Positions 1-64,000 of a stretch of 64,000 nucleotides of DNA are shown piece by piece; within the stretch, counting starts at the first letter, position 1, and every line of letters starts with the position of its first letter. The notes under the pieces were generated by a model. The model had not been told where the DNA came from. It worked only from the letters and a program-made list of their open reading frames with translations, and did not search any database. The stretch comes from Escherichia phage 241Ecol014PP: the sequence record OR062943.1, one strand, 5' to 3'. Both the position numbers and the translations under genes were made by a program.

Positions 1-600
1 AAATTGTTGGATAGCTAACCAGTCGTCAGCCTCGATACCGTTGATCACTTGAGCATTATACTGCTTTTGGAGATACTGTCTTGCATCTCCAAGCAGCAGT
101 GGTCGAAGAGTATTGTTACGGTTGGCTTTATATCTTTCCGGCATGGGAAGATCTAGTCTGAAATTACCTGTGCCTCCAAGTACCCCCACGCACCGATCTT
201 CCGGAATACCGAGATAATTAAGGACTGCATTAGCTTTACACTTAATTGTGTGCAAGCAGTTCTCTACAGGATCAGGGGTTTGGATATCCAAGACATCGAA
301 ATCTTCGCGTGTCCACGGAATAAACTCCTTGCCAGCCTTTTTACATGCAGCTTCACGGTTGGTATTCTCAGCTTTTAACCAACCACCAACGGTGTTCTTC
401 TGCCGCCCCCAGAACTCTGTTCGTGTTTTAAACATCTTCTTACGTCCGGAGGCTTTGTGTGTTACCTCAATTGTCCTTTTTTCACAACTTGCTGCAGCTT
501 GGTATGCAACCTGATCGAAGTCATAATAAACTATAGCGTCAGGTTCAAGAAGATCAGCCAGACAATCTATGGACTCAATAAGTGGATATTCTCTACTCAA
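1..600 (-). CDS. 5'-3' exonuclease / flap endonuclease (T4 RNase H-like); partial, C-terminus runs off the window start
   Basis: Reverse-strand translation (absent from ORF track, no in-window stop) reads ...IVYYDFDQVAYQAAAS...GIEADDWLAIQQF; the DFxQ(V/I)A and EADD motifs match my recollection of T4 RNase H. Candidate TTG start at 600-598 after AGGAGG at 610-605. Confidence 0.5.
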   Translation of the reverse strand, partial: MSREYPLIESIDCLADLLEPDAIVYYDFDQVAYQAAASCEKRTIEVTHKASGRKKMFKTRTEFWGRQKNTVGGWLKAENTNREAACKKAGKEFIPWTREDFDVLDIQTPDPVENCLHTIKCKANAVLNYLGIPEDRCVGVLGGTGNFRLDLPMPERYKANRNNTLRPLLLGDARQYLQKQYNAQVINGIEADDWLAIQQF

Positions 601-901
601 AGACCCTCCTGTTAGTTACTCTGCAAGATGGTTGGATGCTGTAATGAAATGCATCATCACTTTCTGCAATAAGTGACTCAACATCCCAATACTTTTCAAA
701 AAGGAACGGATTAGACCCCCAGTGGTGGGTTATTTTCATCAAGGAGTCTGGTATCAGATAGCCACAGATCTTAATTACATCGCCAGGTTGAATTGTGTTT
801 TCATGAAGGTTGCTTGCCTTCTTCAGAATCATACCTTTGTGATTCTCATTTGCATACAACTGGACGATATCTTTATCTTCAACAATAAAAATTTTAAGCA
901 T
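593..901 (-). CDS. hypothetical protein (102 aa)
   Basis: ORF-track ORF, co-directional with the early operon; no recognisable motif. Confidence 0.4.
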   Translation of the reverse strand: MLKIFIVEDKDIVQLYANENHKGMILKKASNLHENTIQPGDVIKICGYLIPDSLMKITHHWGSNPFLFEKYWDVESLIAESDDAFHYSIQPSCRVTNRRVFE

Positions 902-960
902 ACCTAGTTCTCCTAGTTAATAAATAGTTAACTGATAATATCAGATCAGAGACTCATTTG

Positions 961-1254
961 TCAAGACTTTTTAGTCTTTCTTGGAGAGCTTTTTGTTGAT
1001 CTTTTTCTTTTGTGGTAAATTCCAAGTGCAGCATTTTCTTGGGCACACGTTTTAACGGTTTTTAGATCAGAGCTTTCAGCTTTAGGTAGATTAAGCTCCC
1101 ACCAACCCAACCAGTAAAGCTCTGATTCCGACAACTGCTCAGATTCAGACTTCCGATACAAGGCTTGCATACCTCTGATGATATCGTCCAGAGGTGTATC
1201 GAATACAAAAGCTGTCTTATCAAATTTCTCTTTTGCAGGTTTCTTAGCCATCAA
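961..1254 (-). CDS. hypothetical protein (97 aa), basic C-terminus
   Basis: ORF-track ORF in the early operon; Lys/Arg-rich tail (KRKRSTKSSPRKTKKS). Confidence 0.4.
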   Translation of the reverse strand: MMAKKPAKEKFDKTAFVFDTPLDDIIRGMQALYRKSESEQLSESELYWLGWWELNLPKAESSDLKTVKTCAQENAALGIYHKRKRSTKSSPRKTKKS

Positions 1255-1708
1255 GGTAACCCTCTATCCACGAAAAGTCAGTCTTCCATTCTGGAACTTT
1301 ACTAAGCTCACGCCACTCTGCAAAGCAGTCTCGGTAATAGGCCTCTGCCATACCCTTGGTGATCTTATTCACCTTAGCCAACTGATTAACTGCTTGAGCA
1401 TACTTTCCACGGATATTTGCTAACCCAGGATGCACCGATGTGTGACAATCTGGGCACAACGCTATCAGTCCGACAAGCCGGATCACTCCCTCTTCGAAAG
1501 TGTAAAGTTCATGACACTCCACTGGATGTTTGCTGCCTTTACCTCCGCACACCTCACAAGTGTAGTTTGCTTCTCTGTAGCACTTCTTGCGGATCTTATC
1601 CCACTCACTCTTCTTCACAGCGTTCCGGAGGTTATTATACCAAGCTGTTTCTGGGATCAGTTGCACAATAAGCCTGCGTTCAGACTTCATTAAACGTCCG
1701 TCTTCCAC
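1244..1708 (-). CDS. HNH endonuclease-like protein
   Basis: CEVCGG...HPVECHELY...LCPDCH spacing of Cys/His matches the HNH zinc-finger nuclease pattern. Confidence 0.5.
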   Translation of the reverse strand: MEDGRLMKSERRLIVQLIPETAWYNNLRNAVKKSEWDKIRKKCYREANYTCEVCGGKGSKHPVECHELYTFEEGVIRLVGLIALCPDCHTSVHPGLANIRGKYAQAVNQLAKVNKITKGMAEAYYRDCFAEWRELSKVPEWKTDFSWIEGYLDG

Positions 1709-1717
1709 GTATTCTCC

Positions 1718-1924
1718 TCATTCAAAGAAATGGGTGCGAGGACAAGATCCCGCCTCGCCTTGTTTCACAAGCTCGTAGAGCTCACCTTGGCTTGTCTCAT
1801 AAAGGCAAATACGTTTACCATTGTCCCGATATACATCGACAAGATACGCTGTTTCACCTGCAAACACGACACCACAGGCCAGACATGCTGCCATGAACAA
1901 AATTGCCAACAGAAAATCTTTCAT
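1718..1924 (-). CDS. small secreted protein, probable lipoprotein (68 aa)
   Basis: N-terminal hydrophobic signal (LLAILFMAAC) with lipobox-like MAAC/LAC; four further Cys in the short mature part. Confidence 0.45.
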   Translation of the reverse strand: MKDFLLAILFMAACLACGVVFAGETAYLVDVYRDNGKRICLYETSQGELYELVKQGEAGSCPRTHFFE

Positions 1925-1987
1925 GGTTAAACCCTCCTAAACATTTTATGAGGTAAAAATACCACGTCCGTGTGGTTATGTCAATGA

Positions 1988-2749
1988 TCAATCCTCAACA
2001 CAAGGTCTTGGATAGCCTCTGGATAACTTCCACTCAGTTAGTGACATTCCTCCGTAGAGACAGTTTACTTCCCAAGACTTTCTTGCACAAACTGCCTCCC
2101 ACCAGGGGTTTAGCCACTTCCTGTCGTTGAAGCACCTTAAGTTTCTTCCTTTGTTATCTCGTGCCCTCCAACAGGTATCTTTCTTAGACCAATCAATACC
2201 TGGCAGGATATTATTCTTGTGCGGGTTTGGAACTATCTTTAAAGCCTCTTCCGGGTTGGCTATTGACCATTCAACCCTAGACTTAGCCTCTTCGAAAGTG
2301 TCAAAATCTCCCAACCTAACATTTACCCTATTTATCCTTCTACTTGCCCTCCACTTACCCTCTCTTTTCAGCCATACCACACCAGTCACTGTAGAGGTGT
2401 TATTGCTTTGCACATTTTCCAAGGCTCTCTTACAGTAGTTATCCCAAGGCTTCAACATTTGAAGGTTTTCTATCTTGTCTACAGGCACTCCGTTAGTAGA
2501 ATTTTTCTTAGAGATAATATGATCAATATGCCAAGTATCTGTGACACATCCGTAAAACATGTCAAAAATTTCCCTATGTCTGCCACGTTTAACATTTGTC
2601 AGCTTATTGTACACTTGGAAATATCCAGTCTTTTTGTTGTAGTGTCCAGCCCTATTTCCATTCCTACTGCAGCCAGGTTTCCAAAAGATTAGATCACCAT
2701 CCTTGTACCAATAAGGGTAGTGATCATTAAAAAAGAAATGTATCGTCAT
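1988..2749 (-). CDS. HNH homing endonuclease with AP2-type DNA-binding domain
   Basis: WHIDHIISKKN...N HNH core near the N-terminus; GVVWLKREGKWRASRRINRVNVRLGDFDTFEEAKSRVE resembles an AP2 domain. Confidence 0.6.
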   Translation of the reverse strand: MTIHFFFNDHYPYWYKDGDLIFWKPGCSRNGNRAGHYNKKTGYFQVYNKLTNVKRGRHREIFDMFYGCVTDTWHIDHIISKKNSTNGVPVDKIENLQMLKPWDNYCKRALENVQSNNTSTVTGVVWLKREGKWRASRRINRVNVRLGDFDTFEEAKSRVEWSIANPEEALKIVPNPHKNNILPGIDWSKKDTCWRARDNKGRNLRCFNDRKWLNPWWEAVCARKSWEVNCLYGGMSLTEWKLSRGYPRPCVED

Positions 2750-2803
2750 ATCTCAACACACCTCTGGTGTAGCAAGGTAGGAGAGTGGCCTACCTTTTAA
2801 GCA

Positions 2804-3301
2804 TTAATCCAGAACAACACCTCCAAACTCTACAAATTTCTTAAGCAACTTGTCAATGGTTTTTGGATTTTGGTCGTACTGGTTGTAGGGGAACGAAGCC
2901 CAAATATTTGAGGTCTTACGTATAGCAGATTTAATATGACCGTTATCTATATCTTCAAGTGCTTTACGTTCCCTGATCAACTGGATCGCCCACTTATCCT
3001 GACTGTCTGGTCCAAAATCCGGCAACTTAAGCTGTTTTTTGTAGTGTTCCCAGTATTTGACAAGAAATTGATATTTACCGCAGGCTGTAGTTCTTTGCCC
3101 TTTTGAGTTAAACACTTTACCAGGGCGACCGTTTGCAAAAGGGTGCGTAGAAAAATCTGTAAAGATTTCAGGTTTTCCGTCCATCCCGTATGCTACAACA
3201 TCGTATCCTCCACATTTGGTGGCAGGGTGGGTTGTTGTTCCCTCTGCCCAGCCAATAAGATCCAAGAAAGCTTTTCGTTGAACATTTTTATCAAGTTTCA
3301 T
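2804..3301 (-). CDS. endolysin, lambda R-like lytic transglycosylase
   Basis: Near-colinear with lambda R as I recall it: QRKAFLD..W.EGT, GYDV, FTD(F/Y)S.HP, G(K/R)YQ(F/L)L, QLKL.DF.P.SQD, RK(T/C)SNIWAS(F/L)P, F(V/K)E(F/A)GG. Confidence 0.8.
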   Translation of the reverse strand: MKLDKNVQRKAFLDLIGWAEGTTTHPATKCGGYDVVAYGMDGKPEIFTDFSTHPFANGRPGKVFNSKGQRTTACGKYQFLVKYWEHYKKQLKLPDFGPDSQDKWAIQLIRERKALEDIDNGHIKSAIRKTSNIWASFPYNQYDQNPKTIDKLLKKFVEFGGVVLD

Positions 3302-3425
3302 TTTTCATACTCTCCAGTTTACTCATAACTAACCCGATCAACAACACTGCGTGGTGTGGTTATGTAGGTGCCAATTGAAAAACCATCATTCAATTGGCTA
3401 CCGTTACCTACTAGACCACCCTACA

Positions 3426-4709
3426 TCATTCCAGAACCTCCCAAGTATCTGGGTTAACATTTCGGACGCAGATACCGACAGGGAATTGGTAGTTGTTGTC
3501 TTCTGTCCTTGCTTGATATTTGAAGGTGACAAACTTGCCGATCATTTCCTGCATCCTGTCATAGCTACGCTCCTCGTGCGTGCCTTTCATCTTCATTTTA
3601 ACAACAACACCCTCCTTGTCAACACAGATAAGAACACCTTCATCATTCTTATCTTTCTCAACGTCAATAACTTTCACCTCTGCGTCGTTGAACTTTTTCC
3701 ATTTCAATGCTTCAGATGTTCGCTGACCATACTCATACTTACCACAGAAGTTACGCATAATGGTACCTTCATATCCTTCAGACATAAATATACCAACAGA
3801 CTCTTCGCACCGATCAACTGTATATGCAAGCTCTGCATCAACAACCTTAATATGATCAAGCATCAAAGAAGAAATAGCACCATTTGCCTCCATAAGATCC
3901 TTACAGCGCCCAGACTCTGTTTCAGGATCCCACCACACCTTATCGCTAGGGATATCGAAAATATGATACTCTAAGTCGTAGCTGCAGTACCCTCCGTAAC
4001 GCAAATCATCACGAACAGGCTCAACATCAACAGGAATGTCCATCTTATTGAAGTTTTTGTATGTTGCTAAACCTGCCTTAATCGCAGCCTGACGGCGTTT
4101 TTTATCTGCCTCATAGTCTTTATCGATCTCGGCCTGAATCTCTTCCTGTGTGCGCCACCGTTTAGCAAGAGACACTATTTTCTGCAAAGGAAGACCATGA
4201 ATGTATAGTTCCCCATCAAGTTGTTTAATCCCAGTGGTAGAATGGAAAGAACGAAGTTGCTCTAAAAGCTTTCCTTGAATAGGGTAGGACTTATTACCAC
4301 GGGAAATAAATTTAGGCTCACCATTTTGGAAAACAACAAGCAGACGAAGGCCATCTAACTTACGCAAGATCCAGCAAGGTAATTTAAGTGCCTTGCCACG
4401 CTTCAGGTAGTCATGCACCAGCATGGGTAAAAGGTCAACACCCTGCTCGCAATCTTCCATGTTTTCAACATACCCCAGACGGACTTGTTTTTCCCACTTA
4501 CTGATCGCTTCCAGCTCGGCCTGTTGCTCAGCTGTAGTTTCATTGGTACGACCCACGTTCTTAGGTGTGCAGATCGTCTCTTTGTATTGCAGTTTACCAT
4601 CAAGCTTGCCAAACTCTACGATAACCTTATCACCATCCGTGAATACTTTCCACTGTTGGTAGCTGCCATCTTTGTTCAGTGCGTACAGTGTTGTTTTGAT
4701 TTGATGCAT
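3426..4709 (-). CDS. ATP-dependent DNA ligase
   Basis: Nucleotidyltransferase motif I KLDGLR (KxDGxR), motif IV EGYEGTIMR, motif V KWKKF; 427 aa. Confidence 0.65.
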   Translation of the reverse strand: MHQIKTTLYALNKDGSYQQWKVFTDGDKVIVEFGKLDGKLQYKETICTPKNVGRTNETTAEQQAELEAISKWEKQVRLGYVENMEDCEQGVDLLPMLVHDYLKRGKALKLPCWILRKLDGLRLLVVFQNGEPKFISRGNKSYPIQGKLLEQLRSFHSTTGIKQLDGELYIHGLPLQKIVSLAKRWRTQEEIQAEIDKDYEADKKRRQAAIKAGLATYKNFNKMDIPVDVEPVRDDLRYGGYCSYDLEYHIFDIPSDKVWWDPETESGRCKDLMEANGAISSLMLDHIKVVDAELAYTVDRCEESVGIFMSEGYEGTIMRNFCGKYEYGQRTSEALKWKKFNDAEVKVIDVEKDKNDEGVLICVDKEGVVVKMKMKGTHEERSYDRMQEMIGKFVTFKYQARTEDNNYQFPVGICVRNVNPDTWEVLE

Positions 4710-4978
4710 TACTCTACCTCTTCCTTAAAAATTTTAAACATCTCTTCTTTACTCATTACCAACCAGTCCCCCATAAAATCAACAAGCCAATCACCCTGGT
4801 ACAAGACTAGGTTACCAAACGGCTCTACAAGCTCACACATACGACGAAGATCTCTGGTCCGAACAGGTGACGATGTAAACACACCTGTATCAATCCACCG
4901 TTGCAGATCAGATACTGATGAAGAGCTTCCGTCAAACTGGTGTGCTTCTACAGGTTTAGCAAGATTAAATAACGGCAT
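4709..4978 (-). CDS. hypothetical protein (89 aa)
   Basis: ORF-track ORF overlapping the ligase start by 1 nt. Confidence 0.35.
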   Translation of the reverse strand: MPLFNLAKPVEAHQFDGSSSSVSDLQRWIDTGVFTSSPVRTRDLRRMCELVEPFGNLVLYQGDWLVDFMGDWLVMSKEEMFKIFKEEVE

Positions 4979-5303
4979 TGCAGTCCTCCTTATCTAATAG
5001 GTCTTTTATCGGGTAAACAAGCAGGTGTGGATCGTAATAATTTATAGTTTTATTCTGCCACACTATGAACTTAATTACAACTAAATTTACCACATCTTTA
5101 TCTCCATGTAGTCCAACACACAGATTTGTCCATATTTTGTGGTTGAATACTTTGCTGTCGATGTAGATTTTAGTGTCAAACTTATCCTCTATCCTGCCTA
5201 TGAGTTTAACCAACTCTTTCATCTGATCCCCAAACACAGCATCGTTTTCAAGATCTCTAGAGTGCTTGTACATAACTATCTGCCTCACTTGCATACTTTC
5301 CAC
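4965..5303 (-). CDS. hypothetical protein (112 aa)
   Basis: ORF-track ORF in the operon; no recognisable motif. Confidence 0.35.
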   Translation of the reverse strand: MESMQVRQIVMYKHSRDLENDAVFGDQMKELVKLIGRIEDKFDTKIYIDSKVFNHKIWTNLCVGLHGDKDVVNLVVIKFIVWQNKTINYYDPHLLVYPIKDLLDKEDCNAVI

Positions 5304-5336
5304 AACAAGTAAAGCCGGGTAATCCCGGCTATGTTG

Positions 5337-6050
5337 TTAAATATACTCTGTTACATCCTTGAAGCTAGAAGGCTTCATGATCTTACCTTTACTGTCAAGA
5401 AATATGATAACTTTATTACCGTTGTAGAATTCTTCCTTAGCAACAAAACCTTCATATCTACCATCAAAGCGTCGCTCAAGATCTTTAATCTCCAACTCGA
5501 TGAGTTGTTCAGCAGGCATATCTGCACTGGCACCGTGTGAATACCGTAGATGGTTGACCCGTGCAAACTTGCTGTCATTAGATTTGAGAACCTTACGCAT
5601 CATCCCGCACACATCGCCGCGAAGCTGGAACAGCAAAGCTGTTGACAACTCTGCTAAGCGGTAAGCGGATGCTCTTTGCTTAGAGGTGTTTTTCGCAGCG
5701 ATCAGTGTATCATAGAACTCACCGATCTTGAACTTAAGACCTCGCGGATTATCAAACAGGTTTGACCACTTTTCGTGATTATCATTAACAAGATAAGCGG
5801 CATAACTTGTGACAACGTGAAGATCGCAGGCCTCTTTTAGCAGGTGATCTCCACCATCACCTTTCTCCAGCTCTTCCAAAACTTCATTGAACTCTTCCTC
5901 AATGAAGCTAAGCTGTAATTCGAATGGTGTGTATGATTTTTTCACTTTAGCTGCCACACGGTTCCAGTTTTCCACCCAGTTGGCAGACCAAAAGTAGTTT
6001 TCAGGCTGAGACAGTTTTTCCAGGTTGTCGATCAGTTTAGTATTCAGCAT
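5337..6050 (-). CDS. MazG-like nucleotide pyrophosphohydrolase domain protein (237 aa)
   Basis: FIEEEFNEVLEELEKGDGGDHLLKEACDLHVV fits the MazG-type E-x-x-E...E-x-x-D helix pair; C-terminal half unassigned. Confidence 0.4.
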   Translation of the reverse strand: MLNTKLIDNLEKLSQPENYFWSANWVENWNRVAAKVKKSYTPFELQLSFIEEEFNEVLEELEKGDGGDHLLKEACDLHVVTSYAAYLVNDNHEKWSNLFDNPRGLKFKIGEFYDTLIAAKNTSKQRASAYRLAELSTALLFQLRGDVCGMMRKVLKSNDSKFARVNHLRYSHGASADMPAEQLIELEIKDLERRFDGRYEGFVAKEEFYNGNKVIIFLDSKGKIMKPSSFKDVTEYI

Positions 6051-6063
6051 TAAAGGTCTCCTT

Positions 6064-6825
6064 TTAAAGTTCCATAAAGTTTTCTACGGTCTCAATGAAT
6101 GTTTTATCAGAGAAAGCGTCAACCGCCCCGTTAAACCAAACTGGGATGCCGCGATCCTCATACTGGTAAATATCACTACGTGAAATTCCATTCTCCTCTA
6201 GATGCTGTGAGTCGTATTTGTTAACGATCAGCAGTTTGGTTCCCTTATTGCAGGCAGGGAATAGTTCCCAGTTAAAATTGATAACTGTGTTGGAACAACC
6301 TACAAGGATAACCATATCATTGCTCGTGAGAGAAGTCAACAGGTCATACATGTCTGTATACTTCGGAGCTACTTCTCCGAAGAACACCACATTAGGCTTA
6401 ACCCAGATATACTTTCCTGGATCTACCTCAGAGTATCCAATGTCCTTAATGACGTTACTTCCTTCATCGTCCTCATAGACTATTTCTGGCAAATACCCGT
6501 GGACATGTAGAATATCTTCATGTTTTACACCAGCACGCTCCAGCAAATCATCTACATTGGTGGTAAGATTGATCACACGGCCAGGCCAGCGGGAATACCA
6601 CTCAGCGATCCGGAGATGCGCAAGGTTAGGATCAACACTGCCCAGAGCTACACGGCGTGCATTGTAAAAGTCATGCACCTTATAGTAGTTCTTGGCAAAG
6701 GTGTGGATGTTGCACACCTCATCGATGCTGAAATTCTCCCACATTGCAGTGCTACCAGATCGGAAAGTGGGAATACCAGATTCAGCGCTCAAACCAGCAC
6801 CGGAGATAATAATCAGTCGTCGCAT
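6064..6825 (-). CDS. SIR2 (sirtuin) family protein lacking the zinc-ribbon
   Basis: GAGLSAESGIPTFRSG, TTNVDDL, catalytic LHVHG, VVFFGE; no CxxC...CxxC module. Confidence 0.75.
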   Translation of the reverse strand: MRRLIIISGAGLSAESGIPTFRSGSTAMWENFSIDEVCNIHTFAKNYYKVHDFYNARRVALGSVDPNLAHLRIAEWYSRWPGRVINLTTNVDDLLERAGVKHEDILHVHGYLPEIVYEDDEGSNVIKDIGYSEVDPGKYIWVKPNVVFFGEVAPKYTDMYDLLTSLTSNDMVILVGCSNTVINFNWELFPACNKGTKLLIVNKYDSQHLEENGISRSDIYQYEDRGIPVWFNGAVDAFSDKTFIETVENFMEL

Positions 6826-6833
6826 AAGTGTCC

Positions 6834-7184
6834 TCAGTAGATGTTTTGTTTAATCTCTATTCCAAACTTTTTAAACGAGTCAGCTGCAAGCATGAATTTA
6901 CGAGCCGCTGATGGATTAGAAGTGTGCACGAAAATCTTCACGTTGTCAACTACAGGAGGCTTACCAAATACAAATTTTTCCTCTAACATGCAGAAACAGT
7001 CGTACCCTTCTAAGACTTCTCCTAAATCGCTGTCAAAATGCCACTCAGAAACGCGCCTGTAGAGCTTTCTATTATCGTTAATAAAATCCATGAACTCAGA
7101 AGAGTTCTTCAGCCAAAGAGCATTTTGGATTCCGTAATTTGACGGATCTCTCAAGTCATCCAGCCACACAATCAACTTCTTCAT
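6834..7184 (-). CDS. hypothetical protein (116 aa), translationally coupled to RNA ligase
   Basis: Start ATG 7184-7182 overlaps the RNA ligase stop TGA 7183-7181 (ATGA); GAGGA upstream. The track's longer start (7214) lies inside the ligase gene. Confidence 0.4.
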   Translation of the reverse strand: MKKLIVWLDDLRDPSNYGIQNALWLKNSSEFMDFINDNRKLYRRVSEWHFDSDLGEVLEGYDCFCMLEEKFVFGKPPVVDNVKIFVHTSNPSAARKFMLAADSFKKFGIEIKQNIY

Positions 7185-8116
7185 TGCATATAGTCCTCGT
7201 TGTGAAAATAGCAATCAAGTATCTCACGGCGTTCCTGCTCCAGGAGGCAGTTCCACACATCTTCTGTGTAATTGCTACGAATGAAGTTTACCATGCCGTA
7301 AAACTCTTCGTCAATACGTTTAAAGATATCATCATCCCAAATCTTCCAAGCTTTACCCCTCATTACGGCCTTCCGTGCCAAATAGTATGGAGACTTGATC
7401 TTCAGCTGCAGGTCATAAGGGTAGTAAGGCTTACGGATCATATACCCTTCGCCCCTTGTTTCTGCGGCTAATTCTTTTGCATAGCTGAACGGGATTTCAC
7501 GCACAGTGAGAGGACGTTTTGCACCAAGGTATTTGGCAATCCCATCTAAAGCTGCTTCTGGTAGCATTATTCCAGAATCATTATATCTGCAACCTATCAA
7601 ATATGCGCCATGGTCTTCTTGAACAATATGCGGATCTGAAGGGTGACAAATTTCAAACATGAATGTCATGTTTTCATTGCCCATAACCTTCTTGATAAGA
7701 TCTAAATTACCACATTGCTCTTGGATGGTTTCCTTTGCAAGGTTACAATATGGAGAATCAAGAGACCCGGTTGTTGAGAACAATAGGTCACCTTTATGAG
7801 ATGATACCACACCAAGGAATCCGTTCTTTTTCTCTACCGCAGTCACAAGCTTATTGTCAGGCAGGTTGGTGGAGTTTTCTCCCAAGTTAAACACTTTTGT
7901 GAAGGGCCATGCCACAACATTTCCTTCATTACCTACAACAATGCCTCGGCACTCCAGTAAACGAGGGGACAAATACCATAAATTGTTGTAAAATACTTTT
8001 CTAGCATATTTATAGATCTTTAACCCCAGATCTGGGTAATACCTACTGGTTACAAGACCTTTGTCAACTAGGTCGTCTGCATTAAAATACTTCATCATAC
8101 GTTCCTCATTTGTCAT
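7181..8116 (-). CDS. RNA ligase (Rnl1/Trl1-like nucleotidyltransferase)
   Basis: Motif I VEKKNGF (KxNG), motif IV EGYMIRK, motif V LKIKS; divergent from the kinase/phosphoesterase genes. Confidence 0.55.
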   Translation of the reverse strand: MTNEERMMKYFNADDLVDKGLVTSRYYPDLGLKIYKYARKVFYNNLWYLSPRLLECRGIVVGNEGNVVAWPFTKVFNLGENSTNLPDNKLVTAVEKKNGFLGVVSSHKGDLLFSTTGSLDSPYCNLAKETIQEQCGNLDLIKKVMGNENMTFMFEICHPSDPHIVQEDHGAYLIGCRYNDSGIMLPEAALDGIAKYLGAKRPLTVREIPFSYAKELAAETRGEGYMIRKPYYPYDLQLKIKSPYYLARKAVMRGKAWKIWDDDIFKRIDEEFYGMVNFIRSNYTEDVWNCLLEQERREILDCYFHNEDYMQ

Positions 8117-8159
8117 TTTGTCAGTCTATCCTGCCACACAAATAACCTAGTGTCAACAC

Positions 8160-8188
8160 TTGAAATTAACAAAACAGTTAGGTATACT
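8160..8188 (+). promoter_or_regulatory. sigma70-like promoter TTGAAA-17-TATACT
   Basis: In the 100-bp divergent region between RNA ligase (minus) and kinase (plus). Confidence 0.45.
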
Positions 8189-8216
8189 ATCGTTGAAATT
8201 AAAACGGAGGGTCACT

Positions 8217-8627
8217 ATGTCTAAAATGCTATATATCGTGCGTGGTCTACCAGGGTCTGGCAAATCAACACTGGCAAATGCGCTATCTTTAGAGGGTCTG
8301 TATCCACATTTTGAGAACGACATGTTCTGGTATGACGATGACGGCAATTACAACTGGGATGCAAGTAAAGTAACACTCGCAGCGAAATGGTGCAAAGATA
8401 ACGTAGAAGATATGATGCGTATGGGATACGACCGTATCGTGGTAAGTAATACGTTTACAAAAGAAAAACATGTGCAGGAATATGTTGACATGGCAATCAG
8501 TCATGGGTATAGTTATACCGTGATCGTGGTTGAAAACCGCCACGGTAATAAAAGCATTCATGATGTTCCAGACAAGGTTGTGGATCGTATGGAACGCCAG
8601 CTTAAAAACTGCATTAAACTTAAATGA
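8217..8627 (+). CDS. P-loop polynucleotide kinase-like protein
   Basis: Walker A GLPGSGKST near the N-terminus; ATG 8217 follows GGAGGG. The track's 8160 start would sit on the promoter. Confidence 0.55.
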   Translation: MSKMLYIVRGLPGSGKSTLANALSLEGLYPHFENDMFWYDDDGNYNWDASKVTLAAKWCKDNVEDMMRMGYDRIVVSNTFTKEKHVQEYVDMAISHGYSYTVIVVENRHGNKSIHDVPDKVVDRMERQLKNCIKLK

Positions 8628-8634
8628 GGAATGT

Positions 8635-9189
8635 ATGAAATACTTTGTAACAAGCGACACACACTTTCTCCACCAGCGGGTCATGGAGTTTGATTCATGT
8701 CAAAAACACAGATCTCAGTATGATCACAATCTTGACAGTATGAATGCGGGAATCATCGCCGAATGGAACTCTGTTGTGTCACCTGCAGACACTGTGTTCC
8801 ACTTGGGAGATATTGCGTGCACTAATGATAAGAATATCAACAACTTACTTCCAGATATTCTAAATATGTTGAACGGACATATTATTCTTGTTCGTGGCAA
8901 CCATGACACAAGGACGACTGTCAGAATTATGAAAGAGTTCGGTCATGAGGTTGTAGATTATTACGAGCTTCGCCACAACAAGAATTTGATCTGTATGAGC
9001 CATTACCAGTTTGCAAAGTGGAACAGAAAGCCTCACGGATCAGTCCAACTGTTCGGTCATGCTCACGGAACCACACAACAGTTGTTTGGCAGACAGTTTG
9101 ATGTCGGTTGGGATGTGTGGGGGAGACTCTTACCATTAGAAGAGGCATACCGTATTGCAATGAGTTTTGCTATTGACAGCGGGGAGTAA
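8635..9189 (+). CDS. calcineurin-like metallophosphoesterase
   Basis: SDTHF (D-x-H), GDIACTN (GD), GNHD (GNH[DE]), GHAHG; start placed at ATG 8635 because the D-x-H motif is N-terminal. Confidence 0.65.
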   Translation: MKYFVTSDTHFLHQRVMEFDSCQKHRSQYDHNLDSMNAGIIAEWNSVVSPADTVFHLGDIACTNDKNINNLLPDILNMLNGHIILVRGNHDTRTTVRIMKEFGHEVVDYYELRHNKNLICMSHYQFAKWNRKPHGSVQLFGHAHGTTQQLFGRQFDVGWDVWGRLLPLEEAYRIAMSFAIDSGE

Positions 9190-9236
9190 TCCCTGCTATT
9201 TTAAAGAAAATTGCCACACAAGGAGAATCAGGAGAT

Positions 9237-9587
9237 ATGAAAGATGGGGATAAGCTGCTATATCTTAAAGTCCCCCTTGAAATACTATCTATGTCAAAAG
9301 TTTTGAATGACACAACTGGGGAGGTTGTTGTTCTTGACTTGTATGACAAGATCGTATACTGCTACCTGCACAACTGGTATAAGCTTGGAGGAAGTTCACG
9401 CTTCACACCCAGCACAAGGAAAATTGCAGCAGATGTTGGAATAAAGAAAACAAAAGCAGCAGCGTGCGTTAAAACTTTAGAATGTGCGGGAGTGGTTGAA
9501 ATATCCACACAAGGGAGAGGTAAAAGATGCACATTTTCCAAAGTTTTGCCACCAGAAGAAGTTATTCGAATGTCAACAACTGGTTAG
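9237..9587 (+). CDS. small DNA-binding protein, helix-turn-helix-like (116 aa)
   Basis: RKIAADVGIKKTKAAACVKTLECAGVVEI looks like an HTH/wHTH segment; GGAGA RBS; iteron array lies 75 bp downstream. Confidence 0.35.
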   Translation: MKDGDKLLYLKVPLEILSMSKVLNDTTGEVVVLDLYDKIVYCYLHNWYKLGGSSRFTPSTRKIAADVGIKKTKAAACVKTLECAGVVEISTQGRGKRCTFSKVLPPEEVIRMSTTG

Positions 9588-9662
9588 ACCAGTAAAAACT
9601 TAAATATCTGTACTATAAGGATTCGTATGTTTTATGTTCGCTCTGGAACAGAGGTTAGTAAC

Positions 9663-9743
9663 TGTCCGTGATACGGACACTACTGTCCGTCACGCGGACA
9701 CATCTGTCCGTAATACGGACACTAACTGTCCGTGATACGGACA
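9663..9743. repeat. four tandem 17-bp palindromes TGTCCGT-N3-ACGGACA at 21-22 bp phasing
   Basis: Units at 9663-9679, 9684-9700 (one mismatch), 9705-9721, 9727-9743; perfect 7-bp arms. Confidence 0.85.
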
Positions 9744-9890
9744 CATAAAGAATATAACTAAAATAACTAAATAATAAAAAACAAAAGATCTAGTACTTAT
9801 GGTACTAAGTACATATACTTAACTTATGTAGAATATATTAGATCCTAAGTACTATGTTTTAAATTTATTACTTACTATGGGTAGTGTCGG
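9744..9890. other. AT-rich tract with GTACTTA/TAAGTAC inverted repeats
   Basis: agtacttatggtactaagtac and cctaagtactatg immediately after the iterons. Confidence 0.5.
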
Positions 9891-10235
9891 CCCTTCATTG
9901 GCACTCGCCTACGAGGGGCGAGATGCCGGGCCTCCCTGGTGCACACAATAACAGAAGTGCATACATGCAGGTCTGTTAACATGTGTGGGAGCGAAGCGAT
10001 AGCGCAGGCCAAAGTCCGAGCACTGATGTGGACCACCGACGAAAGCTTGCCAGCGCCGGAAGGAGTCGGTTGAGAGTCTCCCGCGCGAGCTTGGATGAAG
10101 TTTATGTGTGGAAACGGACAAGAAGGCCCCTAAATCGCTCCACAGCTATATAAACTATATCAGGTAAGGCAATCGCACCAGTTTGATAGAAAAGCTCGTT
10201 ACAAAGCGATACAGTGAGTTTTTCTATAACTTGAA
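9890..10235. other. GC-rich non-coding island
   Basis: Sharp GC rise versus flanks; only ORF is an implausible 70-aa antisense frame (9909-10121). Confidence 0.35.
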
Positions 10236-10247
10236 GAGGAGGCAGCT

Positions 10248-10826
10248 ATGAGTCCACGCAAAGATGACCGTGAAAAGATTGCAAAACGTTATCAGAATGA
10301 AGAACAGATGGAGAAAACTTTCAAGTGGAAGCCAGGTTTCCAGCGTAATCATTCTAACGCTCGTGATCGTAAGCATCCGGATAAGTGGTTAACACCGCCA
10401 AATGATGGCATTCAGGTTGGTGATGAGAAGGAGCTGTCACCAGGAAAAGATGGCAACTACATTCGCACTAAGGAAGCAGGTCCAAAGGATGACAGCTATC
10501 TTGTAGATAAGGTTCTTGACGGTATTGATGCAGGTGTTGACACTATGCGAAACCTTTTTCTTGGTTGGTATCGTACAGGGTTTTTCGACATCAAGGCTAT
10601 TCGTCGTGTTTGTGATATTAAAAAGTCTGCCTATGATGATGACTCTCTACATCGCACTCTGAGACAATACTCAGAGAGATACGGTCATCCAGTTATCACT
10701 CTTGACGATATTAACGAAGTGATGTATCATGCAGAGGTTGTTGCAGGTAGATTCGGTGATGCATATCTCGGTATTCTTTCTGCAAAAGATGAGGTAATGT
10801 TAAATAAAATTTACTATGAACGCTGA
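10248..10826 (+). CDS. hypothetical protein (192 aa), charged N-terminal region
   Basis: Strong RBS GAAGAGGAGG before the ATG; no recognisable motif. Confidence 0.5.
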   Translation: MSPRKDDREKIAKRYQNEEQMEKTFKWKPGFQRNHSNARDRKHPDKWLTPPNDGIQVGDEKELSPGKDGNYIRTKEAGPKDDSYLVDKVLDGIDAGVDTMRNLFLGWYRTGFFDIKAIRRVCDIKKSAYDDDSLHRTLRQYSERYGHPVITLDDINEVMYHAEVVAGRFGDAYLGILSAKDEVMLNKIYYER

Positions 10827-10836
10827 GGAGCGCTTA

Positions 10837-11025
10837 ATGAACAATCCGGTAGCAAAGAACTGTAATAAGTTCAACAAGTCTGCAATTCACACTGACAGGA
10901 AAAAGAGCTGGTCTCCTGACATTGACGAGGAGCTTGAGAGTTACTTTGAAGACCTGGTCACTAATGCAGATGAGGTTGCGATTAAAGAATACGCAGACAG
11001 GAAGGATAAGGCCGGAATCTGTTGA
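10837..11025 (+). CDS. hypothetical small protein (62 aa)
   Basis: In-frame ATG at 10837 after GAGGAG; the track's 10816 start overlaps the upstream stop. Confidence 0.3.
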   Translation: MNNPVAKNCNKFNKSAIHTDRKKSWSPDIDEELESYFEDLVTNADEVAIKEYADRKDKAGIC

Positions 11026-11051
11026 CAAAAATAGTGTTACCTGATAAGATC
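11023..11051 (+). promoter_or_regulatory. sigma70-like promoter TTGACA-17-TAAGAT
   Basis: -35 at 11023-11028, 17-bp spacer, TGa-extended -10 at 11046-11051. Confidence 0.5.
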
Positions 11052-11101
11052 TGCAATATGATGTGATACAATTTTAACTTACGAGGTCTACAGGTAATGC
11101 T

Positions 11102-11344
11102 ATGTTTAAGGTTAAGCTCGTTTTTCGTTCCATGAATGAGGATTATTTAGAAGATGAAGGTGAATTTCGTGCACTGGATGATGCAATAGATTTTGCCAAC
11201 GACTTAGCTTGTATGAATACAGGTTATGGGCTATGCTGTTGGGATGGTGGTGTTCAGATCGGTGATAGCAAGATCTTCTACTTCTACCCTGAGCCTGATA
11301 ACAAACAAATTAAGTATGTTTTATTTATTTGTGCTTTACAATGA
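11102..11344 (+). CDS. hypothetical protein (80 aa)
   Basis: ORF-track ORF downstream of the 11023 promoter. Confidence 0.35.
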   Translation: MFKVKLVFRSMNEDYLEDEGEFRALDDAIDFANDLACMNTGYGLCCWDGGVQIGDSKIFYFYPEPDNKQIKYVLFICALQ

Positions 11345-11399
11345 GGTTGTTTTCGTGTATCATGATGAATATCCAATTTAAAGATGAATTTGATGGCTT

Positions 11400-11633
11400 T
11401 ATCTCCGGATGCTTTGAAACAGGGTTCGGAGAAGACTGAGTTCCCCTTAGAGGGCTTGATAGTGCACCACACTTAAAATGGTAGGGGCAGCCAGCACATG
11501 ACGATGTGACCCCAGCCAACCTGTAACAAGGTCGAGCCGAAGCGCGGGTAATAGGCCTCTGGTAACCCACTTGTTGGGTCTTGCTGGTCCAGGACGCTGG
11601 ACAAGTCGCAGGGAATACCACCCTGCGGCGAAC
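11400..11633. other. GC-rich non-coding island with several hairpins
   Basis: Hairpins cacat-gacg-atgtg, gtccag-gacg-ctggac, cgcaggg-aatacca-ccctgcg; overlapping ORFs look spurious. Confidence 0.35.
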
Positions 11634-11662
11634 TTGACAATCAGTATTTGCTATGATAAAAT
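11634..11662 (+). promoter_or_regulatory. sigma70-like promoter TTGACA-17-TAAAAT
   Basis: Consensus -35 11634-11639, 17-bp spacer, TGa-extended -10 11657-11662. Confidence 0.55.
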
Positions 11663-11690
11663 CCACCTATCACGTGATAATGGAGGAAAC

Positions 11691-12029
11691 ATGGCGGATA
11701 CAACTAAAAAGCGTCGCCGTAGAGGCAGACCTCTGAAAGAGGAGTCCAACGCCATTCAGCTAGAGAAGAACATCCTTGATATGAAGGAATCTTTTATAGC
11801 GATGGTTCCAGAAGCTCACAAAGTTTTAAGAGAGCTGATGTTGGACCCGAAAACCAAACAAAATATTCGTCAAAGCATTGCAGAGTATGTTCTTGATAAG
11901 GCAGACCGAATGCAGGAAGAATATGATGAGATGTTTGGTGAAGAGGAAGAGGTGGTAGTAGAAGAGGCTGAAAAACCAGCACCTTTTATGCCATTTACTA
12001 CAGAAATACAGCCTGTTAGCAATAGCTAA
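11691..12029 (+). CDS. hypothetical DNA-binding-like protein (113 aa): basic N-terminus, acidic C-terminus
   Basis: MADTTKKRRRRGRPLKE then helical and acidic regions; could be a small terminase subunit or regulator, unresolved. Confidence 0.4.
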   Translation: MADTTKKRRRRGRPLKEESNAIQLEKNILDMKESFIAMVPEAHKVLRELMLDPKTKQNIRQSIAEYVLDKADRMQEEYDEMFGEEEEVVVEEAEKPAPFMPFTTEIQPVSNS

Positions 12030-12038
12030 AATATTTTC

Positions 12039-12067
12039 TTGACAAACTTTGCTTAACAGTGTAATAT
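12039..12067 (+). promoter_or_regulatory. sigma70-like promoter TTGACA-17-TAATAT ahead of the tRNA cluster
   Basis: -35 12039-12044, 17-bp spacer, -10 12062-12067. Confidence 0.5.
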
Positions 12068-12126
12068 TGTAAACATGGTCTCCCACCTTTTCTGGCGGCT
12101 AAGGTGTAAAAGAAAGCCACCCAGTG

Positions 12127-12200
12127 CCCTGTTAGCTTAGTGGATAAAGCAGCGGCCTTCTAAGCCGTTGACACTGGTTCGAGTCCAGTACGGGGTGCCA
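12127..12200 (+). tRNA. tRNA-Arg (anticodon TCT)
   Basis: Hand-folded cloverleaf: acceptor GCCCTGT/ACGGGGT, D stem GCTT/AAGC, anticodon stem GCGGC/GCCGT, loop CTTCTAA, T arm ACTGG-TTCGAGT-CCAGT, encoded CCA. Confidence 0.7.
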
Positions 12201-12330
12201 AGTTCTTTTTAATGTAGCTTACTTTAGCAGAGTAAATCTTCGGCAAGTGGCGGTAACCACTTTACCGATACCTCATAGTTAGTGGTGAGAACACTAGCTA
12301 TTTTAAAAAGAATTTAAATATTAGTATTTA

Positions 12331-12418
12331 GGTGAGTTAATTCCGTAGGGGTAGCGGGGCAGACTGTAAATCTGTTATCATTGCGATTCGGGTGGTTCGA
12401 CTCCATCACTCACCACCA
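12331..12418 (+). tRNA. tRNA-Tyr (anticodon GTA), long variable arm
   Basis: Acceptor GGTGAGT/ACTCACC, anticodon loop CTGTAAA, T arm GGTGG-TTCGACT-CCATC, CCA encoded. Confidence 0.7.
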
Positions 12419-12532
12419 AATTTATATTTTTAAATGCATAAATCATACAGATAATGGCATTGATATTTATCGTCGTTTATACTAGTCACTAACTGCTCGA
12501 AAATCAGTGTCATTATCAGTATTGTTTATAAA

Positions 12533-12623
12533 AGAGGGTAGGGAGCAATGGTGCTCAAGCGGTCTTGAAAACCGTCCCGTTGAGGATGACTCGATGATGG
12601 TTCGATTCCATTATCCTCTGCCA
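12533..12623 (+). tRNA. tRNA-Ser (anticodon TGA), long variable arm
   Basis: Acceptor AGAGGGT/ATCCTCT, anticodon stem GCGGT/ACCGT, loop CTTGAAA, T arm GATGG-TTCGATT-CCATT, CCA encoded. Confidence 0.7.
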
Positions 12624-12721
12624 TATTGTTGACCTTGTAATTAAGCGAAAGCCGGAAGCAGAACCGGATTATCAAATGTTACAGTCGTCATCGCCGACTA
12701 GCAACATGGTCAACATACTGA

Positions 12722-12818
12722 GCTAGGTAAGCCCTTTGGCAAGGGCGAGGATTTTTAATCCTGAAAATAGACGAGGTAGTCGTTGAATACATAGGTGGTT
12801 CGATTCCACCGCCTAGCA
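12722..12818 (+). tRNA. tRNA-like gene, non-canonical (about 97 nt); anticodon uncertain, possibly TTT
   Basis: Good acceptor (GCTAGGT/GCCTAGC), D arm and T arm (GGTGG-TTCGATT-CCACC), but anticodon arm has a 4-bp stem, the variable region is about 30 nt and no CCA is encoded. Confidence 0.35.
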
Positions 12819-12825
12819 CCTTTTT

Positions 12826-12901
12826 GCTGATGTAGCACAATTGGTAGTGCAATTGATTTGTAATCAATAGGTTGCAGGTTCAAGTCCTGCCATCAGCACC
12901 A
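12826..12901 (+). tRNA. tRNA-Thr (anticodon TGT)
   Basis: Acceptor GCTGATG/CATCAGC, anticodon stem ATTGA/TCAAT, loop TTTGTAA, T arm GCAGG-TTCAAGT-CCTGC, CCA encoded. Confidence 0.75.
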
Positions 12902-12902
12902 T

Positions 12903-12977
12903 GGCCCTGTAGCTGGAAGGTTCAAGCAAGCGACTCATAATCGCCAGACGGTGGTTCAATTCCACCCAGGGCCACCA
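12903..12977 (+). tRNA. tRNA-Met (anticodon CAT); initiator versus elongator not resolved
   Basis: Acceptor GGCCCTG/CAGGGCC, anticodon loop CTCATAA, T arm GGTGG-TTCAATT-CCACC, CCA encoded; D arm imperfect. Confidence 0.6.
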
Positions 12978-12988
12978 AATAATAAATA

Positions 12989-13411
12989 CTCCGCGTAGCT
13001 CAGCTTGGTAGAGATAATCAAAGATGCACAAATGCAGTCGTTGTGGGGAAGAAGATCCATGTAAATTTTATGGTCATAAAAAGACTATATGTGGGAAATG
13101 TCACAATGAGTACACCATGAATCTTGGGAGGCAGAAACGACAGTATGCTGTAGACAAGTTAGGCGGTAAATGTATCAATTGTGGGTTCGATAAATGGATT
13201 GTTTCTTTAGATATTCACCATTTAGACCCTAAAATTAAAGACTCTAAATTTGCTCAAATGAGAGGTTGGAGTCTGCAAAGAATTGATAATGAAATTAAAA
13301 ACTGTGTATTACTTTGTAGAAATTGTCATGCTGCCGTACATGCAGGACTTTTAGAACTACCATAACTTTGGGATCAGGAGGTCGAGTGTTCGAATCACTC
13401 CGTGGAGACCA
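12989..13411 (+). tRNA. tRNA gene interrupted by an HNH endonuclease ORF; anticodon not assignable
   Basis: 5' part CTCCGCG-TA-GCTCAGCTTGGTAGAG (12989-13014) and 3' part GAGTG-TTCGAAT-CACTC-CGTGGAG-A-CCA (13384-13411) have complementary acceptor strands, but about 355 bp lies between them. Confidence 0.45.
13024..13365 (+). CDS. HNH endonuclease (113 aa) inserted in a tRNA gene
   Basis: Cys-rich N-terminus, DIHHLDP...N...LLCRNCHAAVH HNH core; ATG is 4 nt after the tRNA D-arm. Confidence 0.6.
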   Translation: MHKCSRCGEEDPCKFYGHKKTICGKCHNEYTMNLGRQKRQYAVDKLGGKCINCGFDKWIVSLDIHHLDPKIKDSKFAQMRGWSLQRIDNEIKNCVLLCRNCHAAVHAGLLELP

Positions 13412-13457
13412 CTTTCAGTTATACTTTAAACATATACAAACAAAAGGAACCTTTAAA

Positions 13458-13727
13458 ATGTATACACTTAAAATTGTAGAGCGTGTAAATCCAACCCATA
13501 CCGTAGATTTTCGTGACGATTTCAATCCTCTGGCTGTAAATCTTCGAGAGTCATATCATGAACTCAGCTGCGATGCAGTGGTGGTCTTTTTTGAAGACAA
13601 CTCTGAAGGGGCGGTAGCTTGTGTTGTTGATAGTGAGCAGAAGTTTTATATTTACAGAGATGTAGATGCATACTTGATGAATGAAAATGCAGTTACTGTT
13701 AGAATCATCCACCGAGTGCCTCGATAA
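13458..13727 (+). CDS. hypothetical protein (89 aa)
   Basis: ATG 13458 after AAGGAA; the track's 13323 start lies inside the tRNA 3' half. Confidence 0.4.
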   Translation: MYTLKIVERVNPTHTVDFRDDFNPLAVNLRESYHELSCDAVVVFFEDNSEGAVACVVDSEQKFYIYRDVDAYLMNENAVTVRIIHRVPR

Positions 13728-13780
13728 GTATTAGTCTCCTTTTAGTTAGTTTCGATCTATTTAGGTTACTCAATTTTAAC

Positions 13781-13816
13781 CCGCCCCGTTAGCTGTATAG
13801 CTGCGGGGTTTTTTTC
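13781..13816 (+). terminator. intrinsic terminator
   Basis: CCCCG...CGGGG hairpin followed by TTTTTTT. Confidence 0.55.
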
Positions 13817-13833
13817 GTTTCTGGAGCCTTAAA

Positions 13834-14232
13834 ATGATTTCAGTTTTAACATGGCTGAGCAGGTATAGAGGGATCATAAAAGGTTTAGTTTTTGCAGCTG
13901 CGATAGGTACAGCTTATCTTGGGGCCGTGTATTGGTTTAACTCTAAGCTTAATGATGCCTACCAAGAAGGTGTGTCAGCAACAGAGTTAAAGTGGGAACG
14001 GATCCTTGATCAGCAACAAAAGCAGGCCGACAAAATTAAAATGGGCCACGCAGAGGAGGTTAAAAACCTTGAAAAATCCCTTTCTGACCTGCAGGATAAA
14101 TTAAATATGGCTGAGAAGGCAGGTAAAGAAAAGCAGATTATTTACCTCCAATCACCTGAGGGTAAGAAGTCAACACTCCCTGATCAGCTTATAGATATTT
14201 ATAATGAGAGTATTAATCAGGAGGGTCGATGA
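13834..14232 (+). CDS. i-spanin (Rz-like)
   Basis: N-terminal transmembrane helix (GLVFAAAIGTAYLGAVYWF) then charged coiled-coil; overlaps the next gene by ATGA. Confidence 0.6.
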   Translation: MISVLTWLSRYRGIIKGLVFAAAIGTAYLGAVYWFNSKLNDAYQEGVSATELKWERILDQQQKQADKIKMGHAEEVKNLEKSLSDLQDKLNMAEKAGKEKQIIYLQSPEGKKSTLPDQLIDIYNESINQEGR

Positions 14233-14516
14233 GAGTTGCTGCACTGTTTATTGTGTGCTTGTTATTGTGTGGGTGTGCAACCAGCGTTGAGAGAGAATAC
14301 AAGATTGACCCTCCAGATGTAGGAAGGTTGATTGTTAAACCCCCGGAAGGTGCCATGAAACCACCTGCTAAAGCTATACCTTTAAAGAAAGGTGCGCCAG
14401 ATGCGGTGAATTCTGGCATTATGAGGGATAATAATCTGTCTTGTAGCAATGATAGAGCTAAATTGATCATTTTGCAAGACTATATTAGAACACTGTTTCC
14501 AAAGGAGAGAGGTTAA
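14229..14516 (+). CDS. o-spanin (Rz1-like proline-rich outer-membrane lipoprotein)
   Basis: Signal plus lipobox (LLLCGCA) followed by Pro-rich mature region (DPPDVGRLIVKPPEGAMKPPAKAIP); separate ORF, not embedded. Confidence 0.65.
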   Translation: MRVAALFIVCLLLCGCATSVEREYKIDPPDVGRLIVKPPEGAMKPPAKAIPLKKGAPDAVNSGIMRDNNLSCSNDRAKLIILQDYIRTLFPKERG

Positions 14517-14941
14517 TGTCTAAGATTTACGGACCGTGTTCTGAAAAGCAGAAGATGATCCTAGAAAACGATGCAGATATTTTGGTAATCGGCGGTGCCG
14601 CAGGGTCTGGCAAGTCGTTCCTCTTGCAGTTGATGCCACTTAAAATTATTGATGACCCCCACAGCTCTGTGGTTATGTTCCGAAGAACAACCCCACAGTT
14701 GGAAGGTGAGGGTGGACTATGGCCTAAAGCAGTAGCTATTTATAGTGATCTGCCTGAAAACATTAAGCCAAAGTTCAGAGAGAAGGATCATAAGTTCATT
14801 TTCCCACGATTTGATCCGAGAACTGGCAAGTGGGATAGAAGCAAAAAGGGAGCTGTTGTAAAATACTGCCACATGGAGTATGTACAAGATAAGCTTAACC
14901 ATCAAGGGCTTGAGTACACCATGGTTTGCTTCGATGAGGGT
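14516..14941 (+). CDS. terL: terminase large subunit, exon 1 (ATPase domain)
   Basis: Walker A VIGGAAGSGKS; ends MVCFDEG (Walker B-like) directly before TAA and the intron. Exon boundary approximate. Confidence 0.65.
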
Positions 14942-15857
14942 TAATTTGTAGCTCTCGTAAAACCTCCCTAATTGCGGGGAAATCTTTATTATTGACACCA
15001 CCAACCTGTCATGGTAACATGATAGAGGCTTCGAAGAGAGATCGAAGGTATGGTAACAGTGTGTTAATTTAGATAATCCGCAGCGAAGCGTCCGAGAGGA
15101 TGAACGTTCAACGACTAGTCGAAAGACGTAGAATCAAGCGATTCGAAACGGGAGGGTGAATGTGTAATACTAAAAAATGTATGGATTGCCAAAGAGTTCT
15201 ACCTATTGATGATTTCTTTTTATCATCTAAGAGCAAGGATGGATACTCAGGTACATGCAAGGAATGCTATATGTACTACAGGAAGGGTGGATCTCGTAAA
15301 AACAAAAATATGGTTAAGAGAGATGACGCAGCATTGTTTATTCAAGACTTGCTGGAGAAAGGTGAACTTTTTGAATGCAAATCTTGTCATGAAAGTATGC
15401 TAGCTGATAGTTTTTACACAAAACGTGACTATGGTAAAGTATATCTGGTTACGAACAGGTGTAAGATGTGTGAAAAGTTTTATCAGATTGAGAAGAAATT
15501 TCACATAACAAAAGATGAATACTATCGTCTACTCTCAGATCAAGATCATAAGTGTGCCATTTGTAGAATATCCCTTGATGAGTATAGGACGCAAGGGTAC
15601 AGAGATTTCTTTTGTGTTGATCATGACCATAAAACTGGTGCTGTAAGAGGGTTGCTTTGTGATAAATGCAACAGAGCTTTAGGTTTCTTCCAAGAAGATG
15701 AGGAAACTATTCTTAGAGCGGCAGAGTATTTACACATTCATAAGATATAGTCTGGTCTGCATGGAGACATGCAGCTGCCTGAAAATGGCGGGGCAAGACT
15801 AGCGACCTTGCCCGAACATAAACGACACAATTCGAATGGGAGCAGATAGACTATCTG
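14942..15857 (+). mobile_element. group I intron with an HNH endonuclease ORF (boundaries approximate)
   Basis: P-like AATTGCGGGGAAA (about 14971), Q-like AATCCGCAGC (about 15075), R-like GTTCAACGACTAGTC (about 15106), S-like AGATAGACTATC (about 15845); 5' exon ends in U. Confidence 0.65.
15160..15750 (+). CDS. intron-encoded HNH endonuclease (endonuclease VII-like)
   Basis: Cys-rich zinc fingers and FCVDHDHKTGAVRGLLCDKCNRALG motif. Confidence 0.7.
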   Translation: MCNTKKCMDCQRVLPIDDFFLSSKSKDGYSGTCKECYMYYRKGGSRKNKNMVKRDDAALFIQDLLEKGELFECKSCHESMLADSFYTKRDYGKVYLVTNRCKMCEKFYQIEKKFHITKDEYYRLLSDQDHKCAICRISLDEYRTQGYRDFFCVDHDHKTGAVRGLLCDKCNRALGFFQEDEETILRAAEYLHIHKI

Positions 15858-16946
15858 ATGTCTCGTCTGCGATCTCAGTCAAAGTATCCATCAAGAATGG
15901 TTATCAGCTGTAACCCCGATTCAGAACACATGCTTGCCAAACTGGTTAGATGGTGGTTGGACGATGAAGGGTATCCAGATCCGGAGAAATGCGGTAAGAA
16001 AAGATATTTTATCCGACGCGACGGTGAATTTATCTGGGGAGACTCTAAAGAAGAGTTGATAGAGAAATACACCACGGTTAACGGACTGGGTGTGGAGATC
16101 AAGCCGAGACCGTTGTCATTCTCGTTTATAGGCGCAACAATATTCGATAATCCTGTCTGCTTAAGAGACAACCCAGAATACCTTGCTTTCCTTGAAGGTC
16201 TGCCGGAACTGGAAAAAGCTCAGCTTCTTCATGGTAACTGGTTTGCAAAGCCTGAGGGTGCAAACTATTTTCAAAGATCTTTCCTTCGTGATGCCGATAG
16301 AGTACCCCTTGGATCAGTATCTTGTAGGGCATGGGATAAGGCAGGAACCGAGAGAACTTCCGGTAATAAATTTCCTGACTTTACCGCCAGTGTTAAGGTA
16401 AGTAAAGATAGCGACGGCTTTTATTACCTGTCCGGTGATTATTGTCCTGAGAACGTGGATGACGGGAGGTATTCCACAGGTCTGGAAGGTAAGTTCTGTA
16501 AAAAGGCTGGTGAACGAGATGTGATCATCAGGAAACAGGCGCAGTTTGATGGTGACGATTGTATAATCGTATTCTCTGTGGACCCAGGTCAGGCAGGTAA
16601 GAGTGAGTTCTTAACCTCCTCCAGATCCTTACTCGCCGAAGGGTTTAGGGTTGAAGAAGACCCAATGCCTTCCAACAAATCTAAACTGACAAGATTCTCA
16701 CCTTTTGCCAATCTTGCCCAACAAGGAATGGTGAGGATTGTAAAATCCAGTTTCCATCCTGATACTCTGGAAGCATTTCTGACTGAACTTGAAAAATTCA
16801 ACGGGGAAAGATCAACATTTAACAGAAAAGACGACTGGGCCGACTGTGTAGCTTCTGCGATTAATTTCCTGGAGAAAGAGGAGGTAGCACTTCCTTGTGT
16901 GATTCCATCAATCTCATCACCTTCTATGTTCAAGCGTTTTATCTAA
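15858..16946 (+). CDS. terL: terminase large subunit, exon 2 (nuclease domain)
   Basis: Reading frame resumes after the intron; Asp-rich C-terminal region; true junction may lie a few codons upstream of 15858. Confidence 0.6.
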   Translation: MSRLRSQSKYPSRMVISCNPDSEHMLAKLVRWWLDDEGYPDPEKCGKKRYFIRRDGEFIWGDSKEELIEKYTTVNGLGVEIKPRPLSFSFIGATIFDNPVCLRDNPEYLAFLEGLPELEKAQLLHGNWFAKPEGANYFQRSFLRDADRVPLGSVSCRAWDKAGTERTSGNKFPDFTASVKVSKDSDGFYYLSGDYCPENVDDGRYSTGLEGKFCKKAGERDVIIRKQAQFDGDDCIIVFSVDPGQAGKSEFLTSSRSLLAEGFRVEEDPMPSNKSKLTRFSPFANLAQQGMVRIVKSSFHPDTLEAFLTELEKFNGERSTFNRKDDWADCVASAINFLEKEEVALPCVIPSISSPSMFKRFI

Positions 16947-16949
16947 GTG

Positions 16950-16978
16950 TTGCCAATCTTAATTAGATGTGGTAGAAT
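16950..16978 (+). promoter_or_regulatory. sigma70-like promoter TTGCCA-17-TAGAAT
   Basis: TGg-extended -10; followed by hairpin 16996-17024 (TAGCCCTC/GAGGGCTA plus T-run) that could attenuate transcription into the portal gene. Confidence 0.4.
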
Positions 16979-17048
16979 AGAGTAATCGGAGATACTAGCC
17001 CTCTAACACGAGGGCTATTTTGTTATACTGTTTTGAGGGGTAAAGCTT

Positions 17049-18605
17049 GTGTCCAAAAAGAACCGCAGGAAACACAACGCCACAGCCAAAACTGTGAATA
17101 AATCTGGGAACGCAGGCGCACCAACTCATAATGTTCGTATGAGTGAGATCGGTTCTGGCGCACTTTCCCAAATTATGGCAGAATCGCAATCTATGATGGT
17201 TGAGGAATTGCGTTGGCCTCAGCTGATTGCCACAGTGGAGACTATGAAATGTGATTCCACAGTTGCTACTGCCTTAGATACAAAGTATGTTTTCATCACG
17301 AAAGCATTCAATGATTTTAAGATCCTTTATAATGTTAAAAGTGAAGACTCTAAGAAAGCTGCCGAGCTTATAGAGTATTCTTTGCGTAATTTGGCAAACC
17401 AACAAACCCTTCGGGATATTGCAAGAAGCGCAGCTACCTTTAACGAGTATGGTTTTTCACTGTTTGAGAAAGTATACCGCAGGGAGAAAGAAGGTAAATA
17501 TGCCGGGATGCTTCTTATTGATAAAATTGCATTCCGACCTCAGGCCAGTTTGTCCAGATCAGAGCCGTTTGTCTTTGACAAGAATAGTAGAACACTGACA
17601 GGTATTTATCAGTCACCTAATGCATTTCTAAACACTCAGAATGCACGCTGGGCTGGACCTCTTGCTGCAATGCCTTCAAAAGGCTTTAATGAGCCTGAAA
17701 TTTTCATCCCTGCTAAAAAGCTTATGCTCATGACCCTGTCAGGAACAGAATCTAACCCTGCAGGTGTGTCACCGATGATAGGTTGCTACAGATCTTTCCG
17801 TGAGAAAGTTCTGATTGAAAACCTTGAGGTTGTTGGCTGTTCCAAAGACCTTGGTGGTGTGCTTGAGCTGAAAATTCCTTCCAATATTTTGAACAAGGCC
17901 AGCATTGACCCGAATTCAATGGAAGGGAGAATGGTTGCAGACCTTATGCTTGACGCAGCAAACGCCCATAGTGGTGAGCAAAGTTTCTTTATACTTCCGT
18001 CTGATAGAGATAAGTCTGGTAAAGAGCTTTACTCCATGACCCTGAAGGGGGTTGACGGTATGGGTAAGCAGTATTCCACTAAAGATTTGATTGATGCCCG
18101 TAAGAAGGCGATTCTTGACCGTTTCGGTGCTGGCTTTATTAACCTCGGTAACGATAACGTCGGATCTTTCTCTCTGTCTGAGTCAAAACAGTCTATCCAT
18201 GGTCATTTTGTTCAGCGTGATATAGATATTATCACTGAGGCCTTCAATAAAGATCTTATCCCACAGCTTCTGGCATTGAATGGTATCATCCTTGAAGATG
18301 ATGATATGCCTAAACTGAAACCTGGTCTGATCGAAGAAGTGGACATGGAGAGCTTCTCCAAGTTTGTCCAGAGGATCGGTGCTGTAGGTTACTTGCCAAA
18401 AACTCCTGCAGTAATTAATAAGATTCTTGAAGTAGGCGGGTTTGATGAAAGATTTGACGAGGACATGGATCAGGAAGAGCTGATGAAGCTCTTGGGCCAG
18501 GACATTAGTAGGGCTGGTGATGGAATGGCTGCAGGATCCACTGGCAACGGCACTTCTAAGATGTCATCGACCAGAGATAATTCCATATCCAACATGGAAA
18601 ATTAA
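17049..18605 (+). CDS. portal protein (putative)
   Basis: 518-aa ORF directly after the terminase; GTG start; assignment by position and size. Confidence 0.5.
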   Translation: MSKKNRRKHNATAKTVNKSGNAGAPTHNVRMSEIGSGALSQIMAESQSMMVEELRWPQLIATVETMKCDSTVATALDTKYVFITKAFNDFKILYNVKSEDSKKAAELIEYSLRNLANQQTLRDIARSAATFNEYGFSLFEKVYRREKEGKYAGMLLIDKIAFRPQASLSRSEPFVFDKNSRTLTGIYQSPNAFLNTQNARWAGPLAAMPSKGFNEPEIFIPAKKLMLMTLSGTESNPAGVSPMIGCYRSFREKVLIENLEVVGCSKDLGGVLELKIPSNILNKASIDPNSMEGRMVADLMLDAANAHSGEQSFFILPSDRDKSGKELYSMTLKGVDGMGKQYSTKDLIDARKKAILDRFGAGFINLGNDNVGSFSLSESKQSIHGHFVQRDIDIITEAFNKDLIPQLLALNGIILEDDDMPKLKPGLIEEVDMESFSKFVQRIGAVGYLPKTPAVINKILEVGGFDERFDEDMDQEELMKLLGQDISRAGDGMAAGSTGNGTSKMSSTRDNSISNMEN

Positions 18606-18624
18606 AAATTATCAACACAGGGGG

Positions 18625-18653
18625 TTGCAAAACCTCCTTTGGCGTGATAAAAT
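18625..18653 (+). promoter_or_regulatory. sigma70-like promoter TTGCAA-17-TAAAAT
   Basis: TGa-extended -10 at 18648-18653. Confidence 0.5.
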
Positions 18654-18672
18654 AATCCACATGGGGAATAAG

Positions 18673-19092
18673 ATGCCACAGGAAGAAATGATTTCCTACG
18701 AAATCATCTACGAACCTGACACTAAAGATGCTCACGGTGAGTGGATGAGTAAAGACACCATCAAAAAGGCTAAAGATAACTGGGACGCAGCATACGCCGC
18801 AGGCCTAGTTTCTGAAAACCTTTTTCACTTGACCTCTACAGATGCTTTCACTATTGAAAAGACGTGGATTCAAGAAGAGTTTGATGTTGTAGTAATTGGC
18901 ACTGAGCAGGTCATCAAGGCTGGCTCTTGGGTTGCTAAAGTTAAATACAATAATCCTGAATTATGGGAAGCTAAGAAGGCTGGCATTGTTGGTGGCCTAA
19001 GCATTCAGGCAACAGGTAATGTTGATGAAGAGACTGGTGAAATTACCAACGTAAACTTCGGGATCAGTGTTGTAGAAGAGGGCAATGAATAA
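18673..19092 (+). CDS. head morphogenesis protein (function unassigned)
   Basis: ATG 18673 after GGGGAA; the track's 18517 start would overlap the portal by 89 nt and sit on the promoter. Confidence 0.3.
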   Translation: MPQEEMISYEIIYEPDTKDAHGEWMSKDTIKKAKDNWDAAYAAGLVSENLFHLTSTDAFTIEKTWIQEEFDVVVIGTEQVIKAGSWVAKVKYNNPELWEAKKAGIVGGLSIQATGNVDEETGEITNVNFGISVVEEGNE

Positions 19093-20069
19093 TGTCTGAA
19101 AAAACGATTACTATTAAAGAGAAGGGGATTGCCCTGTGCCATAAGGCGCAAGGCTATAGCGCTAACAACAGACCTGTATCTCTTTTGATGAAGAGTGATC
19201 TTAAGCCTGAGCAGTTAACAGACGATATTGTTAAGGCACTTCGCCAAGTTACTGTGGAGCTTAGTTTTGAAGAATACCTGCGTCGTTTCTTCGATATGTG
19301 GTATGATGATGCTAAAGCACTTGCACACATGCTCGGTTTTGAGATTGAAGAGGAGGCTTGGGCTAAAGAGCATCCTGATTGGGAATGGGCGCAAGCTGAC
19401 GCAGAGTCTTGTATTGCATGGCTGGAAGAGCGTTGTGATAACGTGACCATTCATAAAGCTGCAAAAGAAGGTAAACAGCTTAGCGTGGTAGATCAGTACA
19501 GCCTGTTAAAAACACAACAGATTTTTGAACAAGTAACCGCTGATCTCTTCGATAAAGAAGGGAACCTGATCAAGGCGGTACAGGAACCCGCTGAGGTGGA
19601 TAAAACTGCCGAGGTGGATGATGTTGCAAAATCCGCAAATACCGAGGAGAATCCGGTGGACGTAACCAAAACTAAAGAGTATCTGGATCTGCTGAAGCAA
19701 GTAGAAGAGCTGAAAGCAACCCAGAGTAAAGCTGAAGAAATCATCAAGGCCCAGGTTGAAGTTGAAAAAGCTAAAATGCTGACTAAGGCTCAAGCTTTAA
19801 GCTTTGTTGGTGAAGAAGATCATGCAACCCTGGTTGACTTCATGCTGGAAAAAGCTAACGAACCTATCGTAGCTATGCTGGAGAAAGCTCAAGCAAAAAT
19901 TGAAGAGCTGGAAGCAGAGGTGCATAAAACCAAAGAAGAGTTTGCCACCACTGAACATGGTAATGATGGCGAACCTGTTGTGGATGATATTGCGAAATCC
20001 GCAGAAGAAATTCTTGCTGAAAACGTTGCAAAAGCACTTGCTCGTGCACGTGCAGAATCTGCCAAATAA
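19092..20069 (+). CDS. scaffolding-like protein (acidic, coiled-coil)
   Basis: Glu/Lys-rich helical repeats (VDDVAKSA... twice); between portal and capsid genes. Confidence 0.4.
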   Translation: MSEKTITIKEKGIALCHKAQGYSANNRPVSLLMKSDLKPEQLTDDIVKALRQVTVELSFEEYLRRFFDMWYDDAKALAHMLGFEIEEEAWAKEHPDWEWAQADAESCIAWLEERCDNVTIHKAAKEGKQLSVVDQYSLLKTQQIFEQVTADLFDKEGNLIKAVQEPAEVDKTAEVDDVAKSANTEENPVDVTKTKEYLDLLKQVEELKATQSKAEEIIKAQVEVEKAKMLTKAQALSFVGEEDHATLVDFMLEKANEPIVAMLEKAQAKIEELEAEVHKTKEEFATTEHGNDGEPVVDDIAKSAEEILAENVAKALARARAESAK

Positions 20070-20089
20070 GACATTAACGGGGGAAATAA

Positions 20090-20479
20090 ATGATTACCGC
20101 TCAATATTCTGATATCGTGCTCGGCAAAGTTGATTCTAGCGATGCTGGCTACAATTTTAAAGAGATGGAAATTACACTGACAGAGCACCATCATGCTGGT
20201 ACTGTTGTAACAAAAACTGGCACTATCGCTAACGATGATGGCTCAGACGTTTATGGTGTTCTTGTAGACCGAGCTCTGGTAAAAGATGCAGGAAAAGTTC
20301 ATCTCGCTGAGCCTCTGCAAACAGGTCAGAAATATAAACTGGTTGTTGCAGTTCACGGTGTTACCTTTGCAAAAGATAAGCTGCTAGGGTCTAACGGTGA
20401 AGCAGCTAAGCAGGCTGTTCTTGAAAAGCTGGAAGCTCTGGGTAACAAAGTTCACGTCCAGACTCTTGGTGAAGAGTAA
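20090..20479 (+). CDS. small head protein (possible decoration protein)
   Basis: 129-aa ORF immediately upstream of the capsid gene; position only. Confidence 0.3.
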   Translation: MITAQYSDIVLGKVDSSDAGYNFKEMEITLTEHHHAGTVVTKTGTIANDDGSDVYGVLVDRALVKDAGKVHLAEPLQTGQKYKLVVAVHGVTFAKDKLLGSNGEAAKQAVLEKLEALGNKVHVQTLGEE

Positions 20480-20527
20480 GCCCTAAATTGTTCGGGAAAA
20501 TATTTAAGTTTTACTTTGGAGAAATAA

Positions 20528-21535
20528 ATGATTACTCGTAAAGATGAATTTGGCATTGTTGATTTAGGTGCTACTCTGGACCTTGTTCCGCGTCAATTCC
20601 GACTGATTACTGGTATGGATCTGTTCGAAACCCGTCTCGGAACCTCAACAATTGCTCAGATTGAGCGTGTTGATGAAGTTGTAACCGACATTCCGGCACG
20701 CCGTCGTGGTGGTGAGCGTAACTACGTTGGTAGTGAACGTGCTCAGGTTAAAAACCTGAACATCCCGTTCTTCCCTCTGGACAAAGGCATCACCGCAGCA
20801 GATGTTCAGAACTTCCGTCGTTACTTCACCCCTGATGCTCCGAAAACTGTTCAGGACGTAGTAACCCGCGTTGTTCGCCGTATCCGTGTTTCTCATGAAG
20901 CACTGCGTGAGAAAGCGCTGTTCCAGGCTATTCTGGGTAAATCCTATGCACCTGGTGACACAACCTGTCAGTATGACTACTACACTCTGTGGGGTGTGTC
21001 TCAGAAGTCTGTTGAGATTGACCCTGCAAAAGCAGATCAGGATCCGATGGAGGTTCTGGAAGAAGCTCGTCTGCACATCGCGCTGCAAGCTGGCGATAAC
21101 GCAGCTGGCTATCGTATTGTAGCCCTGTGCTCACCAGAGTTCTTCAGTGCTATTACCCATCACCCTCTGGTAGAACTGGCATACACCTATTACGGCTCTG
21201 CTCAGGAACCTCTGCGTCGCCGTCTGGGTGCTGGCGGTCAAGACAGCGTATACCGTGTGTTTGAGCATAAAGGTATCACCTTTATCGAAGATATCTCTGG
21301 CAATATTCCTAAGAAAGAAGCTCGCATTCTGCCGATGGGTATTGATCAGATGTTCCAGCTGCACTTTGCTCCGGCAGACGATGTTAACGAAGCAAACACT
21401 CCAGCACAGGAACTGTACATGTGGTATAAACACTCTGCATACCTGCGTGAAGAGAAGATTGAATCTGAAACTTCCATGCTGGCAGTTAACACCCGCCCAG
21501 AGCTGGTTGTTAAAGTAACTCTGAAAAGTGAATAA
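20528..21535 (+). CDS. major capsid protein (putative)
   Basis: 335 aa, position after scaffold, strongly biased codon use (ctg/cgt/ggt), terminator downstream. Confidence 0.55.
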   Translation: MITRKDEFGIVDLGATLDLVPRQFRLITGMDLFETRLGTSTIAQIERVDEVVTDIPARRRGGERNYVGSERAQVKNLNIPFFPLDKGITAADVQNFRRYFTPDAPKTVQDVVTRVVRRIRVSHEALREKALFQAILGKSYAPGDTTCQYDYYTLWGVSQKSVEIDPAKADQDPMEVLEEARLHIALQAGDNAAGYRIVALCSPEFFSAITHHPLVELAYTYYGSAQEPLRRRLGAGGQDSVYRVFEHKGITFIEDISGNIPKKEARILPMGIDQMFQLHFAPADDVNEANTPAQELYMWYKHSAYLREEKIESETSMLAVNTRPELVVKVTLKSE

Positions 21536-21557
21536 TCACTAAGGTGATTCATCCCAT

Positions 21558-21592
21558 ATGGGGAGGGGGTTCTCCCCTCCCCTTTTTATTTA
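21558..21592 (+). terminator. intrinsic terminator
   Basis: GGGGAGGGGG-ttct-CCCCTCCCC hairpin plus TTTTTATTT. Confidence 0.7.
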
Positions 21593-21615
21593 TTAGGGTT
21601 TACCAGGAGTGTCCC

Positions 21616-22461
21616 GTGAAGAGAGCTGTATATCCAGTTGAGTATGATCCTCTATTAAGAGTTTTCAACAATCAGTTAAGTTTTTATCAATTTTTAGCAC
21701 AATATAATCCAGAAATCAATGTTGGTTTATCAGCCCTGCTGCCACCAACAGAATTCGTTATCGGCAGTGTTCACTATCCATGTAGAACGATTGTAGACTT
21801 CTTCGAGAAGATTGCAAAACATACAGGCCTGCCAATTGATACTGGTATTTCAACTATCCGTATGGGTGTTATTCTTCTGTTCTTCACAGAGAACCTTGAT
21901 GAAAGCACTTTAACACTGCAAAGCGGGGATGTCAATATCACACTCACCCCGTCAGTGTTTAAAGAGGTAGATGCGGCTTTCCAAGTTTCCGTGGCAGAGG
22001 GCCATCTATGGGACCCTGTAGGGATGCCTAAAAAAGTGACCATAAACGATGAGCAATGCAGCATTGTTTATGAAGAAGATACCCAAACTTTCACCATTGA
22101 GTGGCCTAAGAAACGTTCTCAGGTTGTAAATCTTGGACTGGTCTCTACGATAGCTCCACCGCCTGAACCAGAGCCGGAGCCGCCTGTAGGTCCTACTGAA
22201 CCTGGTGGTGGTGAAGAATCCCAAGGCCCGACTGTACCTGAGGAAGGCACTGAGCAGGATCCTGAACAGGCACAAGAATCAAGATCTTCTCGTAGTGATG
22301 TTGATGCCATACTACAGCAGGCCGCAGCTCTTAACAACGAAGATGACAAAAGTGGTTCAAAAGATGCACTCCAAACCTTCGCCAAAGAGTACGGTGTTAC
22401 CTTAAGTAAGGCAAAAACTTTCCAAAATATGATGAAAGATTTTGAGGCTGCACTGGCATAA
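21616..22461 (+). CDS. virion protein with Pro/Glu-rich low-complexity segment
   Basis: GTG 21616 after AGGAG; PPPEPEPEPPVGPTEPGGGEE stretch; the track's 21544 start lies in the terminator. Confidence 0.35.
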   Translation: MKRAVYPVEYDPLLRVFNNQLSFYQFLAQYNPEINVGLSALLPPTEFVIGSVHYPCRTIVDFFEKIAKHTGLPIDTGISTIRMGVILLFFTENLDESTLTLQSGDVNITLTPSVFKEVDAAFQVSVAEGHLWDPVGMPKKVTINDEQCSIVYEEDTQTFTIEWPKKRSQVVNLGLVSTIAPPPEPEPEPPVGPTEPGGGEESQGPTVPEEGTEQDPEQAQESRSSRSDVDAILQQAAALNNEDDKSGSKDALQTFAKEYGVTLSKAKTFQNMMKDFEAALA

Positions 22462-22469
22462 TTTTGTTA

Positions 22470-22506
22470 AGGCCCCTTCCAAATCAGGAATGGGGCTTTA
22501 TTTTTA
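22470..22506 (+). terminator. intrinsic terminator
   Basis: GCCCC...GGGGC hairpin plus TTTATTTTT. Confidence 0.55.
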
Positions 22507-22520
22507 CGAGGTATTTTCAA

Positions 22521-23141
22521 ATGGCATGGTATGAAGATGAAGAGATTATCCCGTCCCCGCCTAACCATGATGGTGTAGTTGATACCCCAGAAGAACCACC
22601 AAAAGAAGATCCTATACCTCCGGAACCTGATCCAGACCAACCTCTTATTAATATTATGAGGTTGTTGCTTGGCAATGTTGATGAGGAAACCCTCCCTGAC
22701 GAGGTAATTAAAACATTCCTTGACATGGAGAAGCTGAAACTAAATTATCCGGCAGACCCTGATAAGCTACCTCTACTTAAGTACAATGTGCTTGTGCAGC
22801 TTGTGCGGTGGCTGATGATGCAGGAAGTGTCCAGCGGTAATGCAAGTATAACTTCCCGTCTGGAAAAAATAGGTGATGAGACCATAGAGATTCGTGGTGG
22901 ATCTGCCTACGCCCAATGGAAAGATTTCCTTGATTGGCTGCTGGCACACCCTGACTATGTAGATTCTGAACTGGATGCTTACAGCAGAATGATTATCATT
23001 GGTGGTGTTCGTGTAGACGAAGGAATTCGGGTTAAATTTAATGAAAACAGCAACGGACCGTTTGATGTCCAGGGGATTACACCTATCAGTGGTCTAAATA
23101 ACCAACCTCCTCGCCACCCAAGACGCAAACGCAGTTTTTAA
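22521..23141 (+). CDS. hypothetical virion protein (206 aa)
   Basis: ATG 22521; acidic Pro-rich N-terminal region. Confidence 0.35.
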   Translation: MAWYEDEEIIPSPPNHDGVVDTPEEPPKEDPIPPEPDPDQPLINIMRLLLGNVDEETLPDEVIKTFLDMEKLKLNYPADPDKLPLLKYNVLVQLVRWLMMQEVSSGNASITSRLEKIGDETIEIRGGSAYAQWKDFLDWLLAHPDYVDSELDAYSRMIIIGGVRVDEGIRVKFNENSNGPFDVQGITPISGLNNQPPRHPRRKRSF

Positions 23142-23147
23142 AAATTG

Positions 23148-23176
23148 TTGCTTTTGATGTATCTTTGTGGTAAAAT
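23148..23176 (+). promoter_or_regulatory. sigma70-like promoter TTGCTT-17-TAAAAT
   Basis: TGg-extended -10 at 23171-23176. Confidence 0.45.
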
Positions 23177-23194
23177 ACATTAGTGAGGGATATA

Positions 23195-23659
23195 ATGCTA
23201 AAGGTTAAATGTCAAACAAGGTTCAACCTAAAGCGCTTAGATCGCTTCTACAAAGACCTTGTGAGACTTGAAAGTAAAACAATAACCTACGGCTTTTATG
23301 ACGAACCTCACTCGTCAGGCTTAAATATGGCAACATTGGCAGCCATTCACAACTTCGGTTGGAACGGGCTGCCTGTTCGCAATTTCATGGAGACAGCCTT
23401 TGCATTTCATAGTACTCAACTGCAGACCTTGACAGAAAAATTGTTGAGAGCTATGGCCAGAGGATCAAGTGCAGAGGCCATTCTTAAGCAGATGGGGGAC
23501 ACAGGGGCCAAAGCTATCCAGTTTGTTATTGAGGCTGGACAGTTTAGTAATCCTACTGTCAGTGAGCAGTGGGCACAAGAGAAAGGCTTCAACGAGGCTA
23601 TGCGGCATTACGATGTGCTGCTTGAATCTGCAACCTTTAAAATTGGACAGCAAAAATAA
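23195..23659 (+). CDS. hypothetical head-tail joining protein
   Basis: ATG 23195 after GAGGGA; position only. Confidence 0.3.
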   Translation: MLKVKCQTRFNLKRLDRFYKDLVRLESKTITYGFYDEPHSSGLNMATLAAIHNFGWNGLPVRNFMETAFAFHSTQLQTLTEKLLRAMARGSSAEAILKQMGDTGAKAIQFVIEAGQFSNPTVSEQWAQEKGFNEAMRHYDVLLESATFKIGQQK

Positions 23660-23668
23660 GGGGGTTGA

Positions 23669-24094
23669 GTGGCAGCAGGTTATAAGCTGATAGGAAAGAA
23701 CAGACTAATACCTCGTAAAACATTCAAAGGTCGCCACAGAGTGTATAACAAAACAGTTGGTGGCCCTTTTGCCAACGAGGGGTTAGAACTTGAGTATGAA
23801 GAGTTTGATGTCTTAGAGTGTGTTGTGCAGCCGTTGACAGGAAGGGCAGCTAAAGATTACTCCTCTCAAATAAACCCTGAAGGTGACAGACAGTACGAGG
23901 CTTTTACAGTTTACTCCTCAACCAAGTTGTATAGTCCGGATGAAGGAACATATGCAATGGCTGATCAAATTCAACTTCCTGACATCCGTGGTGACTTGAA
24001 ATGGTTTACCGTTTTAAAATGCGATGCATATGTTACCTCTGGTGGTGGGAGATATAGATTTTTTGTGGTAGAAGAGCCTGAAGGAGAAGACTGA
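23669..24094 (+). CDS. hypothetical head-tail joining protein
   Basis: GTG start; position only. Confidence 0.3.
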   Translation: MAAGYKLIGKNRLIPRKTFKGRHRVYNKTVGGPFANEGLELEYEEFDVLECVVQPLTGRAAKDYSSQINPEGDRQYEAFTVYSSTKLYSPDEGTYAMADQIQLPDIRGDLKWFTVLKCDAYVTSGGGRYRFFVVEEPEGED

Positions 24095-24645
24095 TGGAAG
24101 CTTTCGAAAAAGTTTTTTCTGATCTTGAAACAACCATTGCTAAGCTCGTCAAGGTTGCCACAGGAAGAACTGTAGTTCTGGCAGAAAGCTCTACCATACC
24201 GAAGCCGGAAGGTGAGTTTGTACTTTTACAAACCTTGGCGATCAATCCCACCACTTGGGAAGATAATGAGTTTCAAGATGCGGAGGGTAATGCTTGTGTC
24301 ACCCACAGTTACACTGTTACCTATCTGCTAACAGCTTATCGTGGCAGGGCATATGCTGCACTTAGCAGAGTATTGCAAGCAATAAACCTTCCAATGTTTT
24401 ATGACAAGTATTTCCCTCTGGGATCGTGCTTTGCCTACTCTAACAATTCAACAATCTCACCTCAAAGAGTGCCGTTGAATAAGCAGACGTATGAAAATAG
24501 AGCCACTGTGATGCTGACATTTAACGTAAGGTTTGTTGAAACAGACATTGGGGCTTTTGAGGATCTTCAGGGAATTAAGGCTGAAATAACCACACACTTC
24601 CCTTCACCCAATTCTGGTAAAGCGGTTACAGACAGTGGTCAGTAA
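24094..24645 (+). CDS. hypothetical tail completion protein
   Basis: Start overlaps previous stop; position only. Confidence 0.3.
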   Translation: MEAFEKVFSDLETTIAKLVKVATGRTVVLAESSTIPKPEGEFVLLQTLAINPTTWEDNEFQDAEGNACVTHSYTVTYLLTAYRGRAYAALSRVLQAINLPMFYDKYFPLGSCFAYSNNSTISPQRVPLNKQTYENRATVMLTFNVRFVETDIGAFEDLQGIKAEITTHFPSPNSGKAVTDSGQ

Positions 24646-24660
24646 TCGTTATAATTGTGT

Positions 24661-24677
24661 AGTGTAATGATTACACT
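24661..24677. promoter_or_regulatory. perfect palindrome AGTGTAAT-G-ATTACACT upstream of the major tail gene
   Basis: 8-bp arms, just after a TATAAT-like hexamer (24650-24655), 40 bp before the 24718 start. Confidence 0.35.
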
Positions 24678-24717
24678 GCGTGTTTGATATCCGTGCACAG
24701 ATATTAAGAGGAAACAA

Positions 24718-26094
24718 ATGCCATATTTAGATAAAGTGGTAGATGTTACAGTTAACCTCGGAACCCAGCCTATTGACACTGTAGGTTTCGAAACTCCCCT
24801 GTTCATCGCTATCCACAACAACTTTACTGAGCGAGCTCGCGTATATGCAGAGCTGGATCAGATGGTGGAAGATGGTTTCGCACAAGGCTCTGCAGCGTAT
24901 GAGTTTGCAGCAAAAGCTTTTGGTGGTGTATTCCCTCCACAATACGTTATGATCGGCAGACAGGCCAAAGAAAAGACCACTGTAGATTTTAAAGGTATTG
25001 CTGCCGCAGCTGATACTGATGTCGTAATGACTATTGCAAAAGGTAGCTACAATACCTCTTTGATAGTCCCTATCTCTGGTGGAACAGCTGCAACTCAGAT
25101 TGCAGAATCAATGAAGACTAAAATCGAAGCAGATGATAACTTGGACGATATCACTGTAGAGGCTGCTGATGGTGTTATCACCATCACTGGTGACTGTACT
25201 GTTGGTTACCATACTGGTAACTATACAATCAAAAATATCGCCAATGCTGAAAAACCTTCTACAGTAGTTGATAAGATCAATGCTGAGCGTGACAATTGGT
25301 ACTTCCTGTGCCATGAAGACCACACCGACATTGAAGCATGTGCTAAGTGGGCTCAGGCTAACTACAAGCTGCATGTCTACTCTACTGCAGAAGATGTGAC
25401 TGGTAAAGATAATAACATCGCCACCAAACTGAAAGCTGCACAATATGACAGTGTCGGCATGTACGATCCTCGCGCAGATAAGGACTTCCCGGAGGGTGGT
25501 ATCATAGGTGCTATGGCATCCAACGATCCGTCTTACGGCGACAGCTTGCACTTAAAACAGATGCCAGGTGTGATTGCACCGTCTCTGACTTTAACTCAGC
25601 GTATGGCTATTTGGGAAAACCACGTTAACTTCTACAGAATGATTAACGGTGTTGGCGCTTTCTGGGAAGGTAAGTGTGCTTCAGGTCAGTATGCAGACGC
25701 TATTCGTTTTGCACACTGGATCAAGTTCAGATCTGAAGAATCTATGTTTGGGTACATGCATCGTCGCTCCAACATGGGTTTAAGCATGAAGATGTCTGAT
25801 GATGATCTTCCGGTTATCAAGTCTGTCCTGATGAACAACCCAATCAACACTGGCATTAAGAATGGTGCGATCCTGACAGGTTTTGACGAAGACAACAATG
25901 TGTTCTACGACCCGATCATCACAGTTCCTAAACGTGCAGAGATTCCAACCAATCAGTTGGCTGCTCGTGTTCTGGAAGGTGTGAAAGTAGAACTGGTGTA
26001 TAACAACGCCCTGCACTTCGTTCGTATCCGGATCAACGTCCTTCTGGACAAAGTTGGTTCTAAATCCACCAATGCTGTTGCAATGACTGAATAA
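24718..26094 (+). CDS. major tail protein, sheath-like by size and gene order
   Basis: 458 aa, followed by a 157-aa ORF, chaperone pair and tape measure, the usual sheath-tube-chaperone-TMP order. No motif evidence. Confidence 0.4.
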   Translation: MPYLDKVVDVTVNLGTQPIDTVGFETPLFIAIHNNFTERARVYAELDQMVEDGFAQGSAAYEFAAKAFGGVFPPQYVMIGRQAKEKTTVDFKGIAAAADTDVVMTIAKGSYNTSLIVPISGGTAATQIAESMKTKIEADDNLDDITVEAADGVITITGDCTVGYHTGNYTIKNIANAEKPSTVVDKINAERDNWYFLCHEDHTDIEACAKWAQANYKLHVYSTAEDVTGKDNNIATKLKAAQYDSVGMYDPRADKDFPEGGIIGAMASNDPSYGDSLHLKQMPGVIAPSLTLTQRMAIWENHVNFYRMINGVGAFWEGKCASGQYADAIRFAHWIKFRSEESMFGYMHRRSNMGLSMKMSDDDLPVIKSVLMNNPINTGIKNGAILTGFDEDNNVFYDPIITVPKRAEIPTNQLAARVLEGVKVELVYNNALHFVRIRINVLLDKVGSKSTNAVAMTE

Positions 26095-26104
26095 GGAAGA
26101 CTAG

Positions 26105-26578
26105 ATGGAAACTCAAATTTTAACTCCTTATGCTTATGATCCTAAAAAGGTCAAACTGTATCTGATGCAGCAGCGTGTCACTGGCTTCGCTGCTGACACC
26201 AAGATCGTTGTTTCAAGAAACGAAGACAACATCTACCCTCACGTTGGTGTGGATGGCGAAATGTCTGCTGCCCTGTCTCGTAACCAATCTGGTGTTATGA
26301 CTGTATCTTTGCAGAACACTTCTGTATGGAACGCTTACCTTTCTGACTGGCAGAAACAGGCATCGATTACTGGCCTGGTATTCTTCCCGGTTCTGCTGGA
26401 AGGTAGCCAGGGCCCTGGTATTTCCACAATTGGTTGGATCCAGAAACAGCCTGACCTGACTTACGGAACCGAAGTAGGTCAGCTGGACTGGGATATCGGT
26501 ATTCTGGATGCATGGCTCAACCGTGATAACATCACTGGTGCTCTTACTGGCCTCGCAGGTCTTGCAGGTATTATCTAA
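26105..26578 (+). CDS. tail tube protein (putative)
   Basis: 157 aa, position only. Confidence 0.4.
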   Translation: METQILTPYAYDPKKVKLYLMQQRVTGFAADTKIVVSRNEDNIYPHVGVDGEMSAALSRNQSGVMTVSLQNTSVWNAYLSDWQKQASITGLVFFPVLLEGSQGPGISTIGWIQKQPDLTYGTEVGQLDWDIGILDAWLNRDNITGALTGLAGLAGII

Positions 26579-26595
26579 GGGCACACTTTAGCATA

Positions 26596-26628
26596 AGCCT
26601 CACCTTCGGGTGGGGCTTTTTGCTTTTA
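26596..26628 (+). terminator. intrinsic terminator
   Basis: AGCCTCACC-ttcg-GGTGGGGCT hairpin plus TTTTTGCTTTT. Confidence 0.65.
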
Positions 26629-26668
26629 TGGTTTTGACACACGTTCTTGAATTGCTTGAAAGGTTAAA

Positions 26669-26697
26669 TTGACAATGCACCATAATCATGGTAAAAT
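26669..26697 (+). promoter_or_regulatory. sigma70-like promoter TTGACA-17-TAAAAT
   Basis: Consensus -35, TGg-extended -10 at 26692-26697. Confidence 0.55.
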
Positions 26698-26740
26698 ACA
26701 CAAATATGGTGCACAACATGACTAATAAGGATGCTATAAA

Positions 26741-27214
26741 ATGGCTATAAACTTTAGACCTACAACAGAGATTGATTTAGCAGGGCACAACTTTGTGATC
26801 ACCCACTGGGGACCGATGAAAGCAATGAAGAACATGCCTAAAATCGGTAAGATTGTGGCTGTCCCGCTAGGTGCTATCGGTGGATCTATTATCTCAGGCG
26901 GTCAGAACATGGCAGAGGTTCTTCCTACTGCTCTGGCTTACCTGTTCCAAGAACTTGATGATAACTCTATCGAAGAGTTATTTAAAATTTTGTTCGAAGA
27001 TATTACCGTAGATGGTGTGGATAAGCTTAACCCGGATGTTGTGTTTGCAGGGCATCTGCTGGAGATGATTAAGCTGGCAGGTAAGGTTCTGGAGGTTAAC
27101 TACGGCTGTTTTTTCACACAAGACGGTTTAGGAAGCCTTCTGGAGATGTTACAGCAGATGGGTATGATTCAGCAGGTGAACAACCTGGATCAGACTCCGG
27201 AAGAGCAGGAATAA
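26741..27214 (+). CDS. tail assembly chaperone (putative)
   Basis: 157 aa, acidic C-terminus, immediately upstream of the tape measure region. Confidence 0.4.
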   Translation: MAINFRPTTEIDLAGHNFVITHWGPMKAMKNMPKIGKIVAVPLGAIGGSIISGGQNMAEVLPTALAYLFQELDDNSIEELFKILFEDITVDGVDKLNPDVVFAGHLLEMIKLAGKVLEVNYGCFFTQDGLGSLLEMLQQMGMIQQVNNLDQTPEEQE

Positions 27215-27225
27215 GCAAGGTTGTT

Positions 27226-27474
27226 GTGAGGGCCAGTGAGTGGGCAGCCAAGAACAGTTCACTCAACTGGTTCGACTTTCTTTGGTGCAGGGTGCTCAAG
27301 AATTTCAAAGGGGAAAATTTTGAATCGCTAAATCTTGCAGATATGGCGTATTTCCTGAAGCTCTGTGAGTATCTTGATATCGAAGAATTCCTAGATACCG
27401 TCCAAAACAGGGAAATGGAGCGGGAGCAGAAGGCTGCCGCAGCTGCTGCGAAAGCTAAGCGCAGGAGAGGATAA
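27226..27474 (+). CDS. second tail chaperone ORF (possible frameshift extension)
   Basis: Lies in the -1 frame relative to 26741-27214 and is open from 27169; no slippery heptamer identified. Confidence 0.25.
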   Translation: MRASEWAAKNSSLNWFDFLWCRVLKNFKGENFESLNLADMAYFLKLCEYLDIEEFLDTVQNREMEREQKAAAAAAKAKRRRG

Positions 27475-27478
27475 TCTA

Positions 27479-27516
27479 AGGGCCGGATTCCTTTTCTGGG
27501 ATCTGGCCCTTTTTAT
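27479..27516 (+). terminator. hairpin with T-run
   Basis: GGCCGGAT...ATCTGGCC then CTTTTTA. Confidence 0.5.
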
Positions 27517-27528
27517 TATGAGGAAACC

Positions 27529-29865
27529 ATGGCTACAAACAAAATAGTTGCCACAACAGTCAACAAGATTGGCTTTGAGATAGAGAACTCCTCCTACAAA
27601 AAAGCTGTAGAGAAAATTCGCAGTATTGGGAGGGAGTTCAGGAAACTTGGCGAGGATTTTAACTCAGCCAACCCCATGAGTAGATGGCAGGCGGTAGCTG
27701 TTAAAACCCAGCAGACAATGCAGCGGGTTGCCAGACAGCAATCTCAGGCAAATGCTAAACTGCACAGAGAGAGCGTAGCACAGGCCAAGAAAGAGGCTGC
27801 AGTAAGGGCTGCAATAGAACGTAGGGAGAATGCGAGACGTAAACAAGCTGTAGGTAATCTTACCGCTAAAAATCCAGAAATGGCTAGGATGCGTAAGTTC
27901 TACCAGCAGCAAGCTAAAGAGGCCAAAAAGGCTGCCAAATCTGCACCAGTGTCTTACGGCGGTTATAAGCCACCTAAGGCAAGAGTTCTGGCTAATACTA
28001 AAGCTTTCAAATATATCCCCGGTAACCCTAATATGGGTGGTGTGGCTTCCGACCCTAATCTTGTGAAAGCTCAGACAGCTGCTATGAATCGTTATCATAG
28101 ACAGCTAAGAAGGGACGGTAAAGCTGGTATGGATAATAGGCTTATGTCGGATCGTGAGGCAAGAAGAACCCACCTCTACAACTCCGCGATAAGACTTTCT
28201 GCCAAGTATGGTGCCGGATTCCGTGGAAGCTTGCCAGGATACTCAGAGTTAGAGTCCAGGTTTGCTCGCGGGGAGATGAAAAAGTCAACCTTTAACGCCC
28301 ACCTGTCAGCGCTGCAGTCTGGATTTAAAAGTGCCACCAGCCAAACGCTTACACTAGGCGATGCCATGAGAGACTTACGTAGATCTGTTATTAATGCAAC
28401 AGCTGCGTATACAGCTTTTTCTGGATTTGCTGCGGTTAACAGATCCGGTCACATGATGGAGGGGGCAAGTGCTGCTCTTACTGCTGTTACTGGAGATCCA
28501 AACAAAGCCAACAGTGAGGTTGCGTTTGTCCAGCAAGAGGCTATGCGTCTTGGTTTTGATCTCAAATCTGGTCTTCAAGGTTACGCCCAAATGTCGGTAA
28601 ACGCCAAAAACCAGATGACAAACCAGGAAGTGCATGAGCTGTTTTCTGCATACTCCCAGTATGCTGCTGCTTATGGTGCCGATGAGGTAAAATACCAGCG
28701 CGGTATTATGGCAATCCAACAGATGCTCGGGAAGGGACAAGTAATGTCCGAAGAGCTGAAGCAACAACTTGCTGAAGCATTGCCTGGTGCATATGAACCT
28801 TTTATCAAGGCCACCAAAGAGGCTTTTGGTCTTTCTGAACTCTCCATGGATCAGTTCATGGACATGATGAAGAAAGGTGAGGTTAAAACAGCCAAGATCA
28901 TGAAGTATGTGGCTAAGTACATGAACGAGGCATCTGCAGCTGGTTATGAAAGAATGCAGAAGTCTAACGTGCTGGCAGAAAACAGACTGAAAACCTTCAT
29001 CGAACTGACTCGTCAGAAACTGTTCACCCGTTGGTCTGACGAACTAACAGAGTTCTATTATACACTAATCCGCACTGGTGAGACTCTGCAATTTGTGTGG
29101 GATGCCTCTGGTGATTTTGTTAGCGGGTTTGTGAGAGGCCTTAACTGGGTAGTTGGTGAACTAAACAATACTATAGTTAAGATCCGCATGTTTTTCCTTG
29201 AATGGGGGATTAAATGGGGATTCATAACAGCTAAGACGAAGGAATATTCTGAAGAGCTTCATGACACCTTTAGCTATGCTAAATGGGCAGGGTTTGCTGC
29301 TGCCATCATGCTGGTCGTCAACGCCCTAACAAAAGGTTTTGTCATGGCATCTATGCTTGTAAAAACCTTTAAATTCCTTAATTCTCTAAGAGGTGCAGCT
29401 GGAGCAGCAGGTGCAGCTACTGCAGAAGGATCTGGTGGTGGTGGCGCGGCAGGAAAAGGTGGAGGTGGCCTCAAGACACCTGGTGGTAAAGTTGGTCTGC
29501 TTGGCAAGCTGGGCATTATCGGTACAATATTAAGCGCCGGGGAATTATTTAATGACCGTTTCAACCCACTGAGTGAAAGAAATCAGCAACTGGATACTAT
29601 CAGCGATATGATTCGCAAAGATATCATATCGGGAGGTAACGGGTTTGTTAATCCTTTGGACACCTTACCGGGCGGGACTCTTCCGTTGCCGGGTGGCCCT
29701 GGTTTTGCTTCTCAATTAAGAACTATGGAAATGCTACCTTTAGAGATCAGTGATGGGAAAATCACGATTTCAATAGATGAGGGTGAGTTTAACAAAATAT
29801 TTGATGCAAAACTTGAGTGGGAGAACAATAAAGATATCAACTTCATGTCTACCGACCTTTGGTAA
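27529..29865 (+). CDS. tail tape measure protein
   Basis: 778 aa, largely helical, Gly/Ala-rich segment (AGAAGAATAEGSGGGGAAGKGGGG), position after chaperones. Confidence 0.65.
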   Translation: MATNKIVATTVNKIGFEIENSSYKKAVEKIRSIGREFRKLGEDFNSANPMSRWQAVAVKTQQTMQRVARQQSQANAKLHRESVAQAKKEAAVRAAIERRENARRKQAVGNLTAKNPEMARMRKFYQQQAKEAKKAAKSAPVSYGGYKPPKARVLANTKAFKYIPGNPNMGGVASDPNLVKAQTAAMNRYHRQLRRDGKAGMDNRLMSDREARRTHLYNSAIRLSAKYGAGFRGSLPGYSELESRFARGEMKKSTFNAHLSALQSGFKSATSQTLTLGDAMRDLRRSVINATAAYTAFSGFAAVNRSGHMMEGASAALTAVTGDPNKANSEVAFVQQEAMRLGFDLKSGLQGYAQMSVNAKNQMTNQEVHELFSAYSQYAAAYGADEVKYQRGIMAIQQMLGKGQVMSEELKQQLAEALPGAYEPFIKATKEAFGLSELSMDQFMDMMKKGEVKTAKIMKYVAKYMNEASAAGYERMQKSNVLAENRLKTFIELTRQKLFTRWSDELTEFYYTLIRTGETLQFVWDASGDFVSGFVRGLNWVVGELNNTIVKIRMFFLEWGIKWGFITAKTKEYSEELHDTFSYAKWAGFAAAIMLVVNALTKGFVMASMLVKTFKFLNSLRGAAGAAGAATAEGSGGGGAAGKGGGGLKTPGGKVGLLGKLGIIGTILSAGELFNDRFNPLSERNQQLDTISDMIRKDIISGGNGFVNPLDTLPGGTLPLPGGPGFASQLRTMEMLPLEISDGKITISIDEGEFNKIFDAKLEWENNKDINFMSTDLW

Positions 29866-29875
29866 TAAACTGTGC

Positions 29876-29902
29876 AGGGGGGCTCCGGCCCCCTTTATTT
29901 TA
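29876..29902 (+). terminator. intrinsic terminator
   Basis: GGGGGGC-tcc-GGCCCCC hairpin plus TTTATTTT. Confidence 0.65.
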
Positions 29903-29908
29903 TCGGTG

Positions 29909-29937
29909 TTGTAAAAACGGCTATTTTATGATACAAT
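29909..29937 (+). promoter_or_regulatory. sigma70-like promoter TTGTAA-17-TACAAT
   Basis: TGa-extended -10 at 29932-29937. Confidence 0.45.
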
Positions 29938-29943
29938 ATCTAG

Positions 29944-30855
29944 ATGGTATCGGAGTGTCCTGGAGAGGTTATGCCAAGCAATATAGTTGATGAAAAAGAC
30001 CTGTACAAGCCTCAAGAGGTTAAATCTCCAAAGGCTGAAAAGGCAGAGCAGCAAACTGAAAGCGATGTAAAGTACACTATGTTTGTCAGCGGTCTTAACT
30101 ATGGCGGTCGCAATACGGAGATGAAGGGTAAAAACTTTACTAACGATCTTGCCATTATCTTCGATCAGGTTGAGAATTACTCTTTCAAACATTCTGTTGA
30201 TAAGACTGGGTTTGCGGTGGAAGATAAATCTACCCTGTCAGACCACGCTGTAATTAAAGATGGTGTATTTTCTTTTACTGGTAGGGTAAATACATCCCCA
30301 CACATAATTTATGAGCAAAACTACATTGATAGGAATACTGACTCTAAAAACCCTGCAGCATCTATGCGACCAGGCGCTGCATTGGAGGCTTTGACTGAGA
30401 TTATCAATAAGCGACAGTTGGTTTCTTTGGTTACCGAGGAGAGACTTCTTGAGAACTACATCATAACCAGTCTTTCTGCCAACAAGTCTGTTGGTGAAGG
30501 CGCTGCAATGGTGTTTGATGTAGAGCTTACAGAGTTCCGCACATTCTACTTGAATAAGGTTGTTAATGCAACTGTATACAGCAATCCTAAGAAAGTAGGC
30601 AAAACCCAGCAAAAAGGTGCTGTCAACGACTGTAAGAATGGCAGTAACGTGGGTAACAAGAGGGACACAGGAGCATTCGCAGACACTGCATCCACAAACG
30701 CTGCAGAGGAGTGGCAGCCATACAAATCTATGATGTGGACAGATGAAAACGGTGTTACCCAATCGGCTGCGGATTGGTATTATCAGGAATATGGAAGACC
30801 TTCTACCATAGTCCCCTCTGAGCAGGGAAACTACAACAAAGTTAACGGGAAATAA
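29944..30855 (+). CDS. tail/baseplate protein (unassigned)
   Basis: ORF-track ORF; start uncertain (ATG 29944 or 29971). Confidence 0.35.
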   Translation: MVSECPGEVMPSNIVDEKDLYKPQEVKSPKAEKAEQQTESDVKYTMFVSGLNYGGRNTEMKGKNFTNDLAIIFDQVENYSFKHSVDKTGFAVEDKSTLSDHAVIKDGVFSFTGRVNTSPHIIYEQNYIDRNTDSKNPAASMRPGAALEALTEIINKRQLVSLVTEERLLENYIITSLSANKSVGEGAAMVFDVELTEFRTFYLNKVVNATVYSNPKKVGKTQQKGAVNDCKNGSNVGNKRDTGAFADTASTNAAEEWQPYKSMMWTDENGVTQSAADWYYQEYGRPSTIVPSEQGNYNKVNGK

Positions 30856-30867
30856 GGAGAGCGTATA

Positions 30868-31248
30868 ATGGAGCTTAAAGATTGGTGCATAATCACCTTT
30901 GTGTGGGACATTGACGGCTTTCCTGATCAAACCATGCGTGTTGTTTTAGACAATGAAACGTATGAAATGCGTATGCAATGGAATGAGAGGGATGAGTCCT
31001 GGTGGTTATCTCTTGGTCCAGTAGGTGACAGCCCTTTAGTAACCAGAAAAGTAACAGCTTGTCAAGATATTTTAGACGGACTGCATTACCGAGATGATTT
31101 ACCGAAAGGTAGACTGATGGCGCTGTCGTTTAAAGACGATCAATATTGGGGCAGGGTTGGAAGATATAACCTTGGGGCGAGATCTGAGCTACAACTTGTA
31201 TACGGCACCCCGGTTGATCTTTACAAGGAACAGCAAGGGTTAGAATAA
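30868..31248 (+). CDS. small baseplate protein (unassigned)
   Basis: 126 aa, position only. Confidence 0.3.
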   Translation: MELKDWCIITFVWDIDGFPDQTMRVVLDNETYEMRMQWNERDESWWLSLGPVGDSPLVTRKVTACQDILDGLHYRDDLPKGRLMALSFKDDQYWGRVGRYNLGARSELQLVYGTPVDLYKEQQGLE

Positions 31249-32252
31249 TGGCAGAGTACAGACGTAGAACATGGCGATTATTGTTTGGTCGTCCTGTAGA
31301 ACATGGCGGTAAATCAAAAACCAATATCCCAAAATCTGTTGAAAAGAAAGGGGAGAGTGATTCCGGAGTTTATGAAGTTAGCTCGGACACTGGTGCTGCC
31401 AATATAGAGTTTGACATACAAAAGGACAATACCAAAGAGCCAAACAAAGGTTATGTGACAGTTTACAACCTGTCTGACGATACAGTTAACTATCTGGATA
31501 TGCATCAGGCTGATGCCCTTGCAGTTATGTTTGAAGCTGGCTATGATAATGAGAACCAGTTAATATTCTCCGGAACTGTGGAGTTTGTTGAAGACAGATG
31601 GGAAGGTCCGACCAGAAAAACTAAGTTCATCTTCGGGGATGGCACTGAGAACATCATTAAGTGCCAAAGCACCAGATCTTATCAGAAAGGCACACCTCTG
31701 AACTCTGTGCTTAATGACCTGCTGAAGGATATGAACTTGCCAAAAGGTAGGGTTGTTGGTTTTGGAAACCAGACTTTGCAATACTCTATGGCTTTCTCTG
31801 GAAACACTGCAGAGAACCTCCGCAGGTTTGCAAGGCTGACCAACTCCACATTTAGCGTTCAGGATGGGGCTTTGTATTGGACTAAGGTTGGAAAAAGGTT
31901 CAAAGACTCTGTGTTTGAAATAAGTGCAGAGTCTGGGATGCACGGATCTCCCACCCCTAAAAACCCAGAACCTGCTAAAAAACGAAAAGCTAAAGCTGCT
32001 GCCAAAGGTGGTTCGACATCTAAAAAGAAAAAGAAAAACCCGAGAGAGGATGTTGGCCTTACTGTAACCACATGCCTTAACGGAGCTATCCTCCCAGAGT
32101 CCACTATTTATCTTAAAAGCAAGCAATATACAGGCTTCTATAAGGTGATCACGGTGCATCATAAGGGCACCATAGAAGGTGGTGACTACACTACAGAGCT
32201 TGGCCTTGGGGAAACAGTGGGTGGAGTTGTTGACAAAACTGAGGAGGTATAA
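31248..32252 (+). CDS. baseplate hub-like protein (putative)
   Basis: 334 aa with Lys-rich linker (KKRKAKAAAKGGSTSKKKKKNPRE); position only. Confidence 0.3.
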   Translation: MAEYRRRTWRLLFGRPVEHGGKSKTNIPKSVEKKGESDSGVYEVSSDTGAANIEFDIQKDNTKEPNKGYVTVYNLSDDTVNYLDMHQADALAVMFEAGYDNENQLIFSGTVEFVEDRWEGPTRKTKFIFGDGTENIIKCQSTRSYQKGTPLNSVLNDLLKDMNLPKGRVVGFGNQTLQYSMAFSGNTAENLRRFARLTNSTFSVQDGALYWTKVGKRFKDSVFEISAESGMHGSPTPKNPEPAKKRKAKAAAKGGSTSKKKKKNPREDVGLTVTTCLNGAILPESTIYLKSKQYTGFYKVITVHHKGTIEGGDYTTELGLGETVGGVVDKTEEV

Positions 32253-32929
32253 TGGCAATAAATAGGAAAGATGCTGCTGTAAGATCCTTTATAGAAAAAA
32301 TAATGAGGGACTACCACACCAGTATCAGGGCCAGAGTTGTCAGTGTAGACTACAGTATCCCTTCTGCAGCCGTGCAGCCAATAGCTGAAACCACGTTTGA
32401 TGACGGAGATGTGGAGAGATACCCTCTTATCTATGACGTTCCAATTCAGGTGATGTCTGCAAACAGCGGAAAGGCAAGGTTAACACTCCCTATTAAGGCT
32501 GGAGATGTTGTAGGATTGCAGTTTTCAGAGAGAAATGAAAACAATAACGACGATCAACAAACTCACGGCCTGTTTCCAGGGTGGGCAATCACCTCTGTTC
32601 ATTCAGACTCAAACGCCTTACAGATCGATCCTGATAACGTAGAGTTATGGAATGATAGGGTTTATTTTAAACTGACACCTTCTGGCGATTTTGAGCTTCA
32701 AACACCTGGTGGGACATTACGGTGCGACAGCAGCGGGGAGTTTTCTTTCACTAACGGGTCTGCCAATTTGCGAGCTGCTGTGGATGGGAATATCAGAATG
32801 AATGGTGCTACAATAGACCCATCTGGTAGAATTATAACTGCTGCTGGCGTGGATTTGGATTCATTCTATGCAGAATATAAAGGTCATACCCACTCTTGCC
32901 CTGATGGCGAGACAAGTGGACCGCACTAA
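32252..32929 (+). CDS. baseplate spike-like protein (putative)
   Basis: 225 aa; position only. Confidence 0.3.
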   Translation: MAINRKDAAVRSFIEKIMRDYHTSIRARVVSVDYSIPSAAVQPIAETTFDDGDVERYPLIYDVPIQVMSANSGKARLTLPIKAGDVVGLQFSERNENNNDDQQTHGLFPGWAITSVHSDSNALQIDPDNVELWNDRVYFKLTPSGDFELQTPGGTLRCDSSGEFSFTNGSANLRAAVDGNIRMNGATIDPSGRIITAAGVDLDSFYAEYKGHTHSCPDGETSGPH

Positions 32930-32941
32930 TAGAGGGCTTTC

Positions 32942-33658
32942 ATGGCTACGCTTTATAGTGATATATTGATGGACCCACAGACAGGCGATTTGGCGATAGA
33001 CAAAGGTCTTGAGTTGATAGATTCAAACCAGGTAAGTCTGCGCCAGCGCTTGTGGATGAGGTTTAATACGTGGAAGGGGAGCTGGTACTTTGACGAACTG
33101 TTTGGCTTCCCTTATATGGACTTTCTCAGTAAGAAGGTCATGAAGACTGTTCTTGATAACAAGATCATGGAAGTGGCAAGACAAGAGCCGGATGTGCTAA
33201 ACATCATAAACTTCCAGTCTACCATGGACCGAAGATCGAGAACATACCAAGCGTTCTTTGAGGTTGTTACCAAAGAGAACGAGATTGTAAGGCTGGCTTT
33301 CGTAGGTCTTGATCAGTTCACCTACCCACAACCTGATTCTGGGACAACCTCTCTCTGTGATGATGAGGGTTGGATTAAGTGGGCTAATAAACTGTACTAC
33401 CTGATCAACTTCAGATTACCTAGAACCGGAGATGCCACATGGTGGAACCAGTATGCTGGTCCTGAGATGGAAAACCCGATCCCTGTAGGCTCTCTGTTGA
33501 CTCAGGATAAAGATCTGCTGATGACTGAGGCAGAACAAACCATTAACCGCAATACCTGGACGCTTGCTCCAGATGAGCGCGAATACTCTGGTGTTATTGC
33601 TACCTCCAATGATGAGGCTATTGCCAACCAGTCTGGTCGTGCTATTGATGTTAACTAA
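32942..33658 (+). CDS. baseplate protein (unassigned)
   Basis: ORF-track ORF in the tail block. Confidence 0.3.
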   Translation: MATLYSDILMDPQTGDLAIDKGLELIDSNQVSLRQRLWMRFNTWKGSWYFDELFGFPYMDFLSKKVMKTVLDNKIMEVARQEPDVLNIINFQSTMDRRSRTYQAFFEVVTKENEIVRLAFVGLDQFTYPQPDSGTTSLCDDEGWIKWANKLYYLINFRLPRTGDATWWNQYAGPEMENPIPVGSLLTQDKDLLMTEAEQTINRNTWTLAPDEREYSGVIATSNDEAIANQSGRAIDVN

Positions 33659-33667
33659 GGAGAAATC

Positions 33668-34336
33668 ATGGCTGTAGCTTATCCTACAATACCAATTCCA
33701 GATCTTGAAGATGCAGAAACAGTCCTGAGTGATGACTTCTTGGTTGTCAACCAGACTGATGGGACAAGAAAGGCTAAGATTGACGATGTTGTCAACGATC
33801 TTAGTATTACTAAGATAGTCTATTTCACAGAGGGTGGTTATCTTAAGAGCAAGAAGGACTTTGCTTATGACCCAGAGACTAAGCGCTACTACACGTGGAA
33901 CGGGGATTATCCTAAAATAATCCTACCAGACTCCACTGTAGAGGGTGCTGGGGGCGTGTCTGCAAATGCCTGGTCTGTTTTTGGTGAGCTTGCTGCAACT
34001 TCTTCTGGCAGAATAGTTGATTACGGATCTATCGGTGGTCAGCTTGATATGGATCTTGAAGTTGCGGATACCTTTAAGGTTCGACTAACTTCAAATACCA
34101 CAATCTCTTTTGAAAATCAAACAGAAGGTCTTGAAGGGGTGGAGAGAACTATAACCGTATGCATTACTCAGACCTCTGGCGGCAACAAAGTCTATTGGCC
34201 TGGTAATGTTAAATGGTCCTACGGAAGAGATCCTATCCTAACATTTACAGCTGGTGCAACAGATATTTTCAAGTTGGAAACCTACGACAACGGGTTAACT
34301 TGGTACGGGGCACTGATTATCGCAGGAGCTATCTAA
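33668..34336 (+). CDS. tail protein sharing an N-terminal domain with the 36971 fibre
   Basis: N-terminal 100 aa parallels 36971-40771 (DD.LVV.Q.D.TR..KI.DVV, F.EGG.L...DFAY, W.G..P). Confidence 0.35.
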   Translation: MAVAYPTIPIPDLEDAETVLSDDFLVVNQTDGTRKAKIDDVVNDLSITKIVYFTEGGYLKSKKDFAYDPETKRYYTWNGDYPKIILPDSTVEGAGGVSANAWSVFGELAATSSGRIVDYGSIGGQLDMDLEVADTFKVRLTSNTTISFENQTEGLEGVERTITVCITQTSGGNKVYWPGNVKWSYGRDPILTFTAGATDIFKLETYDNGLTWYGALIIAGAI

Positions 34337-34337
34337 G

Positions 34338-36935
34338 ATGCGTATTCAACATAACATTGATAACGTATTTCAGATGATTGAGGGGCACAGGAAGTGCCTC
34401 GATAACAACACAGGTATTACCAACACCCCTACACAAAATAAGCTAGTAAACCCTGATGGTCTTATAGCTGCAGGGTGGGCAGGTAATAAGATAAATAATG
34501 ATTGGGCAATGCATGAGTCCCAAGCTGTGTTGATTCTGGGATACATTGAAGCATACAGGGCATCGAAAAGCGATTTCTATCTGGATAGGGCAAAAGATGC
34601 TTGGGAAGCTTACAATAGTCATCTTCTTGGTGCATATGCTGTAGAAAGTAAAATGCAAAGATTGTCCCACTACCCTCTATCCACAGACGGGGTTCCATCA
34701 CATGGTGGGTTTAAAGATGTGGTGGTGTCTTTTACCAATGGTAGAGGAAAAATCCCAGCTGGATCTCCGACATGGGGGGAATACCTGGACAAGGCATTCC
34801 AAGCGTATAACGGTGTGTTAGGAAGAAACACTGTAGACTCTGATGTTTACGGTGGCACAGATGCTAACCCAGATTGGACAACATCCGGATTAAGTTGGTG
34901 GGTTGAGTGGTACATAGCATGGGATGGTAACCGCTATTGGGCTAACGGTAGCATAGCCGACAGTGGTCATACGTCTGTAGAGTTCGGCACAATCCAATTA
35001 CAAGATAAGGGTGTTACAGGCAGCCACAAGGTGACCTATTGTGTAAGATTACCTCAAGAGCAGGGTGGATCGGTGATACCTGCAGGATCCCCTGTAATTG
35101 TAAATCCTATAAACGTGGTTGCAGATAATCAAGCCCCGGAGTTGGACGGGGAAGAGATGTGGTGTGACGCTTGTTATCAACTCTACACCTTGACAGGTGA
35201 GGAAAAGTATTACACCGCGTTTGAACAGTCTTACAACAAGTTGCTTAATTTCAGTGATATAAACGCCTACGACAAACTGTTTAGAAAGACCACGTTGATT
35301 AAGGCACCGTTCACAGATGGTACTTGTCTTGTTGCAGGAACAGTTCCTGTCATGAGCAGGGACAGTGACGGGTATATCAATTTTAGAATGAACGCACGCC
35401 AGCCTTGCGAAATAATTCAAAAAGGGACTACATACAAAATAGGCAGAGATGCTGAAATTGTTATGAATTTCGGAGGAGAAGGTGTTCTGTTCCAGCCGCA
35501 TTTCATCCTTAATGATGGCAACAATAACAAAAAACAGTACAGGATAGGTGTCCCTTTTGGAGGTGCAGAGGTAACAGAAATAGTTGCCAAGGTTACTGAT
35601 TTCGTAGAGGTAGTTGGTAAAGACGGTAATCCGTATCTCTTACCTAAAGAGGAAAACATTGCCGTAAGCGGTGGTGCTAGTGTTAGTATGCAGTATGATA
35701 CCGACATTTACAACCACTCTGACAACTTCACCCGTTGTAATATAGCAAGAGGTAAAGTAACTTTCAATTTTGGAAGAGAGATTTCTTTAAACTCAGTAAC
35801 TTATCGATCAGATGATGAGATGGTAAGGGTCAAATTTCTTGACAAAGACAGGTGGTTATGGTATGCTGATCTATATGCCACTAATGGACAATGGATAACA
35901 GAAACTCTTACTCTAGGAGATTTCAAACTAGATCCGACACAGCCTCATCACACCGAAGAAGAGATTAAACCTTTCTTTGCTAATCCTAAGGGGCTCACCT
36001 CTGTAGATTTCAGCCTAAGCGACAGGCAGATAGGTAATGGCTTGTTTGATCTGTATTGCGTCAACACACTGCCGCAATTTTATATTGCAGATAGGGATGC
36101 TTATCTAATCTGGTTTAGCGTATGGATGGCAAGCAAGACAGAATCAACCGCTAAGGTTGGCGATTGCTATGTCAGAAACTACAAGCAAGGTGCATACAGG
36201 CACACACCCGGTGTGTTCCCTGCCGGAAAGGTGATAGATAAGGAAAACTATCTCTTGGAGGAAAGGCCAAATTGGCCCTACCCTGGCATGCAATACCCAG
36301 CAGTCTACTGCATGGGTGCAGAAAACATAGATCGCCATAGATTGTCAAATACAATAGGCTTTCTGTATGACGCTCAAGTCTGGTATAACAATACATTTAA
36401 GACAGAAGGTCCAGTTGCCTCGCGTTATGTATGGCAGAGAGGCAATGAAGGGTTGACTGGTTGGTGGGAGATGGTAGATAACTCTAAACTACAGTCAAGA
36501 TCTTTTGTTGCTGCGTGCCGCACAATATATGAGCTCAAGAAACATAAAGAACCTGTTGATGAAAGACTATTCCTGTTCTGCCAGAAATGGGCATGGTTCC
36601 TCAACAGATTCCAGTCATCTCATTCAGGAAATCTGCCTACAGACTTTAACACCTCTGGGGGATACTCTTATCAAGACAGAGGGGACAGGATGTGGGTGGT
36701 AGGTGAATGGCTTGCAGGTTGCTGCTGGCTAGGTCTGTGCGGGTATTCAGAGACAATACCTCAAATAGATATTGTTGTAGAAGCCTGTGTGAAGCTACTG
36801 CAAAAGCACCACTTCATTAATGGGGATAATATTTTAAACGGCTGCTGGGCAGTTTCTGATCCGGTTGGCTATCACTCTGGCGAAATCCTTCGCGGTCTGG
36901 GCCTTTATGCTCAATACCGTGGATTGTACCTTTAA
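34338..36935 (+). CDS. large tail-associated protein (865 aa)
   Basis: ORF-track ORF; Trp/Tyr-rich; position suggests a spike or wedge protein. Confidence 0.35.
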   Translation: MRIQHNIDNVFQMIEGHRKCLDNNTGITNTPTQNKLVNPDGLIAAGWAGNKINNDWAMHESQAVLILGYIEAYRASKSDFYLDRAKDAWEAYNSHLLGAYAVESKMQRLSHYPLSTDGVPSHGGFKDVVVSFTNGRGKIPAGSPTWGEYLDKAFQAYNGVLGRNTVDSDVYGGTDANPDWTTSGLSWWVEWYIAWDGNRYWANGSIADSGHTSVEFGTIQLQDKGVTGSHKVTYCVRLPQEQGGSVIPAGSPVIVNPINVVADNQAPELDGEEMWCDACYQLYTLTGEEKYYTAFEQSYNKLLNFSDINAYDKLFRKTTLIKAPFTDGTCLVAGTVPVMSRDSDGYINFRMNARQPCEIIQKGTTYKIGRDAEIVMNFGGEGVLFQPHFILNDGNNNKKQYRIGVPFGGAEVTEIVAKVTDFVEVVGKDGNPYLLPKEENIAVSGGASVSMQYDTDIYNHSDNFTRCNIARGKVTFNFGREISLNSVTYRSDDEMVRVKFLDKDRWLWYADLYATNGQWITETLTLGDFKLDPTQPHHTEEEIKPFFANPKGLTSVDFSLSDRQIGNGLFDLYCVNTLPQFYIADRDAYLIWFSVWMASKTESTAKVGDCYVRNYKQGAYRHTPGVFPAGKVIDKENYLLEERPNWPYPGMQYPAVYCMGAENIDRHRLSNTIGFLYDAQVWYNNTFKTEGPVASRYVWQRGNEGLTGWWEMVDNSKLQSRSFVAACRTIYELKKHKEPVDERLFLFCQKWAWFLNRFQSSHSGNLPTDFNTSGGYSYQDRGDRMWVVGEWLAGCCWLGLCGYSETIPQIDIVVEACVKLLQKHHFINGDNILNGCWAVSDPVGYHSGEILRGLGLYAQYRGLYL

Positions 36936-36937
36936 CA

Positions 36938-36960
36938 TAGGGGGCTGTTTGCCCCCTTTC
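36938..36960 (+). terminator. short hairpin with weak T-run
   Basis: GGGGGC-tgttt-GCCCCC then TTT; next gene's RBS follows. Confidence 0.35.
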
Positions 36961-36970
36961 AGGAGAAAGA

Positions 36971-39900
36971 ATGGCTGATATTAAAGTTGTCAGAATTGAA
37001 TCTCTTCCTGCCACTACCGCAGTGACAGAGGATGATTACCTGGTTGTTCAGCAACCAGACCTGACCCGTCGTGTAAAAATTGGCGATGTTGTCCATGTGG
37101 ATGGGACTGTTTCTCATGTAATCTCCTTTAAGGAAGGTGGTAAGTTAAACGGCCCAATGGATTTTGCCTACTTCGAAGAGGAAGACCTCTACCTGCGTTG
37201 GAAAGGCGAATTTCCCCACACTGTTCCTGCACTATCTTCACCGTACTCCGATGGTGGGATTACTGACGCTGCATGGATGGTATATACAGATCCGTCCTTA
37301 AGGGAGGAGCTGGAATCTACCATTGGCGCATCTATGATCATGACAGCCGAAGGGCAGTCTGTCCAGGATGTAATGGATGTTACTGTTCAGACAGCTAACG
37401 ATGCTAAAGCACTTGCACAGCGTGTAGATTTTGGTACAGTGCACACCGTAGGCGATGTTATTCACCTTGATAACTTTGTTGGCCCTGCAGTTATTGAAGA
37501 GGGAAGAACCACCAACTACCCTTCTGTAGCAGCTGGTGAAAAATTTCTGAACGGTGTGGTATCTCGCCGTGATACTACAACTGTTGATGGTATTTTCCGT
37601 GGCGCTACCACCGGAGCCATGTACACCATTGCAGTAACCAACGGTGTAGCAACAACGAAAAGAATAGCACTTCGTGATGAATTTAAACGCCTAGAGGCAA
37701 ACAACCCAACAAGAACAGTTATCCGTGCTGGAGATGATTTAAATACGGCAGGGTACTTGCAGCTTGATGCAACAGGCCGTTGGGGTATGTGGAACCAACA
37801 AACAGCTTCGTGGCAACCTCTTGCTATAGAGCAAGGCGGCACAGGGGCTAGAGATGCCGCTGGAGTCCGTATCAATATCGGTGCTTTCTATAAGCAACGT
37901 GCAGCCCTTGAGCCAAATTTCCATATCAATAACTTGACTGGTAATCAGGATGGTGTATACTACCAGCCGATGACTGCTTATGCAACTGAGGCAAATGGTT
38001 ACCCTGCAGGTTCTGGTGCTGGTCACTTGATTGTTTGGCAGAACAATGCTAACGGCGGTACAGGTTGTCGTCAGGAATACTACCCATTCTCTAACGTAGA
38101 TGTTTGGTATTTGAGAACCTATCAGGCCAACACAAATCAGTGGACTGCATGGCAGCCGATGGTTAGACCTCGTAACGATAATACCTTTAGATCGCACATC
38201 GGTCTTGGGCCTAGAAATACCCCTACCTTCGGGCACATTTACCTGTCTCAAAGTTCTGCTGATGTTAAGTCAGCCTCGGGTATTGTTAACGGGGACAAAT
38301 ACAGCGCTGACGGTGTCCTTGAGCATGGATATAGGATCTATTCTGAGGTAAGAAACGACAATAAGGCTTGGTTGACAATCCACCTGCACAAAGGTGCAAA
38401 AGGATCTGAAACTCATAAATATTTAGGTTTCCGCGAAGACGGCGTATTAGACTGCCCTAAATATATGCAGGTTGGGGATCTTACTGGTCAGCTGACAAAC
38501 TGGGGACTTGGAGAATGGATTCGTAGTTCAGGAGCAGAAAGAGGCTTCTGGGGGTCCAAGAAAGCCGCCAAGATGGTTATCTGGGATGGTGGGATGGACG
38601 AATCCGGTAACGGCACTCTGGAATGGGGTGTTTATAACAACCGGAAGGCCAAGTGGGAACCTCTACCTCAAGCCGCAGGTGGCACTGGGGCTACAACTTT
38701 AGCAGATGCTCAGAATCTGTTCAAAGTTCCTATAGCAGCAGGTGTAAAAGACTTCTTAACACTGCCAAGAACCGCAGGGATGGAAGATGGGAAATACTAC
38801 CCAATCATCGTTAGAACAGATCCGTATTACTCCCCTGCGACAGGTGCAGATATTACTATAGTCACCAGGTCTTCATATGGAGATGACCCTATGAACTGTG
38901 CCACCCTGCAGTGTCACTATAGAACTGGCGGCTGGTCGGACAGGGGAGACTCTTTCTACGGGGTAGTAAATTTCTACCAGAATGAAAAAGCACTTCTTGG
39001 GATGGTTGCTCCAACAAGGGGTAAACAAGAGTATGTTGCTTTCTATGCAGAGGCTCGTGCTTTCCCTGTCAGCATATACGCAAGTAGAAATGTTGTCGAA
39101 GTGTTTACCAGAGAGCAAGATTATCAAGTCGGCTCTGTAACAAACAATCAGGATGGGGTTAAGTTCGTTGCACCTCTTCAATCAGCAGATTTGAATCTTG
39201 CTATTCTTGGAGATAACAACACCAATACCAGACCTATTGTTGACTTCAAAGGTACTTCAGGATTCTACACTGGTGGCGGCACACAGTGGCACTATATAGG
39301 TTCTGCTGAACGCTATGCTGTGATGAGCAAAATGAATATGCCAAAAGTCGAGCTATGGGCAGACGGTCTTGACTATTTGTGCTACGGCAGTCCTAGAAAG
39401 GCGTTATTCTCTAATGCAGGATTCCAGTGTGCATCGGAAGGAACAGAGGATCTGATCAACAACACCTTTACCTCTAAATGTGGTAATGGTGCAAGACTGC
39501 AAGGCCAGGCAGAGTTCAGATCTACTCCGGAAGCTGGTCAAGTTATCGTTCGCGATGTTGTAGGTACAGCTCATAAGTTCTACAATTTCAACAAAGACGG
39601 CACATTTTTCCCTCCTGGGGGCTATGTTTGCCAGACAGGTGCTGACTGGAACAATCAGTTTGGTAATACAAACCCCTCCAAGATAATGGCTGGCAATGTC
39701 AACGGGCCGGAAGGTTCGATGGTTGTTGGCGGGGTGTCTGTAGCATTTTCTGGGAACTATGCTTTCCAAATGGCTGGCCGCCTTGATCAGTTATACACCA
39801 GATCTATCGAGGGTGGTAACCATAGAGCGTGGAACAAGGTCATACAACACAGAGGGCAAGGTCTGGGGATTAATGACCTTAACGACTACAAAGGGGATAG

Positions 39901-40771
39901 GGAAGGTTTTTATCATCAGGAGGCCAATGCTCAAGCCACACCCGATAGAAACTACCCATGCTCCCGGGCAGGTACGCTTATCGTGTACAGGAACTACGCC
40001 AATGTTCCAGAGAGTTGCGTACAGGAGTATATATCATATCTTGGGGAAAAATTCCTGCGTTATGGAACAACAATAGGTAGTGTTTTCACATGGGGACCTT
40101 GGCAGCAGCTTGGTGGTAAGGGAATTACTCTTAAAACCGCAGGTTCCAATCTTGACCCAGAGTTCATGATACATACAGGTGGTGGGACCGATGTTACCAA
40201 CACTTCCAACATGCCTTCTAATACAGGCAGAATGTACTACTGGGGTAATGGCGCAGACAGGAAGAACGTGCTTGAGTTTCAGATAAACGACAACGCTACA
40301 TCTGCCAGTTGGGTATGGCATTGTGGTGCTAAGACAGATGAGGCCAAGTCAAGGTACTTTGCTGTCAACGGCGTAGTAGAGTGCACCGCTGTCAGCCAGA
40401 GCTCTGACCGTGACCTGAAGGATAACATAGAGGTTATTCCTAACGCGTTGGAAGCTATCCGTAAGATGAAAGGCTATACCTACACTCTAAAAGAGAATGG
40501 TATGCCTCACGCGGGGGTAATTGCTCAAGAGGTTATGGAAGCATTACCTGAAGCGGTTGGTTCTTTCGTGAAAAGGAAAGAGGTTCCTGGTCCTACTCAA
40601 GATGGTATTCCTCTGATGACCGAGGAAAGATTCTATAATGTTGACTATGCGGCTGTAACAGGATTGCTTGTTCAGGTTTGCAGAGAACAAGATGATAAAA
40701 TAACCGCCCTTGAGGAGCAGGTTAAAAAATTGACAGAGGTTGTTACTGGGTTGCAAGAGAAACTGAAGTAA
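36971..40771 (+). CDS. tail fibre with C-terminal intramolecular chaperone (peptidase S74-like) domain
   Basis: C-terminus SDRDLKDNIEVIPNALEAIRKMKGYTYTL...GVIAQEV..ALPEAV then coiled-coil, which I recognise as the auto-cleaving chaperone domain of fibres and tailspikes. Confidence 0.6.
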   Translation: MADIKVVRIESLPATTAVTEDDYLVVQQPDLTRRVKIGDVVHVDGTVSHVISFKEGGKLNGPMDFAYFEEEDLYLRWKGEFPHTVPALSSPYSDGGITDAAWMVYTDPSLREELESTIGASMIMTAEGQSVQDVMDVTVQTANDAKALAQRVDFGTVHTVGDVIHLDNFVGPAVIEEGRTTNYPSVAAGEKFLNGVVSRRDTTTVDGIFRGATTGAMYTIAVTNGVATTKRIALRDEFKRLEANNPTRTVIRAGDDLNTAGYLQLDATGRWGMWNQQTASWQPLAIEQGGTGARDAAGVRINIGAFYKQRAALEPNFHINNLTGNQDGVYYQPMTAYATEANGYPAGSGAGHLIVWQNNANGGTGCRQEYYPFSNVDVWYLRTYQANTNQWTAWQPMVRPRNDNTFRSHIGLGPRNTPTFGHIYLSQSSADVKSASGIVNGDKYSADGVLEHGYRIYSEVRNDNKAWLTIHLHKGAKGSETHKYLGFREDGVLDCPKYMQVGDLTGQLTNWGLGEWIRSSGAERGFWGSKKAAKMVIWDGGMDESGNGTLEWGVYNNRKAKWEPLPQAAGGTGATTLADAQNLFKVPIAAGVKDFLTLPRTAGMEDGKYYPIIVRTDPYYSPATGADITIVTRSSYGDDPMNCATLQCHYRTGGWSDRGDSFYGVVNFYQNEKALLGMVAPTRGKQEYVAFYAEARAFPVSIYASRNVVEVFTREQDYQVGSVTNNQDGVKFVAPLQSADLNLAILGDNNTNTRPIVDFKGTSGFYTGGGTQWHYIGSAERYAVMSKMNMPKVELWADGLDYLCYGSPRKALFSNAGFQCASEGTEDLINNTFTSKCGNGARLQGQAEFRSTPEAGQVIVRDVVGTAHKFYNFNKDGTFFPPGGYVCQTGADWNNQFGNTNPSKIMAGNVNGPEGSMVVGGVSVAFSGNYAFQMAGRLDQLYTRSIEGGNHRAWNKVIQHRGQGLGINDLNDYKGDREGFYHQEANAQATPDRNYPCSRAGTLIVYRNYANVPESCVQEYISYLGEKFLRYGTTIGSVFTWGPWQQLGGKGITLKTAGSNLDPEFMIHTGGGTDVTNTSNMPSNTGRMYYWGNGADRKNVLEFQINDNATSASWVWHCGAKTDEAKSRYFAVNGVVECTAVSQSSDRDLKDNIEVIPNALEAIRKMKGYTYTLKENGMPHAGVIAQEVMEALPEAVGSFVKRKEVPGPTQDGIPLMTEERFYNVDYAAVTGLLVQVCREQDDKITALEEQVKKLTEVVTGLQEKLK

Positions 40772-40776
40772 CTGTT

Positions 40777-40806
40777 TTGCCCTCGCTTCGGCGGGGGCTT
40801 TTTGTT
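40777..40806 (+). terminator. intrinsic terminator
   Basis: GCCCTCGC-ttcg-GCGGGGGC hairpin plus TTTTTG. Confidence 0.65.
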
Positions 40807-40809
40807 TGT

Positions 40810-40838
40810 ATTGCGTATTAACTCAAAATCTGGTAAAA
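40810..40838 (+). promoter_or_regulatory. sigma70-like promoter TTGCGT-17-TAAAAT
   Basis: -35 40810-40815, -10 40833-40838. Confidence 0.45.
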
Positions 40839-40870
40839 TAGCTATCATGATTGTTTAACCTGGAGGCACA

Positions 40871-41461
40871 ATGTTTTTATGGGAAAGGCCTAGATACCTT
40901 CCAGATATCAGATTGGAGCTGCTGGCAGATATTGTTACGTTTAAAAGTCCGTTTACAGGTAAAACGCAAAAAGTAACCTATGCCACACCTAACTGGAAAG
41001 GCACTTTGACGGTTTCCAATATCAGCGAGTCACAGTTGCTAGAGCTTAAGAGCTTTGTTGATCAGGTGTATAAAGATGGAAACATCTTTCTTATTAAAAC
41101 TTACGGTCACTCAGTAACAGCTAATGAGCCAATCGCCCTTGGGCCTACTGGTAACGACGATTTTTTGAAGACGGTTGGGTGGGAGCCAAACAGAGACATA
41201 GCCAGAGCTGGGGATAAAATATCTGTCAATGATGAATTGAAAGTGGTAACAGCTCCAGTGCGTAGCGATGGTGTTGGGTCTGCTGTTATAAGCATATCTC
41301 CAAGACTTAGAAAACCTATTGCCGCAGGGGACACTATGAAGATAATAACTCAATCCCCGAAGGGTAGGTTTCATATCAGAGATATTTATAAAATTAAGCA
41401 AAAAGTCGATGCTATGCAAAAAGGTGATAATATAGTTATCAACTTCTTTGAGGATTTCTAA
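40871..41461 (+). CDS. minor tail protein (unassigned)
   Basis: First gene of the tip block ending in the J-like gene. Confidence 0.3.
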   Translation: MFLWERPRYLPDIRLELLADIVTFKSPFTGKTQKVTYATPNWKGTLTVSNISESQLLELKSFVDQVYKDGNIFLIKTYGHSVTANEPIALGPTGNDDFLKTVGWEPNRDIARAGDKISVNDELKVVTAPVRSDGVGSAVISISPRLRKPIAAGDTMKIITQSPKGRFHIRDIYKIKQKVDAMQKGDNIVINFFEDF

Positions 41462-41462
41462 G

Positions 41463-42014
41463 ATGATCAGAGCGCCATTAGATAATTTATTTCTTGAAAA
41501 GCTGGAGCTTGATGGTGTTGAGATCTTAATTGCTGCAAAGCTGGAGCTACCGACAGGAACTGTCAGGGTGTGCTCAGGCACTGGTGTTGTAGTAATTGAG
41601 GGGCAACATTTTATAGGGATAGGTGGATCAGCAACGTTAACTGCTGTGTCTGAGAAAGATGCCACCAACTTCGGATCTGTGGTAGCGACATTGAACGGGT
41701 TTGATCCTAAGTATGTGGGTGATCTTCTGAAGACGGAGTATTCTGGTTGTCGTGCCGCGTTGTACATTACCGCTATGGAGAATGGCTTGCCTGTTACAAC
41801 TAATGGCTTGTTTGACGGACTTATAACAGATATGGCTATTCAGACAGGTGAGAATAGTGCTTTGTCCATATCAATCTCTTCCATCTTCAACAGTTGGTTA
41901 AGAGGTTTTCCTTATCGGTACACGGAGGAAAGTCACAGCTCAAGAAACGATAATGACAGATTTTTTAAATATGTGGATCAGGTGGCGAGCCGCCCGATCA
42001 TTTGGGAGGTTTAA
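41463..42014 (+). CDS. minor tail protein (unassigned)
   Basis: ATG 41463 after GAGGA; overlaps the next gene by TAATG. Confidence 0.3.
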   Translation: MIRAPLDNLFLEKLELDGVEILIAAKLELPTGTVRVCSGTGVVVIEGQHFIGIGGSATLTAVSEKDATNFGSVVATLNGFDPKYVGDLLKTEYSGCRAALYITAMENGLPVTTNGLFDGLITDMAIQTGENSALSISISSIFNSWLRGFPYRYTEESHSSRNDNDRFFKYVDQVASRPIIWEV

Positions 42015-42439
42015 TGAGCACACATCCTCGTCTAGTGGACTGGCAAGAAAGATTGTGGAAAGTATTTGACGAAGAGGCCACCATACCTTTTGAATGGGGA
42101 TTTCACGATTGTTGCACCTTTGCAGCCAAGTGTGTTGATGCCCAATACGGAACAGATTTTCTTTCTAACTTCGAAGGAACGTATAAAACAGAGTTGGAAA
42201 GCAAAAGATGGTGCATGCTTCATTTCAAAACCACACACCTGCCTACTATTTTTGATTTCTTTATGACTCGACTGGATACTCCTAAACAGGTTCAGCGTGG
42301 AGATATTGTCATTTTCGAAGGTCTGAACGGGCTCACCGCTGGTGTGTTCTGGAACAACCAGATTTGGGCTAAAGGTGATAAAGGGGTCTTTATGTTCGAC
42401 ATGAAAGATTCTATCGTTGTTGATGTCTGGAGGTATTAA
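42014..42439 (+). CDS. NlpC/P60-like cysteine peptidase domain tail protein (lambda K-like)
   Basis: WGFHDCCTF (candidate catalytic Cys) and GDIVIFEG (GD[IL]VFF-like) motifs; sits directly before the J-like gene. Confidence 0.45.
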   Translation: MSTHPRLVDWQERLWKVFDEEATIPFEWGFHDCCTFAAKCVDAQYGTDFLSNFEGTYKTELESKRWCMLHFKTTHLPTIFDFFMTRLDTPKQVQRGDIVIFEGLNGLTAGVFWNNQIWAKGDKGVFMFDMKDSIVVDVWRY

Positions 42440-45400
42440 TGCCAATTGCAATGATTGATAACATCGTTGCTTCTGCAAGATCTTCAAGTTATGACTGGAA
42501 CGCATCCAAGGCAGCTCTGGCTGACAGCCTGAACACTGTTACCACCAGAACTCTGGATAAGATTTTTGAGGGCAACAAATCTTACAGAAGTCAGCAAGAT
42601 AGACAAAAGCTTCTCAGATCTTCTGCTGCACCTTGCTCTGTAGTGTATGGGAAGACACGCACATCCGGATTGCTTGCGTTTTTGGAGCAGGATAGCGACA
42701 GAACCCTCCATTGTGCTATTGTTCTTGCTAATCATCCTCTGGAAGGTATAGAAGACATACTCATCGACGGTAATCCTATTTCCTCGTATGGAGATCTGGT
42801 ATCGTGGGAGCTACATAACGACAGAAAAACATCTGATCCTTTCATGGGTACACACTGCCCATCATGGTCACCTGACATGATAGGTAGAGGGATTAGTTGG
42901 CTACGTGCCAGTTTCAAGTTTGACCCTAACAAGTTTCCTTTTGGGTTGCCAAACGTTACACTCGTTAAGGTTGGTAAAAAATGCTATGATCCTCGTATCA
43001 GTAAAGAGGTGTACACCAATAACGCAGCCTTGGTGATCCTAGACTATTTAAGAACGTACCTTAAATGTCCTGACGAAACCATCAACTGGGAGTCCTTTAA
43101 GGAGGCTGCCAACATATGCGACGAAGCGGTAAAAAACGCTGACGGAACCAGTGAGCGACGTTACACCATTAACGGTGAGTTCGACATGGATGAGGCTCCA
43201 GCAAGTATTATGGCAGAAATGTTGAAAGCTTGTGGTGCAGATCTCAGTTATGTAGCTGGTAAGTATGGTTTGCTGGTTGGTGCATACTATGGCCCGGCAA
43301 CAATGACACTGAGTGAGGACTGTGTCTGCGGTGAGGTCAAGATCTATCCGGAAGCCTCGTTTGACAAAAGATCCAACACAATAACTGGCAGATTCACTAG
43401 TCCGACCAAAGGGTATTCTGAAACAGATTTTCCATCAGTGTTTGTCCCAGAGTGGATAGAGAAGGATGGAGAAAGAAAGATAATCGATATAGACTATCGC
43501 TTTGTTACCAGCCCTTATCAAGCTCAGCGTGTTTCTGCAATCTTCTTAAGACGTGCTAGAGCTGGCAGGATTATTGAAGTCACCTGCAATATGCGAGGTT
43601 TTAAATTTAAGCCTGGTCGTTATGTTACAATGGACCTCCCAAGTATTGGTATAGTGGGCCAAGAAATGAGGGTTCTTGAATGGGAGTTCACCAAAAAGGG
43701 CGGTGTCAAGGTAAAACTTCGTCAAGATGCTAAAGAGTGGAATGATGCCACAGGGCAACTTCCGGATTCCGGTGATGTAGATATTCCGATATCCCCGTCC
43801 GGTGTAGCTCAGCCGCAAAACTTCAGATACTCCGTTCTCCAAGCTGGGGAAGTAACTCACGGTGTTTTGGCTTGGGACAACGTTGGGACTTACGCTCAAA
43901 ATATTGTGCAAGTAAGAAAGAACGGAGAGATTGTTTGGACAGCACAGACAGTTGAGCAGTTTGTCAGAGTAGAAGGTTTGACCAAAGGGTCATACACAGC
44001 AACCGTGGTTGCAACATCTTATAAAGGTGGTGTATCTCCAGAAGCGTACTGTGAGTTTAACATTCAGGCACCTGAAGCTCCGGTTTCTGTAGAGGTTAAG
44101 CAAGGATACTTTGCTATCACCTTGATTCCGCATAGTAGGGATTTAGCAAGTGTTAGCACCCAGTATGACTTTTGGACATCTGGTATGACAAGGTTGCCCG
44201 ACACCAGTGATGCAACCGTTACTTCAAACGCCACCCGTATGGGTGTTGGTTCAACTTGGACATCTGAAGGCCTGCAGAACGATAAGGTTTATTATTGGTA
44301 TATTCGAACCACAAACGCTTTTGGTAGTTCTCAGTTTGTAGAATGCGCTGCACGTTGCTACACCTCTATTGAGGATTTGATGCCTCAGATAGATGCTGAA
44401 TTCAAAAAGACAGAAACTTATAAAGAGTTGATGAGCACTTTGGATTCCTCTATTGAAGAGGTTGAAAATCGTGTCACAGAACTTAACAGGTACATGGATG
44501 GTAGGGTAGATGAAGCGTTCCAGCAACTTGGGGACAGAATAGGTGCGGTAGTTACAGAAACAACTCAGAAGTTTGAAGATGTCAATGGTAACATTACAGC
44601 GCTGGATAGGAAACTTGTTGCTGCACAGAACAAGTTCACCAACGATCTGAACACTGAAAGTGGAAGATTGGCATCCCTGATTGAGACAACCAATAAAGCA
44701 ACTACTGATCTTCTGAACAAAAAGACAGAGGCTTTAGATGAGAAATTGGTTGCCGCCAAAGGTGAGCTGGTAGAGCAGATAGAGGGAGTTGAGAGCGGGT
44801 ATTTAGCCGGAGATAAAACTCTGGATGGTAAGATCAATACCCAGAGAACAGAACTTGACGCAAGCATCTTGAGCACTAACCAGGCCACTGTGGATCTTTT
44901 GAACAGGACATCTGAAACTCTGGATCAAAAGATCAGTCAGACAAACGCGACGGTATCTAAAAACTATACCACCCTGGATGGCAAGATAACCACCGCAAAA
45001 ACTGACCTCAACACCTTGATTGCCAATACCAACAAGACCACCACTGACTTGTTGAATCAGAAAACATCTGCACTGTCAGAGCAAATAACTTCTGCACGTG
45101 GGGAGATCTCTACCAACAAGCAAGCGATTGATGCTTTGGATGGAAAACTGACCTCCACAAAAACAGCGCTGGATGCTACAATTTCCGATACCAACAAGGC
45201 CACTGTGGACCTTATCAACGGCACAGCGTCAGCTATTCGTCAAGAACTTGCTGTTGCTAAGCAGGAGATCATTGATGATGTTGGAGATGTGTCCGAGATC
45301 AGGGCTGCAGTAGCTACAACATCTAAGGCTGTGACCGACTTAGAGGGTAAAGTAAATGCTCAGTGGGGCACAAAAATACAGGTAGACTCCGCAGGGAATA

Positions 45401-46278
45401 AATATGTTGCAGGTATCCAGTTGGGGATGGAAGGGTCTGGGGGCCAAGTTCAATCCTACTTCATGGTTAGTGCAAACAATTTTGCGGTATACAACCCCGG
45501 CAATGGAACAGCAACCCTTGCTTTCGCAATCAAGAACAACCAAGCATTCTTGAAAGACGCTTTTATAGAGAATGGCACGATCTCCTCTGCCAAGATCGCA
45601 CAAGAAATTTCGTCAAACAACTACGATGGCAACGGGTACCATAAATACGGTTGGTATATTAACAAGAACGGGCACGCCCAATTTATGGATGTGTGGGTGA
45701 AAGGCAACATCAACGCTAGTTCTGGTAACTTCACAGGGGCAGTTAACGCCACTAGTGGTACCTTCCGTGGAGATGTTTATGCCAATAATGGTAGCTTCAG
45801 GGGCACCATAGATGCAACCGGAGGTACCTTCCGTGGGCGTGTAGAAGCTTCTGTTATTCGTGCCAACCAGTTTGAAGGTGCAATTGTTGCACACAGGACT
45901 TACGGGGATTGTGCACCAGTATACAACTCCCGGCAGAGGGTTTGCCGTTGGAGGTGGAGATACGTAGATAACGTTTCAGGTCAGGGTAAGAACGTAACAT
46001 TCTTCTTTAAACTGAACGGTACTCGTGCCAACTCCCAACTAAATGCGTGGATAGCTGGTCATCAACTCCTTGCTGGCAAGAAGTACGGAAACGACAACGA
46101 TGGCATGTGTGCAGTTGGGATAACAGGTCTAGGTGAACAAACTATAGACATTATTATTGAAATCTACACCCCGTGGTCAACGTCAAACGTGACAGGTATT
46201 ACAATATCCTGTCCTACTGTGGTTGTTAGTCGTTCTAACTCCAGCTTCCAGGGACCTTGGAACGAGTCTCACGACTAA
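42439..46278 (+). CDS. central tail fibre / host specificity protein (lambda J-like)
   Basis: Several blocks match lambda J as I recall it: NAALVILDYL, F.I.AP.AP...E...GYF.IT..PH, YY.YIR..N..G.S.FVE, W..KI.....G..YVAGI.L.ME. Central part has repetitive coiled-coil (..TDLLN.KT..L..K..). Confidence 0.75.
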   Translation: MPIAMIDNIVASARSSSYDWNASKAALADSLNTVTTRTLDKIFEGNKSYRSQQDRQKLLRSSAAPCSVVYGKTRTSGLLAFLEQDSDRTLHCAIVLANHPLEGIEDILIDGNPISSYGDLVSWELHNDRKTSDPFMGTHCPSWSPDMIGRGISWLRASFKFDPNKFPFGLPNVTLVKVGKKCYDPRISKEVYTNNAALVILDYLRTYLKCPDETINWESFKEAANICDEAVKNADGTSERRYTINGEFDMDEAPASIMAEMLKACGADLSYVAGKYGLLVGAYYGPATMTLSEDCVCGEVKIYPEASFDKRSNTITGRFTSPTKGYSETDFPSVFVPEWIEKDGERKIIDIDYRFVTSPYQAQRVSAIFLRRARAGRIIEVTCNMRGFKFKPGRYVTMDLPSIGIVGQEMRVLEWEFTKKGGVKVKLRQDAKEWNDATGQLPDSGDVDIPISPSGVAQPQNFRYSVLQAGEVTHGVLAWDNVGTYAQNIVQVRKNGEIVWTAQTVEQFVRVEGLTKGSYTATVVATSYKGGVSPEAYCEFNIQAPEAPVSVEVKQGYFAITLIPHSRDLASVSTQYDFWTSGMTRLPDTSDATVTSNATRMGVGSTWTSEGLQNDKVYYWYIRTTNAFGSSQFVECAARCYTSIEDLMPQIDAEFKKTETYKELMSTLDSSIEEVENRVTELNRYMDGRVDEAFQQLGDRIGAVVTETTQKFEDVNGNITALDRKLVAAQNKFTNDLNTESGRLASLIETTNKATTDLLNKKTEALDEKLVAAKGELVEQIEGVESGYLAGDKTLDGKINTQRTELDASILSTNQATVDLLNRTSETLDQKISQTNATVSKNYTTLDGKITTAKTDLNTLIANTNKTTTDLLNQKTSALSEQITSARGEISTNKQAIDALDGKLTSTKTALDATISDTNKATVDLINGTASAIRQELAVAKQEIIDDVGDVSEIRAAVATTSKAVTDLEGKVNAQWGTKIQVDSAGNKYVAGIQLGMEGSGGQVQSYFMVSANNFAVYNPGNGTATLAFAIKNNQAFLKDAFIENGTISSAKIAQEISSNNYDGNGYHKYGWYINKNGHAQFMDVWVKGNINASSGNFTGAVNATSGTFRGDVYANNGSFRGTIDATGGTFRGRVEASVIRANQFEGAIVAHRTYGDCAPVYNSRQRVCRWRWRYVDNVSGQGKNVTFFFKLNGTRANSQLNAWIAGHQLLAGKKYGNDNDGMCAVGITGLGEQTIDIIIEIYTPWSTSNVTGITISCPTVVVSRSNSSFQGPWNESHD

Positions 46279-46284
46279 CCTTTA

Positions 46285-46312
46285 AAGCCCCGCTTCGGCG
46301 GGGTTTATTTTT
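46285..46312 (+). terminator. intrinsic terminator
   Basis: GCCCCGC-ttcg-GCGGGG hairpin plus TTTATTTTT. Confidence 0.7.
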
Positions 46313-46321
46313 ATGCTCAGA

Positions 46322-46350
46322 TTGACTATTGTTACAAAATTTGGTAAAAT
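46322..46350 (+). promoter_or_regulatory. sigma70-like promoter TTGACT-17-TAAAAT
   Basis: TGg-extended -10 at 46345-46350. Confidence 0.5.
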
Positions 46351-46383
46351 ACCTTGTAGAGATTTTCATACCGGAGGAGTGAC

Positions 46384-47874
46384 GTGGCTAAGTATGGATT
46401 GACAGAGGCTGGTTTCGTTATACCAACCCTAAATGACCTAATCGTTGAAACTAAGCAAAGCCTGATCCGTGCTTTTGGCGAAAACTTCAACGTACAGAGT
46501 AACTCCGTTGCAGATAAGCTGACCACTATCTTCAACGAGCGAGAGTATCAACTTATTCTTATGGCAGCATCTGTATACGCATCACAGACGCTGTATGGGG
46601 CAGAAGGTATTTACCTAGATGAGCTTCTTGGAAGACAGGGTATTTACCGAAGAGGCCGTTCTAAATCATCAGGTACCTGCCAGTTGACAATCAACACAAC
46701 TGTGCCGTACAATATGATTTATGATTCCAAAACTTATACGCTGGACAGTGGCAACTTTGTTCTTAGTAATGATGTGCAAGTAGCAGGGAATCTTATTGCT
46801 CACAGAATAAATGCTCCAGACCTAAGGATTGGGAAATACAACTTCCAAATTACCAACCAAACAGACGGAAGTATCAAAACAAAAAGCCTGGTTTTAACAG
46901 ATAAGTCTCTGGACTCTTCTGATTTGCCAAGCTTTTACGGAGAGATTAAGCAATTCATTGTCGATAATACAACCCTGTTGAACGACGATTTGATTCAGAT
47001 CGATATGTTGACAGGAACGTTGTGGATAGGGTACAATTCGAATCTTGATCAAGTTGGGCTTAACAGCAGGGTAGATTTCAGAGTATCCCCGATTGTAGGG
47101 GAAAGAACTATCACACTGGATGTTATCGCTAACGAGGCTGGTGAGCTGTCAAGAGAGGCAGAAACCGTGACAACAATGTCACCTACTCCCAGTGGATTCA
47201 TCAAGCTTACCAACCGAGAAAGATTCAATGAGGGCAGGGATGTTGAGAAAGACTCAGAGTATCGCTTAAGAGCTTCCAGCACAAAACAGTTAACATCTAA
47301 GGCTACCCGTCCTGCAATCCTTAGCGCTGTAAGCGAGGTGAAAGGTGTTGAGAAAGTGAGAGTGTTCTCCAACAACACCGATAAAACTGATGCTAAAGGT
47401 ATACCTCCTTACAAGTTCCAAGTGGTTGTGTTTGGTGGTGCAACGGAGGACATTTGCCAAGCACTTTACCAAACTATAGCCTGTACGAACAGGACTTATG
47501 GTAATATTTTCTACGATGTAACTACATCTGACGGTCAAACTGAAAGAATTTATTACTCCAAGGCAAATACCTACCGCCTAGATGTAAGAATTACCTACTC
47601 CGGTGCCGCACTTTCCACAACAGAAAAAGATGCCATTGTAGAGGCTCTTTTGCAGGTTGTTAACGGACTGGATGTTGCAGATACGTTGTATAATATCCAA
47701 TTGGTCGGTGCTGCATCTGCTGCTGTGTCAATAGGCAGATTTAATAGACTGGTAATTCAAGTTAAGCCAGTAGGAGCTTCTGATGAAGCTTACACTACAA
47801 ACGATATTGTTGCGAACATGACCGAGGTGTTTGACCTCGACGAAAGTAATATAACTTTCCAACAAACTATTTAA
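46384..47874 (+). CDS. tail/baseplate protein (496 aa, unassigned)
   Basis: GTG start after GGAGGAG. Confidence 0.35.
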   Translation: MAKYGLTEAGFVIPTLNDLIVETKQSLIRAFGENFNVQSNSVADKLTTIFNEREYQLILMAASVYASQTLYGAEGIYLDELLGRQGIYRRGRSKSSGTCQLTINTTVPYNMIYDSKTYTLDSGNFVLSNDVQVAGNLIAHRINAPDLRIGKYNFQITNQTDGSIKTKSLVLTDKSLDSSDLPSFYGEIKQFIVDNTTLLNDDLIQIDMLTGTLWIGYNSNLDQVGLNSRVDFRVSPIVGERTITLDVIANEAGELSREAETVTTMSPTPSGFIKLTNRERFNEGRDVEKDSEYRLRASSTKQLTSKATRPAILSAVSEVKGVEKVRVFSNNTDKTDAKGIPPYKFQVVVFGGATEDICQALYQTIACTNRTYGNIFYDVTTSDGQTERIYYSKANTYRLDVRITYSGAALSTTEKDAIVEALLQVVNGLDVADTLYNIQLVGAASAAVSIGRFNRLVIQVKPVGASDEAYTTNDIVANMTEVFDLDESNITFQQTI

Positions 47875-47885
47875 GGCGGCGAGAT

Positions 47886-48572
47886 ATGGCAGAGATTAAG
47901 TCGGATGTTAACCACATCCACACTCTGCCAGATTTTGTTCAGGGGGGTCTTGACTACCTACCTGGAGATTTTCTGGCTGAGAAGGTTAATTTAGTCACAT
48001 TCTTAACCGTATACCTTAAAAGGTTGGAGGATGTTGATAAGATGCTGGTAGGTTTGGCTGAAGGAAGATTGCTTAACAATGCCAGCGGAAGATACCTTGA
48101 CGAAGTTGGTAATCAACTTGGTATTCTTAGGAATGGACTTTCAGATGCTGATTTTCGTGCCACACTAATTATTCAGCAGGCCGCAGCATCAAGGGGCGGG
48201 ACTCGCGAAGATGTCATCTCCACCTTGCGACAATTGTTCGGAAGAGACAATTTCGATACGTGGAAAGGAGACAACTTCAGGTTTGACATAAATATTAGAA
48301 AAACTTGCTTTGACATATTGCAGTCTATCGATCAGATCTTAGATATGCTACCATTGCCTTGTCATTTGCGTCTTACAGAATCGCAAGGGCAAGCTTTTGG
48401 TTTTGAAGGGGACTCTACAGCTCTGGGCTTCGGATCAGTGTGGGAAGAAAACCAATTCGGAGTTGGTGGGCTGGCTACTTTGCTGTATGTTCCTGACGTA
48501 AGACCTGATTGGGACACCACAACCATTTATTGTGAAAGTATTACAGTAAACGCAACTAGACAGGAGGGTTAA
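47886..48572 (+). CDS. tail protein (228 aa, unassigned)
   Basis: ORF-track ORF. Confidence 0.3.
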   Translation: MAEIKSDVNHIHTLPDFVQGGLDYLPGDFLAEKVNLVTFLTVYLKRLEDVDKMLVGLAEGRLLNNASGRYLDEVGNQLGILRNGLSDADFRATLIIQQAAASRGGTREDVISTLRQLFGRDNFDTWKGDNFRFDINIRKTCFDILQSIDQILDMLPLPCHLRLTESQGQAFGFEGDSTALGFGSVWEENQFGVGGLATLLYVPDVRPDWDTTTIYCESITVNATRQEG

Positions 48573-50644
48573 TGGCAACAGCTGTTTTTAAACCTTACCG
48601 TGATTACTCTACAATGGCTGCACAGTTTCATTACCGAACAGTTCAGGATACTGCCGTTCCTGGTAGAGATTATAATCATGTTGAGGGCGATGTAACTATC
48701 CCAATTGGGGCAACCAGTATTGAGATCCCCGTGGAAATTGTTGACAAATTACCCAACAGGTTGCCAAGAAGCTTCTTTATGGAGTTTTCATCAAAATCTC
48801 AAGGGGTAATGATTGGAACACAAAGGGCGAAATGTACAATAGTTTCAGATGAGAATCTCGACAGGATATCTTGGGATACTGTTGAGGAGAGAATGTTCCA
48901 CCCAAGATATTGGGTTACAACTACTCAGCAGACTGAAAGTACCTGTATTGTTGCAGATAACAACTGTTGTATTAACCGTTTAGTGTCAAGAACATATGGA
49001 GGTATGGCTGGGTGCATTTGGGAAACAGTTGACAAGTATGACCATTTCGGCATTGGGTTTGATGATCATTATGAGATGAGAAACACCAAGCTATGGTTCA
49101 GAATGTCAATAACCAACGCCAGCAACTTCTCCACTCCTGAAAAGATGATTATGACTGTAGACCTTGTTGATGGCACAATCATCTATGTTCCTTTAGCTCA
49201 ATATGCTGTCAGCATCTCAGAGGATAAGAATGTTGCAGAAATTCATATTGATTTTGAGGACTGCGTCGGGATGGACCAGAACAACAACATGATGGGTGTT
49301 GATCCTCGGCAGGTGAGAAGGATTTTAATACCACTTATGCCTAAAGACTGGGTAAGTAACAGCACAGACCCGAGAACGGAAAACGTAGAGTGTGAGTTGC
49401 GCCTAGATCTGCTTCAGCCAGACACAGGCTGGAAAATGATGCAACTTAATAATATCCAGGTGAAAGAACACGACGTTGGAATCTGCACAGCATATGACGA
49501 TATGTGGAACGTATCCCCTTTAAGGGTGTTGAACAATATCAAACGTCTGGGCTATACCGGAACCATAAACCATTATGTTGGTATGAGTCATTATTATGAC
49601 TACACATGGTCAGGAACCCAATGGTCTATAAACAAAACAGGAGCGCTAAACGCTGCAGCTTATAAATGGCATGATGATTTTATGTACAATGCCAAACGAC
49701 ATAACTTCGACGTTATGCAATCTGTAAGTTTTGAGCTTTTCAGTGATGCCTGCCCGTTGGAATGGACCCAAAGAGACTGGAACGATAACTACGCTAAAAC
49801 AGGGTATACACCTTGTAGTTACCTCCTGTCTCCAACCATTGAAGAGGGTATGAATTTTCTTACTGCAGTATTTAAGAATTTTGCATCAGCCGCTATGAGA
49901 AACAATCTGCCAGTGATTATGCAGGTTGGTGAACCATGGTGGTGGTACAATACCGATACTCGTAGACCTTGTATTTATGATTACCCTACAAAGCAGGCGT
50001 TTTATGATGAGACAGGTGAGTATGCATTAGATATTGGGACTATTGACGATCCTAAAACTGGCGGTGTTTACGATAAGTATGTAGCATTTTGTCGTGGTAA
50101 GCTTGGCGCTCGTATTGCAGCTATTTCAAAGGCAATAAAGGCACACGCTGCATCAGCTCAGATGACAGCTTTGCTGTTTTTCCCAACCATCATGGAAACC
50201 GAGCTTACACAAAAGCTGAACCTTGCTGACCAATATAAAAAGGAAGCAGGTGCTCTTGATTTCTTCTGTACCGAGTGCTACGATTGGGTGATGCAGGGAG
50301 GTATTGAAAAGGCAAAAGAGTCTGTAAACATACCTATCGTTAAGTTAGGCTGGCAACCGTCTGAAATACAATACCTTGCAGGGTTCGTTCCTAGTAAAGA
50401 GCTTGCTCCGGTATATGGCTACGACCCAACTAGGAATTACCAAGAATTTTTATGGAGATGTATTTGCGGAAACATGGCAACTATAGAGTATAGATACCCT
50501 GAGGTAAAACAGTATGTGTGGGCATACCCGCAAGTAATGTCTGACAGCATCACTGTTACCGCTAGAGATTCTACCGTGCTTCATATGGGGCAGGTTGCTC
50601 TGAAAGGGTATGTAGAAGATGTTGTCCCGCCAGACTTCTCATAA
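48572..50644 (+). CDS. tail-associated protein (690 aa), possible enzymatic spike
   Basis: N-terminal Calx-beta-like segment (HYRTVQDTAVPGRDYNHVEGDVTIPIGATSIEIPVEIVD); remainder unassigned. Confidence 0.3.
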   Translation: MATAVFKPYRDYSTMAAQFHYRTVQDTAVPGRDYNHVEGDVTIPIGATSIEIPVEIVDKLPNRLPRSFFMEFSSKSQGVMIGTQRAKCTIVSDENLDRISWDTVEERMFHPRYWVTTTQQTESTCIVADNNCCINRLVSRTYGGMAGCIWETVDKYDHFGIGFDDHYEMRNTKLWFRMSITNASNFSTPEKMIMTVDLVDGTIIYVPLAQYAVSISEDKNVAEIHIDFEDCVGMDQNNNMMGVDPRQVRRILIPLMPKDWVSNSTDPRTENVECELRLDLLQPDTGWKMMQLNNIQVKEHDVGICTAYDDMWNVSPLRVLNNIKRLGYTGTINHYVGMSHYYDYTWSGTQWSINKTGALNAAAYKWHDDFMYNAKRHNFDVMQSVSFELFSDACPLEWTQRDWNDNYAKTGYTPCSYLLSPTIEEGMNFLTAVFKNFASAAMRNNLPVIMQVGEPWWWYNTDTRRPCIYDYPTKQAFYDETGEYALDIGTIDDPKTGGVYDKYVAFCRGKLGARIAAISKAIKAHAASAQMTALLFFPTIMETELTQKLNLADQYKKEAGALDFFCTECYDWVMQGGIEKAKESVNIPIVKLGWQPSEIQYLAGFVPSKELAPVYGYDPTRNYQEFLWRCICGNMATIEYRYPEVKQYVWAYPQVMSDSITVTARDSTVLHMGQVALKGYVEDVVPPDFS

Positions 50645-50656
50645 TCAGGAGATAAA

Positions 50657-51697
50657 ATGTCAAAACCTAGTTTTCCATTAGAGATTTGGGCAGAGGAGGA
50701 TCAGGTTCTGCCTAACACCCACAGACAGAACAGGCTACGCCCGATTGATGATTTGTGGAGAAAAGGTTGGGATCTTGGTCAAAAGCCCTCATGTGAAGAA
50801 CTTAACTATATTTTCAATATGCTCGGGACTTGGGCAAAATACATTGCTGACGAGCAGATCCCCGCTCAAGAAGGCCGTTATCTGGTACGTGATAATAACT
50901 TGAGTGATCTTTTGAACATTCCTGTTGCCCGTAGAAACCTTGGGATTATTACTAAGGAAGAGGCAGACGCCAGGTATGTAAAAGTTACAGGTGATACAAT
51001 GACAGGCCCACTGGGTTTGCAACGTATCAACTTTAAAGCTGCCGAGACAGATAAGGCTTGGATAGAGACAACTATTGGCCCAGATAAGACAACTCTCGAC
51101 TTTGGGTTAAGTGATAATATTGGGTCGTTTGATGATGGTGGCACATCTACAATAGATGCGTTTCGTTGGAGATTCCAGCCAACTCAGCCGGATATTAATC
51201 CAGAGTTCACTTTGATGTACCTTAACGCGATCACGGCTAACCGTGCGCTGTTGAAAGTGGTCGGCAATGTTGAAGTTGTCGATAACATGAGGTGCAATAA
51301 CCTTACTATCAGCAATACAGCAACATTCACCAACTGTAATGTGGCTAGTCAGTTGACGGCTGGGTCAGTATATGTTAATGGTGGTGCAAGTTGTGACAGT
51401 ATGGTTGTAAGAAGCCAGCACTGTGTTGTAGGTAACAGAAATGTGGTTCGCTCTGTGAACGGAGTGACGGCTAACGGTAACGGTGATGTAACGATCACTA
51501 TCCCGCAGACGGGTGTGCAAGACATCAGAATCGGTGCAAGACTTGTGGACGGCGTTTCTGAATCTCCAATCCGCAACGGCTACGTTGTCACAGGCTGGCA
51601 TTTCGGTGACAAAAAAGAGATGCGTGGTTCAACTTACTGGGCAGGACCTTTACAAAAACTTGTAAATGGTCAATGGATCACTGTTAATTATGCATAG
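50657..51697 (+). CDS. side tail fibre-like protein, copy 1
   Basis: GDTMTGPLGLQRI motif; paralogous to 52709-53755 (shared termini, ...KLVNGQWIT(V/I).YA); followed by a Tfa. Confidence 0.55.
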   Translation: MSKPSFPLEIWAEEDQVLPNTHRQNRLRPIDDLWRKGWDLGQKPSCEELNYIFNMLGTWAKYIADEQIPAQEGRYLVRDNNLSDLLNIPVARRNLGIITKEEADARYVKVTGDTMTGPLGLQRINFKAAETDKAWIETTIGPDKTTLDFGLSDNIGSFDDGGTSTIDAFRWRFQPTQPDINPEFTLMYLNAITANRALLKVVGNVEVVDNMRCNNLTISNTATFTNCNVASQLTAGSVYVNGGASCDSMVVRSQHCVVGNRNVVRSVNGVTANGNGDVTITIPQTGVQDIRIGARLVDGVSESPIRNGYVVTGWHFGDKKEMRGSTYWAGPLQKLVNGQWITVNYA

Positions 51698-51711
51698 ATC
51701 GGAGGACTAGC

Positions 51712-52296
51712 ATGAAAATACTTCAAGAGTTTAAACTTTACCAACCGGGATCTGGCGAATACCACGCCAACAAGGAAACCAAAGAGCTGACCCCTCAAGA
51801 GGTCGAGGATTACACCGCATACACTGGGTATTTTTTACGTAATGATGATGGTGATTGGTATGTGCAGTCACGAACATTACGACAAGAAAATCCAGGGTGT
51901 ATCTTCCTACTTGTTGACGAGAAGGGAATTCTTAAGACATCTACAGAAGAACCTGATGCCTTATGGCCTGCTCCAGGTCTTCGTGTGGTTATCGCCAAAA
52001 AAGAAGAGGTACCAGAAAACATTATGCTTCACCACGACGATTTGCGTTTAGTTGGTGATGAATTTGTCACAGACAATGAATTCTTTGTTCAACAGGCAGA
52101 GGGTGTCATAGAGACAGAACTTGCTTGGGCTACTGCTAGAATTGGTGCCTATCAAGACATGATTGACCTTGAATATGATCTTACTGATGACCAGAAACGT
52201 AACATCAGAGATTTGAAAATGTACAGGGTAAAACTTCTTGAAATAGATACATCTAAAGCCCCTGACATTTTCTTCCCGGAGCGACCTACCCTCTAA
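51712..52296 (+). CDS. tail fibre assembly chaperone (Tfa-like)
   Basis: C-terminus LKMYRVKLLEIDTSKAPDIFFPERP parallels the lambda Tfa C-terminus as I recall it (KKYRVLLNRVDTS.A.DI.WP..P); 194 aa. Confidence 0.7.
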   Translation: MKILQEFKLYQPGSGEYHANKETKELTPQEVEDYTAYTGYFLRNDDGDWYVQSRTLRQENPGCIFLLVDEKGILKTSTEEPDALWPAPGLRVVIAKKEEVPENIMLHHDDLRLVGDEFVTDNEFFVQQAEGVIETELAWATARIGAYQDMIDLEYDLTDDQKRNIRDLKMYRVKLLEIDTSKAPDIFFPERPTL

Positions 52297-52307
52297 GAGG
52301 AGGTGTT

Positions 52308-52622
52308 GTGGAGTTGGATTTGGCGGCATTGTACGGTATCTGCATGGGTACCGTTGTCCCGATCTGTGTATGGGCTTTCAACCAGTGGCACACCAAATGG
52401 AAAGGCATTTCCAAGAGGTTGGAAGAGCTGGAGAAAGACCTCATCTTAGTGAAAAACAGTATGGTTACAAAAGATAAACTTGATTCCGTTATAGAGACCC
52501 GGTTAAGCAAGCTAGAGGCCGATATTAACGACCTTAAGCAGGATGTCAGGACAGATGTCTCCGGCATCAGAGCCGATGTACAAAAGATTTTGCACATGCT
52601 CGTAGAGCATAGTAAAAGGTAA
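52308..52622 (+). CDS. membrane-anchored coiled-coil protein (104 aa)
   Basis: One N-terminal transmembrane segment (LAALYGICMGTVVPICVWAF) then charged coiled-coil; GTG after AGAGGAGG. Confidence 0.35.
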   Translation: MELDLAALYGICMGTVVPICVWAFNQWHTKWKGISKRLEELEKDLILVKNSMVTKDKLDSVIETRLSKLEADINDLKQDVRTDVSGIRADVQKILHMLVEHSKR

Positions 52623-52630
52623 ACAAAGGT

Positions 52631-52660
52631 CAGAACGGAAAGGACTCCGTTCTTGCATTT
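52631..52660 (+). terminator. hairpin with weak T-run
   Basis: GAACGGA...TCCGTTC hairpin then TTGCATTTTGTT. Confidence 0.4.
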
Positions 52661-52681
52661 TGTTCCCTAAAGTGTTAAAAT
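52653..52681 (+). promoter_or_regulatory. sigma70-like promoter TTGCAT-17-TAAAAT
   Basis: TGt-extended -10 at 52676-52681. Confidence 0.45.
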
Positions 52682-52708
52682 AGTCCTAAGGAATTTTCTC
52701 AGGAGAAC

Positions 52709-53755
52709 GTGATGACTAAACCAGTTATCCCTCTTGATATTTGGGCCAATCAGGATGTTGTGCTTGAAAATACGGGAGAGTTGAATAAGTCTCAACCAAA
52801 AAAAGAAGAGAGATTGAAAGGTTGGGATATGACACAAAGAGTGGCATGTGAAGTTGTTAACTTTGAACTTCACATGCTTTCTGCGTGGTTAAAGCATTTA
52901 ACAGAAGATGTTGTCCCAGGATGGGATAATAGATTCTTAAGGGTCACTAATAATCTAGCAGACGTTCCAGACAAAGCTGCTGCACGTCAAGTTCTCAATG
53001 TATACTCGCCTGAAGAAATGGACGATCTGTATGTTGACAAGTCTGGAGACATAATGACTCAGACTCAAACTTTAGGCCTTCAAAGAATCGAGTTTGCATC
53101 TGCGTCAACAGACAATGCGGCAATATATACCACCATAACTCCAGACAAGACGACGATGGACTTCTGGATTATGGACAACATCGGTGGTGCTGACGGCACA
53201 GACCTTGATGATCCTTCTCACCAAATAGACGGGTTCCGTTGGAGATTTCAACCTTCTGGTGGGCAGCCTGTGTTTTCGGCTATGAAGCTCAATGCTATAA
53301 CTGCCAACCGTGCAAGACTGGCTATCCAAGGAAATCTTGAATGCAACGATGCAAAAAGTTCCTCTGCAAATGCCAATGCGGTCACGATACCAAGAGCCAC
53401 TGTTAACGGACAACAATCCTGCGGAAGCGCTCAAATAGGTGGAAGAGTTGATTGTAACGATGAAACCGTTAGAGGCCAATATGCAACCGTTGGTGGAAGA
53501 AACGTGGTCCGCAGGGTAAACGGTAACAGCGCAGACGGTAGTGGTAACCTTACTGTCCCTATGCCCAGTAGAGGGGTTGACGATGTAAGGATAGCGAACC
53601 GTTTCAAAACCACCTACAGAGAGTCAAGAGTCTACCCTGGACATGTGATGTGCTCTGGTAACTACGCTTATAAACACCCTTATCAAGGTGATTACTGGAC
53701 AGGTGCTATCCAAAAACTTGTAAACGGTCAATGGATCACTATATCTTATGCTTAA
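52709..53755 (+). CDS. side tail fibre-like protein, copy 2 (paralogue)
   Basis: Same N- and C-terminal architecture as 50657-51697, divergent middle. Confidence 0.55.
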   Translation: MMTKPVIPLDIWANQDVVLENTGELNKSQPKKEERLKGWDMTQRVACEVVNFELHMLSAWLKHLTEDVVPGWDNRFLRVTNNLADVPDKAAARQVLNVYSPEEMDDLYVDKSGDIMTQTQTLGLQRIEFASASTDNAAIYTTITPDKTTMDFWIMDNIGGADGTDLDDPSHQIDGFRWRFQPSGGQPVFSAMKLNAITANRARLAIQGNLECNDAKSSSANANAVTIPRATVNGQQSCGSAQIGGRVDCNDETVRGQYATVGGRNVVRRVNGNSADGSGNLTVPMPSRGVDDVRIANRFKTTYRESRVYPGHVMCSGNYAYKHPYQGDYWTGAIQKLVNGQWITISYA

Positions 53756-53766
53756 AAAGAGGGTAA

Positions 53767-54033
53767 ATGAAACTAACTCAGTTTTTATGGGGACTGGTTG
53801 CGGCATCTGATGACCCTACGAAAGTATCCCAATCTAAGCTATGGTCGAACATAGGCATGGCGGTGATGACTGGGGTGTTTATTCATATGGGGTATAATGA
53901 TACGCTTCCTGAATGGTATGCGTGGATATATGCACCTTCAGTAGCCTGCCCCCAGCTTATTAGCAAATTCATCTCGCTCCGGTGGGGTTGCCAGCACCCT
54001 GACCACGTTAAAAACGAAGAGCAAAAAGCTTAA
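53767..54033 (+). CDS. small hydrophobic protein (88 aa)
   Basis: Hydrophobic segments (IGMAVMTGVFIHMGY, YAWIYAPSVA) and charged C-terminus. Confidence 0.3.
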   Translation: MKLTQFLWGLVAASDDPTKVSQSKLWSNIGMAVMTGVFIHMGYNDTLPEWYAWIYAPSVACPQLISKFISLRWGCQHPDHVKNEEQKA

Positions 54034-54042
54034 GGAGAAATC

Positions 54043-55788
54043 ATGGCGCAAGACATGACAAGCTTCGAGCAGGCGGTAGATCAAGTAATTGTTGATTCTG
54101 AACGTTTGCACTTGATTGTCAACGGTAACGCTGTGGATGAAGTTGTCGTAGAGGATGGGACCACTATCCCTACGGTACGAAAAGCCATGCTTGACACCCT
54201 TTATTTTAAAACGCCACCAATCCCTTGGGCGTATGGTGCATCCACAACAGTTTTTAACCAGTTGTATGAGTTTAAAGGGGATACAGGCACTCAGTGGTGG
54301 TACGCCCCAGCAGCATCAAAATCTAACCCGGTTAGAATGCCAGCAGATCCTTCACAATCTCCAAACTGGAGATTATACACCGACTCTGCAGTAATGGCAA
54401 AATACTACGCAAAACTTAACAGCCCAAGGTTCGAAGGTGACCCGCGAGTACCTACACCTCCAATGGACGATAAGTCAGAGTCCATAGCAAACACAGAGTT
54501 TGTTGTTGACTATGTTGATAGCATATTTAAAGCCATGGAGGGGATGAAAGTTACTGTAGGATCTTTGGTGGTAAAAGGTCTTACAGAACTCGCTAACACT
54601 ATAGTTGGTGGCACCCTTACCTTACATGGACCTGTTAATGGGGCAGATTCTACTGCACGCTTTAGGAATCTAATCCTCACGGCAAATACTTCTACACTTA
54701 CTTTTGCGTGGAGCGATCCTAAGCATGCAGACTGGAGAAGTACAGAGCTGCAACCTCATGAAGTGTCCACCCACAGGGTTATAGCTGACACTATAACTTC
54801 TGGGAAACCAGTGGCTAATAATAACGATGTGCATTTTGATGGTCTGGGTAATAACTTTTTTGACTACGTGTACATTCGTGGTAATGCCATGAAGGCAGCA
54901 ACCGAGCCGACATTGCAGGTCGATGGGACCGCCAGGGTTAAGAACCTTGAGGTGACAGGCACCGTTACAGGGATAACATACTCTGTCGATGGCACCATGA
55001 TCTACCCTAGCTATATTGAAAGCACGGGTGATGCATTGATAAATGGCGATTTGGAGGTTGGCGGATCTGTAGTTATTCGAGGTACAGCCTCTATCCAAAA
55101 CATAGCTCTGAATACCCTAAGAGTCAATGAGCGTGCAACTTTTGAAGGGGAAGGACTTACAGCCAACAAAGGTGTAATTACCGAGCTGACAACCACTACT
55201 TTAACTGCAACAACTGCAAACTCTGAAAACTGCAACGTTACCAGAAACTTGCAGGTAAATGGAGATGTTAGTTTAAACGCAGCAGGGACGGGCACCACCT
55301 ACCTTCACAACCTTGAAATATCCGGCACAGTGACTGGGTGGCTGCCAGACTTCTCTAATGTCAACTTTGTTTGTAATGGCATTAACTCCAGTGGCAAGAT
55401 AACCACCTCTCAAGAAATTGAGGCGGGTAAAACCATTACTGCCCCTACTTTCCACGCAGGAAAGGTAGATTTTGATTTAGAGGAGGTTGACGCGTCCAGT
55501 GGGACATGGACACCTAACGGGCAGGCCAGTATGTATGTTGTCCACGCGAAAGGGGATTTTACAATAGGACAATGGCCTGGGACATCAGCGGAAGATAAAC
55601 CTTATCCATTCACTGCAGTTATCTATGTCATTCAGGATGCTGTAGGTCACAACGTGACTTTGCACGATAAGTATGCTATCCTGTCGGCAACACCTGTTAT
55701 TAACAACAAGGCTAACAGTGTTACCTTGCTGCAATTAACGTATTGTGGTGTTGGTGATATTGTAGACGTAGTAATTGCACAACGTTAA
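54043..55788 (+). CDS. tail fibre or spike protein (581 aa)
   Basis: Thr/Gly/Asn-rich beta-type repeats (TGTVTGITYSVDGT, LNAAGTGTTYLHNLEISGTVTGW). Confidence 0.4.
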   Translation: MAQDMTSFEQAVDQVIVDSERLHLIVNGNAVDEVVVEDGTTIPTVRKAMLDTLYFKTPPIPWAYGASTTVFNQLYEFKGDTGTQWWYAPAASKSNPVRMPADPSQSPNWRLYTDSAVMAKYYAKLNSPRFEGDPRVPTPPMDDKSESIANTEFVVDYVDSIFKAMEGMKVTVGSLVVKGLTELANTIVGGTLTLHGPVNGADSTARFRNLILTANTSTLTFAWSDPKHADWRSTELQPHEVSTHRVIADTITSGKPVANNNDVHFDGLGNNFFDYVYIRGNAMKAATEPTLQVDGTARVKNLEVTGTVTGITYSVDGTMIYPSYIESTGDALINGDLEVGGSVVIRGTASIQNIALNTLRVNERATFEGEGLTANKGVITELTTTTLTATTANSENCNVTRNLQVNGDVSLNAAGTGTTYLHNLEISGTVTGWLPDFSNVNFVCNGINSSGKITTSQEIEAGKTITAPTFHAGKVDFDLEEVDASSGTWTPNGQASMYVVHAKGDFTIGQWPGTSAEDKPYPFTAVIYVIQDAVGHNVTLHDKYAILSATPVINNKANSVTLLQLTYCGVGDIVDVVIAQR

Positions 55789-55795
55789 TATATCT

Positions 55796-55824
55796 AACCG
55801 CTCCTGACGGGGCGGTTTTCTTAT
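55796..55824 (+). terminator. intrinsic terminator
   Basis: ACCGCTCC-tgac-GGGGCGGT hairpin plus TTTCTTA. Confidence 0.55.
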
Positions 55825-55836
55825 CTGGAGAACACA

Positions 55837-58800
55837 ATGCTTCCAATCCCTTTGCTAAAACTTGGTCGTCATTTCCTCGATAAGAGGGGTGGAATTAAGG
55901 AACTTGCTGTTCTGTCATACCCAATAGACAACAGTGATGGTACAAGCAACACAGTATCCTATGTAAATAGCTTAGCTATACTTTTTGATGATGGTCAGCT
56001 TAATATTACTGGCTATAATAGGTTCGGAGAGTGTCGGACTGGAGATCTTGATACAATAAACTATCCTAATGAGGCTGCCTGGAACGTTGATCATGTGTGG
56101 AGAGCAGACCGTGCGTTTGTGATCCGAACTTTTGATAACCAGTTTTTCTACATCGGCTGCACTGCAGGGCTTATTGGGTCTGATGCTGCAGGCGGTAATG
56201 ATGTTTGTGTAAGAGAGTGGACACCTCTTCCTGAACAGATCGTTAAAGGGTTGCACCTTGACACCCACCCAGAGCGCCTTATTGAGGTGATGGGTGGTAT
56301 TAACAACACTGTCTGGGTTATTGCAGAGGCAGAAGGCACTGGCATACTTAACCTGTATGGATCTGGTAACAACACCTACGGATCTTTGCATGTAGATAAA
56401 AACCAGCATGCAACCCCTGTAAAGATTGGTGAGACATCGGAAAATCCTGAAACAGGCCCTTGGAAAAACCCAAGCATCAACTGTGAGGTGCATGACAACT
56501 CTGTTATTTTCGGTGGTCCTAGGGGTTTCTGGATTGCTGGATACGACTTTCTAAGAAATAACAGTAGAAACGACCTTGTTTGGCCTCCTGTGCAGATTAC
56601 TCGTAACGATTTGAGAGGCATTCCTGCAGATGAGGAGTGGAAAGGGTTTATGTGCGGTCCTAACGGGGCAATAATTGCCACACAGAGGATGCACACACCT
56701 AATGACCAGCAGCTTGTTAACGTATTCTACGGGCAAGACGTTTGGGGAGATGACACATGGCGTTCCTTAAATATCACCTACACCCATGAGGTGATAATGG
56801 CTCGTGGATACGGCACAAGTGGCATTTTCTTCAATAATGGCACTAAACAGTATCGTGGATTCTCTCGCAACTTGTGTAATGATATTGGTGCACAATCTGC
56901 AAACAATAGCCCTAGGGCTAATTTTATCCACTATCAGGCTCTTGCTACAGCTAAATATGTTGAGCAACGCCTGCCAGTTAGCTGGACAGAGAGTGTTTAT
57001 TTCCAAGGCATCCACAGGGAAGGTTTCTTAGGAACCTTTACTGTTGTTAATGGCAAACTTTGGTGGTCAGGCATCCCAAGGGGAAGTTTTGCAGGCTCTA
57101 ACAACCTGTTTGGCGGCAGACTTAATAGCCAGGGGTTCACAGAGGTTCCTGAGAATTGGTATAAAAATGTCCCGGTAGATAGTTGGGGTGTTGATGATAT
57201 TTTCGACGTTAACGGTGTTAGCAGCGTTAGCAATATTTACATTGGTGACACGGTCAAGATGAAATTGAAGCCTCAGCCAGAGGGGGCTACGTTCATTATT
57301 GACAAGATTGAACTGGTAAATGCTGCAGGCACGGTTGTTACAGATGCAAATTACCAATTCTCCACCAACTGGAACCACGGCGGGGCCAACGAAGTTGTTG
57401 TTACCCAATATAACAGAAATGTTAACAGACGTGGACTGTACTCTGTAAAAATAACCTATCATGACAAACATGGCACAGGCAGAACCCACACAACAAGGAC
57501 TTTGAACTGGAACACTATCGTCCCAGCGTACCCGTCTGATGGTAAATGGCATACTGTCGGTAGAAACAAACAGTTCCATGTTAATGATACTGTATACTTT
57601 GGGCTGAATGCGGCTCAGCCTGCAGTAGAAGGGGATACATCGTATATGGTCAGACTCCACAGAATGGATGCTGGATCAGTAACTTATGATGTTACCCAAG
57701 AGATTTATAATCAGCGACGAAATACCTATGATAACTTGGTGCAGACACAGGCCTTATGGGAGTTCAACCCAAACGGCAGAGGTGGTAAAATGTTGCAGGT
57801 CAATGAACAAAACGGGACATCGTTGACTGTCCATGAACATCCAAATCCTTGGCCTGATCCTGGAAAACCTAACTCTGGTGCTCGTACACTGAAAATTGTT
57901 AGCCATGATGCAGGATATTTCGGAATACGCTGGGAAGCCACAGTAAGATATGCCGACGGGACAACAAACAATATAGGGATCACCCTTGGTGGCACTAGTG
58001 AGGATAACTCACTGAAAATTGCCTACACCCCTAGAGGCATCTCTATTGACAATATGGATGTTGTTCGCAACGGTTACGGCGATGTGAATGTCAAAGTTAC
58101 TCTTGGCGAACATCTTGGTGGGGAAAGGATCATCATGTATGCCTTTGATCATGATCCGCGCACCAATGGGACTTATGCAAATCAGGCATGGAGTTATCTG
58201 ATAAATGCACCTGAGCCGAATACTAAAGAGTTCTACTACGGTATGAAGCGAGATGTGTGCAAGAAAACAGGAACACATGACTGGATTGCTATCTGCGTTA
58301 AAGATGAGCGCACAGCTTGGGATGAGCCTGTTAACAGATGGTTCATAGGTATTCCTACCAGAAGTGATAAGTATGTCGCAGAATATATTGTATGCATGGG
58401 CGGTACCAACCTAAACATGTGTTGGAACGAAGATGTAAACAAATACTCTGATTATGACTATATGAGGGATTACTCTTGTAATTTGTGGTTTAACCAAACT
58501 ACAGGTTACCCTCCGCGTCAGGCAAGGGTAAATCCTGCAATCTTTACAGATACGCAGGTTTTCTTGACAAAACAGGCCAACGAGGTCCAGACCTTCAAGA
58601 ACAAATACGACCCTAATAAGTGGTTCTATAACTGCTATGGGGCATTTTTCTGGGGACCTGGAGAATTACCTGGTGGTGGCTCTTGTTTTGAGGCTGCAAC
58701 TTACGCCAGTGACAGATTTATGGGCCAGGTCAAGAAATACAAGATAATTCCAGGGCCTGAAACTTTAGGCAACGCTGTCGACCCCTATATCATCATGAGT

Positions 58801-61473
58801 GATCTAAGATCGAACATGGATGGAACATCCATATCTATGCAAGTTCCGGTAACAAACGGATACAAGCGTGTTGTGATGATCATTAAGTGCGATCTGATAG
58901 GTAAGCAAGTTCTTGCAGAGAACGGAACTTCCACCCACCTATTTGAGACTGCTCTGCACTATCAGTTTGCTGATTCACCTTTTGCAGGGGATAAGAGAAT
59001 ATCTGACACAGACGCTGTGCGATGCAAGAAATTTATGCTAGGTGGTGGGTGGTGGTGGTATGAATTTGACTTAACAGACAAATTCACCGACACGTCTAAA
59101 GTAGTGACGGGGCTTCGTCTAGACCTTGGCGAAAACATGCACAAAAGTGTTTGTGATGGCACCTACGGTGACCCAACAATCTACTTAAAGTATGTCTCTT
59201 TTGAGCACCCAGAGGATGTTGTTTATGGTCCAAAACTGAGACTGTTTGGCAATTGGATTGCTAAAGACAGGGTAGGTATGGGCAAGAAGGTAAGAGGCTT
59301 CTTAATGGATGCCGGTACAGAGGACATGCTAGTCAATGCAGTGTGGCCTGAATTACCTGGGACTCAGTGGAACAACTCAGCCAAATCTATAAACTGGTTC
59401 AATATCCACAGGGCTATGTGGACAACCAACTGTTACCTGTGGAAAGAGCTGAATGACGGCGCTTTCGGGTTCACAGGCGGCAGAAGAATGGCAATCATTT
59501 GCTGGACAACGTTGCAAAGATGTTATGACCATGACTACGAGATTGGAGGTAGGGCATGGAAAAATATTAGGGATAGAATCATAACCAACTTTGCAGATCC
59601 TAACGGTGGTGGAGCGTATGGCTTCGACTGCAGCAGGCTCATCCATTTGAACGGATCCTCTGCCTACAAGAAAGAAGGTTACTCTGGGTCTATGATAGAA
59701 TGGGGCCTGGTGAAAGATGCTCGCGTGCTGATGGGTCAACAACTTGCTGCTGCAATAGGTCCTAATGCAGTGCAATCTGTTAAACCTGCGTGGTTTGATA
59801 TCCCATTGTGGTCATCCGGTACACCAGGAACTGCTGCAATCAACCCTACCACGGGGGATCTGGAAATCTCTTGGGAGGACTTGAAGCAGGTTGGAGGCTG
59901 GGATAAAACAGGGTATCAGGTCCAGTGGTGGAGGGCTGATGGATCTTTAGCCGCTGATGAGTTTGTTAAGGACAATTTCTACACCATGTCCTCTGCAAAA
60001 GCACAGCAATTATTTGGTCAGGCCACTCCGTCAACGATCACCATGTCTATGTGCTGTAAAGACAACAGGACTGGAGCTTTGGGGCCAAGGGTTGCTAAGG
60101 TTTTCTCAGGTATTAAATGGAATCTCCCTGTTCAAAGTGTTTCATGGAAGCAAATAGGTGATAACAAGCTGCTGGTTACCCCTGCCTGTCAGTTCAACGC
60201 AACTCTTAACGTTGATCCTGCTGTTGCGGCAAACTCAGCTAAAGCTTCTGACTTCTCTGTGTCTAACACTGCTATGGCAGATGTGAGGAAGATTGACACA
60301 CTGAACGCCAGAATTACCTGTAAAAACACTTATGGCACATTCCAAATCATCAACAACTTCACAGATGCTGATTCTAAGGTAGTAAGGACAGCAAGCCAGA
60401 CTCTGAGTTTAGGGACTCTAGCCTATGCGGCCATGATCACCGAACAGTCGGCAACACTCCAAGGAGGCGGTGTAGGCAAGTCCATTGCAACACCTGTGTG
60501 GAAGCCGAATGAGTGGGTTGTGTTTGATTTGACTGTGGACTTCTCCAGTGATAATAACTGGACATGGGTAAGGAATTGTTTGTCACAGTTGATGGGCGGT
60601 CCAAGCTCCATTAGCGATAGTCACGACTCTACTGACCCGAGCGTGTTCCAGGTGGGTAAAACTCACCCAGAGACTGGAGAAACGTTGCCTGACAGGAAGT
60701 ATGCTTTGGTTTGCATCTCTTACGGGAAGGCAGATGTCACCTTCTCAGGGACACACACTTATAACGGAACCTACAACTTCTCAAGGAAGTATAGTCTCAA
60801 AGCAGGGAACATTGTAGACGAGGTTGGTGTGCTGTATAATCCAGGTAACGGCATAGGGATTGTGGGTGGTAAACTGCAGATGCAGGAACCTTCTATTACC
60901 CCTTCCAACGTATCCGGTATTAGAAAGACTTGGGAAAGTAGTAATACCAACATTGCAACAGTGGATGCTGCCACAGGGCTGGTAACATTTAAAGCTACTG
61001 GGAATGTCACCATAAAGTTTGTAGTTACTGATGATGCAGGGCGCAAAACGTCTTCAACATCTTTTACTGTCAAACAGATGGCACCACAGTGGAGAATGTG
61101 GATAGGTACAGCAACAAACGGGGCATACCCTAATCCGGCAGGTACTTCTGGTATGAAGACTTTCTCTACAAGCAAACCGATGGAGTACGGCAGCGGTCCT
61201 AAGGTAGGGCAGATGGTGTACTTTGGTGCGTATATTCCTGAAATTATAGGGCTTCCTAGAAGTCAGCTTCAGTTGCTGTTTGGGGCTGGTGTTGACGATC
61301 TTGCCACTTTCGGGTATAGCGACAACATCGAGGCTGCAAGGAGTTCAGGATGGGTAGGGTTCAGAATGGAGTCTGGAAAGGAAGGCAGGATTCTAGGGAC
61401 AGCCTCTATAGGTGTTATGTTCCCTGGTGACCAGCAGTATCGTCTAGAAGCCTACGCAACCTTTTCTCGTTAA
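55837..61473 (+). CDS. giant virion-associated protein (1878 aa) with Ig-like domain
   Basis: Uninterrupted 5.6-kb ORF; C-terminal segment SNVSGIRKTWESSNTNIATVDAATGLVTFKATGNVTIKFVVTDDAGRKTSSTSFTV resembles a Big_2 domain. Confidence 0.5.
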   Translation: MLPIPLLKLGRHFLDKRGGIKELAVLSYPIDNSDGTSNTVSYVNSLAILFDDGQLNITGYNRFGECRTGDLDTINYPNEAAWNVDHVWRADRAFVIRTFDNQFFYIGCTAGLIGSDAAGGNDVCVREWTPLPEQIVKGLHLDTHPERLIEVMGGINNTVWVIAEAEGTGILNLYGSGNNTYGSLHVDKNQHATPVKIGETSENPETGPWKNPSINCEVHDNSVIFGGPRGFWIAGYDFLRNNSRNDLVWPPVQITRNDLRGIPADEEWKGFMCGPNGAIIATQRMHTPNDQQLVNVFYGQDVWGDDTWRSLNITYTHEVIMARGYGTSGIFFNNGTKQYRGFSRNLCNDIGAQSANNSPRANFIHYQALATAKYVEQRLPVSWTESVYFQGIHREGFLGTFTVVNGKLWWSGIPRGSFAGSNNLFGGRLNSQGFTEVPENWYKNVPVDSWGVDDIFDVNGVSSVSNIYIGDTVKMKLKPQPEGATFIIDKIELVNAAGTVVTDANYQFSTNWNHGGANEVVVTQYNRNVNRRGLYSVKITYHDKHGTGRTHTTRTLNWNTIVPAYPSDGKWHTVGRNKQFHVNDTVYFGLNAAQPAVEGDTSYMVRLHRMDAGSVTYDVTQEIYNQRRNTYDNLVQTQALWEFNPNGRGGKMLQVNEQNGTSLTVHEHPNPWPDPGKPNSGARTLKIVSHDAGYFGIRWEATVRYADGTTNNIGITLGGTSEDNSLKIAYTPRGISIDNMDVVRNGYGDVNVKVTLGEHLGGERIIMYAFDHDPRTNGTYANQAWSYLINAPEPNTKEFYYGMKRDVCKKTGTHDWIAICVKDERTAWDEPVNRWFIGIPTRSDKYVAEYIVCMGGTNLNMCWNEDVNKYSDYDYMRDYSCNLWFNQTTGYPPRQARVNPAIFTDTQVFLTKQANEVQTFKNKYDPNKWFYNCYGAFFWGPGELPGGGSCFEAATYASDRFMGQVKKYKIIPGPETLGNAVDPYIIMSDLRSNMDGTSISMQVPVTNGYKRVVMIIKCDLIGKQVLAENGTSTHLFETALHYQFADSPFAGDKRISDTDAVRCKKFMLGGGWWWYEFDLTDKFTDTSKVVTGLRLDLGENMHKSVCDGTYGDPTIYLKYVSFEHPEDVVYGPKLRLFGNWIAKDRVGMGKKVRGFLMDAGTEDMLVNAVWPELPGTQWNNSAKSINWFNIHRAMWTTNCYLWKELNDGAFGFTGGRRMAIICWTTLQRCYDHDYEIGGRAWKNIRDRIITNFADPNGGGAYGFDCSRLIHLNGSSAYKKEGYSGSMIEWGLVKDARVLMGQQLAAAIGPNAVQSVKPAWFDIPLWSSGTPGTAAINPTTGDLEISWEDLKQVGGWDKTGYQVQWWRADGSLAADEFVKDNFYTMSSAKAQQLFGQATPSTITMSMCCKDNRTGALGPRVAKVFSGIKWNLPVQSVSWKQIGDNKLLVTPACQFNATLNVDPAVAANSAKASDFSVSNTAMADVRKIDTLNARITCKNTYGTFQIINNFTDADSKVVRTASQTLSLGTLAYAAMITEQSATLQGGGVGKSIATPVWKPNEWVVFDLTVDFSSDNNWTWVRNCLSQLMGGPSSISDSHDSTDPSVFQVGKTHPETGETLPDRKYALVCISYGKADVTFSGTHTYNGTYNFSRKYSLKAGNIVDEVGVLYNPGNGIGIVGGKLQMQEPSITPSNVSGIRKTWESSNTNIATVDAATGLVTFKATGNVTIKFVVTDDAGRKTSSTSFTVKQMAPQWRMWIGTATNGAYPNPAGTSGMKTFSTSKPMEYGSGPKVGQMVYFGAYIPEIIGLPRSQLQLLFGAGVDDLATFGYSDNIEAARSSGWVGFRMESGKEGRILGTASIGVMFPGDQQYRLEAYATFSR

Positions 61474-61483
61474 CAAGGGGGTA

Positions 61484-61518
61484 AATAAAAAAGGGGCCGT
61501 TTGGCCCCTTTCTTTTTA
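61484..61518. terminator. bidirectional terminator between convergent gene blocks
   Basis: AAGGGGCC-gttt-GGCCCCTT hairpin flanked by an A-run and a T-run. Confidence 0.7.
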
Positions 61519-61521
61519 TAG

Positions 61522-61722
61522 TTAGTAATACTCCCAACATGCCCCATCTTCAGACGGCTTGACGCGCTTACCTTTATGGTCAACATAGGTATAGCCACAA
61601 CCTTCACAAATAACAGGTGCTGCATAGCCTTCCTTCCACTGATCCTCAGTGATCAGACCTTCCAAATCTTTGCAGTCAAAGCCAAACAACTCTTCAGAAC
61701 AGTCTTTACAAAAATCAGCCAT
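61522..61722 (-). CDS. small Cys-rich zinc-ribbon-like protein (66 aa)
   Basis: CKDC...C......CEGCG pattern; acidic. Confidence 0.4.
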   Translation of the reverse strand: MADFCKDCSEELFGFDCKDLEGLITEDQWKEGYAAPVICEGCGYTYVDHKGKRVKPSEDGACWEYY

Positions 61723-61791
61723 CTCTATCAGTCTCCATATTTAACCAATCTATATTACATATTGCCGAAGAAACAGTATTTCATTTCATCA

Positions 61792-62010
61792 TCACAGATC
61801 TCCAACAACTTCCCAAATACCCCAGTGAGCATCTATATCCTTGATAAAGTATCTTTCTCCACGGTTTGTCCACACACCTATCCCAACTTTACCATCTATC
61901 CCATTGTATACATCTGCCTCATACTCTTTGCCCGGTGTAAAGTGTACACCCATCATAAGGGCTGTTATTCCATTAGGATTTTTAAATTTAACAAATTTTA
62001 CTTTGCTCAT
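61792..62010 (-). CDS. hypothetical protein (72 aa)
   Basis: ORF-track ORF. Confidence 0.35.
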   Translation of the reverse strand: MSKVKFVKFKNPNGITALMMGVHFTPGKEYEADVYNGIDGKVGIGVWTNRGERYFIKDIDAHWGIWEVVGDL

Positions 62011-62011
62011 A

Positions 62012-62341
62012 TTACTTAATCCTTGCAGTTACAGTAGCGCTATACCCCATGTAGTTATGAGACATAAAGAATGTAAGCCCTTTAAGTTCAGGATTCTTTC
62101 TAAGAAATCGTTTCAATTTTCGAATGCAATTAACACCATGATCATAGTTTGAGAAATTAAATTTAATACCCTGCTCCATCATAGTGCACACTTCTTCATG
62201 GGTATGCCATTGTCTATCGTGGTCACAAAACCAGTAACCAATACCTTCTTTTTCTTGGATATGCAATCCCCAAAATACTTTATGCATTGGATATTTTGGT
62301 TTTCTACCATGATAATGTAGTTTAATATTCACATGTGCCAT
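62012..62341 (-). CDS. hypothetical His-rich protein (109 aa)
   Basis: ORF-track ORF; many His/Cys. Confidence 0.35.
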   Translation of the reverse strand: MAHVNIKLHYHGRKPKYPMHKVFWGLHIQEKEGIGYWFCDHDRQWHTHEEVCTMMEQGIKFNFSNYDHGVNCIRKLKRFLRKNPELKGLTFFMSHNYMGYSATVTARIK

Positions 62342-62512
62342 TTTTTTTTGTTACTCCGTTCTGTATCTGTGATAATGAGAATAGCAAACTGGGGTGTGTG
62401 CTGTCAACAACATTTTTAAGCGTTTTGGGGAAGTTTTTTGAAAGGTGGGTGTAATCACAAGAGAGGGTGGAGTTATTGAAGGCACAGGCCTCTTTTGAGG
62501 CCTTAAAATCGA

Positions 62513-62893
62513 TTATGACACTTTGACGTAGCGCTCTGACAGAGCTGGAAAGCCAAAAGCAGTACCTATACTACCGTATGCTACCCACCATTGAAGTTCA
62601 TCGTGACACCATTTTCCGATCAGGAAGGTGCTGGGGTAGCGGGTCAGTATTTTGGCATAAGCTTTAGGGTCTGCATCTTCTGGGATAATGATACTTGGAA
62701 CATCTTTGTTATGGCCACAGCAGCAGTTTAGAGTTTTCAATCCTGCCGCCCATAGACTCATGATAGGCTTAGCCATGCACTTATCAAGGCACACACGTTT
62801 TTTGCCGTCACGGAGCTTTTTAGGCACATCAACGATAACATTTTGATGCTTGGCACCTTTCACTTTCCAATTATAGGATTTACACTTGCACAT
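62513..62893 (-). CDS. hypothetical Cys-rich protein (126 aa)
   Basis: ORF-track ORF; CKCK...C...C...CCCGHN. Confidence 0.35.
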   Translation of the reverse strand: MCKCKSYNWKVKGAKHQNVIVDVPKKLRDGKKRVCLDKCMAKPIMSLWAAGLKTLNCCCGHNKDVPSIIIPEDADPKAYAKILTRYPSTFLIGKWCHDELQWWVAYGSIGTAFGFPALSERYVKVS

Positions 62894-63099
62894 TTAATCA
62901 GTCTCCATCTAGAAAGTAATACTTTACTTAAAATCTTTGTCACCTATTACGATTGCACGAATCCACTCATTGTGATGTTCAATGGCGGTAAGGTGTAACA
63001 TAATGCAGTGATTGTCATTACCAAACACGGTGCGGTAAGCTTTAGCAGCACCATGATATAACTTCCACATCAGGTAATGATATCTTCGCCTCATGGCTC

Positions 63100-63570
63100 T
63101 TACTCCGGTTCAGGATCTGGGTAATCTTCAATAATAAAGGGCCATCCGTTCCGCTTAGCCTCAGACTTATACTCGATCTCCTTCATTGCAAACTCTAACT
63201 GATTCTTAGCCGGAATACATGCCGGAGAATCATCAATCCAGATATCTGGGTAGATATCAAACTGCGCCAGATAGGCTGCCTTCTGAACACCACCAGTATA
63301 AAACACACCAACATCGAGCTCCTTGCGCCAATACTCAATGTCTACATTGTCTTGAGTAATGAATCGGAAAGTTACAAGGTAGACTGTCCACCCCTCATTC
63401 TTTAGATCCCTGATCAGGCGGGAGAAGATGAAAGGGCTCGCATTAAACGTTCCATCAAAGTCAATGGCAATGATGTGCGTGCCGTGGCGAGTCTCATATG
63501 GATTGCTAGTGGTAAGATTGCTGTAGTTAAAAGGAACTTCTTCCCCGCAGTAGCTGTAGTCCATATTCAC
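63100..63570 (-). CDS. HAD-superfamily phosphatase-like protein
   Basis: IAIDFDGTF (DxDGT motif I) and WIDDSP (motif IV-like). Confidence 0.45.
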   Translation of the reverse strand: MNMDYSYCGEEVPFNYSNLTTSNPYETRHGTHIIAIDFDGTFNASPFIFSRLIRDLKNEGWTVYLVTFRFITQDNVDIEYWRKELDVGVFYTGGVQKAAYLAQFDIYPDIWIDDSPACIPAKNQLEFAMKEIEYKSEAKRNGWPFIIEDYPDPEPE

Positions 63571-63842
63571 ACCTTCTCGTTGATAAATTTACGGGCGGTT
63601 TGGTGAGTTGTTTCTGCTGTCTTCAGAATGATATTAATTTTATTGTCAAGATCATTCATCTCTGCAGTTAATTCAGGAATCTCTCCGGCATGCATAGTGA
63701 AATCATACATAGACATTCCCAGAATCTCATTGATGCGGCGGTTGCATTCTGCAGCACGCTGGTTCATTTTCCAAGCTAACACCAAAGCCTCCTGCGTAGC
63801 CTCTAGTGCAAAATCTAATACGTCGGCCTCTTCTTTCGTCAT
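63567..63842 (-). CDS. hypothetical coiled-coil protein (91 aa)
   Basis: Overlaps the HAD gene start by 4 nt. Confidence 0.35.
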   Translation of the reverse strand: MTKEEADVLDFALEATQEALVLAWKMNQRAAECNRRINEILGMSMYDFTMHAGEIPELTAEMNDLDNKINIILKTAETTHQTARKFINEKV

Positions 63843-64000
63843 GTCAGTCTCTCCTGTTGTATTGTTGGTAGGTGTATGAATACCTTATAACTCACCTTTT
63901 TATTCAAACTGCAATAGTAAATCCACCACCGCGCTAGGTCTGTCAACAAATTCCCCTGGCCCACATGCCCATAAAGGGTATCCGTCTACATACCGCCAAA

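What the first reader, a model, noticed from the sequence alone, without database searches (positions are those of the whole stretch)
9237..9890. Candidate origin/operator: four phased palindromic iterons plus AT-rich tract beside a small DNA-binding gene
Four copies of TGTCCGT-N3-ACGGACA (one with a single mismatch) are spaced 21-22 bp apart, i.e. on one face of the helix, and are followed by about 140 bp of AT-rich DNA with GTACTTA/TAAGTAC inverted repeats. This is the architecture of an iteron-type replication origin or a cooperative operator. The 116-aa HTH-like protein 75 bp upstream is the obvious candidate binder.
Basis: seen in the sequence. Interest (0 to 1): 0.6.

Follow-up and report, generated by a model that had tools for sequence, protein, structure and literature searches.

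The report
Likely replication origin of rV5-like phages
A unique array of four evenly spaced palindromic repeats, next to the most easily melted DNA in the genome and to a small gene resembling a known replication-initiator DNA-binding domain, is most likely the so far unmapped replication origin of rV5-like E. coli phages.

Summary
Four copies of TGTCCGT-N3-ACGGACA start at 9663, 9684, 9705 and 9727 (spacing 21/21/22 bp). They are followed by a 136-bp tract of about 80% A+T. The 116-aa gene ends 75 bp upstream.

The window is a Vequintavirus (rV5-like E. coli myovirus). The array occurs once in a complete 135-kb relative. The AT tract is the least stable DNA in that genome. Array and AT tract vary about three times less than neutral sites.

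The 116-aa protein is a winged helix. Its closest characterised relative is the N-terminal domain of PLE RepA (PDB 4RO3), a satellite initiator shown to bind semi-palindromic origin iterons. RepA_N plasmid initiators come next.

Sister genera carry the same module: a small winged-helix gene, 2-3 lineage-specific phased repeats and an AT-rich tract.

The adjacent GC-rich 350 bp is a non-coding structured element. It is shared, with five compensatory base-pair changes, with small satellite-like E. coli plasmids, where it lies downstream of an iteron array.

Best reading: an iteron-type origin (confidence about 0.5). Main rival: an activator-site, promoter and leader-RNA control region at the head of the late operon (about 0.3). 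The two may coexist. No experiment exists. The rV5 genome paper looked for the origin and did not find it.

The parts
9173..9202 (+). sigma-70-like promoter candidate (TTGACA-18-TATTTT with TG) just upstream of the 116-aa gene
   Evidence: Consensus scan, 10 of 12 matches. It is the last promoter-like site before 10500. Prediction only.
9237..9587 (+). 116-aa winged-helix protein (rV5 gp79), candidate origin-binding protein. It resembles the N-terminal DNA-binding domain of RepA_N-type initiators but has no C-terminal domain.
9588..9658 (.). spacer between the gene and the array, evolving almost neutrally
   Evidence: 27% variable columns in 8 genomes, against about 30% at third codon positions. 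It is not alignable in the lineage with a 70%-identical protein.
9659..9744 (.). iteron array: four 21-22 bp direct repeats, each holding TGTCCGT-N3-ACGGACA (9663-9679, 9684-9700, 9705-9721, 9727-9743)
   Evidence: Unique in the genome. 10.5% variable columns, with the right half-sites invariant. Retained in L012 and L013.
9745..9880 (.). AT-rich tract, candidate DNA-unwinding element. It contains tandem ATAACTAAA x2 (9754-9771), GATC at 9787 and 9841, five TACTTA/TAAGTA motifs (9794-9874), and a -10-like TAGAAT (9829-9834) with no -35.
   Evidence: Least stable DNA of the whole genome. 10.3% variable columns, with only one variable site in 9783-9837. Motif counts. The layout is shared with the AT tracts of 4MG, Ro1, L015 and L017.
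9881..10235 (+). GC-rich (about 58%) conserved non-coding structured element. Hairpin A is 9884-9935 and hairpin B is 10026-10087. A further 12-13 bp stem lies at 10186-10227, just before the ribosome-binding site of the next gene.
   Evidence: Composition. Variable sites in the rV5 'gp78' ORF (9983-10153) fall 10/11/7 by codon position, so there is no third-position bias and it is not coding. No Rfam family matches. Among phage records it is found only in Vequintavirus. Partial homologues exist in small E. coli plasmids. Compared with them, 10 of 15 differences form 5 compensatory pairs and none breaks a pair. The wobble pairs fit the + strand only.
10248..10826 (+). 192-aa protein of unknown function, with the same narrow taxonomic distribution as the 116-aa protein and the intergenic module. 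Possible partner; speculative.
   Evidence: tblastn finds it in 119 records, all Vequintavirus. PHROG 12226 has unknown function. No Pfam, PDB or NCBIfam hit.

Best explanation
Proposed identity. The region from about 9659 to 9880, probably extending to about 10235, is the vegetative replication origin of Vequintavirus. It is built like an iteron origin.

Proposed mechanism (all steps inferred):
1. Dimers of the 116-aa winged-helix protein bind the four semi-palindromic iterons. The protein is a stand-alone homologue of the DNA-binding N-terminal domain of RepA_N-type initiators such as PLE RepA. Half-site centres are 10 bp apart and the units are 21-22 bp apart, so all dimers would sit on one face of the helix.
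2. This nucleoprotein array helps to open the directly adjoining AT-rich tract, which is the least stable DNA of the genome.
3. Transcription entering from upstream may assist, because no terminator is predicted between the gene and the array.
4. The phage's own helicases and primase load there. The rV5 paper describes a DnaB-like helicase domain in gp230, with primase/helicase homologues, and a PIF1/RecD-type SF1B helicase, gp237.
5. The structured GC-rich element next to the AT tract acts as a priming or loading signal, or as a leader RNA.

Shown here: the anatomy, its uniqueness in the genome, the purifying selection, the homology of the protein, and the recurrence of the module in sister genera.

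Not shown: binding of the protein, DNA opening, helicase loading, and that replication starts here.
For: 1. Four phased repeats, unique in a complete 135-kb genome. The array is the top-scoring tandem repeat in non-coding DNA of that genome.
2. The adjoining AT tract is the extreme of AT content and of duplex instability for the whole genome, about 5 sd from the mean.
3. Purifying selection: iterons 10.5% and AT tract 10.3% variable columns. This compares with 27% in the spacer just upstream and about 30% at third codon positions. The iteron survives where the protein is 70% identical and the flank no longer aligns.
5. Seunavirus 4MG, Mydovirus Ro1 and three metagenomic relatives each have a related small winged-helix gene. 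Each lies beside 2-3 lineage-specific 18-24 bp repeats at 23-25 bp spacing, followed by an AT tract of similar layout. This is the pattern of swapped initiator/iteron specificity on a conserved core.
6. In Vequintavirus the gene points towards the array, which lies 3' of it. No promoter-like site overlaps the array, so it is not a simple autoregulatory operator.
7. The global minimum of cumulative GC skew, at 73 kb in APCEc02, and a divergent transcription switch lie 1.5 kb away.
8. In small E. coli plasmids a homologue of the GC-rich element lies downstream of a classic array of 6-7 iterons at 23-bp spacing. It lies upstream of an HTH_36-type probable Rep gene, that is, inside a likely basic replicon.
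Against: - No experimental data exist for any Vequintavirus.
- The protein has only the DNA-binding domain. It lacks the C-terminal domain that RepA_N initiators have, so it could be a pure DNA-binding regulator.
- Its Pfam scores are below the curated cut-offs, and RepA_N (PF06970) is not hit at all.
- GC skew in these phages follows the direction of transcription, so it does not locate an origin independently.
- No DnaA box lies nearby.
- In sister genera the repeats lie 14-20 bp upstream of the winged-helix gene's start codon, at a divergent promoter region. Seven family members also match Pfam 'wHTH-PRTase associated'. Both facts fit a transcription factor.
- In Vequintavirus the module sits exactly at the head of the roughly 50-kb late (+) operon.
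- The GC-rich element has wobble pairs that fit the + strand only, which favours an RNA in the sense of the downstream genes. This suits a promoter-leader reading.
- A more distant 182-aa branch of the protein family (L014) has no obvious repeat array.
Confidence: 0.5

Rival explanations
1. Transcriptional control region at the start of the late operon. The four palindromes are operator or upstream-activator sites for the 116-aa winged-helix regulator. The AT tract holds a promoter without a -35 element (TGTAGAAT at 9826-9834). The GC-rich element is a structured leader RNA, for example a processive antiterminator or a stability element, for the long (+) operon: the 192-aa gene, tRNAs, terminase, and head and tail genes. 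This reading is compatible with a transcription-activated origin, so the two are not exclusive.
For: - The module lies between early-type genes (kinase, phosphoesterase, winged helix) and the structural gene block, which is all on the + strand.
- The string ATGTAGAAT is the -10 region of clear sigma-70 promoters in 4MG, Ro1 and L017, where TTGAC(T/A) lies 16-17 nt upstream.
- The hairpins of the GC-rich element keep G.U wobble pairs on the + strand only. The element is co-oriented with the downstream genes in both the phage and the plasmids.
- In sister genera the repeats abut the winged-helix gene's start at a divergent promoter region.
- Some relatives match Pfam wHTH-PRTase_assc and head a Prs-NAPRTase operon.
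Against: - No promoter-like site scoring at least 9 of 12 is found anywhere in 9203-10500 on either strand. The rV5 authors list none between gp79 and gp77.
- The candidate -10 has no -35 and no canonical extended -10 spacing.
- Four sites on one helical face, 90-170 bp upstream of it, is unusual for a simple operator.
- This reading does not explain why the tract is the least stable DNA of the whole genome.
- It does not explain why the protein's best characterised relatives are initiators.
Confidence: 0.3
2. Packaging initiation (pac) site. The repeats, or the GC-rich element, are recognised by a small terminase-like DNA-binding protein (the 116-aa protein) to start headful packaging. The satellite-like plasmids share the element so that the helper can package them.
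For: - Vequintaviruses are circularly permuted, headful packagers with no pac site reported.
- The terminase genes lie about 4.3 kb downstream on the same strand.
- Satellites usually copy the helper's packaging signal. The 13.7-kb plasmid lists no terminase gene yet shares the GC-rich element.
Against: - The protein's fold and homology are those of a RepA_N/DnaD-type winged helix, with no small-terminase oligomerisation core.
- It is separated from the large terminase gene by six genes and a tRNA cluster.
- An extreme AT-rich unwinding tract and compensatory hairpin evolution are not expected of a double-stranded pac site.
- The satellite-like plasmid has different iterons. It also shares short matches with another non-coding region, at 34 kb of APCEc02, which is an equally good pac candidate.
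Confidence: 0.05
3. The repeat array has no function. It is a chance or slippage-generated tandem repeat, or a remnant.
For: Short tandem arrays can arise by slippage. Assemblies break at this array.
Against: - 0 of 100 shuffles give four matches.
- Conservation is about three times stronger than at neutral sites across the genus.
- The array is kept at 70% protein identity.
- An analogous module exists in other genera.
Confidence: 0.02

Closest known systems
PLE RepA and the PLE origin (Vibrio cholerae phage satellite; RepA N-terminal domain PDB 4RO3; Barth et al. 2020, PMC7145576)
   Same: - It is the closest characterised homologue of the 116-aa protein by sequence and by fold.
- The initiator binds semi-palindromic direct repeats in a non-coding region.
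- Replication depends on phage-encoded machinery, including an SF1B helicase. The rV5 paper reports a PIF1/RecD-type helicase in this genus.
   Different: - PLE RepA has an additional C-terminal domain. The phage protein is the N-terminal domain alone.
- The iteron sequences are unrelated.
- PLE is a satellite, whereas this is a 136-kb virulent myovirus.
- Identity is only 27-28%, and the Pfam DUF6945 score is below its cut-off.
RepA_N plasmid initiators of Firmicutes (pSK41, pTZ2162; PDB 4PQL, 4PT7, 4PTA, 5KBJ)
   Same: - Winged-helix N-terminal domain fold related to DnaD-NTD.
- The dimer binds semi-palindromic iterons.
   Different: - No sequence-level match: PF06970 is not hit.
- No C-terminal domain.
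- As I recall, the origin of RepA_N plasmids usually lies inside the rep gene. Here it lies 75 bp downstream of the gene.
Phage lambda ori and O protein (from memory)
   Same: - Four iterons with internal dyad symmetry, each thought to bind a dimer of the initiator's N-terminal domain.
- The iterons are followed directly by an AT-rich unwinding region.
- No DnaA boxes.
- The origin lies within a transcribed unit, and transcription activates it.
   Different: - Lambda ori lies inside the O gene.
- O has a C-terminal domain that recruits P and DnaB.
- Pfam Phage_rep_O is not matched by the window protein. Only 4MG_094 matches it, at E 0.04.
Iteron plasmid origins such as P1 oriR, pPS10 and RK2 oriV (from memory)
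   Same: - Direct repeats of 17-22 bp in helical phase.
- An adjacent AT-rich region with short repeats and GATC sites, then a GC-rich segment.
- In the sister genera the repeats sit just upstream of the gene, as in autoregulated rep genes.
   Different: - Those initiators are two-winged-helix Rep proteins of about 30 kDa that bind iterons as monomers.
- DnaA boxes are usual there and absent here.
- GATC enrichment in this window is weak, with only 2 sites.

Membership tests
Iteron-type replication origin | Three or more direct repeats of about 17-22 bp in helical phase | tested here: met
   Four 21-22 bp units with spacing 21/21/22.
Iteron-type replication origin | Adjacent AT-rich DNA-unwinding element | tested here: met
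   9745-9880 directly abuts the last iteron. It is the least stable 100 bp of the whole genome, at -102 against a mean of -133.5 kcal/mol (sd 5.8). Actual unwinding was not tested.
Iteron-type replication origin | Cognate initiator protein encoded next to the repeats and binding them | tested here: inconclusive
   The adjacent winged-helix gene is homologous to an iteron-binding initiator domain. The gene and repeats also co-occur across lineages. Binding itself is not testable with these tools.
Iteron-type replication origin | Replication initiates at the site | not testable with these tools
   This needs marker-frequency sequencing, 2D gels, or an origin-cloning assay. GC skew is confounded by transcription.
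Iteron-type replication origin | DnaA boxes (common in plasmid origins, not universal) | tested here: not met
   No TTWTNCACA within 5 kb of the array. The window as a whole is at chance level.
RepA_N / DUF6945 initiator N-terminal domain | Score above the curated Pfam threshold for RepA_N (PF06970) or DUF6945 (PF22182) | tested here: not met
   DUF6945 scores 24.9 bits against a cut-off of 28. RepA_N is not reported at E up to 1. 23 of 36 family members match DUF6945 at E up to 0.01.
RepA_N / DUF6945 initiator N-terminal domain | Fold of the N-terminal domain (extended winged helix, DnaD-NTD-like) | tested here: met
RepA_N / DUF6945 initiator N-terminal domain | C-terminal, host- or helper-specific domain | tested here: not met
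   The protein is 116 aa and ends after the winged helix.
RepA_N / DUF6945 initiator N-terminal domain | Semi-palindromic direct-repeat iterons | tested here: met
   7-N3-7 inverted sub-repeats inside each direct repeat. The family description is taken from PMC7145576.
Repressor-operator pair | Palindromic sites overlapping a promoter that they control | tested here: not met
   In the window no promoter-like site overlaps or flanks the array, and the array is 3' of the gene. In sister genera the repeats do lie just 5' of the gene, so the feature may hold there.
pac site with small terminase | Site within or next to the terminase genes, and a binder with a small-terminase fold | tested here: not met
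   The large terminase gene starts about 4.3 kb downstream, beyond six ORFs and the tRNA cluster. The fold is RepA_N/DnaD-like.
Known RNA families (for the GC-rich element) | Match to an Rfam covariance model | tested here: not met
   Nothing reaches a gathering score. At permissive E-values only sub-threshold matches appear, none near a family's gathering score.

The most novel reading that the evidence does not exclude
The module would be a composite origin with two layers.

- Specificity layer: a stand-alone RepA_N-like DNA-binding domain plus its iterons.
- Common layer: the AT tract with TACTTA repeats, plus a structured GC-rich RNA or single-stranded-DNA element, read by the Vequintavirus replication or late-transcription machinery.

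Small plasmid-borne elements of E. coli would be previously unrecognised satellites of rV5-like phages. They encode capsid, tape-measure, baseplate-like and neck-like proteins (the last two 44-50% identical to Vequintavirus proteins, the tape measure 25%), and none is annotated as a terminase. They would have copied the common layer while keeping their own iterons and Rep, in order to hijack the helper. This would mirror PLE and ICP1, and would suggest that satellite RepA proteins descend from origin-binding proteins of lytic phages.
Probability: 0.2. Interest if true: 0.75.

Novelty: new member of a known kind. Interest (0 to 1): 0.52.

Why it matters
rV5-like phages are widely isolated and are used in E. 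coli O157 biocontrol and in phage-therapy cocktails. Their origin of replication has never been located. The rV5 genome paper tried skew analysis and found only transcription switches.

A defined origin and origin-binding protein would make several things possible:
- Replication timing, engineering and copy-number studies.
- Origin-based shuttle or reporter constructs.
- A test of whether a bare RepA_N-type DNA-binding domain can act as an initiator.

The shared structured element also gives a concrete handle on a possible helper-satellite system for a major group of virulent coliphages.

Tried and rejected
- Single-sequence AlphaFold model of the 116-aa protein: pLDDT 43, unusable. It was replaced by a model from a 36-sequence alignment.
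- The search for related loci with the mixed alignment failed, because no stretch was conserved enough.
- An IMG/VR scan for the palindrome returned only single chance occurrences among the 80 of 104 loci listed, and no arrays among them.
- A metagenome scan for two adjacent iterons returned two close Vequintaviruses and two unrelated high-GC palindromes, and no divergent lineage.
- DnaA boxes: none nearby.
- GATC clustering in the window's AT tract: only 2 sites in a genome already rich in GATC, so no weight was placed on it.
- RNAalifold within the genus on the GC-rich element gave 0 compensatory pairs, because divergence is too low. Covariation appeared only against the plasmid homologues.
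- Rfam: no family.
- The rV5 annotation of gp79 as 'structural protein (MS evidence)' rests on two non-tryptic spectra. Their XCorr values are 1.86 and 2.08, their Sp ranks are 20 and 79, and the mass error reaches 2.8 Da. I treat it as unreliable.
- A homologue in Vibrio phage ICP1, whose origin is mapped, was sought by tblastn with a 182-aa family member. None was found.
- The distant 182-aa branch (L014) shows no repeat array next to the gene.
- Recognition-helix comparison across lineages showed no simple correspondence with repeat sequence.
- The 192-aa neighbour has no detectable homologue of known function.

Full report
**What the window is.** The region 9100-10300 is 98-99% identical to more than 110 Vequintavirus genomes (rV5-like E. 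coli myoviruses such as APCEc02, MaxBurger and rV5). GenBank records call the 116-aa gene 'putative transcriptional regulator' or 'hypothetical'. RefSeq calls it 'replication initiation protein'. Two records mark the repeats as an unexplained 'repeat_region'. The rV5 genome paper tried to locate the origin by AT and GC skew. It found only changes that coincide with transcription switches (PMC3606486). I found no paper describing an origin or iterons in this group.

**The observation.** Four matches to TGTCCGT-N3-ACGGACA lie at 9663, 9684, 9705 and 9727, and the second has one mismatch. There is no other match with up to 2 mismatches in the window, and 0 of 100 shuffles reach four. The repeating unit is 21-22 nt, with spacing 21/21/22. 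The 116-aa ORF (9237-9587) ends 75 bp before the first palindrome. From 9745 to 9880 the DNA is about 80% A+T. From 9881 to about 10130 it is about 58% G+C.

I assembled the complete APCEc02 genome from three fetched stretches. In it, the only palindrome matches with up to 2 mismatches are the four of this array. Isolated half-sites occur at chance frequency. The array is the best-scoring tandem repeat in non-coding DNA of that genome. The AT tract is the most AT-rich and least stable 80-140 bp of the whole 135 kb, at -102 kcal/mol per 100 bp against a mean of -133.5 (sd 5.8).

**Selection.** I aligned eight Vequintavirus genomes, with protein identity down to 88%. The fraction of variable columns was:
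- 27% in the 71-bp spacer between the gene and the array;
- 10.5% in the iterons;
- 10.3% in the AT tract, with a single variable site in 9783-9837;
- 14.4% in the GC-rich segment;
- about 30% at third codon positions of the two flanking genes.

The right half-sites (A/G)CGGACAC never vary, while the left half-sites and the central triplets do. The unit is therefore functionally asymmetric. A metagenomic lineage has a protein only 70% identical (P0023, L012). Its sequence between the stop codon and the array cannot be aligned, yet it still shows ACTGTCCGTCACACGGACAGAACTGTC. That contig and another one both end inside the array, as expected for an assembly break at a repeat.

**The protein.** Sequence searches find the family almost only in Vequintavirus.
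- Pfam gives sub-threshold DUF6945 and HTH_36.
- PHROGs gives 'replication initiation protein' families.
- Against PDB sequences the only significant hit is 4RO3, at E 7.4e-6 with the single sequence and 3.8e-7 with a 36-sequence profile.

4RO3 is the N-terminal domain of RepA of the Vibrio cholerae satellite PLE. [quoted passage not shown] It also shifts the semi-palindromic iteron ('repeat 3') of the PLE origin in EMSA (PMC7145576). The phage protein corresponds to this DNA-binding domain only and has no C-terminal domain.

**Relatives.** The nearest genera lack a tblastn-detectable copy of the protein. Even so, Seunavirus 4MG has a 105-aa winged-helix protein that matches it (BLASTP E 2e-6; DUF6945 3e-5). 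A profile search adds small winged-helix proteins of Mydovirus (Ro1, KP12) and of several metagenomic phages. In each of these the gene sits at a divergent strand switch. From 14 bp (4MG) or 20 bp (L015) upstream of its start codon lie 2-3 lineage-specific repeats:
- TCAATTTGAG(N)TAGGCT, twice, 23 bp apart (4MG and L019);
- TATTCC-N6-GGAATA, three times, with spacing 24 and 59-60 (Ro1, L017, L018);
- TGTCCCC-N5-GGGGACA, twice, 25 bp apart (L015).

In the lineages whose flanks I read (4MG, Ro1, L015, L017/L018) an AT-rich tract follows, with doubled AACTAA-type motifs and AGATCT sites. Its layout resembles the window's tract; in L019 the tract is AT-rich but those motifs were not checked. So the module of small winged-helix gene, phased repeats and AT tract is older than the genus, while the repeat sequence changes with the protein.

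In Vequintavirus the gene is turned round. The array lies 3' of the gene, has four copies, and is not overlapped by any promoter-like site.

**The GC-rich element.** rV5 annotated a 56-aa, pI-12 ORF here (gp78). Its variable sites show no codon-position bias (10/11/7), so it is not coding. Rfam has no match. Within the genus there is too little variation to test a structure. Among phage records the element is confined to Vequintavirus.

Parts of it recur at 84-87% identity in a few small, non-mobilizable E. coli plasmids. In NZ_CP020521.1 (13.7 kb) and p3RM10740 it lies in a non-coding region with the following order:
1. 6-7 semi-palindromic 19-nt iterons (ACCCCGGTAAATATTTCCG), several at 23-bp spacing.
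2. GATC-containing and AT-rich repeats.
3. The homologue of the GC-rich element.
4. Small ORFs and a 290-300-aa HTH_36/MarR-like protein, which is the probable Rep.

Comparing phage and plasmid copies, 10 of the 15 differences in two hairpins (window 9884-9935 and 10026-10087) form five compensatory base-pair changes. None breaks a pair. The G.U (or G.T) wobble pairs fit the + strand only. The element is therefore a conserved structure in RNA or single-stranded DNA, in the sense of the downstream genes.

The 13.7-kb plasmid encodes a major capsid protein, a tape-measure protein, a 'baseplate' protein 50% identical to APCEc02 gp198, and a neck-like protein 44% identical to gp206. None of its annotated genes is called a terminase. 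It also shares short matches with the 34-kb non-coding region of the phage. It looks like a satellite or mini-phage of Vequintavirus. I found no literature on this.

**Interpretation.** The following all fit an iteron-type origin whose specificity factor is the 116-aa protein:
- a unique, phased, semi-palindromic array;
- the most meltable DNA of the genome immediately beside it;
- an adjacent gene for a homologue of an iteron-binding initiator domain;
- conservation of the whole module with swapped specificities in sister genera;
- proximity to the skew minimum and a divergent switch;
- a plasmid counterpart in which the shared element lies within a probable basic replicon.

The steps after binding are inferred by analogy with lambda O/ori, iteron plasmids and PLE. 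These steps are opening of the AT tract, loading of the phage helicases, and priming. I put the origin reading at about 0.5.

**The main rival (about 0.3)** arose late in the analysis.
- The module sits exactly where the early-type genes end and the roughly 50-kb late (+) operon begins.
- ATGTAGAAT in the AT tract is the -10 region of good sigma-70 promoters in relatives.
- The structured element is co-oriented with the downstream genes, and its wobble pairs suggest RNA.
- In sister genera the repeats sit at the gene's own promoter region, and some family members match Pfam 'wHTH-PRTase associated'.

A satellite copying a helper's late leader would also make sense. Against this rival, no promoter is predicted in the window's module. 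It also leaves the extreme instability of the tract and the initiator homology unexplained.

The two readings can coexist, as in transcription-activated origins. A pac-site reading is weak (0.05). The fold is not that of a small terminase, the large terminase gene is 4.3 kb away, and hairpin covariation and an unwinding tract are not pac features. The pac site of these headful packagers is nevertheless unmapped.

**Novelty.** The kind of element, an iteron origin with a RepA_N-like binder, is well known. Automated annotation already labels the gene 'replication initiation protein'. What is new:
- the assignment of a concrete origin to a phage genus in which it was sought and not found;
- the stand-alone N-terminal-domain form of the putative initiator;
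- the structured element it shares with satellite-like plasmids.

I rate it a new member of a known kind, of moderate interest, with a more novel composite-origin and satellite reading that is not excluded.

Noticed in passing
window 9881-10235 (hairpins 9884-9935 and 10026-10087): This conserved GC-rich segment is not coding and matches no Rfam family. Compared with partial homologues in small E. coli plasmids, five base pairs changed on both sides and none is broken. It is therefore a structured RNA or single-stranded-DNA element on the + strand, of unknown function.
   Followed up: partly
L130/L132 (NZ_CP020521.1, 13.7 kb) and L131 (p3RM10740, 39.6 kb); also NZ_CP035869.1, CP148565.1 and NZ_CP178698.1: NZ_CP020521.1 is a non-mobilizable circular E. 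coli plasmid with its own 19-nt iteron array and an HTH protein that is a probable Rep. It also carries a capsid gene, a tape-measure gene, and homologues of two Vequintavirus structural proteins (44-50% identity), with none of its annotated genes called a terminase. p3RM10740 shares the iteron array and an HTH_36 protein; the other three were seen only as short matches to the GC-rich element. They look like unrecognised plasmid-borne satellites or mini-phages of rV5-like phages. No literature was found.
   Followed up: partly
outside the window: APCEc02 (L006) 33.4-35.0 kb: This 1.7-kb gene desert holds three short tandem-repeat arrays and the second most AT-rich spot of the genome. The satellite-like plasmid shares 51-nt and 25-nt matches with it. 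It is a candidate pac site or second origin.
   Followed up: no
window 9237-9587 (rV5 gp79): The rV5 paper lists this protein as 'structural protein (MS evidence)'. The evidence is two non-tryptic, low-scoring spectra, so a virion location is doubtful.
   Followed up: yes
window 9983-10153: The ORF annotated in rV5 as gp78 (56 aa, pI 12), and as 'hypothetical protein' in some BASEL records, shows no codon-position bias in its substitutions. It is probably not a gene.
   Followed up: yes
window 10186-10227: A 12-13 bp inverted repeat, invariant across eight genomes, ends about 10 nt before the ribosome-binding site of the 192-aa gene. It may be a regulatory or processing hairpin.
   Followed up: no
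window 12126-12977: The tRNA cluster shows tool disagreements. ARAGORN calls a 99-nt 'tRNA' with a four-base anticodon at 12722-12820. Rfam finds a tRNA at 12331-12415 that ARAGORN does not report. ARAGORN reports tRNA-Ser at 12533-12623, which does not reach Rfam's gathering score.
   Followed up: no
public records (not in the window): CP057073.1 is a complete Vequintavirus genome deposited as a 137.6-kb E. coli plasmid. Eighteen GenBank records named 'Campylobacter phage' match this E. coli phage region; those listed are about 98% identical.
   Followed up: no
L127 and L128 (metagenome contigs): Unrelated high-GC contigs carry a long nested palindrome that contains the same TGTCCGT..ACGGACA motif twice. 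This is probably coincidental, but the two contigs resemble each other.
   Followed up: no
L009, L010, L015, L017-L019 (sister genera): In Seunavirus, Mydovirus and related metagenomic phages the small winged-helix gene heads an operon. A PRPP synthetase-like gene follows, directly or after one small ORF, and then a nicotinamide/nicotinate phosphoribosyltransferase. Several of these proteins match Pfam 'wHTH-PRTase associated'. Vequintavirus keeps the winged-helix gene and the repeats, and no such genes are annotated in APCEc02.
   Followed up: partly

What the first reader, a model, noticed from the sequence alone, without database searches (positions are those of the whole stretch)
9890..11633. 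Two GC-rich non-coding islands flanking ORFan genes
Regions 9890-10235 and 11400-11633 are much more GC-rich than their surroundings, contain several perfect hairpins and no plausible protein-coding frame. They could be structured RNAs or recently acquired foreign DNA. Island 1 has loose similarity to RNase P RNA conserved regions (CAAAGUCCGAGCA, GAUGAAG, ACAAGAAGGCCCC) but is far too short between them for a canonical RNase P RNA, so I do not call it.
Basis: seen in the sequence. Interest (0 to 1): 0.5.

Follow-up and report, generated by a model that had tools for sequence, protein, structure and literature searches.

The report
Two conserved structured phage RNA elements
The two GC-rich islands in this rV5-like coliphage are real, conserved, base-paired non-coding elements: one sits beside the likely replication origin and recurs on small E. 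coli phage-like plasmids, the other heads the tRNA operon and shares a 45-base module with phage T4; neither matches a described RNA family and neither is RNase P RNA.

Summary
Observation confirmed. The islands are the two most GC-rich 200-nt stretches of the 64-kb window (0.60 and 0.57, against a mean of 0.44).

The window is an rV5-like Vequintavirus, and both islands occur in all 118 related genomes. Neither is coding. Neither hits RNase P, tRNA or any other Rfam family.

Both show compensatory base changes, and G·U pairs favour the + strand, so structured RNA is the most likely reading.

**Island 1 (9886-10160).** It follows a replication-initiator-like gene, four iterons and an AT-rich tract. 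Its core is a covarying helix enclosing a three-way junction with a GNRA loop. The same core follows three other, unrelated iteron sets: two other phage lineages and 13-kb circular E. coli phage-like plasmids. I infer an origin-coupled RNA.

**Island 2 (11440-11633; 11400-11439 is the end of a real 32-aa gene).** It lies at the head of the tRNA operon, and sister phages give it its own sigma-70 promoter. Its module AACCUGUAAYAAGGUCGAG…GGUAAU also precedes vs.8 in T4-like phages, where the T4 reference annotates it as coding.

Function is untested. No transcript data were found.

The parts
9237..9587 (+). Context: 116-aa winged-helix gene, replication-initiator-like
   Evidence: phrog_12838 'replication initiation protein', E=8.5e-80. 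Pfam HTH_36 and DUF6945 match below their cut-offs. Found only in genus Vequintavirus.
9659..9744 (.). Context: four iteron-like repeats (TAACTGTCCGTGATACGGACAC) spaced 21-22 bp
   Evidence: the repeat finder family D1. Annotated as repeat_region in phage inoa.
9750..9885 (.). Context: AT-rich tract (GC 0.21), candidate DNA-unwinding element
9886..10160 (+). Island 1: multi-hairpin structured element, most likely RNA
   Evidence: Similarity to diverged relative L013 begins exactly at 9886. Folding z = -3.1. Not coding. No Rfam hit.
9889..9933 (+). Island 1, 5' hairpin: GGCCC / GGCACUCGCC-UACGA-GGGGCGAGAUGCC / GGGCC
   Evidence: 100% of cells paired. Two pairs changed on both sides between phage and plasmid L143 (G-C to U-A, twice).
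10027..10085 (+). Island 1 core. Outer helix UGUGG/CCGCG (10027-31/10081-85). Helix ACCGAC/GUCGGU (10035-40/10065-70). Inside it, a three-way junction with hairpin GCU-UGCC-AGC and a GNRA loop (GGAA, 10058-61).
   Evidence: Alignment A8, 12 sequences: 98.9% paired, 7 pairs changed on both sides, 0 of 500 shuffles as good (A8 is fitted to the model). The loop is GGAA or GUAA among relatives. Covariance model R2 scores 102 bits here and finds the plasmids and L182.
10180..10231 (+). Nearly invariant long hairpin just upstream of the ribosome-binding site of the 192-aa gene
   Evidence: 19 predicted pairs, 98.5% paired on the + strand against 83.5% on the - strand. Nearly identical even in L013, where the rest of the region is 83% identical.
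10248..10826 (+). Flanked gene: 192 aa, unknown function (phrog_12226)
   Evidence: Its homologue at 50% identity in L153 has no island-1-like leader.
11341..11439 (+). Small gene (32 aa) overlapping the stop of the 80-aa gene (ATGA).
   Evidence: 8 of 9 variable columns are at codon position 3. Annotated in phage inoa.
11440..11633 (+). Island 2: about 190-nt structured non-coding RNA at the head of the tRNA operon
   Evidence: Conserved in 118 vequintaviruses. Sister phages (L126, L159, L179, L182, L183) place TTGACA-17-TATACT directly before GUUCCCC. Covariation.
11484..11513 (+). Island 2 stem P1: GGGG / CAGCCAG / CACAU-GACG-AUGUG / A / CCCC
   Evidence: Sister phages have GGAAC/GUUCC and CUACG-GACG-CGUAG: six pairs changed on both sides, loop GACG kept. 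T4-likes have GGGAA/UUCCC or GGGAG/CUCCC.
11515..11556 (+). Island 2 core module shared with T4-like and other phages: closing helix GCC/GGC, hairpin ACCU-GUAACA-AGGU, then CGAGCC-GAAG-CGCGGGUAAUA
   Evidence: 43-nt match at 86-88% identity to 466 T4-like records. Alignment A4, 17 sequences: 96% paired, 3 pairs changed on both sides, 0-1 of 500 shuffles as good. Model R1 scores 70 bits here and 78 bits in T4.
11565..11627 (+). Island 2, three 3' hairpins: ACCCA/UGGGU, GUCCAG-GACG-CUGGAC, CGCAGGG/CCCUGCG
   Evidence: Compensatory changes in L013 (UCCCA/UGGGA; GCUCAG/CUGAGC) and FV3 (GUCUAG/CUAGGC).
11634..11662 (+). Context: sigma-70 promoter-like site (TTGACA-17-TAAAAT) for the 112-aa gene and the tRNA array
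   Evidence: 11 of 12 matches
11691..12029 (+). Context: 112-aa basic/acidic protein. In other Vequintavirinae genera it is embedded in the tRNA array.

Best explanation
Both islands are functional, base-paired, non-coding elements read from the + strand. They are most likely RNAs made as part of the early sigma-70 transcripts.

**Island 1** is an origin-coupled element. It lies immediately downstream of an initiator-like gene, four iterons and an AT-rich tract. The same core is kept next to iteron arrays of four unrelated sequences, while the initiator and iteron cassette is swapped. I infer that it acts in cis at replication initiation. One possibility is a folded transcript leaving the unwinding region that activates or primes the origin. 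Another is that it recruits a host factor.

**Island 2** is a roughly 190-nt RNA that opens the tRNA operon. It is built around a sequence-invariant 45-nt module that T4-like phages carry in the leader of vs.8. I infer that the module is a binding site for a conserved trans factor, with a host protein the most likely candidate. In vequintaviruses it would be presented on a free-standing scaffold, and in T4 within an mRNA leader.

Shown: conservation, non-coding status, covariation, strand bias and genomic linkage.
Inferred: transcription, the origin function and the binding partner.
For: **Composition, identity and non-coding status**
- The islands are the two GC extremes of the window.
- The window is a Vequintavirus, and both islands occur in 118 records.
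- Island 1 is not coding. The T4 copy of the island 2 module is in frame with vs.8 only in T4 itself; five relatives have stops or a frame offset.

**Island 1 structure**
- Core: 98.9% of cells paired, 7 pairs changed on both sides, 0 of 500 shuffles as good.
- 5' hairpin: two further double changes.
- The tetraloop varies GGAA/GUAA, as expected for GNRA.

**Island 1 linkage to iterons**
- Window: 4 x 21-22 bp repeats.
- L013: a different 143-aa initiator and 5 x GATACATATTTGCATCAGAT.
- Plasmids: 5 x ACCTGTTGGAATTTCCCACAGGT.
- L182: 4 x AAGGGCCAAATAATGGCCC.
- Similarity to L013 begins exactly at the island's 5' edge.

**Island 2**
- P1, the closing helix and the 3' hairpins covary. The GACG loops and the core sequence are kept.
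- Sister phages give it its own promoter.
- In other Vequintavirinae genera, tRNA genes occupy the equivalent position.

**Strand**
- Every supported helix pairs better on the + strand (96-100% against 84-94%) because of G·U pairs.
Against: - There are no transcript data, and no literature on these elements was found.
- No convincing promoter lies directly upstream of island 1 in any of the four contexts. Its transcription must be read-through or undetected.
- No terminator follows either island.
- Island 2's folding energy is not unusual (z = -1.5).
- Much of the island 1 covariation comes from two deep splits (phage against plasmid, and L182), so the number of independent events is small. 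Alignment A8 is also fitted to the model.
- The origin itself is inferred from sequence features only.
- The homologue of the 192-aa gene shows that island 1 is not needed by that gene, but nothing shows that replication needs it.
Confidence: 0.55

Rival explanations
1. Island 1 works as single-stranded DNA. It would be a single-strand initiation or primosome-assembly signal, exposed when the adjacent AT-rich tract melts and recognised by host primase, PriA or RNA polymerase. This resembles the hairpin-rich ssi signals next to plasmid origins.
For: - The element is always next to iterons plus an AT-rich tract, in replicons with four different initiator specificities.
- It is shared between a phage and plasmids of the same host.
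- No promoter is found directly upstream.
- Both strands fold equally well (z = -3.1 and -3.3).
Against: - The supported helices are rich in G·U. The conserved UGUGG/CCGCG helix has 2 of 5 such pairs, which would be weak as G·T in DNA.
- The loop varies as a GNRA loop would.
- Orientation always follows the downstream genes, even where the element is inverted relative to island 2 in L182.
- There is no similarity to the phage G4 complementary-strand origin.
Confidence: 0.17
2. Both islands are purely cis-acting parts of polycistronic early mRNAs. Island 1 plus the 10180-10231 hairpin would be a regulatory or stabilising leader for the 192-aa gene. Island 2 would be a 3' stabiliser or processing site that separates the upstream small genes from the tRNA operon. 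On this view there is no role in replication and no free RNA.
For: - There are no terminators and no dedicated promoters in the window.
- In L013, island 1 stays joined to the 192-aa gene while the upstream cassette changes.
- RNAalifold pairs the island 1 5' end with the Shine-Dalgarno region of that gene.
- The T4 copy of the island 2 module is an mRNA leader.
Against: - In the plasmids and in L182, island-1-like elements are followed by promoters and different genes.
- A homologue of the 192-aa gene lacks the leader.
- Sister phages transcribe island 2 from its own promoter.
- Strict sequence conservation of loops across unrelated phages is more than a stabiliser needs.
Confidence: 0.2
3. 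The islands are remnants without function: decayed tRNA genes, decayed ORFs or recently imported foreign DNA.
For: - tRNA genes occupy the equivalent place upstream of the 112-aa gene in other genera.
- GC content is close to that of the host.
- Some database records annotate ORFs there.
Against: - The islands are conserved at 90-100% identity in 118 genomes, with compensatory rather than random changes.
- ARAGORN and the Rfam tRNA model find nothing.
- E. coli chromosomes contain no match to either island; the only matches are to island 1, on plasmids.
- Substitutions are not biased by codon position.
Confidence: 0.04
4. Island 1 is a minimal or degenerate RNase P RNA (or SRP RNA) homologue.
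For: - It contains words resembling RNase P conserved regions I and V (seen in the sequence).
- The plasmid copy gives a weak hit to the bacterial SRP model, 20.8 bits, E = 1.3.
Against: - No RNase P model hits at E<=10.
- The RNase-P-like words vary among close relatives.
- The SRP score is half the gathering score, and the covarying helix pairs GUCGGU with ACCGAC rather than forming the SRP domain IV hairpin.
Confidence: 0.01

Closest known systems
Origin-associated RNAs (ColE1 RNA II preprimer, R6K gamma-origin activator RNA, T4 oriF/oriG R-loop transcripts, lambda transcriptional activation of ori). From my own knowledge.
   Same: A transcript that passes or leaves the unwinding region of an origin and acts in cis on initiation. 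Island 1 lies directly beside the iterons and AT-rich tract, in the sense orientation.
   Different: - No sequence or covariance-model similarity.
- No evidence of a persistent RNA-DNA hybrid or of processing.
- Island 1 is portable between iteron systems of different specificity, which none of these is known to be.
Single-strand initiation signals and primosome assembly sites of plasmids and small phages (G4-type, phiX-type, F Frpo). From my own knowledge.
   Same: Hairpin-rich elements of 100-300 nt placed next to plasmid origins. They are conserved across replicons with different initiators because a host enzyme reads them.
   Different: - Island 1 helices depend on G·U pairs.
- It has a GNRA-type loop.
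- Its orientation tracks transcription.
- It has no similarity to the G4 complementary-strand origin.
T4 stable RNAs C and D (species 1 and 2) in the tRNA cluster
   Same: Phage-encoded stable non-coding RNAs co-located with the tRNA genes, function still unknown (annotated in NC_000866). Island 2 sits at the head of the tRNA operon.
   Different: - No sequence similarity seen on reading the two sequences.
- T4 RNA C ends in a tRNA-like T arm; island 2 has none.
- ARAGORN and the Rfam tRNA model find nothing in island 2.
GOLLD and ROOL large phage-associated RNAs
   Same: Structured non-coding RNAs of phages, often next to tRNA genes, function unknown.
   Different: They are several-fold larger. 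Their Rfam models give no hit on the window or on related loci.
Bacterial RNase P RNA
   Same: Short words resembling conserved regions I and V; GC-rich and multi-helix.
   Different: - No model hit.
- The words are not conserved in relatives.
- No P4-type pairing.
- The size is too small.

Membership tests
RNase P RNA (bacterial A/B, archaeal, type T) | Match to an Rfam covariance model | tested here: not met
   No RNase P hit at gathering score or at E<=10 on 9600-12100.
RNase P RNA (bacterial A/B, archaeal, type T) | Universally conserved CR-I/CR-V nucleotides forming P4 | tested here: not met
   AAAGUCCGAGC is AAAGGCCGAGC in FV3, rV5, Aya and L013. GAUGAAG and ACAAGAAGG also vary. In the predicted fold GUCCG pairs locally with CGGAC.
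Bacterial SRP (4.5S) RNA | Covariance-model score at or above gathering, and a domain IV hairpin | tested here: not met
   20.8 bits against a gathering score of 40, E = 1.3, on a plasmid copy only. Covariation supports a different pairing.
tRNA / tRNA-like | Cloverleaf recognised by ARAGORN or Rfam RF00005 | tested here: not met
   ARAGORN finds tRNAs only from 12126 onward. No tRNA hit in the islands at E<=10.
Any Rfam 15 family | Hit on the window or on homologous loci | tested here: not met
Iteron-type replication origin (context of island 1) | Initiator gene next to the repeats | tested here: met
   PHROG 'replication initiation protein', E=8.5e-80; winged-helix matches. The label is an annotation, not a tested function.
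Iteron-type replication origin (context of island 1) | Three or more direct repeats in helical phase, followed by an AT-rich tract | tested here: met
   Four repeats spaced 21-22 bp. GC 0.21 over 9750-9885.
Iteron-type replication origin (context of island 1) | Replication actually starts here | not testable with these tools
   Only indirect: the cumulative GC skew has its minimum near 8.0-8.25 kb, confounded by the switch in gene orientation.
G4-type single-strand initiation signal | Sequence or structure similarity to the G4 complementary-strand origin | tested here: not met
   Sensitive blastn of G4 3861-4025 against the islands and plasmid copies found only 9-10-nt chance words.
Structured RNA (general) | Compensatory base changes that keep helices across relatives | tested here: met
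   Island 1 core: 7 pairs changed on both sides, 0 of 500 shuffles as good. Island 2 core: 3 pairs. P1 and the 3' hairpins also covary.
Structured RNA (general) | A transcript exists | not testable with these tools
   Only promoter-like sites: upstream early promoters in the window and a dedicated promoter in sister phages.

The most novel reading that the evidence does not exclude
Island 1 is a previously unrecognised, portable 'origin RNA' module. It would be a folded transcript (three-way junction with a GNRA loop) that iteron-type replicons of coliphages and small phage-like plasmids place beside their unwinding region. It would work with any initiator/iteron pair, for example by priming or by recruiting a host replication factor. 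Island 2's 45-nt module, shared with T4, would be a second unrecognised element that binds a host factor.
Probability: 0.3. Interest if true: 0.8.

Novelty: new variant of a known kind. Interest (0 to 1): 0.58.

Why it matters
rV5-like phages are widely used in phage-therapy cocktails and in model collections, yet these two elements are either unannotated or annotated as small hypothetical proteins.

If island 1 is an origin-coupled RNA that works with interchangeable initiator cassettes, it adds a component to iteron-type origins. It would also give a handle for mapping and engineering replication in this phage group and in the 13-kb phage-like plasmids.

Island 2 exposes a conserved RNA module in phage T4 itself, in a stretch the reference genome annotates as protein. 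This gives a directly testable target in the best-studied phage.

Both elements provide seed alignments for new RNA families.

Tried and rejected
- **RNase P RNA.** No model hit, and the resembling words vary among relatives.
- **SRP RNA.** The hit is below threshold, and covariation contradicts the fold.
- **tRNA or tRNA remnants.** ARAGORN and Rfam are negative.
- **A four-way-junction (cloverleaf-like) fold of island 2**, closed by GGCUUG/CGAGCC. RNAalifold predicts it, but it has no compensatory support, the outer pairs break in L013 and L126, and the 5' strand is absent from T4-likes. Not adopted.
- **Mimicry of 16S rRNA decoding-site sequences by the island 2 core.** GUAACAAGGU equals 16S 1497-1506 and CGCGGUAAU equals 16S 526-534. 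Exact-word matches are no better than shuffles (110 of 2000 and 400 of 2000), and the loop varies (GUAAUA, GUAGCA).
- **Similarity to the G4 complementary-strand origin** and **to T4 RNAs C and D**. None.
- **Protein coding.** The ORF78 frame shows no codon-position bias. The T4 reading frame over the module is closed in relatives.
- **Host origin.** E. coli chromosomes have no match.
- **Counterparts in other Vequintavirinae genera** (KB57, SSE121, Hena1, 4MG, CR8). None by blastn, nhmmer or covariance models.
- **Pattern scan of genome contigs for the island 1 core.** Only two partial matches in GC-rich MAGs, judged to be chance.
- **Literature searches** for vequintavirus or T4 non-coding RNAs at these loci. 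Nothing relevant.
- **Single-sequence folding energy.** It could not separate the strands.
Full report
**What the window is.** The region 9600-11700 is 90-99% identical to 118 phage records of the genus Vequintavirus (rV5-like E. coli myophages; a few are labelled Campylobacter). Genes here run on the + strand behind a series of strong sigma-70 promoter-like sites, at 11022, 11335, 11634 and 12039. A tRNA array starts at 12126.

The two islands are the two most GC-rich 200-nt stretches in the whole 64 kb (0.60 and 0.57). The mean is 0.439 with sd 0.037, and only 0.4% of windows reach 0.545.

The boundaries can be sharpened:
- Island 1 begins at 9886, the exact point where similarity to a diverged IMG/VR relative (L013) begins.
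- Its GC-rich part ends near 10160.
- Positions 10180-10231 form a separate, almost invariant long hairpin just before the ribosome-binding site of the 192-aa gene.
- Island 2 begins at 11440. The 40 nt before it are the end of a 32-aa gene (11341-11439) that overlaps the preceding stop codon (ATGA). Eight of its 9 variable columns fall on codon position 3.

**Not coding, and not a known RNA.** The frame that the rV5 record calls ORF78 (9983-10153) stays open in close relatives. Its variable columns are spread 13/16/15 over the three codon positions, and it has a stop in L013. The other frames carry stops in relatives.

Rfam 15 finds only the tRNAs at gathering score. It finds nothing credible in 9600-12100 even at E<=10, and no RNase P model at all. 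ARAGORN finds no tRNA in either island.

**Island 1 is a base-paired element shared with plasmids.** In the phage collection it occurs only in vequintaviruses. A search of complete E. coli genomes found patches at 85-87% identity on small circular plasmids of 13.2-13.7 kb, plus a 39.6-kb one with three copies. All copies lie in unannotated DNA.

The differences between phage and plasmid copies are compensatory:
- The 5' hairpin changes G-C to U-A at two pairs.
- Helix ACCGAC/GUCGGU becomes GCUGCC/GGCAGC, with three pairs changed on both sides. The 24 nt it encloses (GAAAGCUUGCCAGCGCCGGAAGGA) are invariant.
- Among vequintaviruses the tetraloop is GGAA or GUAA, the variation expected of a GNRA loop.

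A covariance model of this core (R2) found a further, distant copy in sister-group phage L182 (28 bits, E about 1e-5 to 2e-4). There the helix is GACGGC/GCCGUC and the inner hairpin is AGC-GAA-GCU instead of GCU-UGCC-AGC. Over 12 sequences, 98.9% of cells pair and 7 of 16 pairs have changes on both sides. No shuffle of 500 does as well, and slid controls pair 30-57%. One caveat applies: that alignment is fitted to the model, and the changes come from few deep branches.

**Island 1 always follows an iteron array.** In the window it lies after three features:
- a 116-aa winged-helix gene that PHROGs labels a replication initiation protein;
- four repeats of about 22 bp spaced 21-22 bp apart;
- a 136-bp tract with GC 0.21.

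In L013 this whole left-hand cassette is replaced by a different 143-aa gene and five unrelated 20-bp repeats, yet island 1 follows unchanged. On the plasmids it follows five 23-bp repeats of a third sequence. In L182 it follows four repeats of a fourth sequence and an AT-rich stretch. There it is inverted relative to island 2 but still in the sense of the genes downstream.

A homologue of the 192-aa gene at 50% identity has no such leader. The consistent partner of island 1 is therefore the iteron/AT-rich module, not the downstream gene. I infer a role in cis at a replication origin.

No convincing promoter lies directly upstream of it in any context. Its transcription would have to be read-through from the initiator gene's promoter, or undetected. 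This is the weakest point of the RNA reading, and it keeps a single-stranded-DNA priming signal alive as a rival. Three points argue against that rival:
- the helices lean on G·U pairs (21 of 160 cells in the core);
- they pair 100% on the + strand but 87% on the other strand;
- there is no similarity to the phage G4 origin.

**Island 2 is an RNA at the head of the tRNA operon, with a module shared with T4.** A 43-nt stretch (11512-11555) matches 466 T4-like phage records at 86-88% identity, in the spacer between denV (or whichever gene is upstream) and vs.8.

The T4 reference genome starts vs.8 early enough to translate this stretch. In five relatives the frame has stops or is out of register with the vs.8 start, so the stretch is a non-coding leader.

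The same core occurs in a 75-kb viral contig (L012) and in two metagenomic contigs inside a large unannotated region (L024, L124). It also occurs in a sister group of vequintaviruses: L126, L159, L179, L182 and L183. In that sister group a consensus promoter (TTGACA-17-TATACT) sits immediately before the conserved 5' end GUUCCCC. There, at least, island 2 is its own transcription unit, followed by the promoter of the 112-aa gene and the tRNAs.

Covariation in island 2:
- Stem P1a is GGGG/CCCC, GGAAC/GUUCC, GGGAA/UUCCC or GGGAG/CUCCC.
- Stem P1b is CACAU/AUGUG or CUACG/CGUAG, with the GACG loop kept.
- The helix that closes the core is GCC/GGC, ACC/GGU, GCA/UGU or GGC/GCC.
- The 3' hairpins change compensatorily in L013 and FV3.

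The core itself (hairpin ACCU-GUAAYA-AGGU, then CGAG…GYGCGGUAAU) hardly varies in sequence across unrelated phages. That points to recognition by a conserved partner rather than to structure alone.

In other Vequintavirinae genera, tRNA genes directly precede the 112-aa gene, in the place island 2 occupies here. No island 1 or island 2 homologue is found in those genera.

**What I could not establish.** Function, transcription and any binding partner remain untested. Several appealing resemblances failed their tests: RNase P, SRP RNA, tRNA-like folds, mimicry of the 16S decoding site, G4-type origins, and T4 RNAs C and D. Literature searches returned nothing on these loci.

**Verdict.** The finding is real, and the reading as structured RNA is supported. 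The elements match no described family.
- The best-supported functional inference for island 1 is origin coupling: moderate confidence in the linkage, low confidence in the mechanism.
- For island 2 it is a free-standing early RNA carrying a factor-binding module that T4 uses in an mRNA leader: low to moderate confidence.

Noticed in passing
L145 (NZ_CP020521.1, whole record); also CP148565.1, NZ_CP035869.1, CP134895.1, NZ_CP178698.1, NZ_CP043822.1: Circular E. coli 'plasmids' of 13.2-13.7 kb (one of 39.6 kb with three copies of the island-1-like match). They encode a major capsid protein, a baseplate protein and a tape measure protein. They also carry about 2.9 kb of non-coding DNA with iterons and the island-1-like element. 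The capsid protein is about 22% identical to those of roughly 145-kb myophages. They may be satellites or mini phage-plasmids linked to rV5-like phages.
   Followed up: partly
L151 2846-2913 (NC_000866.4 64845-64912, minus strand): The T4 reference annotation starts vs.8 27 nt after denV, so it translates the conserved RNA module. In five T4-like relatives this frame is closed or out of frame. The T4 start is probably the downstream ATG.
   Followed up: yes
window 11341-11439: A 32-aa ORF that overlaps the preceding stop (ATGA), with substitutions almost only at third codon positions. It is probably a real small gene. It is annotated in only some vequintavirus records, and it is truncated to 8 codons in sister phage L126.
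   Followed up: partly
window 10180-10231: [quoted passage not shown] It is almost invariant even in the relative that is 83% identical elsewhere. It may be a translational operator or a processing site.
   Followed up: partly
window 8160-9189 and upstream (- strand): A P-loop kinase (AAA_33), a metallophosphatase and an Rnl1-like RNA ligase lie next to the initiator gene and the tRNA array. This looks like a tRNA/RNA-repair gene set comparable to T4 Pnk/Rnl1.
   Followed up: no
window 12331-12415 and 12722-12820: Rfam calls a tRNA at 12331-12415 (39 bits) that ARAGORN does not report. ARAGORN reports an odd tRNA with a four-base anticodon at 12722-12820, annotated 'tRNA-OTHER' in phage inoa.
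   Followed up: no
L024 (minus strand, about 880-1500) and L124: Metagenomic contigs carry the island 2 core inside an unannotated region of about 600 nt that is conserved between the two contigs and has no Rfam hit. In L024 a weak tRNA match (41 bits) follows, and there is a weak YrlA-like hit at 3462-3590. This may be a larger relative of island 2.
   Followed up: partly
phage records MG0656xx: Eighteen records named 'Campylobacter phage' are 97-98% identical to E. coli vequintaviruses over this region. The host labels look doubtful.
   Followed up: no
window 9775-9870: The AT-rich tract contains inverted copies of AAGTACT (TAGTACTTA … TAAGTACT), separate from the iterons. They may be a second protein-binding site at the origin.
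   Followed up: no
window 20681-21240, 22131-22330, 38491-38690: The next most GC-rich 200-nt windows (0.535-0.56). I did not check whether they are coding.
   Followed up: no
window 13024-13365: An HNH-type endonuclease ORF (113 aa, CxxC…HH motifs) immediately after the tRNA cluster. HNH genes also lie beside the tRNA arrays or the island 2 core in Hena1 and L012.
   Followed up: no

What the first reader, a model, noticed from the sequence alone, without database searches (positions are those of the whole stretch)
12989..13411. tRNA gene interrupted by an HNH endonuclease ORF
A canonical tRNA 5' portion (acceptor plus D arm) and a canonical 3' portion (T arm, acceptor, CCA) have perfectly complementary acceptor strands but are separated by about 355 bp that is almost entirely a 113-aa HNH ORF. 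The gap is too small for a typical ORF-bearing group I intron, so this is either a homing endonuclease that destroyed a tRNA gene or an unusual compact intervening sequence.
Basis: seen in the sequence. Interest (0 to 1): 0.6.

Follow-up and report, generated by a model that had tools for sequence, protein, structure and literature searches.

The report
Homing endonuclease gene inside phage tRNA-Pro
A small mobile HNH nuclease gene has landed inside, and broken, the proline tRNA gene of an rV5-like E. coli phage; it is not an intron, and it is an ordinary selfish element in an unusually clear insertion site.

Summary
Window 12989-13013 and 13367-13411 are the two ends of one tRNA-Pro(UGG) gene, separated by 353 bp that carry a 113-aa HNH ORF (13024-13365). 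The window comes from a Vequintavirus (rV5-like coliphage). Close relatives such as ECML-10 and pangalan carry the same tRNA-Pro uninterrupted at the same place.

It is not an intron:
- The insert replaces 7 nt of the tRNA (CGCCTGA, nt 25-31), so no excision can rebuild the gene.
- None of 20,300 simulated excision products gives a credible tRNA.
- Rfam finds no ribozyme there, yet it detects a real ORF-bearing group I intron in terL of the same window.

The insert behaves as a mobile element:
- It occurs in only 13 phage records, always with identical junctions.
- Between HNH+ phages it differs at 0-3 of 353 nt, and all four variable sites are synonymous. Their flanks differ by 1-5.5%.
- It sits on at least three flank haplotypes, each shared with insert-free phages.

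All 15 homologue loci examined lie in phage tRNA clusters, several beside tRNA-Pro(UGG).

Best reading: a free-standing homing endonuclease gene that inactivated a dispensable tRNA gene. It probably targets the intact allele, but cleavage and homing are untested. Interest is modest.

The parts
12989..13013 (+). 5' remnant of tRNA-Pro(UGG), nt 1-24: acceptor 5' strand, U8A9, D stem 5' strand, D loop and 3 of 4 nt of the D stem 3' strand
   Evidence: Identical to nt 1-24 of the intact tRNA-Pro of ECML-10 (L002 1290-1366) and pangalan (L003 1163-1239). It shows 0 differences in 25 nt across the 11 relatives aligned.
13014..13366 (+). 353-bp insert that replaces the 7 nt CGCCTGA (tRNA nt 25-31) of the intact allele. 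It consists of a 10-nt leader (ATAATCAAAG), the HNH ORF and 1 nt after the stop codon.
   Evidence: Alignments with HNH-free relatives. The left junction 27-mer matches exactly in all 17 HNH+ loci fetched. The right junction 27-mer matches exactly in 14 of them; two of the other three (WM, A147) carry a known single substitution inside the pattern. Found in 13 phage records at 99.4-99.7% identity and on 18 assembly contigs.
13024..13365 (+). 113-aa HNH (His-Me finger) endonuclease ORF with two CxxC...CxxC zinc motifs. It is the presumed free-standing homing endonuclease.
   Evidence: ORF. Pfam HNH 23.8 bits, above the 21.4 cutoff. PHROG 2255 'HNH endonuclease', E=5e-27. C4, C23, C26, C50, C53, H65, H66, C98, N100, C101, H102 and H106 are invariant in 11 homologues. 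The protein is 100% identical in 13 phages, and all 4 nucleotide polymorphisms are third-position synonymous.
13367..13411 (+). 3' remnant of tRNA-Pro(UGG), nt 32-76: anticodon loop, anticodon stem 3' strand, variable loop, T arm, acceptor 3' strand, discriminator and CCA
   Evidence: Identical to the intact allele. There is one substitution (13378 G>A) in one HNH+ phage, A147, and none in the HNH-free phages.
12039..12067 (+). Sigma-70-like promoter upstream of the tRNA cluster. It is the probable source of the transcript that carries the HNH ORF (inferred).
   Evidence: TTGACA-17-TAATAT, 10 of 12 matches. The homologous site is annotated as a sigma-70 promoter in ECML-10. The scan reports no terminator-like site between it and the ORF other than arms of the tRNA-like element at 12722-12820.

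Best explanation
A free-standing HNH homing endonuclease gene has inserted into the tRNA-Pro(UGG) gene of a Vequintavirus tRNA cluster. It replaces 7 nt at the junction of the D stem and anticodon stem, so the tRNA is inactivated and the intervening sequence is not an intron. The ORF has no promoter of its own in the 10-nt leader. It is presumably transcribed with the tRNA cluster and translated from a weak ribosome-binding site (inferred). The proposed mechanism is inferred by analogy with T4 SegB and other free-standing endonucleases. In a mixed infection the enzyme would cut the intact tRNA-Pro allele of an HNH-free relative. Recombinational repair from the HNH+ genome would then copy the ORF into the break. 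The carrier would be immune because its own target is split by the insert. Loss of the phage tRNA is tolerated, presumably because it is an accessory gene (inferred). Shown here: one interrupted gene, an unrestorable tRNA, no ribozyme, an intact and constrained HNH ORF, a mobility signature, and a family habit of living in tRNA clusters. Inferred: cleavage specificity, homing, and the route of expression.
For: (1) An intact allele exists at the same locus in relatives, and the window differs from it only by 353 nt replacing CGCCTGA.
(2) Rfam at E<=10 finds no intron or ribozyme across 11900-13700. The same type of search finds a group I intron with an ORF in terL (14932-15774, 48.6 bits, E=4e-11).
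(3) ARAGORN recovers the wild-type control but no credible tRNA from 20,300 single-excision products. The best 'Pro' product has 3 of 5 anticodon-stem pairs and a broken D stem.
(4) Distribution is sporadic. The insert is in 13 phage records, whereas 99 records cover at least 80% of the locus. The IMG/VR viral contigs hold 4 exact matches to the empty-site sequence, two of them in Vequintavirus context, and none to the filled junction.
(5) Between HNH+ phages the insert differs at 0-3 of 353 nt, while the flanks differ by 1-5.5% (binomial P down to 6e-8).
(6) HNH+ phages carry at least 3 flank haplotypes, each shared with HNH-free phages. Differences start 8 nt upstream and 2 nt downstream of the tRNA. 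The window's left flank, including a 126-nt segment, matches the HNH-free phage ECML-10, and its right flank is identical to the HNH-free phage pangalan.
(7) No other fixed difference separates HNH+ from HNH-free genomes across 8000-14949, so any self-immunity must come from the insertion itself.
(8) The ORF is constrained. All 4 polymorphisms are synonymous and the catalytic and zinc residues are invariant.
(9) All 15 homologue loci examined are inside phage tRNA clusters. Three of the closest homologue contexts have tRNA-Pro(UGG) within 140 nt.
(10) Precedents in the literature: SegB in the T4 tRNA cluster cleaves tRNA genes (PMC2330249), and free-standing endonuclease genes split nrdA and gene 60 (PMC2988022).
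Against: No enzymatic or genetic data exist for this protein. Its cleavage site and even its activity are unknown. General phage recombination, rather than endonuclease-driven homing, could produce discordant flanks. The lower divergence of the insert could partly reflect purifying selection on a coding sequence. Most characterised free-standing endonucleases cut at a distance from their own gene, so the target need not be the insertion site. The ribosome-binding site is weak (GGTAGAG, 10 nt before the ATG). No similarity to any solved structure was found by sequence search.
Confidence: 0.8

Rival explanations
1. The 353 nt are a compact self-splicing or enzyme-spliced intron, and a functional tRNA-Pro is made after excision.
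For: The halves are undecayed and the acceptor and T arm still pair in the minimum-energy fold of 12989-13411. HNH ORFs are common passengers of phage group I introns. One such intron exists 1.5 kb away in terL.
Against: Seven tRNA nucleotides, including the whole 5' strand of the anticodon stem, are absent. None of 20,300 excision products gives a credible tRNA. There is no group I or II signal at E<=10. Only 11 non-coding nucleotides are available. The insert ends in C, not the G expected at a group I 3' splice site. From general knowledge, E. coli has no tRNA splicing endonuclease. The lack of decay is explained by the recency of the insertion (0-3 differences in 353 nt).
Confidence: 0.02
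2. The ORF is an HNH nuclease with a phage-benefiting role, such as a terminase or packaging helper or an anti-defence function. It was acquired once by illegitimate recombination, is not a homing element, and hit the tRNA by accident.
For: It lies about 1.15 kb upstream of terL, and HNH proteins that assist terminases are known in other phages (general knowledge). The ORF is under purifying selection. Identical junctions everywhere imply a single insertion event.
Against: It is absent from most Vequintaviruses, which package normally. The insert is discordant with its flanks. Homologues sit in tRNA clusters in unrelated phage groups, not next to terminases.
Confidence: 0.08
3. In addition to homing, the retained tRNA halves are functional at the RNA level. 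The acceptor stem and T arm would close around the ORF and direct RNase P and 3'-end processing. The nuclease mRNA would then be cut out of the tRNA precursor as a tRNA-framed transcript, which would tune its stability or expression.
For: The minimum-energy and centroid folds keep the 7-bp acceptor stem and the T arm (z=-2.0). Both halves are unchanged in 6 of the 7 HNH+ genomes aligned. Expression of segB and of the T5 tRNA-cluster endonucleases is reported or proposed to be shaped by tRNA processing (PMC2330249). Homologous ORFs often end inside the downstream tRNA.
Against: The insertion is too recent for conservation of the halves to mean anything. A z-score of -2 is weak. There is no covariation data. 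Ribosomes on the ORF would compete with a 400-nt long-range helix. Nothing requires this step.
Confidence: 0.1

Closest known systems
Phage T4 SegB (free-standing GIY-YIG homing endonuclease in the T4 tRNA gene cluster; PMC2330249)
   Same: A free-standing endonuclease gene embedded in a phage tRNA cluster and absent from close relatives. Its target lies within tRNA genes, and its expression is tied to tRNA precursor processing.
   Different: It belongs to a different nuclease family (GIY-YIG rather than HNH). segB lies between tRNA genes, not inside one. SegB activity and homing are demonstrated experimentally, whereas here they are inferred.
Phage T5 F-TflI/II/IV (HNH site-specific endonucleases in the T5 tRNA region; Akulenko et al. 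2004, as cited in PMC2330249 and PMC5714182)
   Same: HNH endonuclease ORFs interspersed among the tRNA genes of a coliphage. A Tequintavirus ORF (Kenya-K36 K36_052, between tRNA-Gly and tRNA-Ile) is a detectable homologue (34% identity, E=1e-7).
   Different: The two HNH ORFs in the T5 st0 tRNA cluster (T5p059, T5p062) show no BLASTP similarity to the window protein. Membership in the same sequence family as the characterised enzymes is therefore not established. The T5 ORFs lie between tRNAs or overlap their ends and do not split one.
Gene-splitting free-standing HNH endonucleases: mobE in nrdA of Aeromonas phage Aeh1 and mobA in T4 gene 60 (PMC2988022)
   Same: A free-standing HNH endonuclease gene inserted within a host gene with no intron and no splicing.
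   Different: Those split protein-coding genes, and the two polypeptides reassemble into an active enzyme. A tRNA lacking one strand of its anticodon stem cannot be rescued that way, so here the host gene is lost.
ORF-bearing group I introns of phages and bacterial tRNA genes (Rfam RF00028), for example the terL intron in this same window at 14932-15774
   Same: An HNH-type ORF interrupts a conserved gene, with presence/absence polymorphism among relatives.
   Different: The tRNA insert has no ribozyme core, no restorable exons and only 11 non-coding nucleotides.

Membership tests
HNH / His-Me finger endonuclease | Match to the HNH profile above the curated threshold | tested here: met
   Pfam PF01844, 23.8 bits against a cutoff of 21.4, E=4.9e-5. 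PHROG 2255 'HNH endonuclease', E=5.1e-27.
HNH / His-Me finger endonuclease | Catalytic His...Asn...His residues and zinc-binding cysteines intact | tested here: met
   H65, H66, N100, H102, H106 and C4, C23, C26, C50, C53, C98, C101 are invariant across 11 homologues at 34-71% identity.
Free-standing homing endonuclease gene | Presence/absence polymorphism at one locus among otherwise collinear close relatives | tested here: met
   13 phage records carry the insert, whereas many relatives have the intact tRNA-Pro. The junctions are identical.
Free-standing homing endonuclease gene | Element history discordant with its flanks (lateral spread) | tested here: met
   The insert differs at 0-3 of 353 nt while flanks differ by 1-5.5% (P down to 6e-8). 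There are at least 3 flank haplotypes shared with HNH-free phages.
Free-standing homing endonuclease gene | Site-specific cleavage of the element-free allele | not testable with these tools
   This needs purified protein and an empty-site substrate. The only indirect evidence is that no fixed difference other than the insert separates HNH+ from HNH-free genomes.
Free-standing homing endonuclease gene | Biased (super-Mendelian) inheritance in mixed infection | not testable with these tools
   This requires phage crosses, for example navn x pangalan on E. coli MG1655.
Group I intron | Conserved catalytic core (P3-P9) detectable by covariance model | tested here: not met
   No RF00028 hit at E<=10 in 11900-13700. 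The positive control in terL scores 48.6 bits, E=4e-11.
Group I intron (or any tRNA intron, including the archaeal bulge-helix-bulge type) | Excision and ligation restore a functional tRNA | tested here: not met
   tRNA nt 25-31 are missing. None of 20,300 excision products gives a credible tRNA, while the wild-type control is detected.
Functional tRNA gene | Contiguous cloverleaf recognised by tRNA detectors | tested here: not met
   ARAGORN and the Rfam tRNA model report nothing at 12989-13411.
T5 F-Tfl tRNA-cluster HNH endonucleases | Sequence similarity to the T5 tRNA-cluster HNH ORFs | tested here: not met
   BLASTP against T5p059 and T5p062 gives E=22 and E=1.0. Which T5 ORF is F-TflIV could not be determined, so that comparison is open.
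T5 F-Tfl tRNA-cluster HNH endonucleases | Location inside a phage tRNA gene cluster | tested here: met
   The window ORF and 15 of 15 homologue loci examined lie among tRNA genes.

The most novel reading that the evidence does not exclude
The two tRNA halves are not just debris. By pairing around the ORF (acceptor stem plus T arm) they would make the nuclease mRNA a substrate for RNase P and tRNA 3'-end processing. That would create a tRNA-framed mRNA whose release from the tRNA precursor sets the level or timing of the homing endonuclease. It would extend to an extreme case the recurrent habit of this family of ending its ORF inside a tRNA.
Probability: 0.1. Interest if true: 0.55.

Novelty: new member of a known kind. 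Interest (0 to 1): 0.3.

Why it matters
This locus gives a clean natural before-and-after pair. Filled and empty alleles are available in cultured coliphages from the same collection, for example navn and pangalan. The pair concerns a free-standing HNH homing endonuclease whose insertion site lies inside a 77-bp RNA gene, which makes target mapping and homing crosses simple.

It also shows that phage accessory tRNA genes can be sacrificed to selfish elements. This matters for annotation: the ORF is labelled 'hypothetical protein' and the broken tRNA is unannotated in GenBank. It also matters for arguments that phage tRNA sets are tuned to codon usage. Finally, it adds a zinc-finger HNH clade (PHROG 2255) to the endonuclease families that colonise tRNA clusters. 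It does not reveal a new mechanism.

Tried and rejected
- **Intron hypothesis.** Rfam with permissive filters found nothing. An exhaustive excision scan with ARAGORN gave only oversized or mis-paired artefacts. Inspecting the insert by eye found no sequence that could replace the missing CCUGA strand.
- **Similarity to solved structures.** A sequence search returned only a spurious zinc-ribbon match to ribosomal protein L31, E=0.15.
- **Link to the characterised T5 enzymes.** The two HNH ORFs in the T5 st0 tRNA cluster are not similar to this protein.
- **Search for the donor context.** The exact protein occurs only in the same Vequintavirus context on 18 contigs. The IMG/VR viral contigs have no copy of the filled junction.
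- **Shared recognition site.** An alignment of tRNA-Pro genes next to homologues in other phages showed only generic tRNA-Pro conservation.
- **Literature.** Searches for a homing endonuclease inside a phage tRNA gene found no description.
- **End-to-end pairing of the insert.** GGUAG at 13007-13011 pairs with CUACC at 13357-13361 in the minimum-energy fold. I treated this as chance because no covariation data exist.

Full report
**Observation**

The window is part of a Vequintavirus (rV5-like E. coli myophage). A megablast of 12000-14500 hits hundreds of phage records, and the best are Vequintavirus genomes at 95-98.5% identity. The region is a tRNA cluster downstream of a sigma-70-like promoter at 12039-12067. 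The same site is annotated as a promoter in phage ECML-10.
- ARAGORN calls tRNA-Arg, Ser, Thr, Met and an odd 99-nt tRNA-like element.
- Rfam adds tRNA-Tyr.
- Immediately after tRNA-Met, 12989-13013 reads as tRNA nt 1-24 and 13367-13411 as tRNA nt 32-76 with anticodon UGG and an encoded CCA.
- Between them lies a 113-aa ATG-initiated ORF at 13024-13365. It matches Pfam HNH above threshold and PHROG 2255 'HNH endonuclease' at E=5e-27.

**One gene, interrupted**

Coverage classes (95%, 86%, 81%) pointed to indels.
- Fetching ECML-10 and pangalan showed an annotated, ARAGORN-confirmed 77-nt tRNA-Pro(UGG) exactly where the window has its two halves.
- Phage navn has the same ORF as the window, annotated only as 'hypothetical protein'.
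- The alignment gives the intact allele as ...GGTAGAG|CGCCTGA|TTTGGGATCAGG... and the window as ...GGTAGAG|353 nt|TTTGGGATCAGG....

The insert therefore replaces seven nucleotides: C25, G26 and the whole 5' strand of the anticodon stem.

**Not an intron**

- The missing nucleotides mean that no excision can regenerate the tRNA. I built all 20,300 products obtained by joining any position in 13000-13139 to any position in 13240-13384. ARAGORN recovered the wild-type control but otherwise gave only oversized or mis-paired calls. The best 'tRNA-Pro' has three of five anticodon-stem pairs and a broken D stem.
- Rfam with permissive filters (E<=10) reports no group I, group II or other ribozyme between 11900 and 13700.
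- The same type of search detects a bona fide ORF-bearing group I intron in the terminase gene of this window (14932-15774, 48.6 bits, E=4e-11). Such an element would therefore have been seen.
- Only 11 nt of the insert are non-coding.

**A mobile element**

- The insert DNA occurs in 13 phage records, all Vequintaviruses, at 99.4-99.7% identity. The protein is 100% identical in all of them. The exact protein is on 18 assembly contigs, always in this context.
- The left junction 27-mer matches exactly in all 17 HNH+ loci fetched. The right junction 27-mer matches exactly in 14 of them. Two of the other three (WM, A147) carry a single substitution inside the pattern. This indicates a single founding insertion.
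- I aligned window 8000-14950 with six HNH+ and five HNH-free relatives. Between HNH+ phages the insert differs at 0-3 of 353 positions, while about 1.6 kb of adjacent flank differs by 1-5.5% (binomial P down to 6e-8).
- The HNH+ genomes fall into at least three flanking haplotypes, each shared with HNH-free phages. The differences begin 8 nt upstream of the tRNA (12981) and 2 nt downstream (13413).
- The window's left flank, including a 126-nt segment that every other HNH+ phage lacks, matches HNH-free ECML-10 (4 differences in 989 nt). Its right flank is identical to HNH-free pangalan (0 in 588 nt).
- This pattern fits an element copied between backbones with short conversion tracts.
- All four polymorphisms inside the ORF are synonymous third-position changes. 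The two CxxC...CxxC motifs and the H-N-H residues are invariant in homologues down to 34% identity. The protein is therefore under selection.
- No other fixed difference separates HNH+ from HNH-free genomes anywhere in 8000-14949. If the enzyme spares its own genome, the protection must come from the insertion itself. This points to a target overlapping the insertion site, though that is an inference.

**Family habit**

- The nearest relatives of the protein are in Phapecoctavirus DIJ07P2 (71% identity, 74 nt downstream of tRNA-Pro UGG) and Salmonella phage Arash (73%). In Arash the ORF's last codons and stop codon are the acceptor strand and U8-A9-G10 of an intact tRNA-Pro UGG.
- Further relatives are in the jumbo phages SE_PL and 7t3 (65%, 8 nt upstream of tRNA-Asn in SE_PL) and Yersinia phage fHe-Yen9-03 (56%, just after a pseudo-tRNA(TGG), tRNA-Pro and tRNA-Val).
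- More distant relatives occur in Certrevirus CR3, Pseudomonas PAK_P4, Felixounaviruses, T5-like phages and five IMG/VR contigs.
- All 15 loci inspected lie inside tRNA clusters, and the ORF often runs into the 5' end of the next tRNA.

The literature provides the functional precedent.
- T4 SegB sits in the tRNA cluster, cleaves within tRNA genes and homes in crosses with T2L (PMC2330249).
- That paper also cites the T5 HNH enzymes F-TflI/II/IV as residents of the tRNA cluster.
- Free-standing endonuclease genes that split host genes without an intron are known: mobE in nrdA and mobA in gene 60 (PMC2988022).
- The two HNH ORFs of the T5 st0 tRNA cluster are not similar to the window protein. 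The resemblance to the T5 enzymes is therefore one of lifestyle, not demonstrated family membership.
- I found no paper describing a homing endonuclease inside a phage tRNA gene.

**Mechanism and alternatives**

The best-supported account is a free-standing HNH homing endonuclease gene that entered a dispensable tRNA-Pro gene, plausibly at or near its own cleavage site with loss of 7 nt during repair, and destroyed it.
- The ORF is presumably transcribed from the tRNA-cluster promoter and weakly translated.
- It presumably spreads by cutting the intact allele in co-infecting relatives.
- Expression, cleavage specificity and homing are all inferred.

The alternatives considered are as follows.
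- A spliced intron is contradicted by the sequence.
- A non-mobile HNH with a phage-benefiting role is made unlikely by its sporadic distribution and discordant flanks.
- The retained halves might have an RNA-processing role. The minimum-energy fold keeps the acceptor stem and T arm (z=-2.0), but the insertion is too young for conservation to be informative.

**Verdict**

The finding is real and correctly read as a tRNA gene destroyed by an endonuclease gene. It is a new example of a known kind of selfish element in an unusually tidy setting, and it offers good material for a simple homing experiment. It is not a new mechanism.

Noticed in passing
window 14516-16946: The large terminase gene is split into 14516-14944 and 15858-16946 by about 0.9 kb that carries a 196-aa endonuclease VII/HNH-like ORF (15160-15750). 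Rfam Intron_gpI matches 14932-15774 at 48.6 bits (gathering score 50), E=4e-11. Pangalan and NHEP1 have a contiguous terL. ECML-10 has an ORF annotated 'HNH endonuclease' at the corresponding place.
   Followed up: partly
window 12205-12330: A 126-nt segment between tRNA-Arg and tRNA-Tyr is present in the window, ECML-10, JEP1, Aya and NHEP1. It is absent from navn, pangalan, C9, YP-6, WM, A13b and A147. It folds into an 11-bp closing stem with three hairpins (z=-3.4) and has no Rfam or ARAGORN match. It may be a small stable RNA like those annotated in the T5 tRNA cluster.
   Followed up: partly
window 12722-12820: A 99-nt tRNA-like element that ARAGORN calls 'tRNA-???' (Rfam tRNA 31 bits, annotated 'tRNA-OTHER' in some records). 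It has normal acceptor, D and T arms, an aberrant anticodon arm (AGGA/UUUUUAA/UCCU, or a 6-bp stem with a 3-nt loop) and a 29-nt extra arm. ARAGORN finds it in all five Vequintavirus loci scanned for it. Its function is unknown.
   Followed up: no
window 12331-12415: A tRNA-Tyr(GUA) is detected by Rfam (39 bits) but missed by ARAGORN in the window, although ARAGORN calls it in the relatives.
   Followed up: no
GenBank MG065644-MG065690 (e.g. L022-L024): Ten records labelled 'UNVERIFIED: Campylobacter phage' are Vequintaviruses nearly identical to coliphages, so the host label looks wrong. They make up 10 of the 13 phage records that carry the insert.
   Followed up: no
L006 586-924; L032 701-1111; L044 7401-7982 and 9026-9610 (minus strand): HNH ORFs in tRNA clusters repeatedly end inside the next tRNA. 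In Arash the stop codon is U8-A9-G10 of tRNA-Pro. In PAK_P4 the ORF overlaps tRNA-Lys by 39 nt. T5p059 and T5p062 overlap tRNA-Gln and tRNA-Ser by 23 and 14 nt. tRNA 5' processing would then remove the stop codon, as discussed for segB.
   Followed up: partly
L017 1300-1330; L014 1293-1322: About 25 nt upstream of a 165-aa homologue (60% identity, with an extra N-terminal helix-turn-helix-like region) lies a hairpin followed by a T-run, CTCTATCTTTTAGCTCAATGATAGAG. Its loop reads like a tRNA D arm. It could be a terminator or a relic of a tRNA 5' half.
   Followed up: no
L030 104-177: Yersinia phage fHe-Yen9-03 has an annotated pseudo-tRNA(TGG) directly before an intact tRNA-Pro and close to the HNH homologue. 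This may be another trace of endonuclease activity on tRNA-Pro genes.
   Followed up: no
window 13378 (phage A147, L024): The only substitution in either tRNA remnant among the seven HNH+ genomes is G>A at the base of the former anticodon stem. The five HNH-free genomes show none.
   Followed up: no
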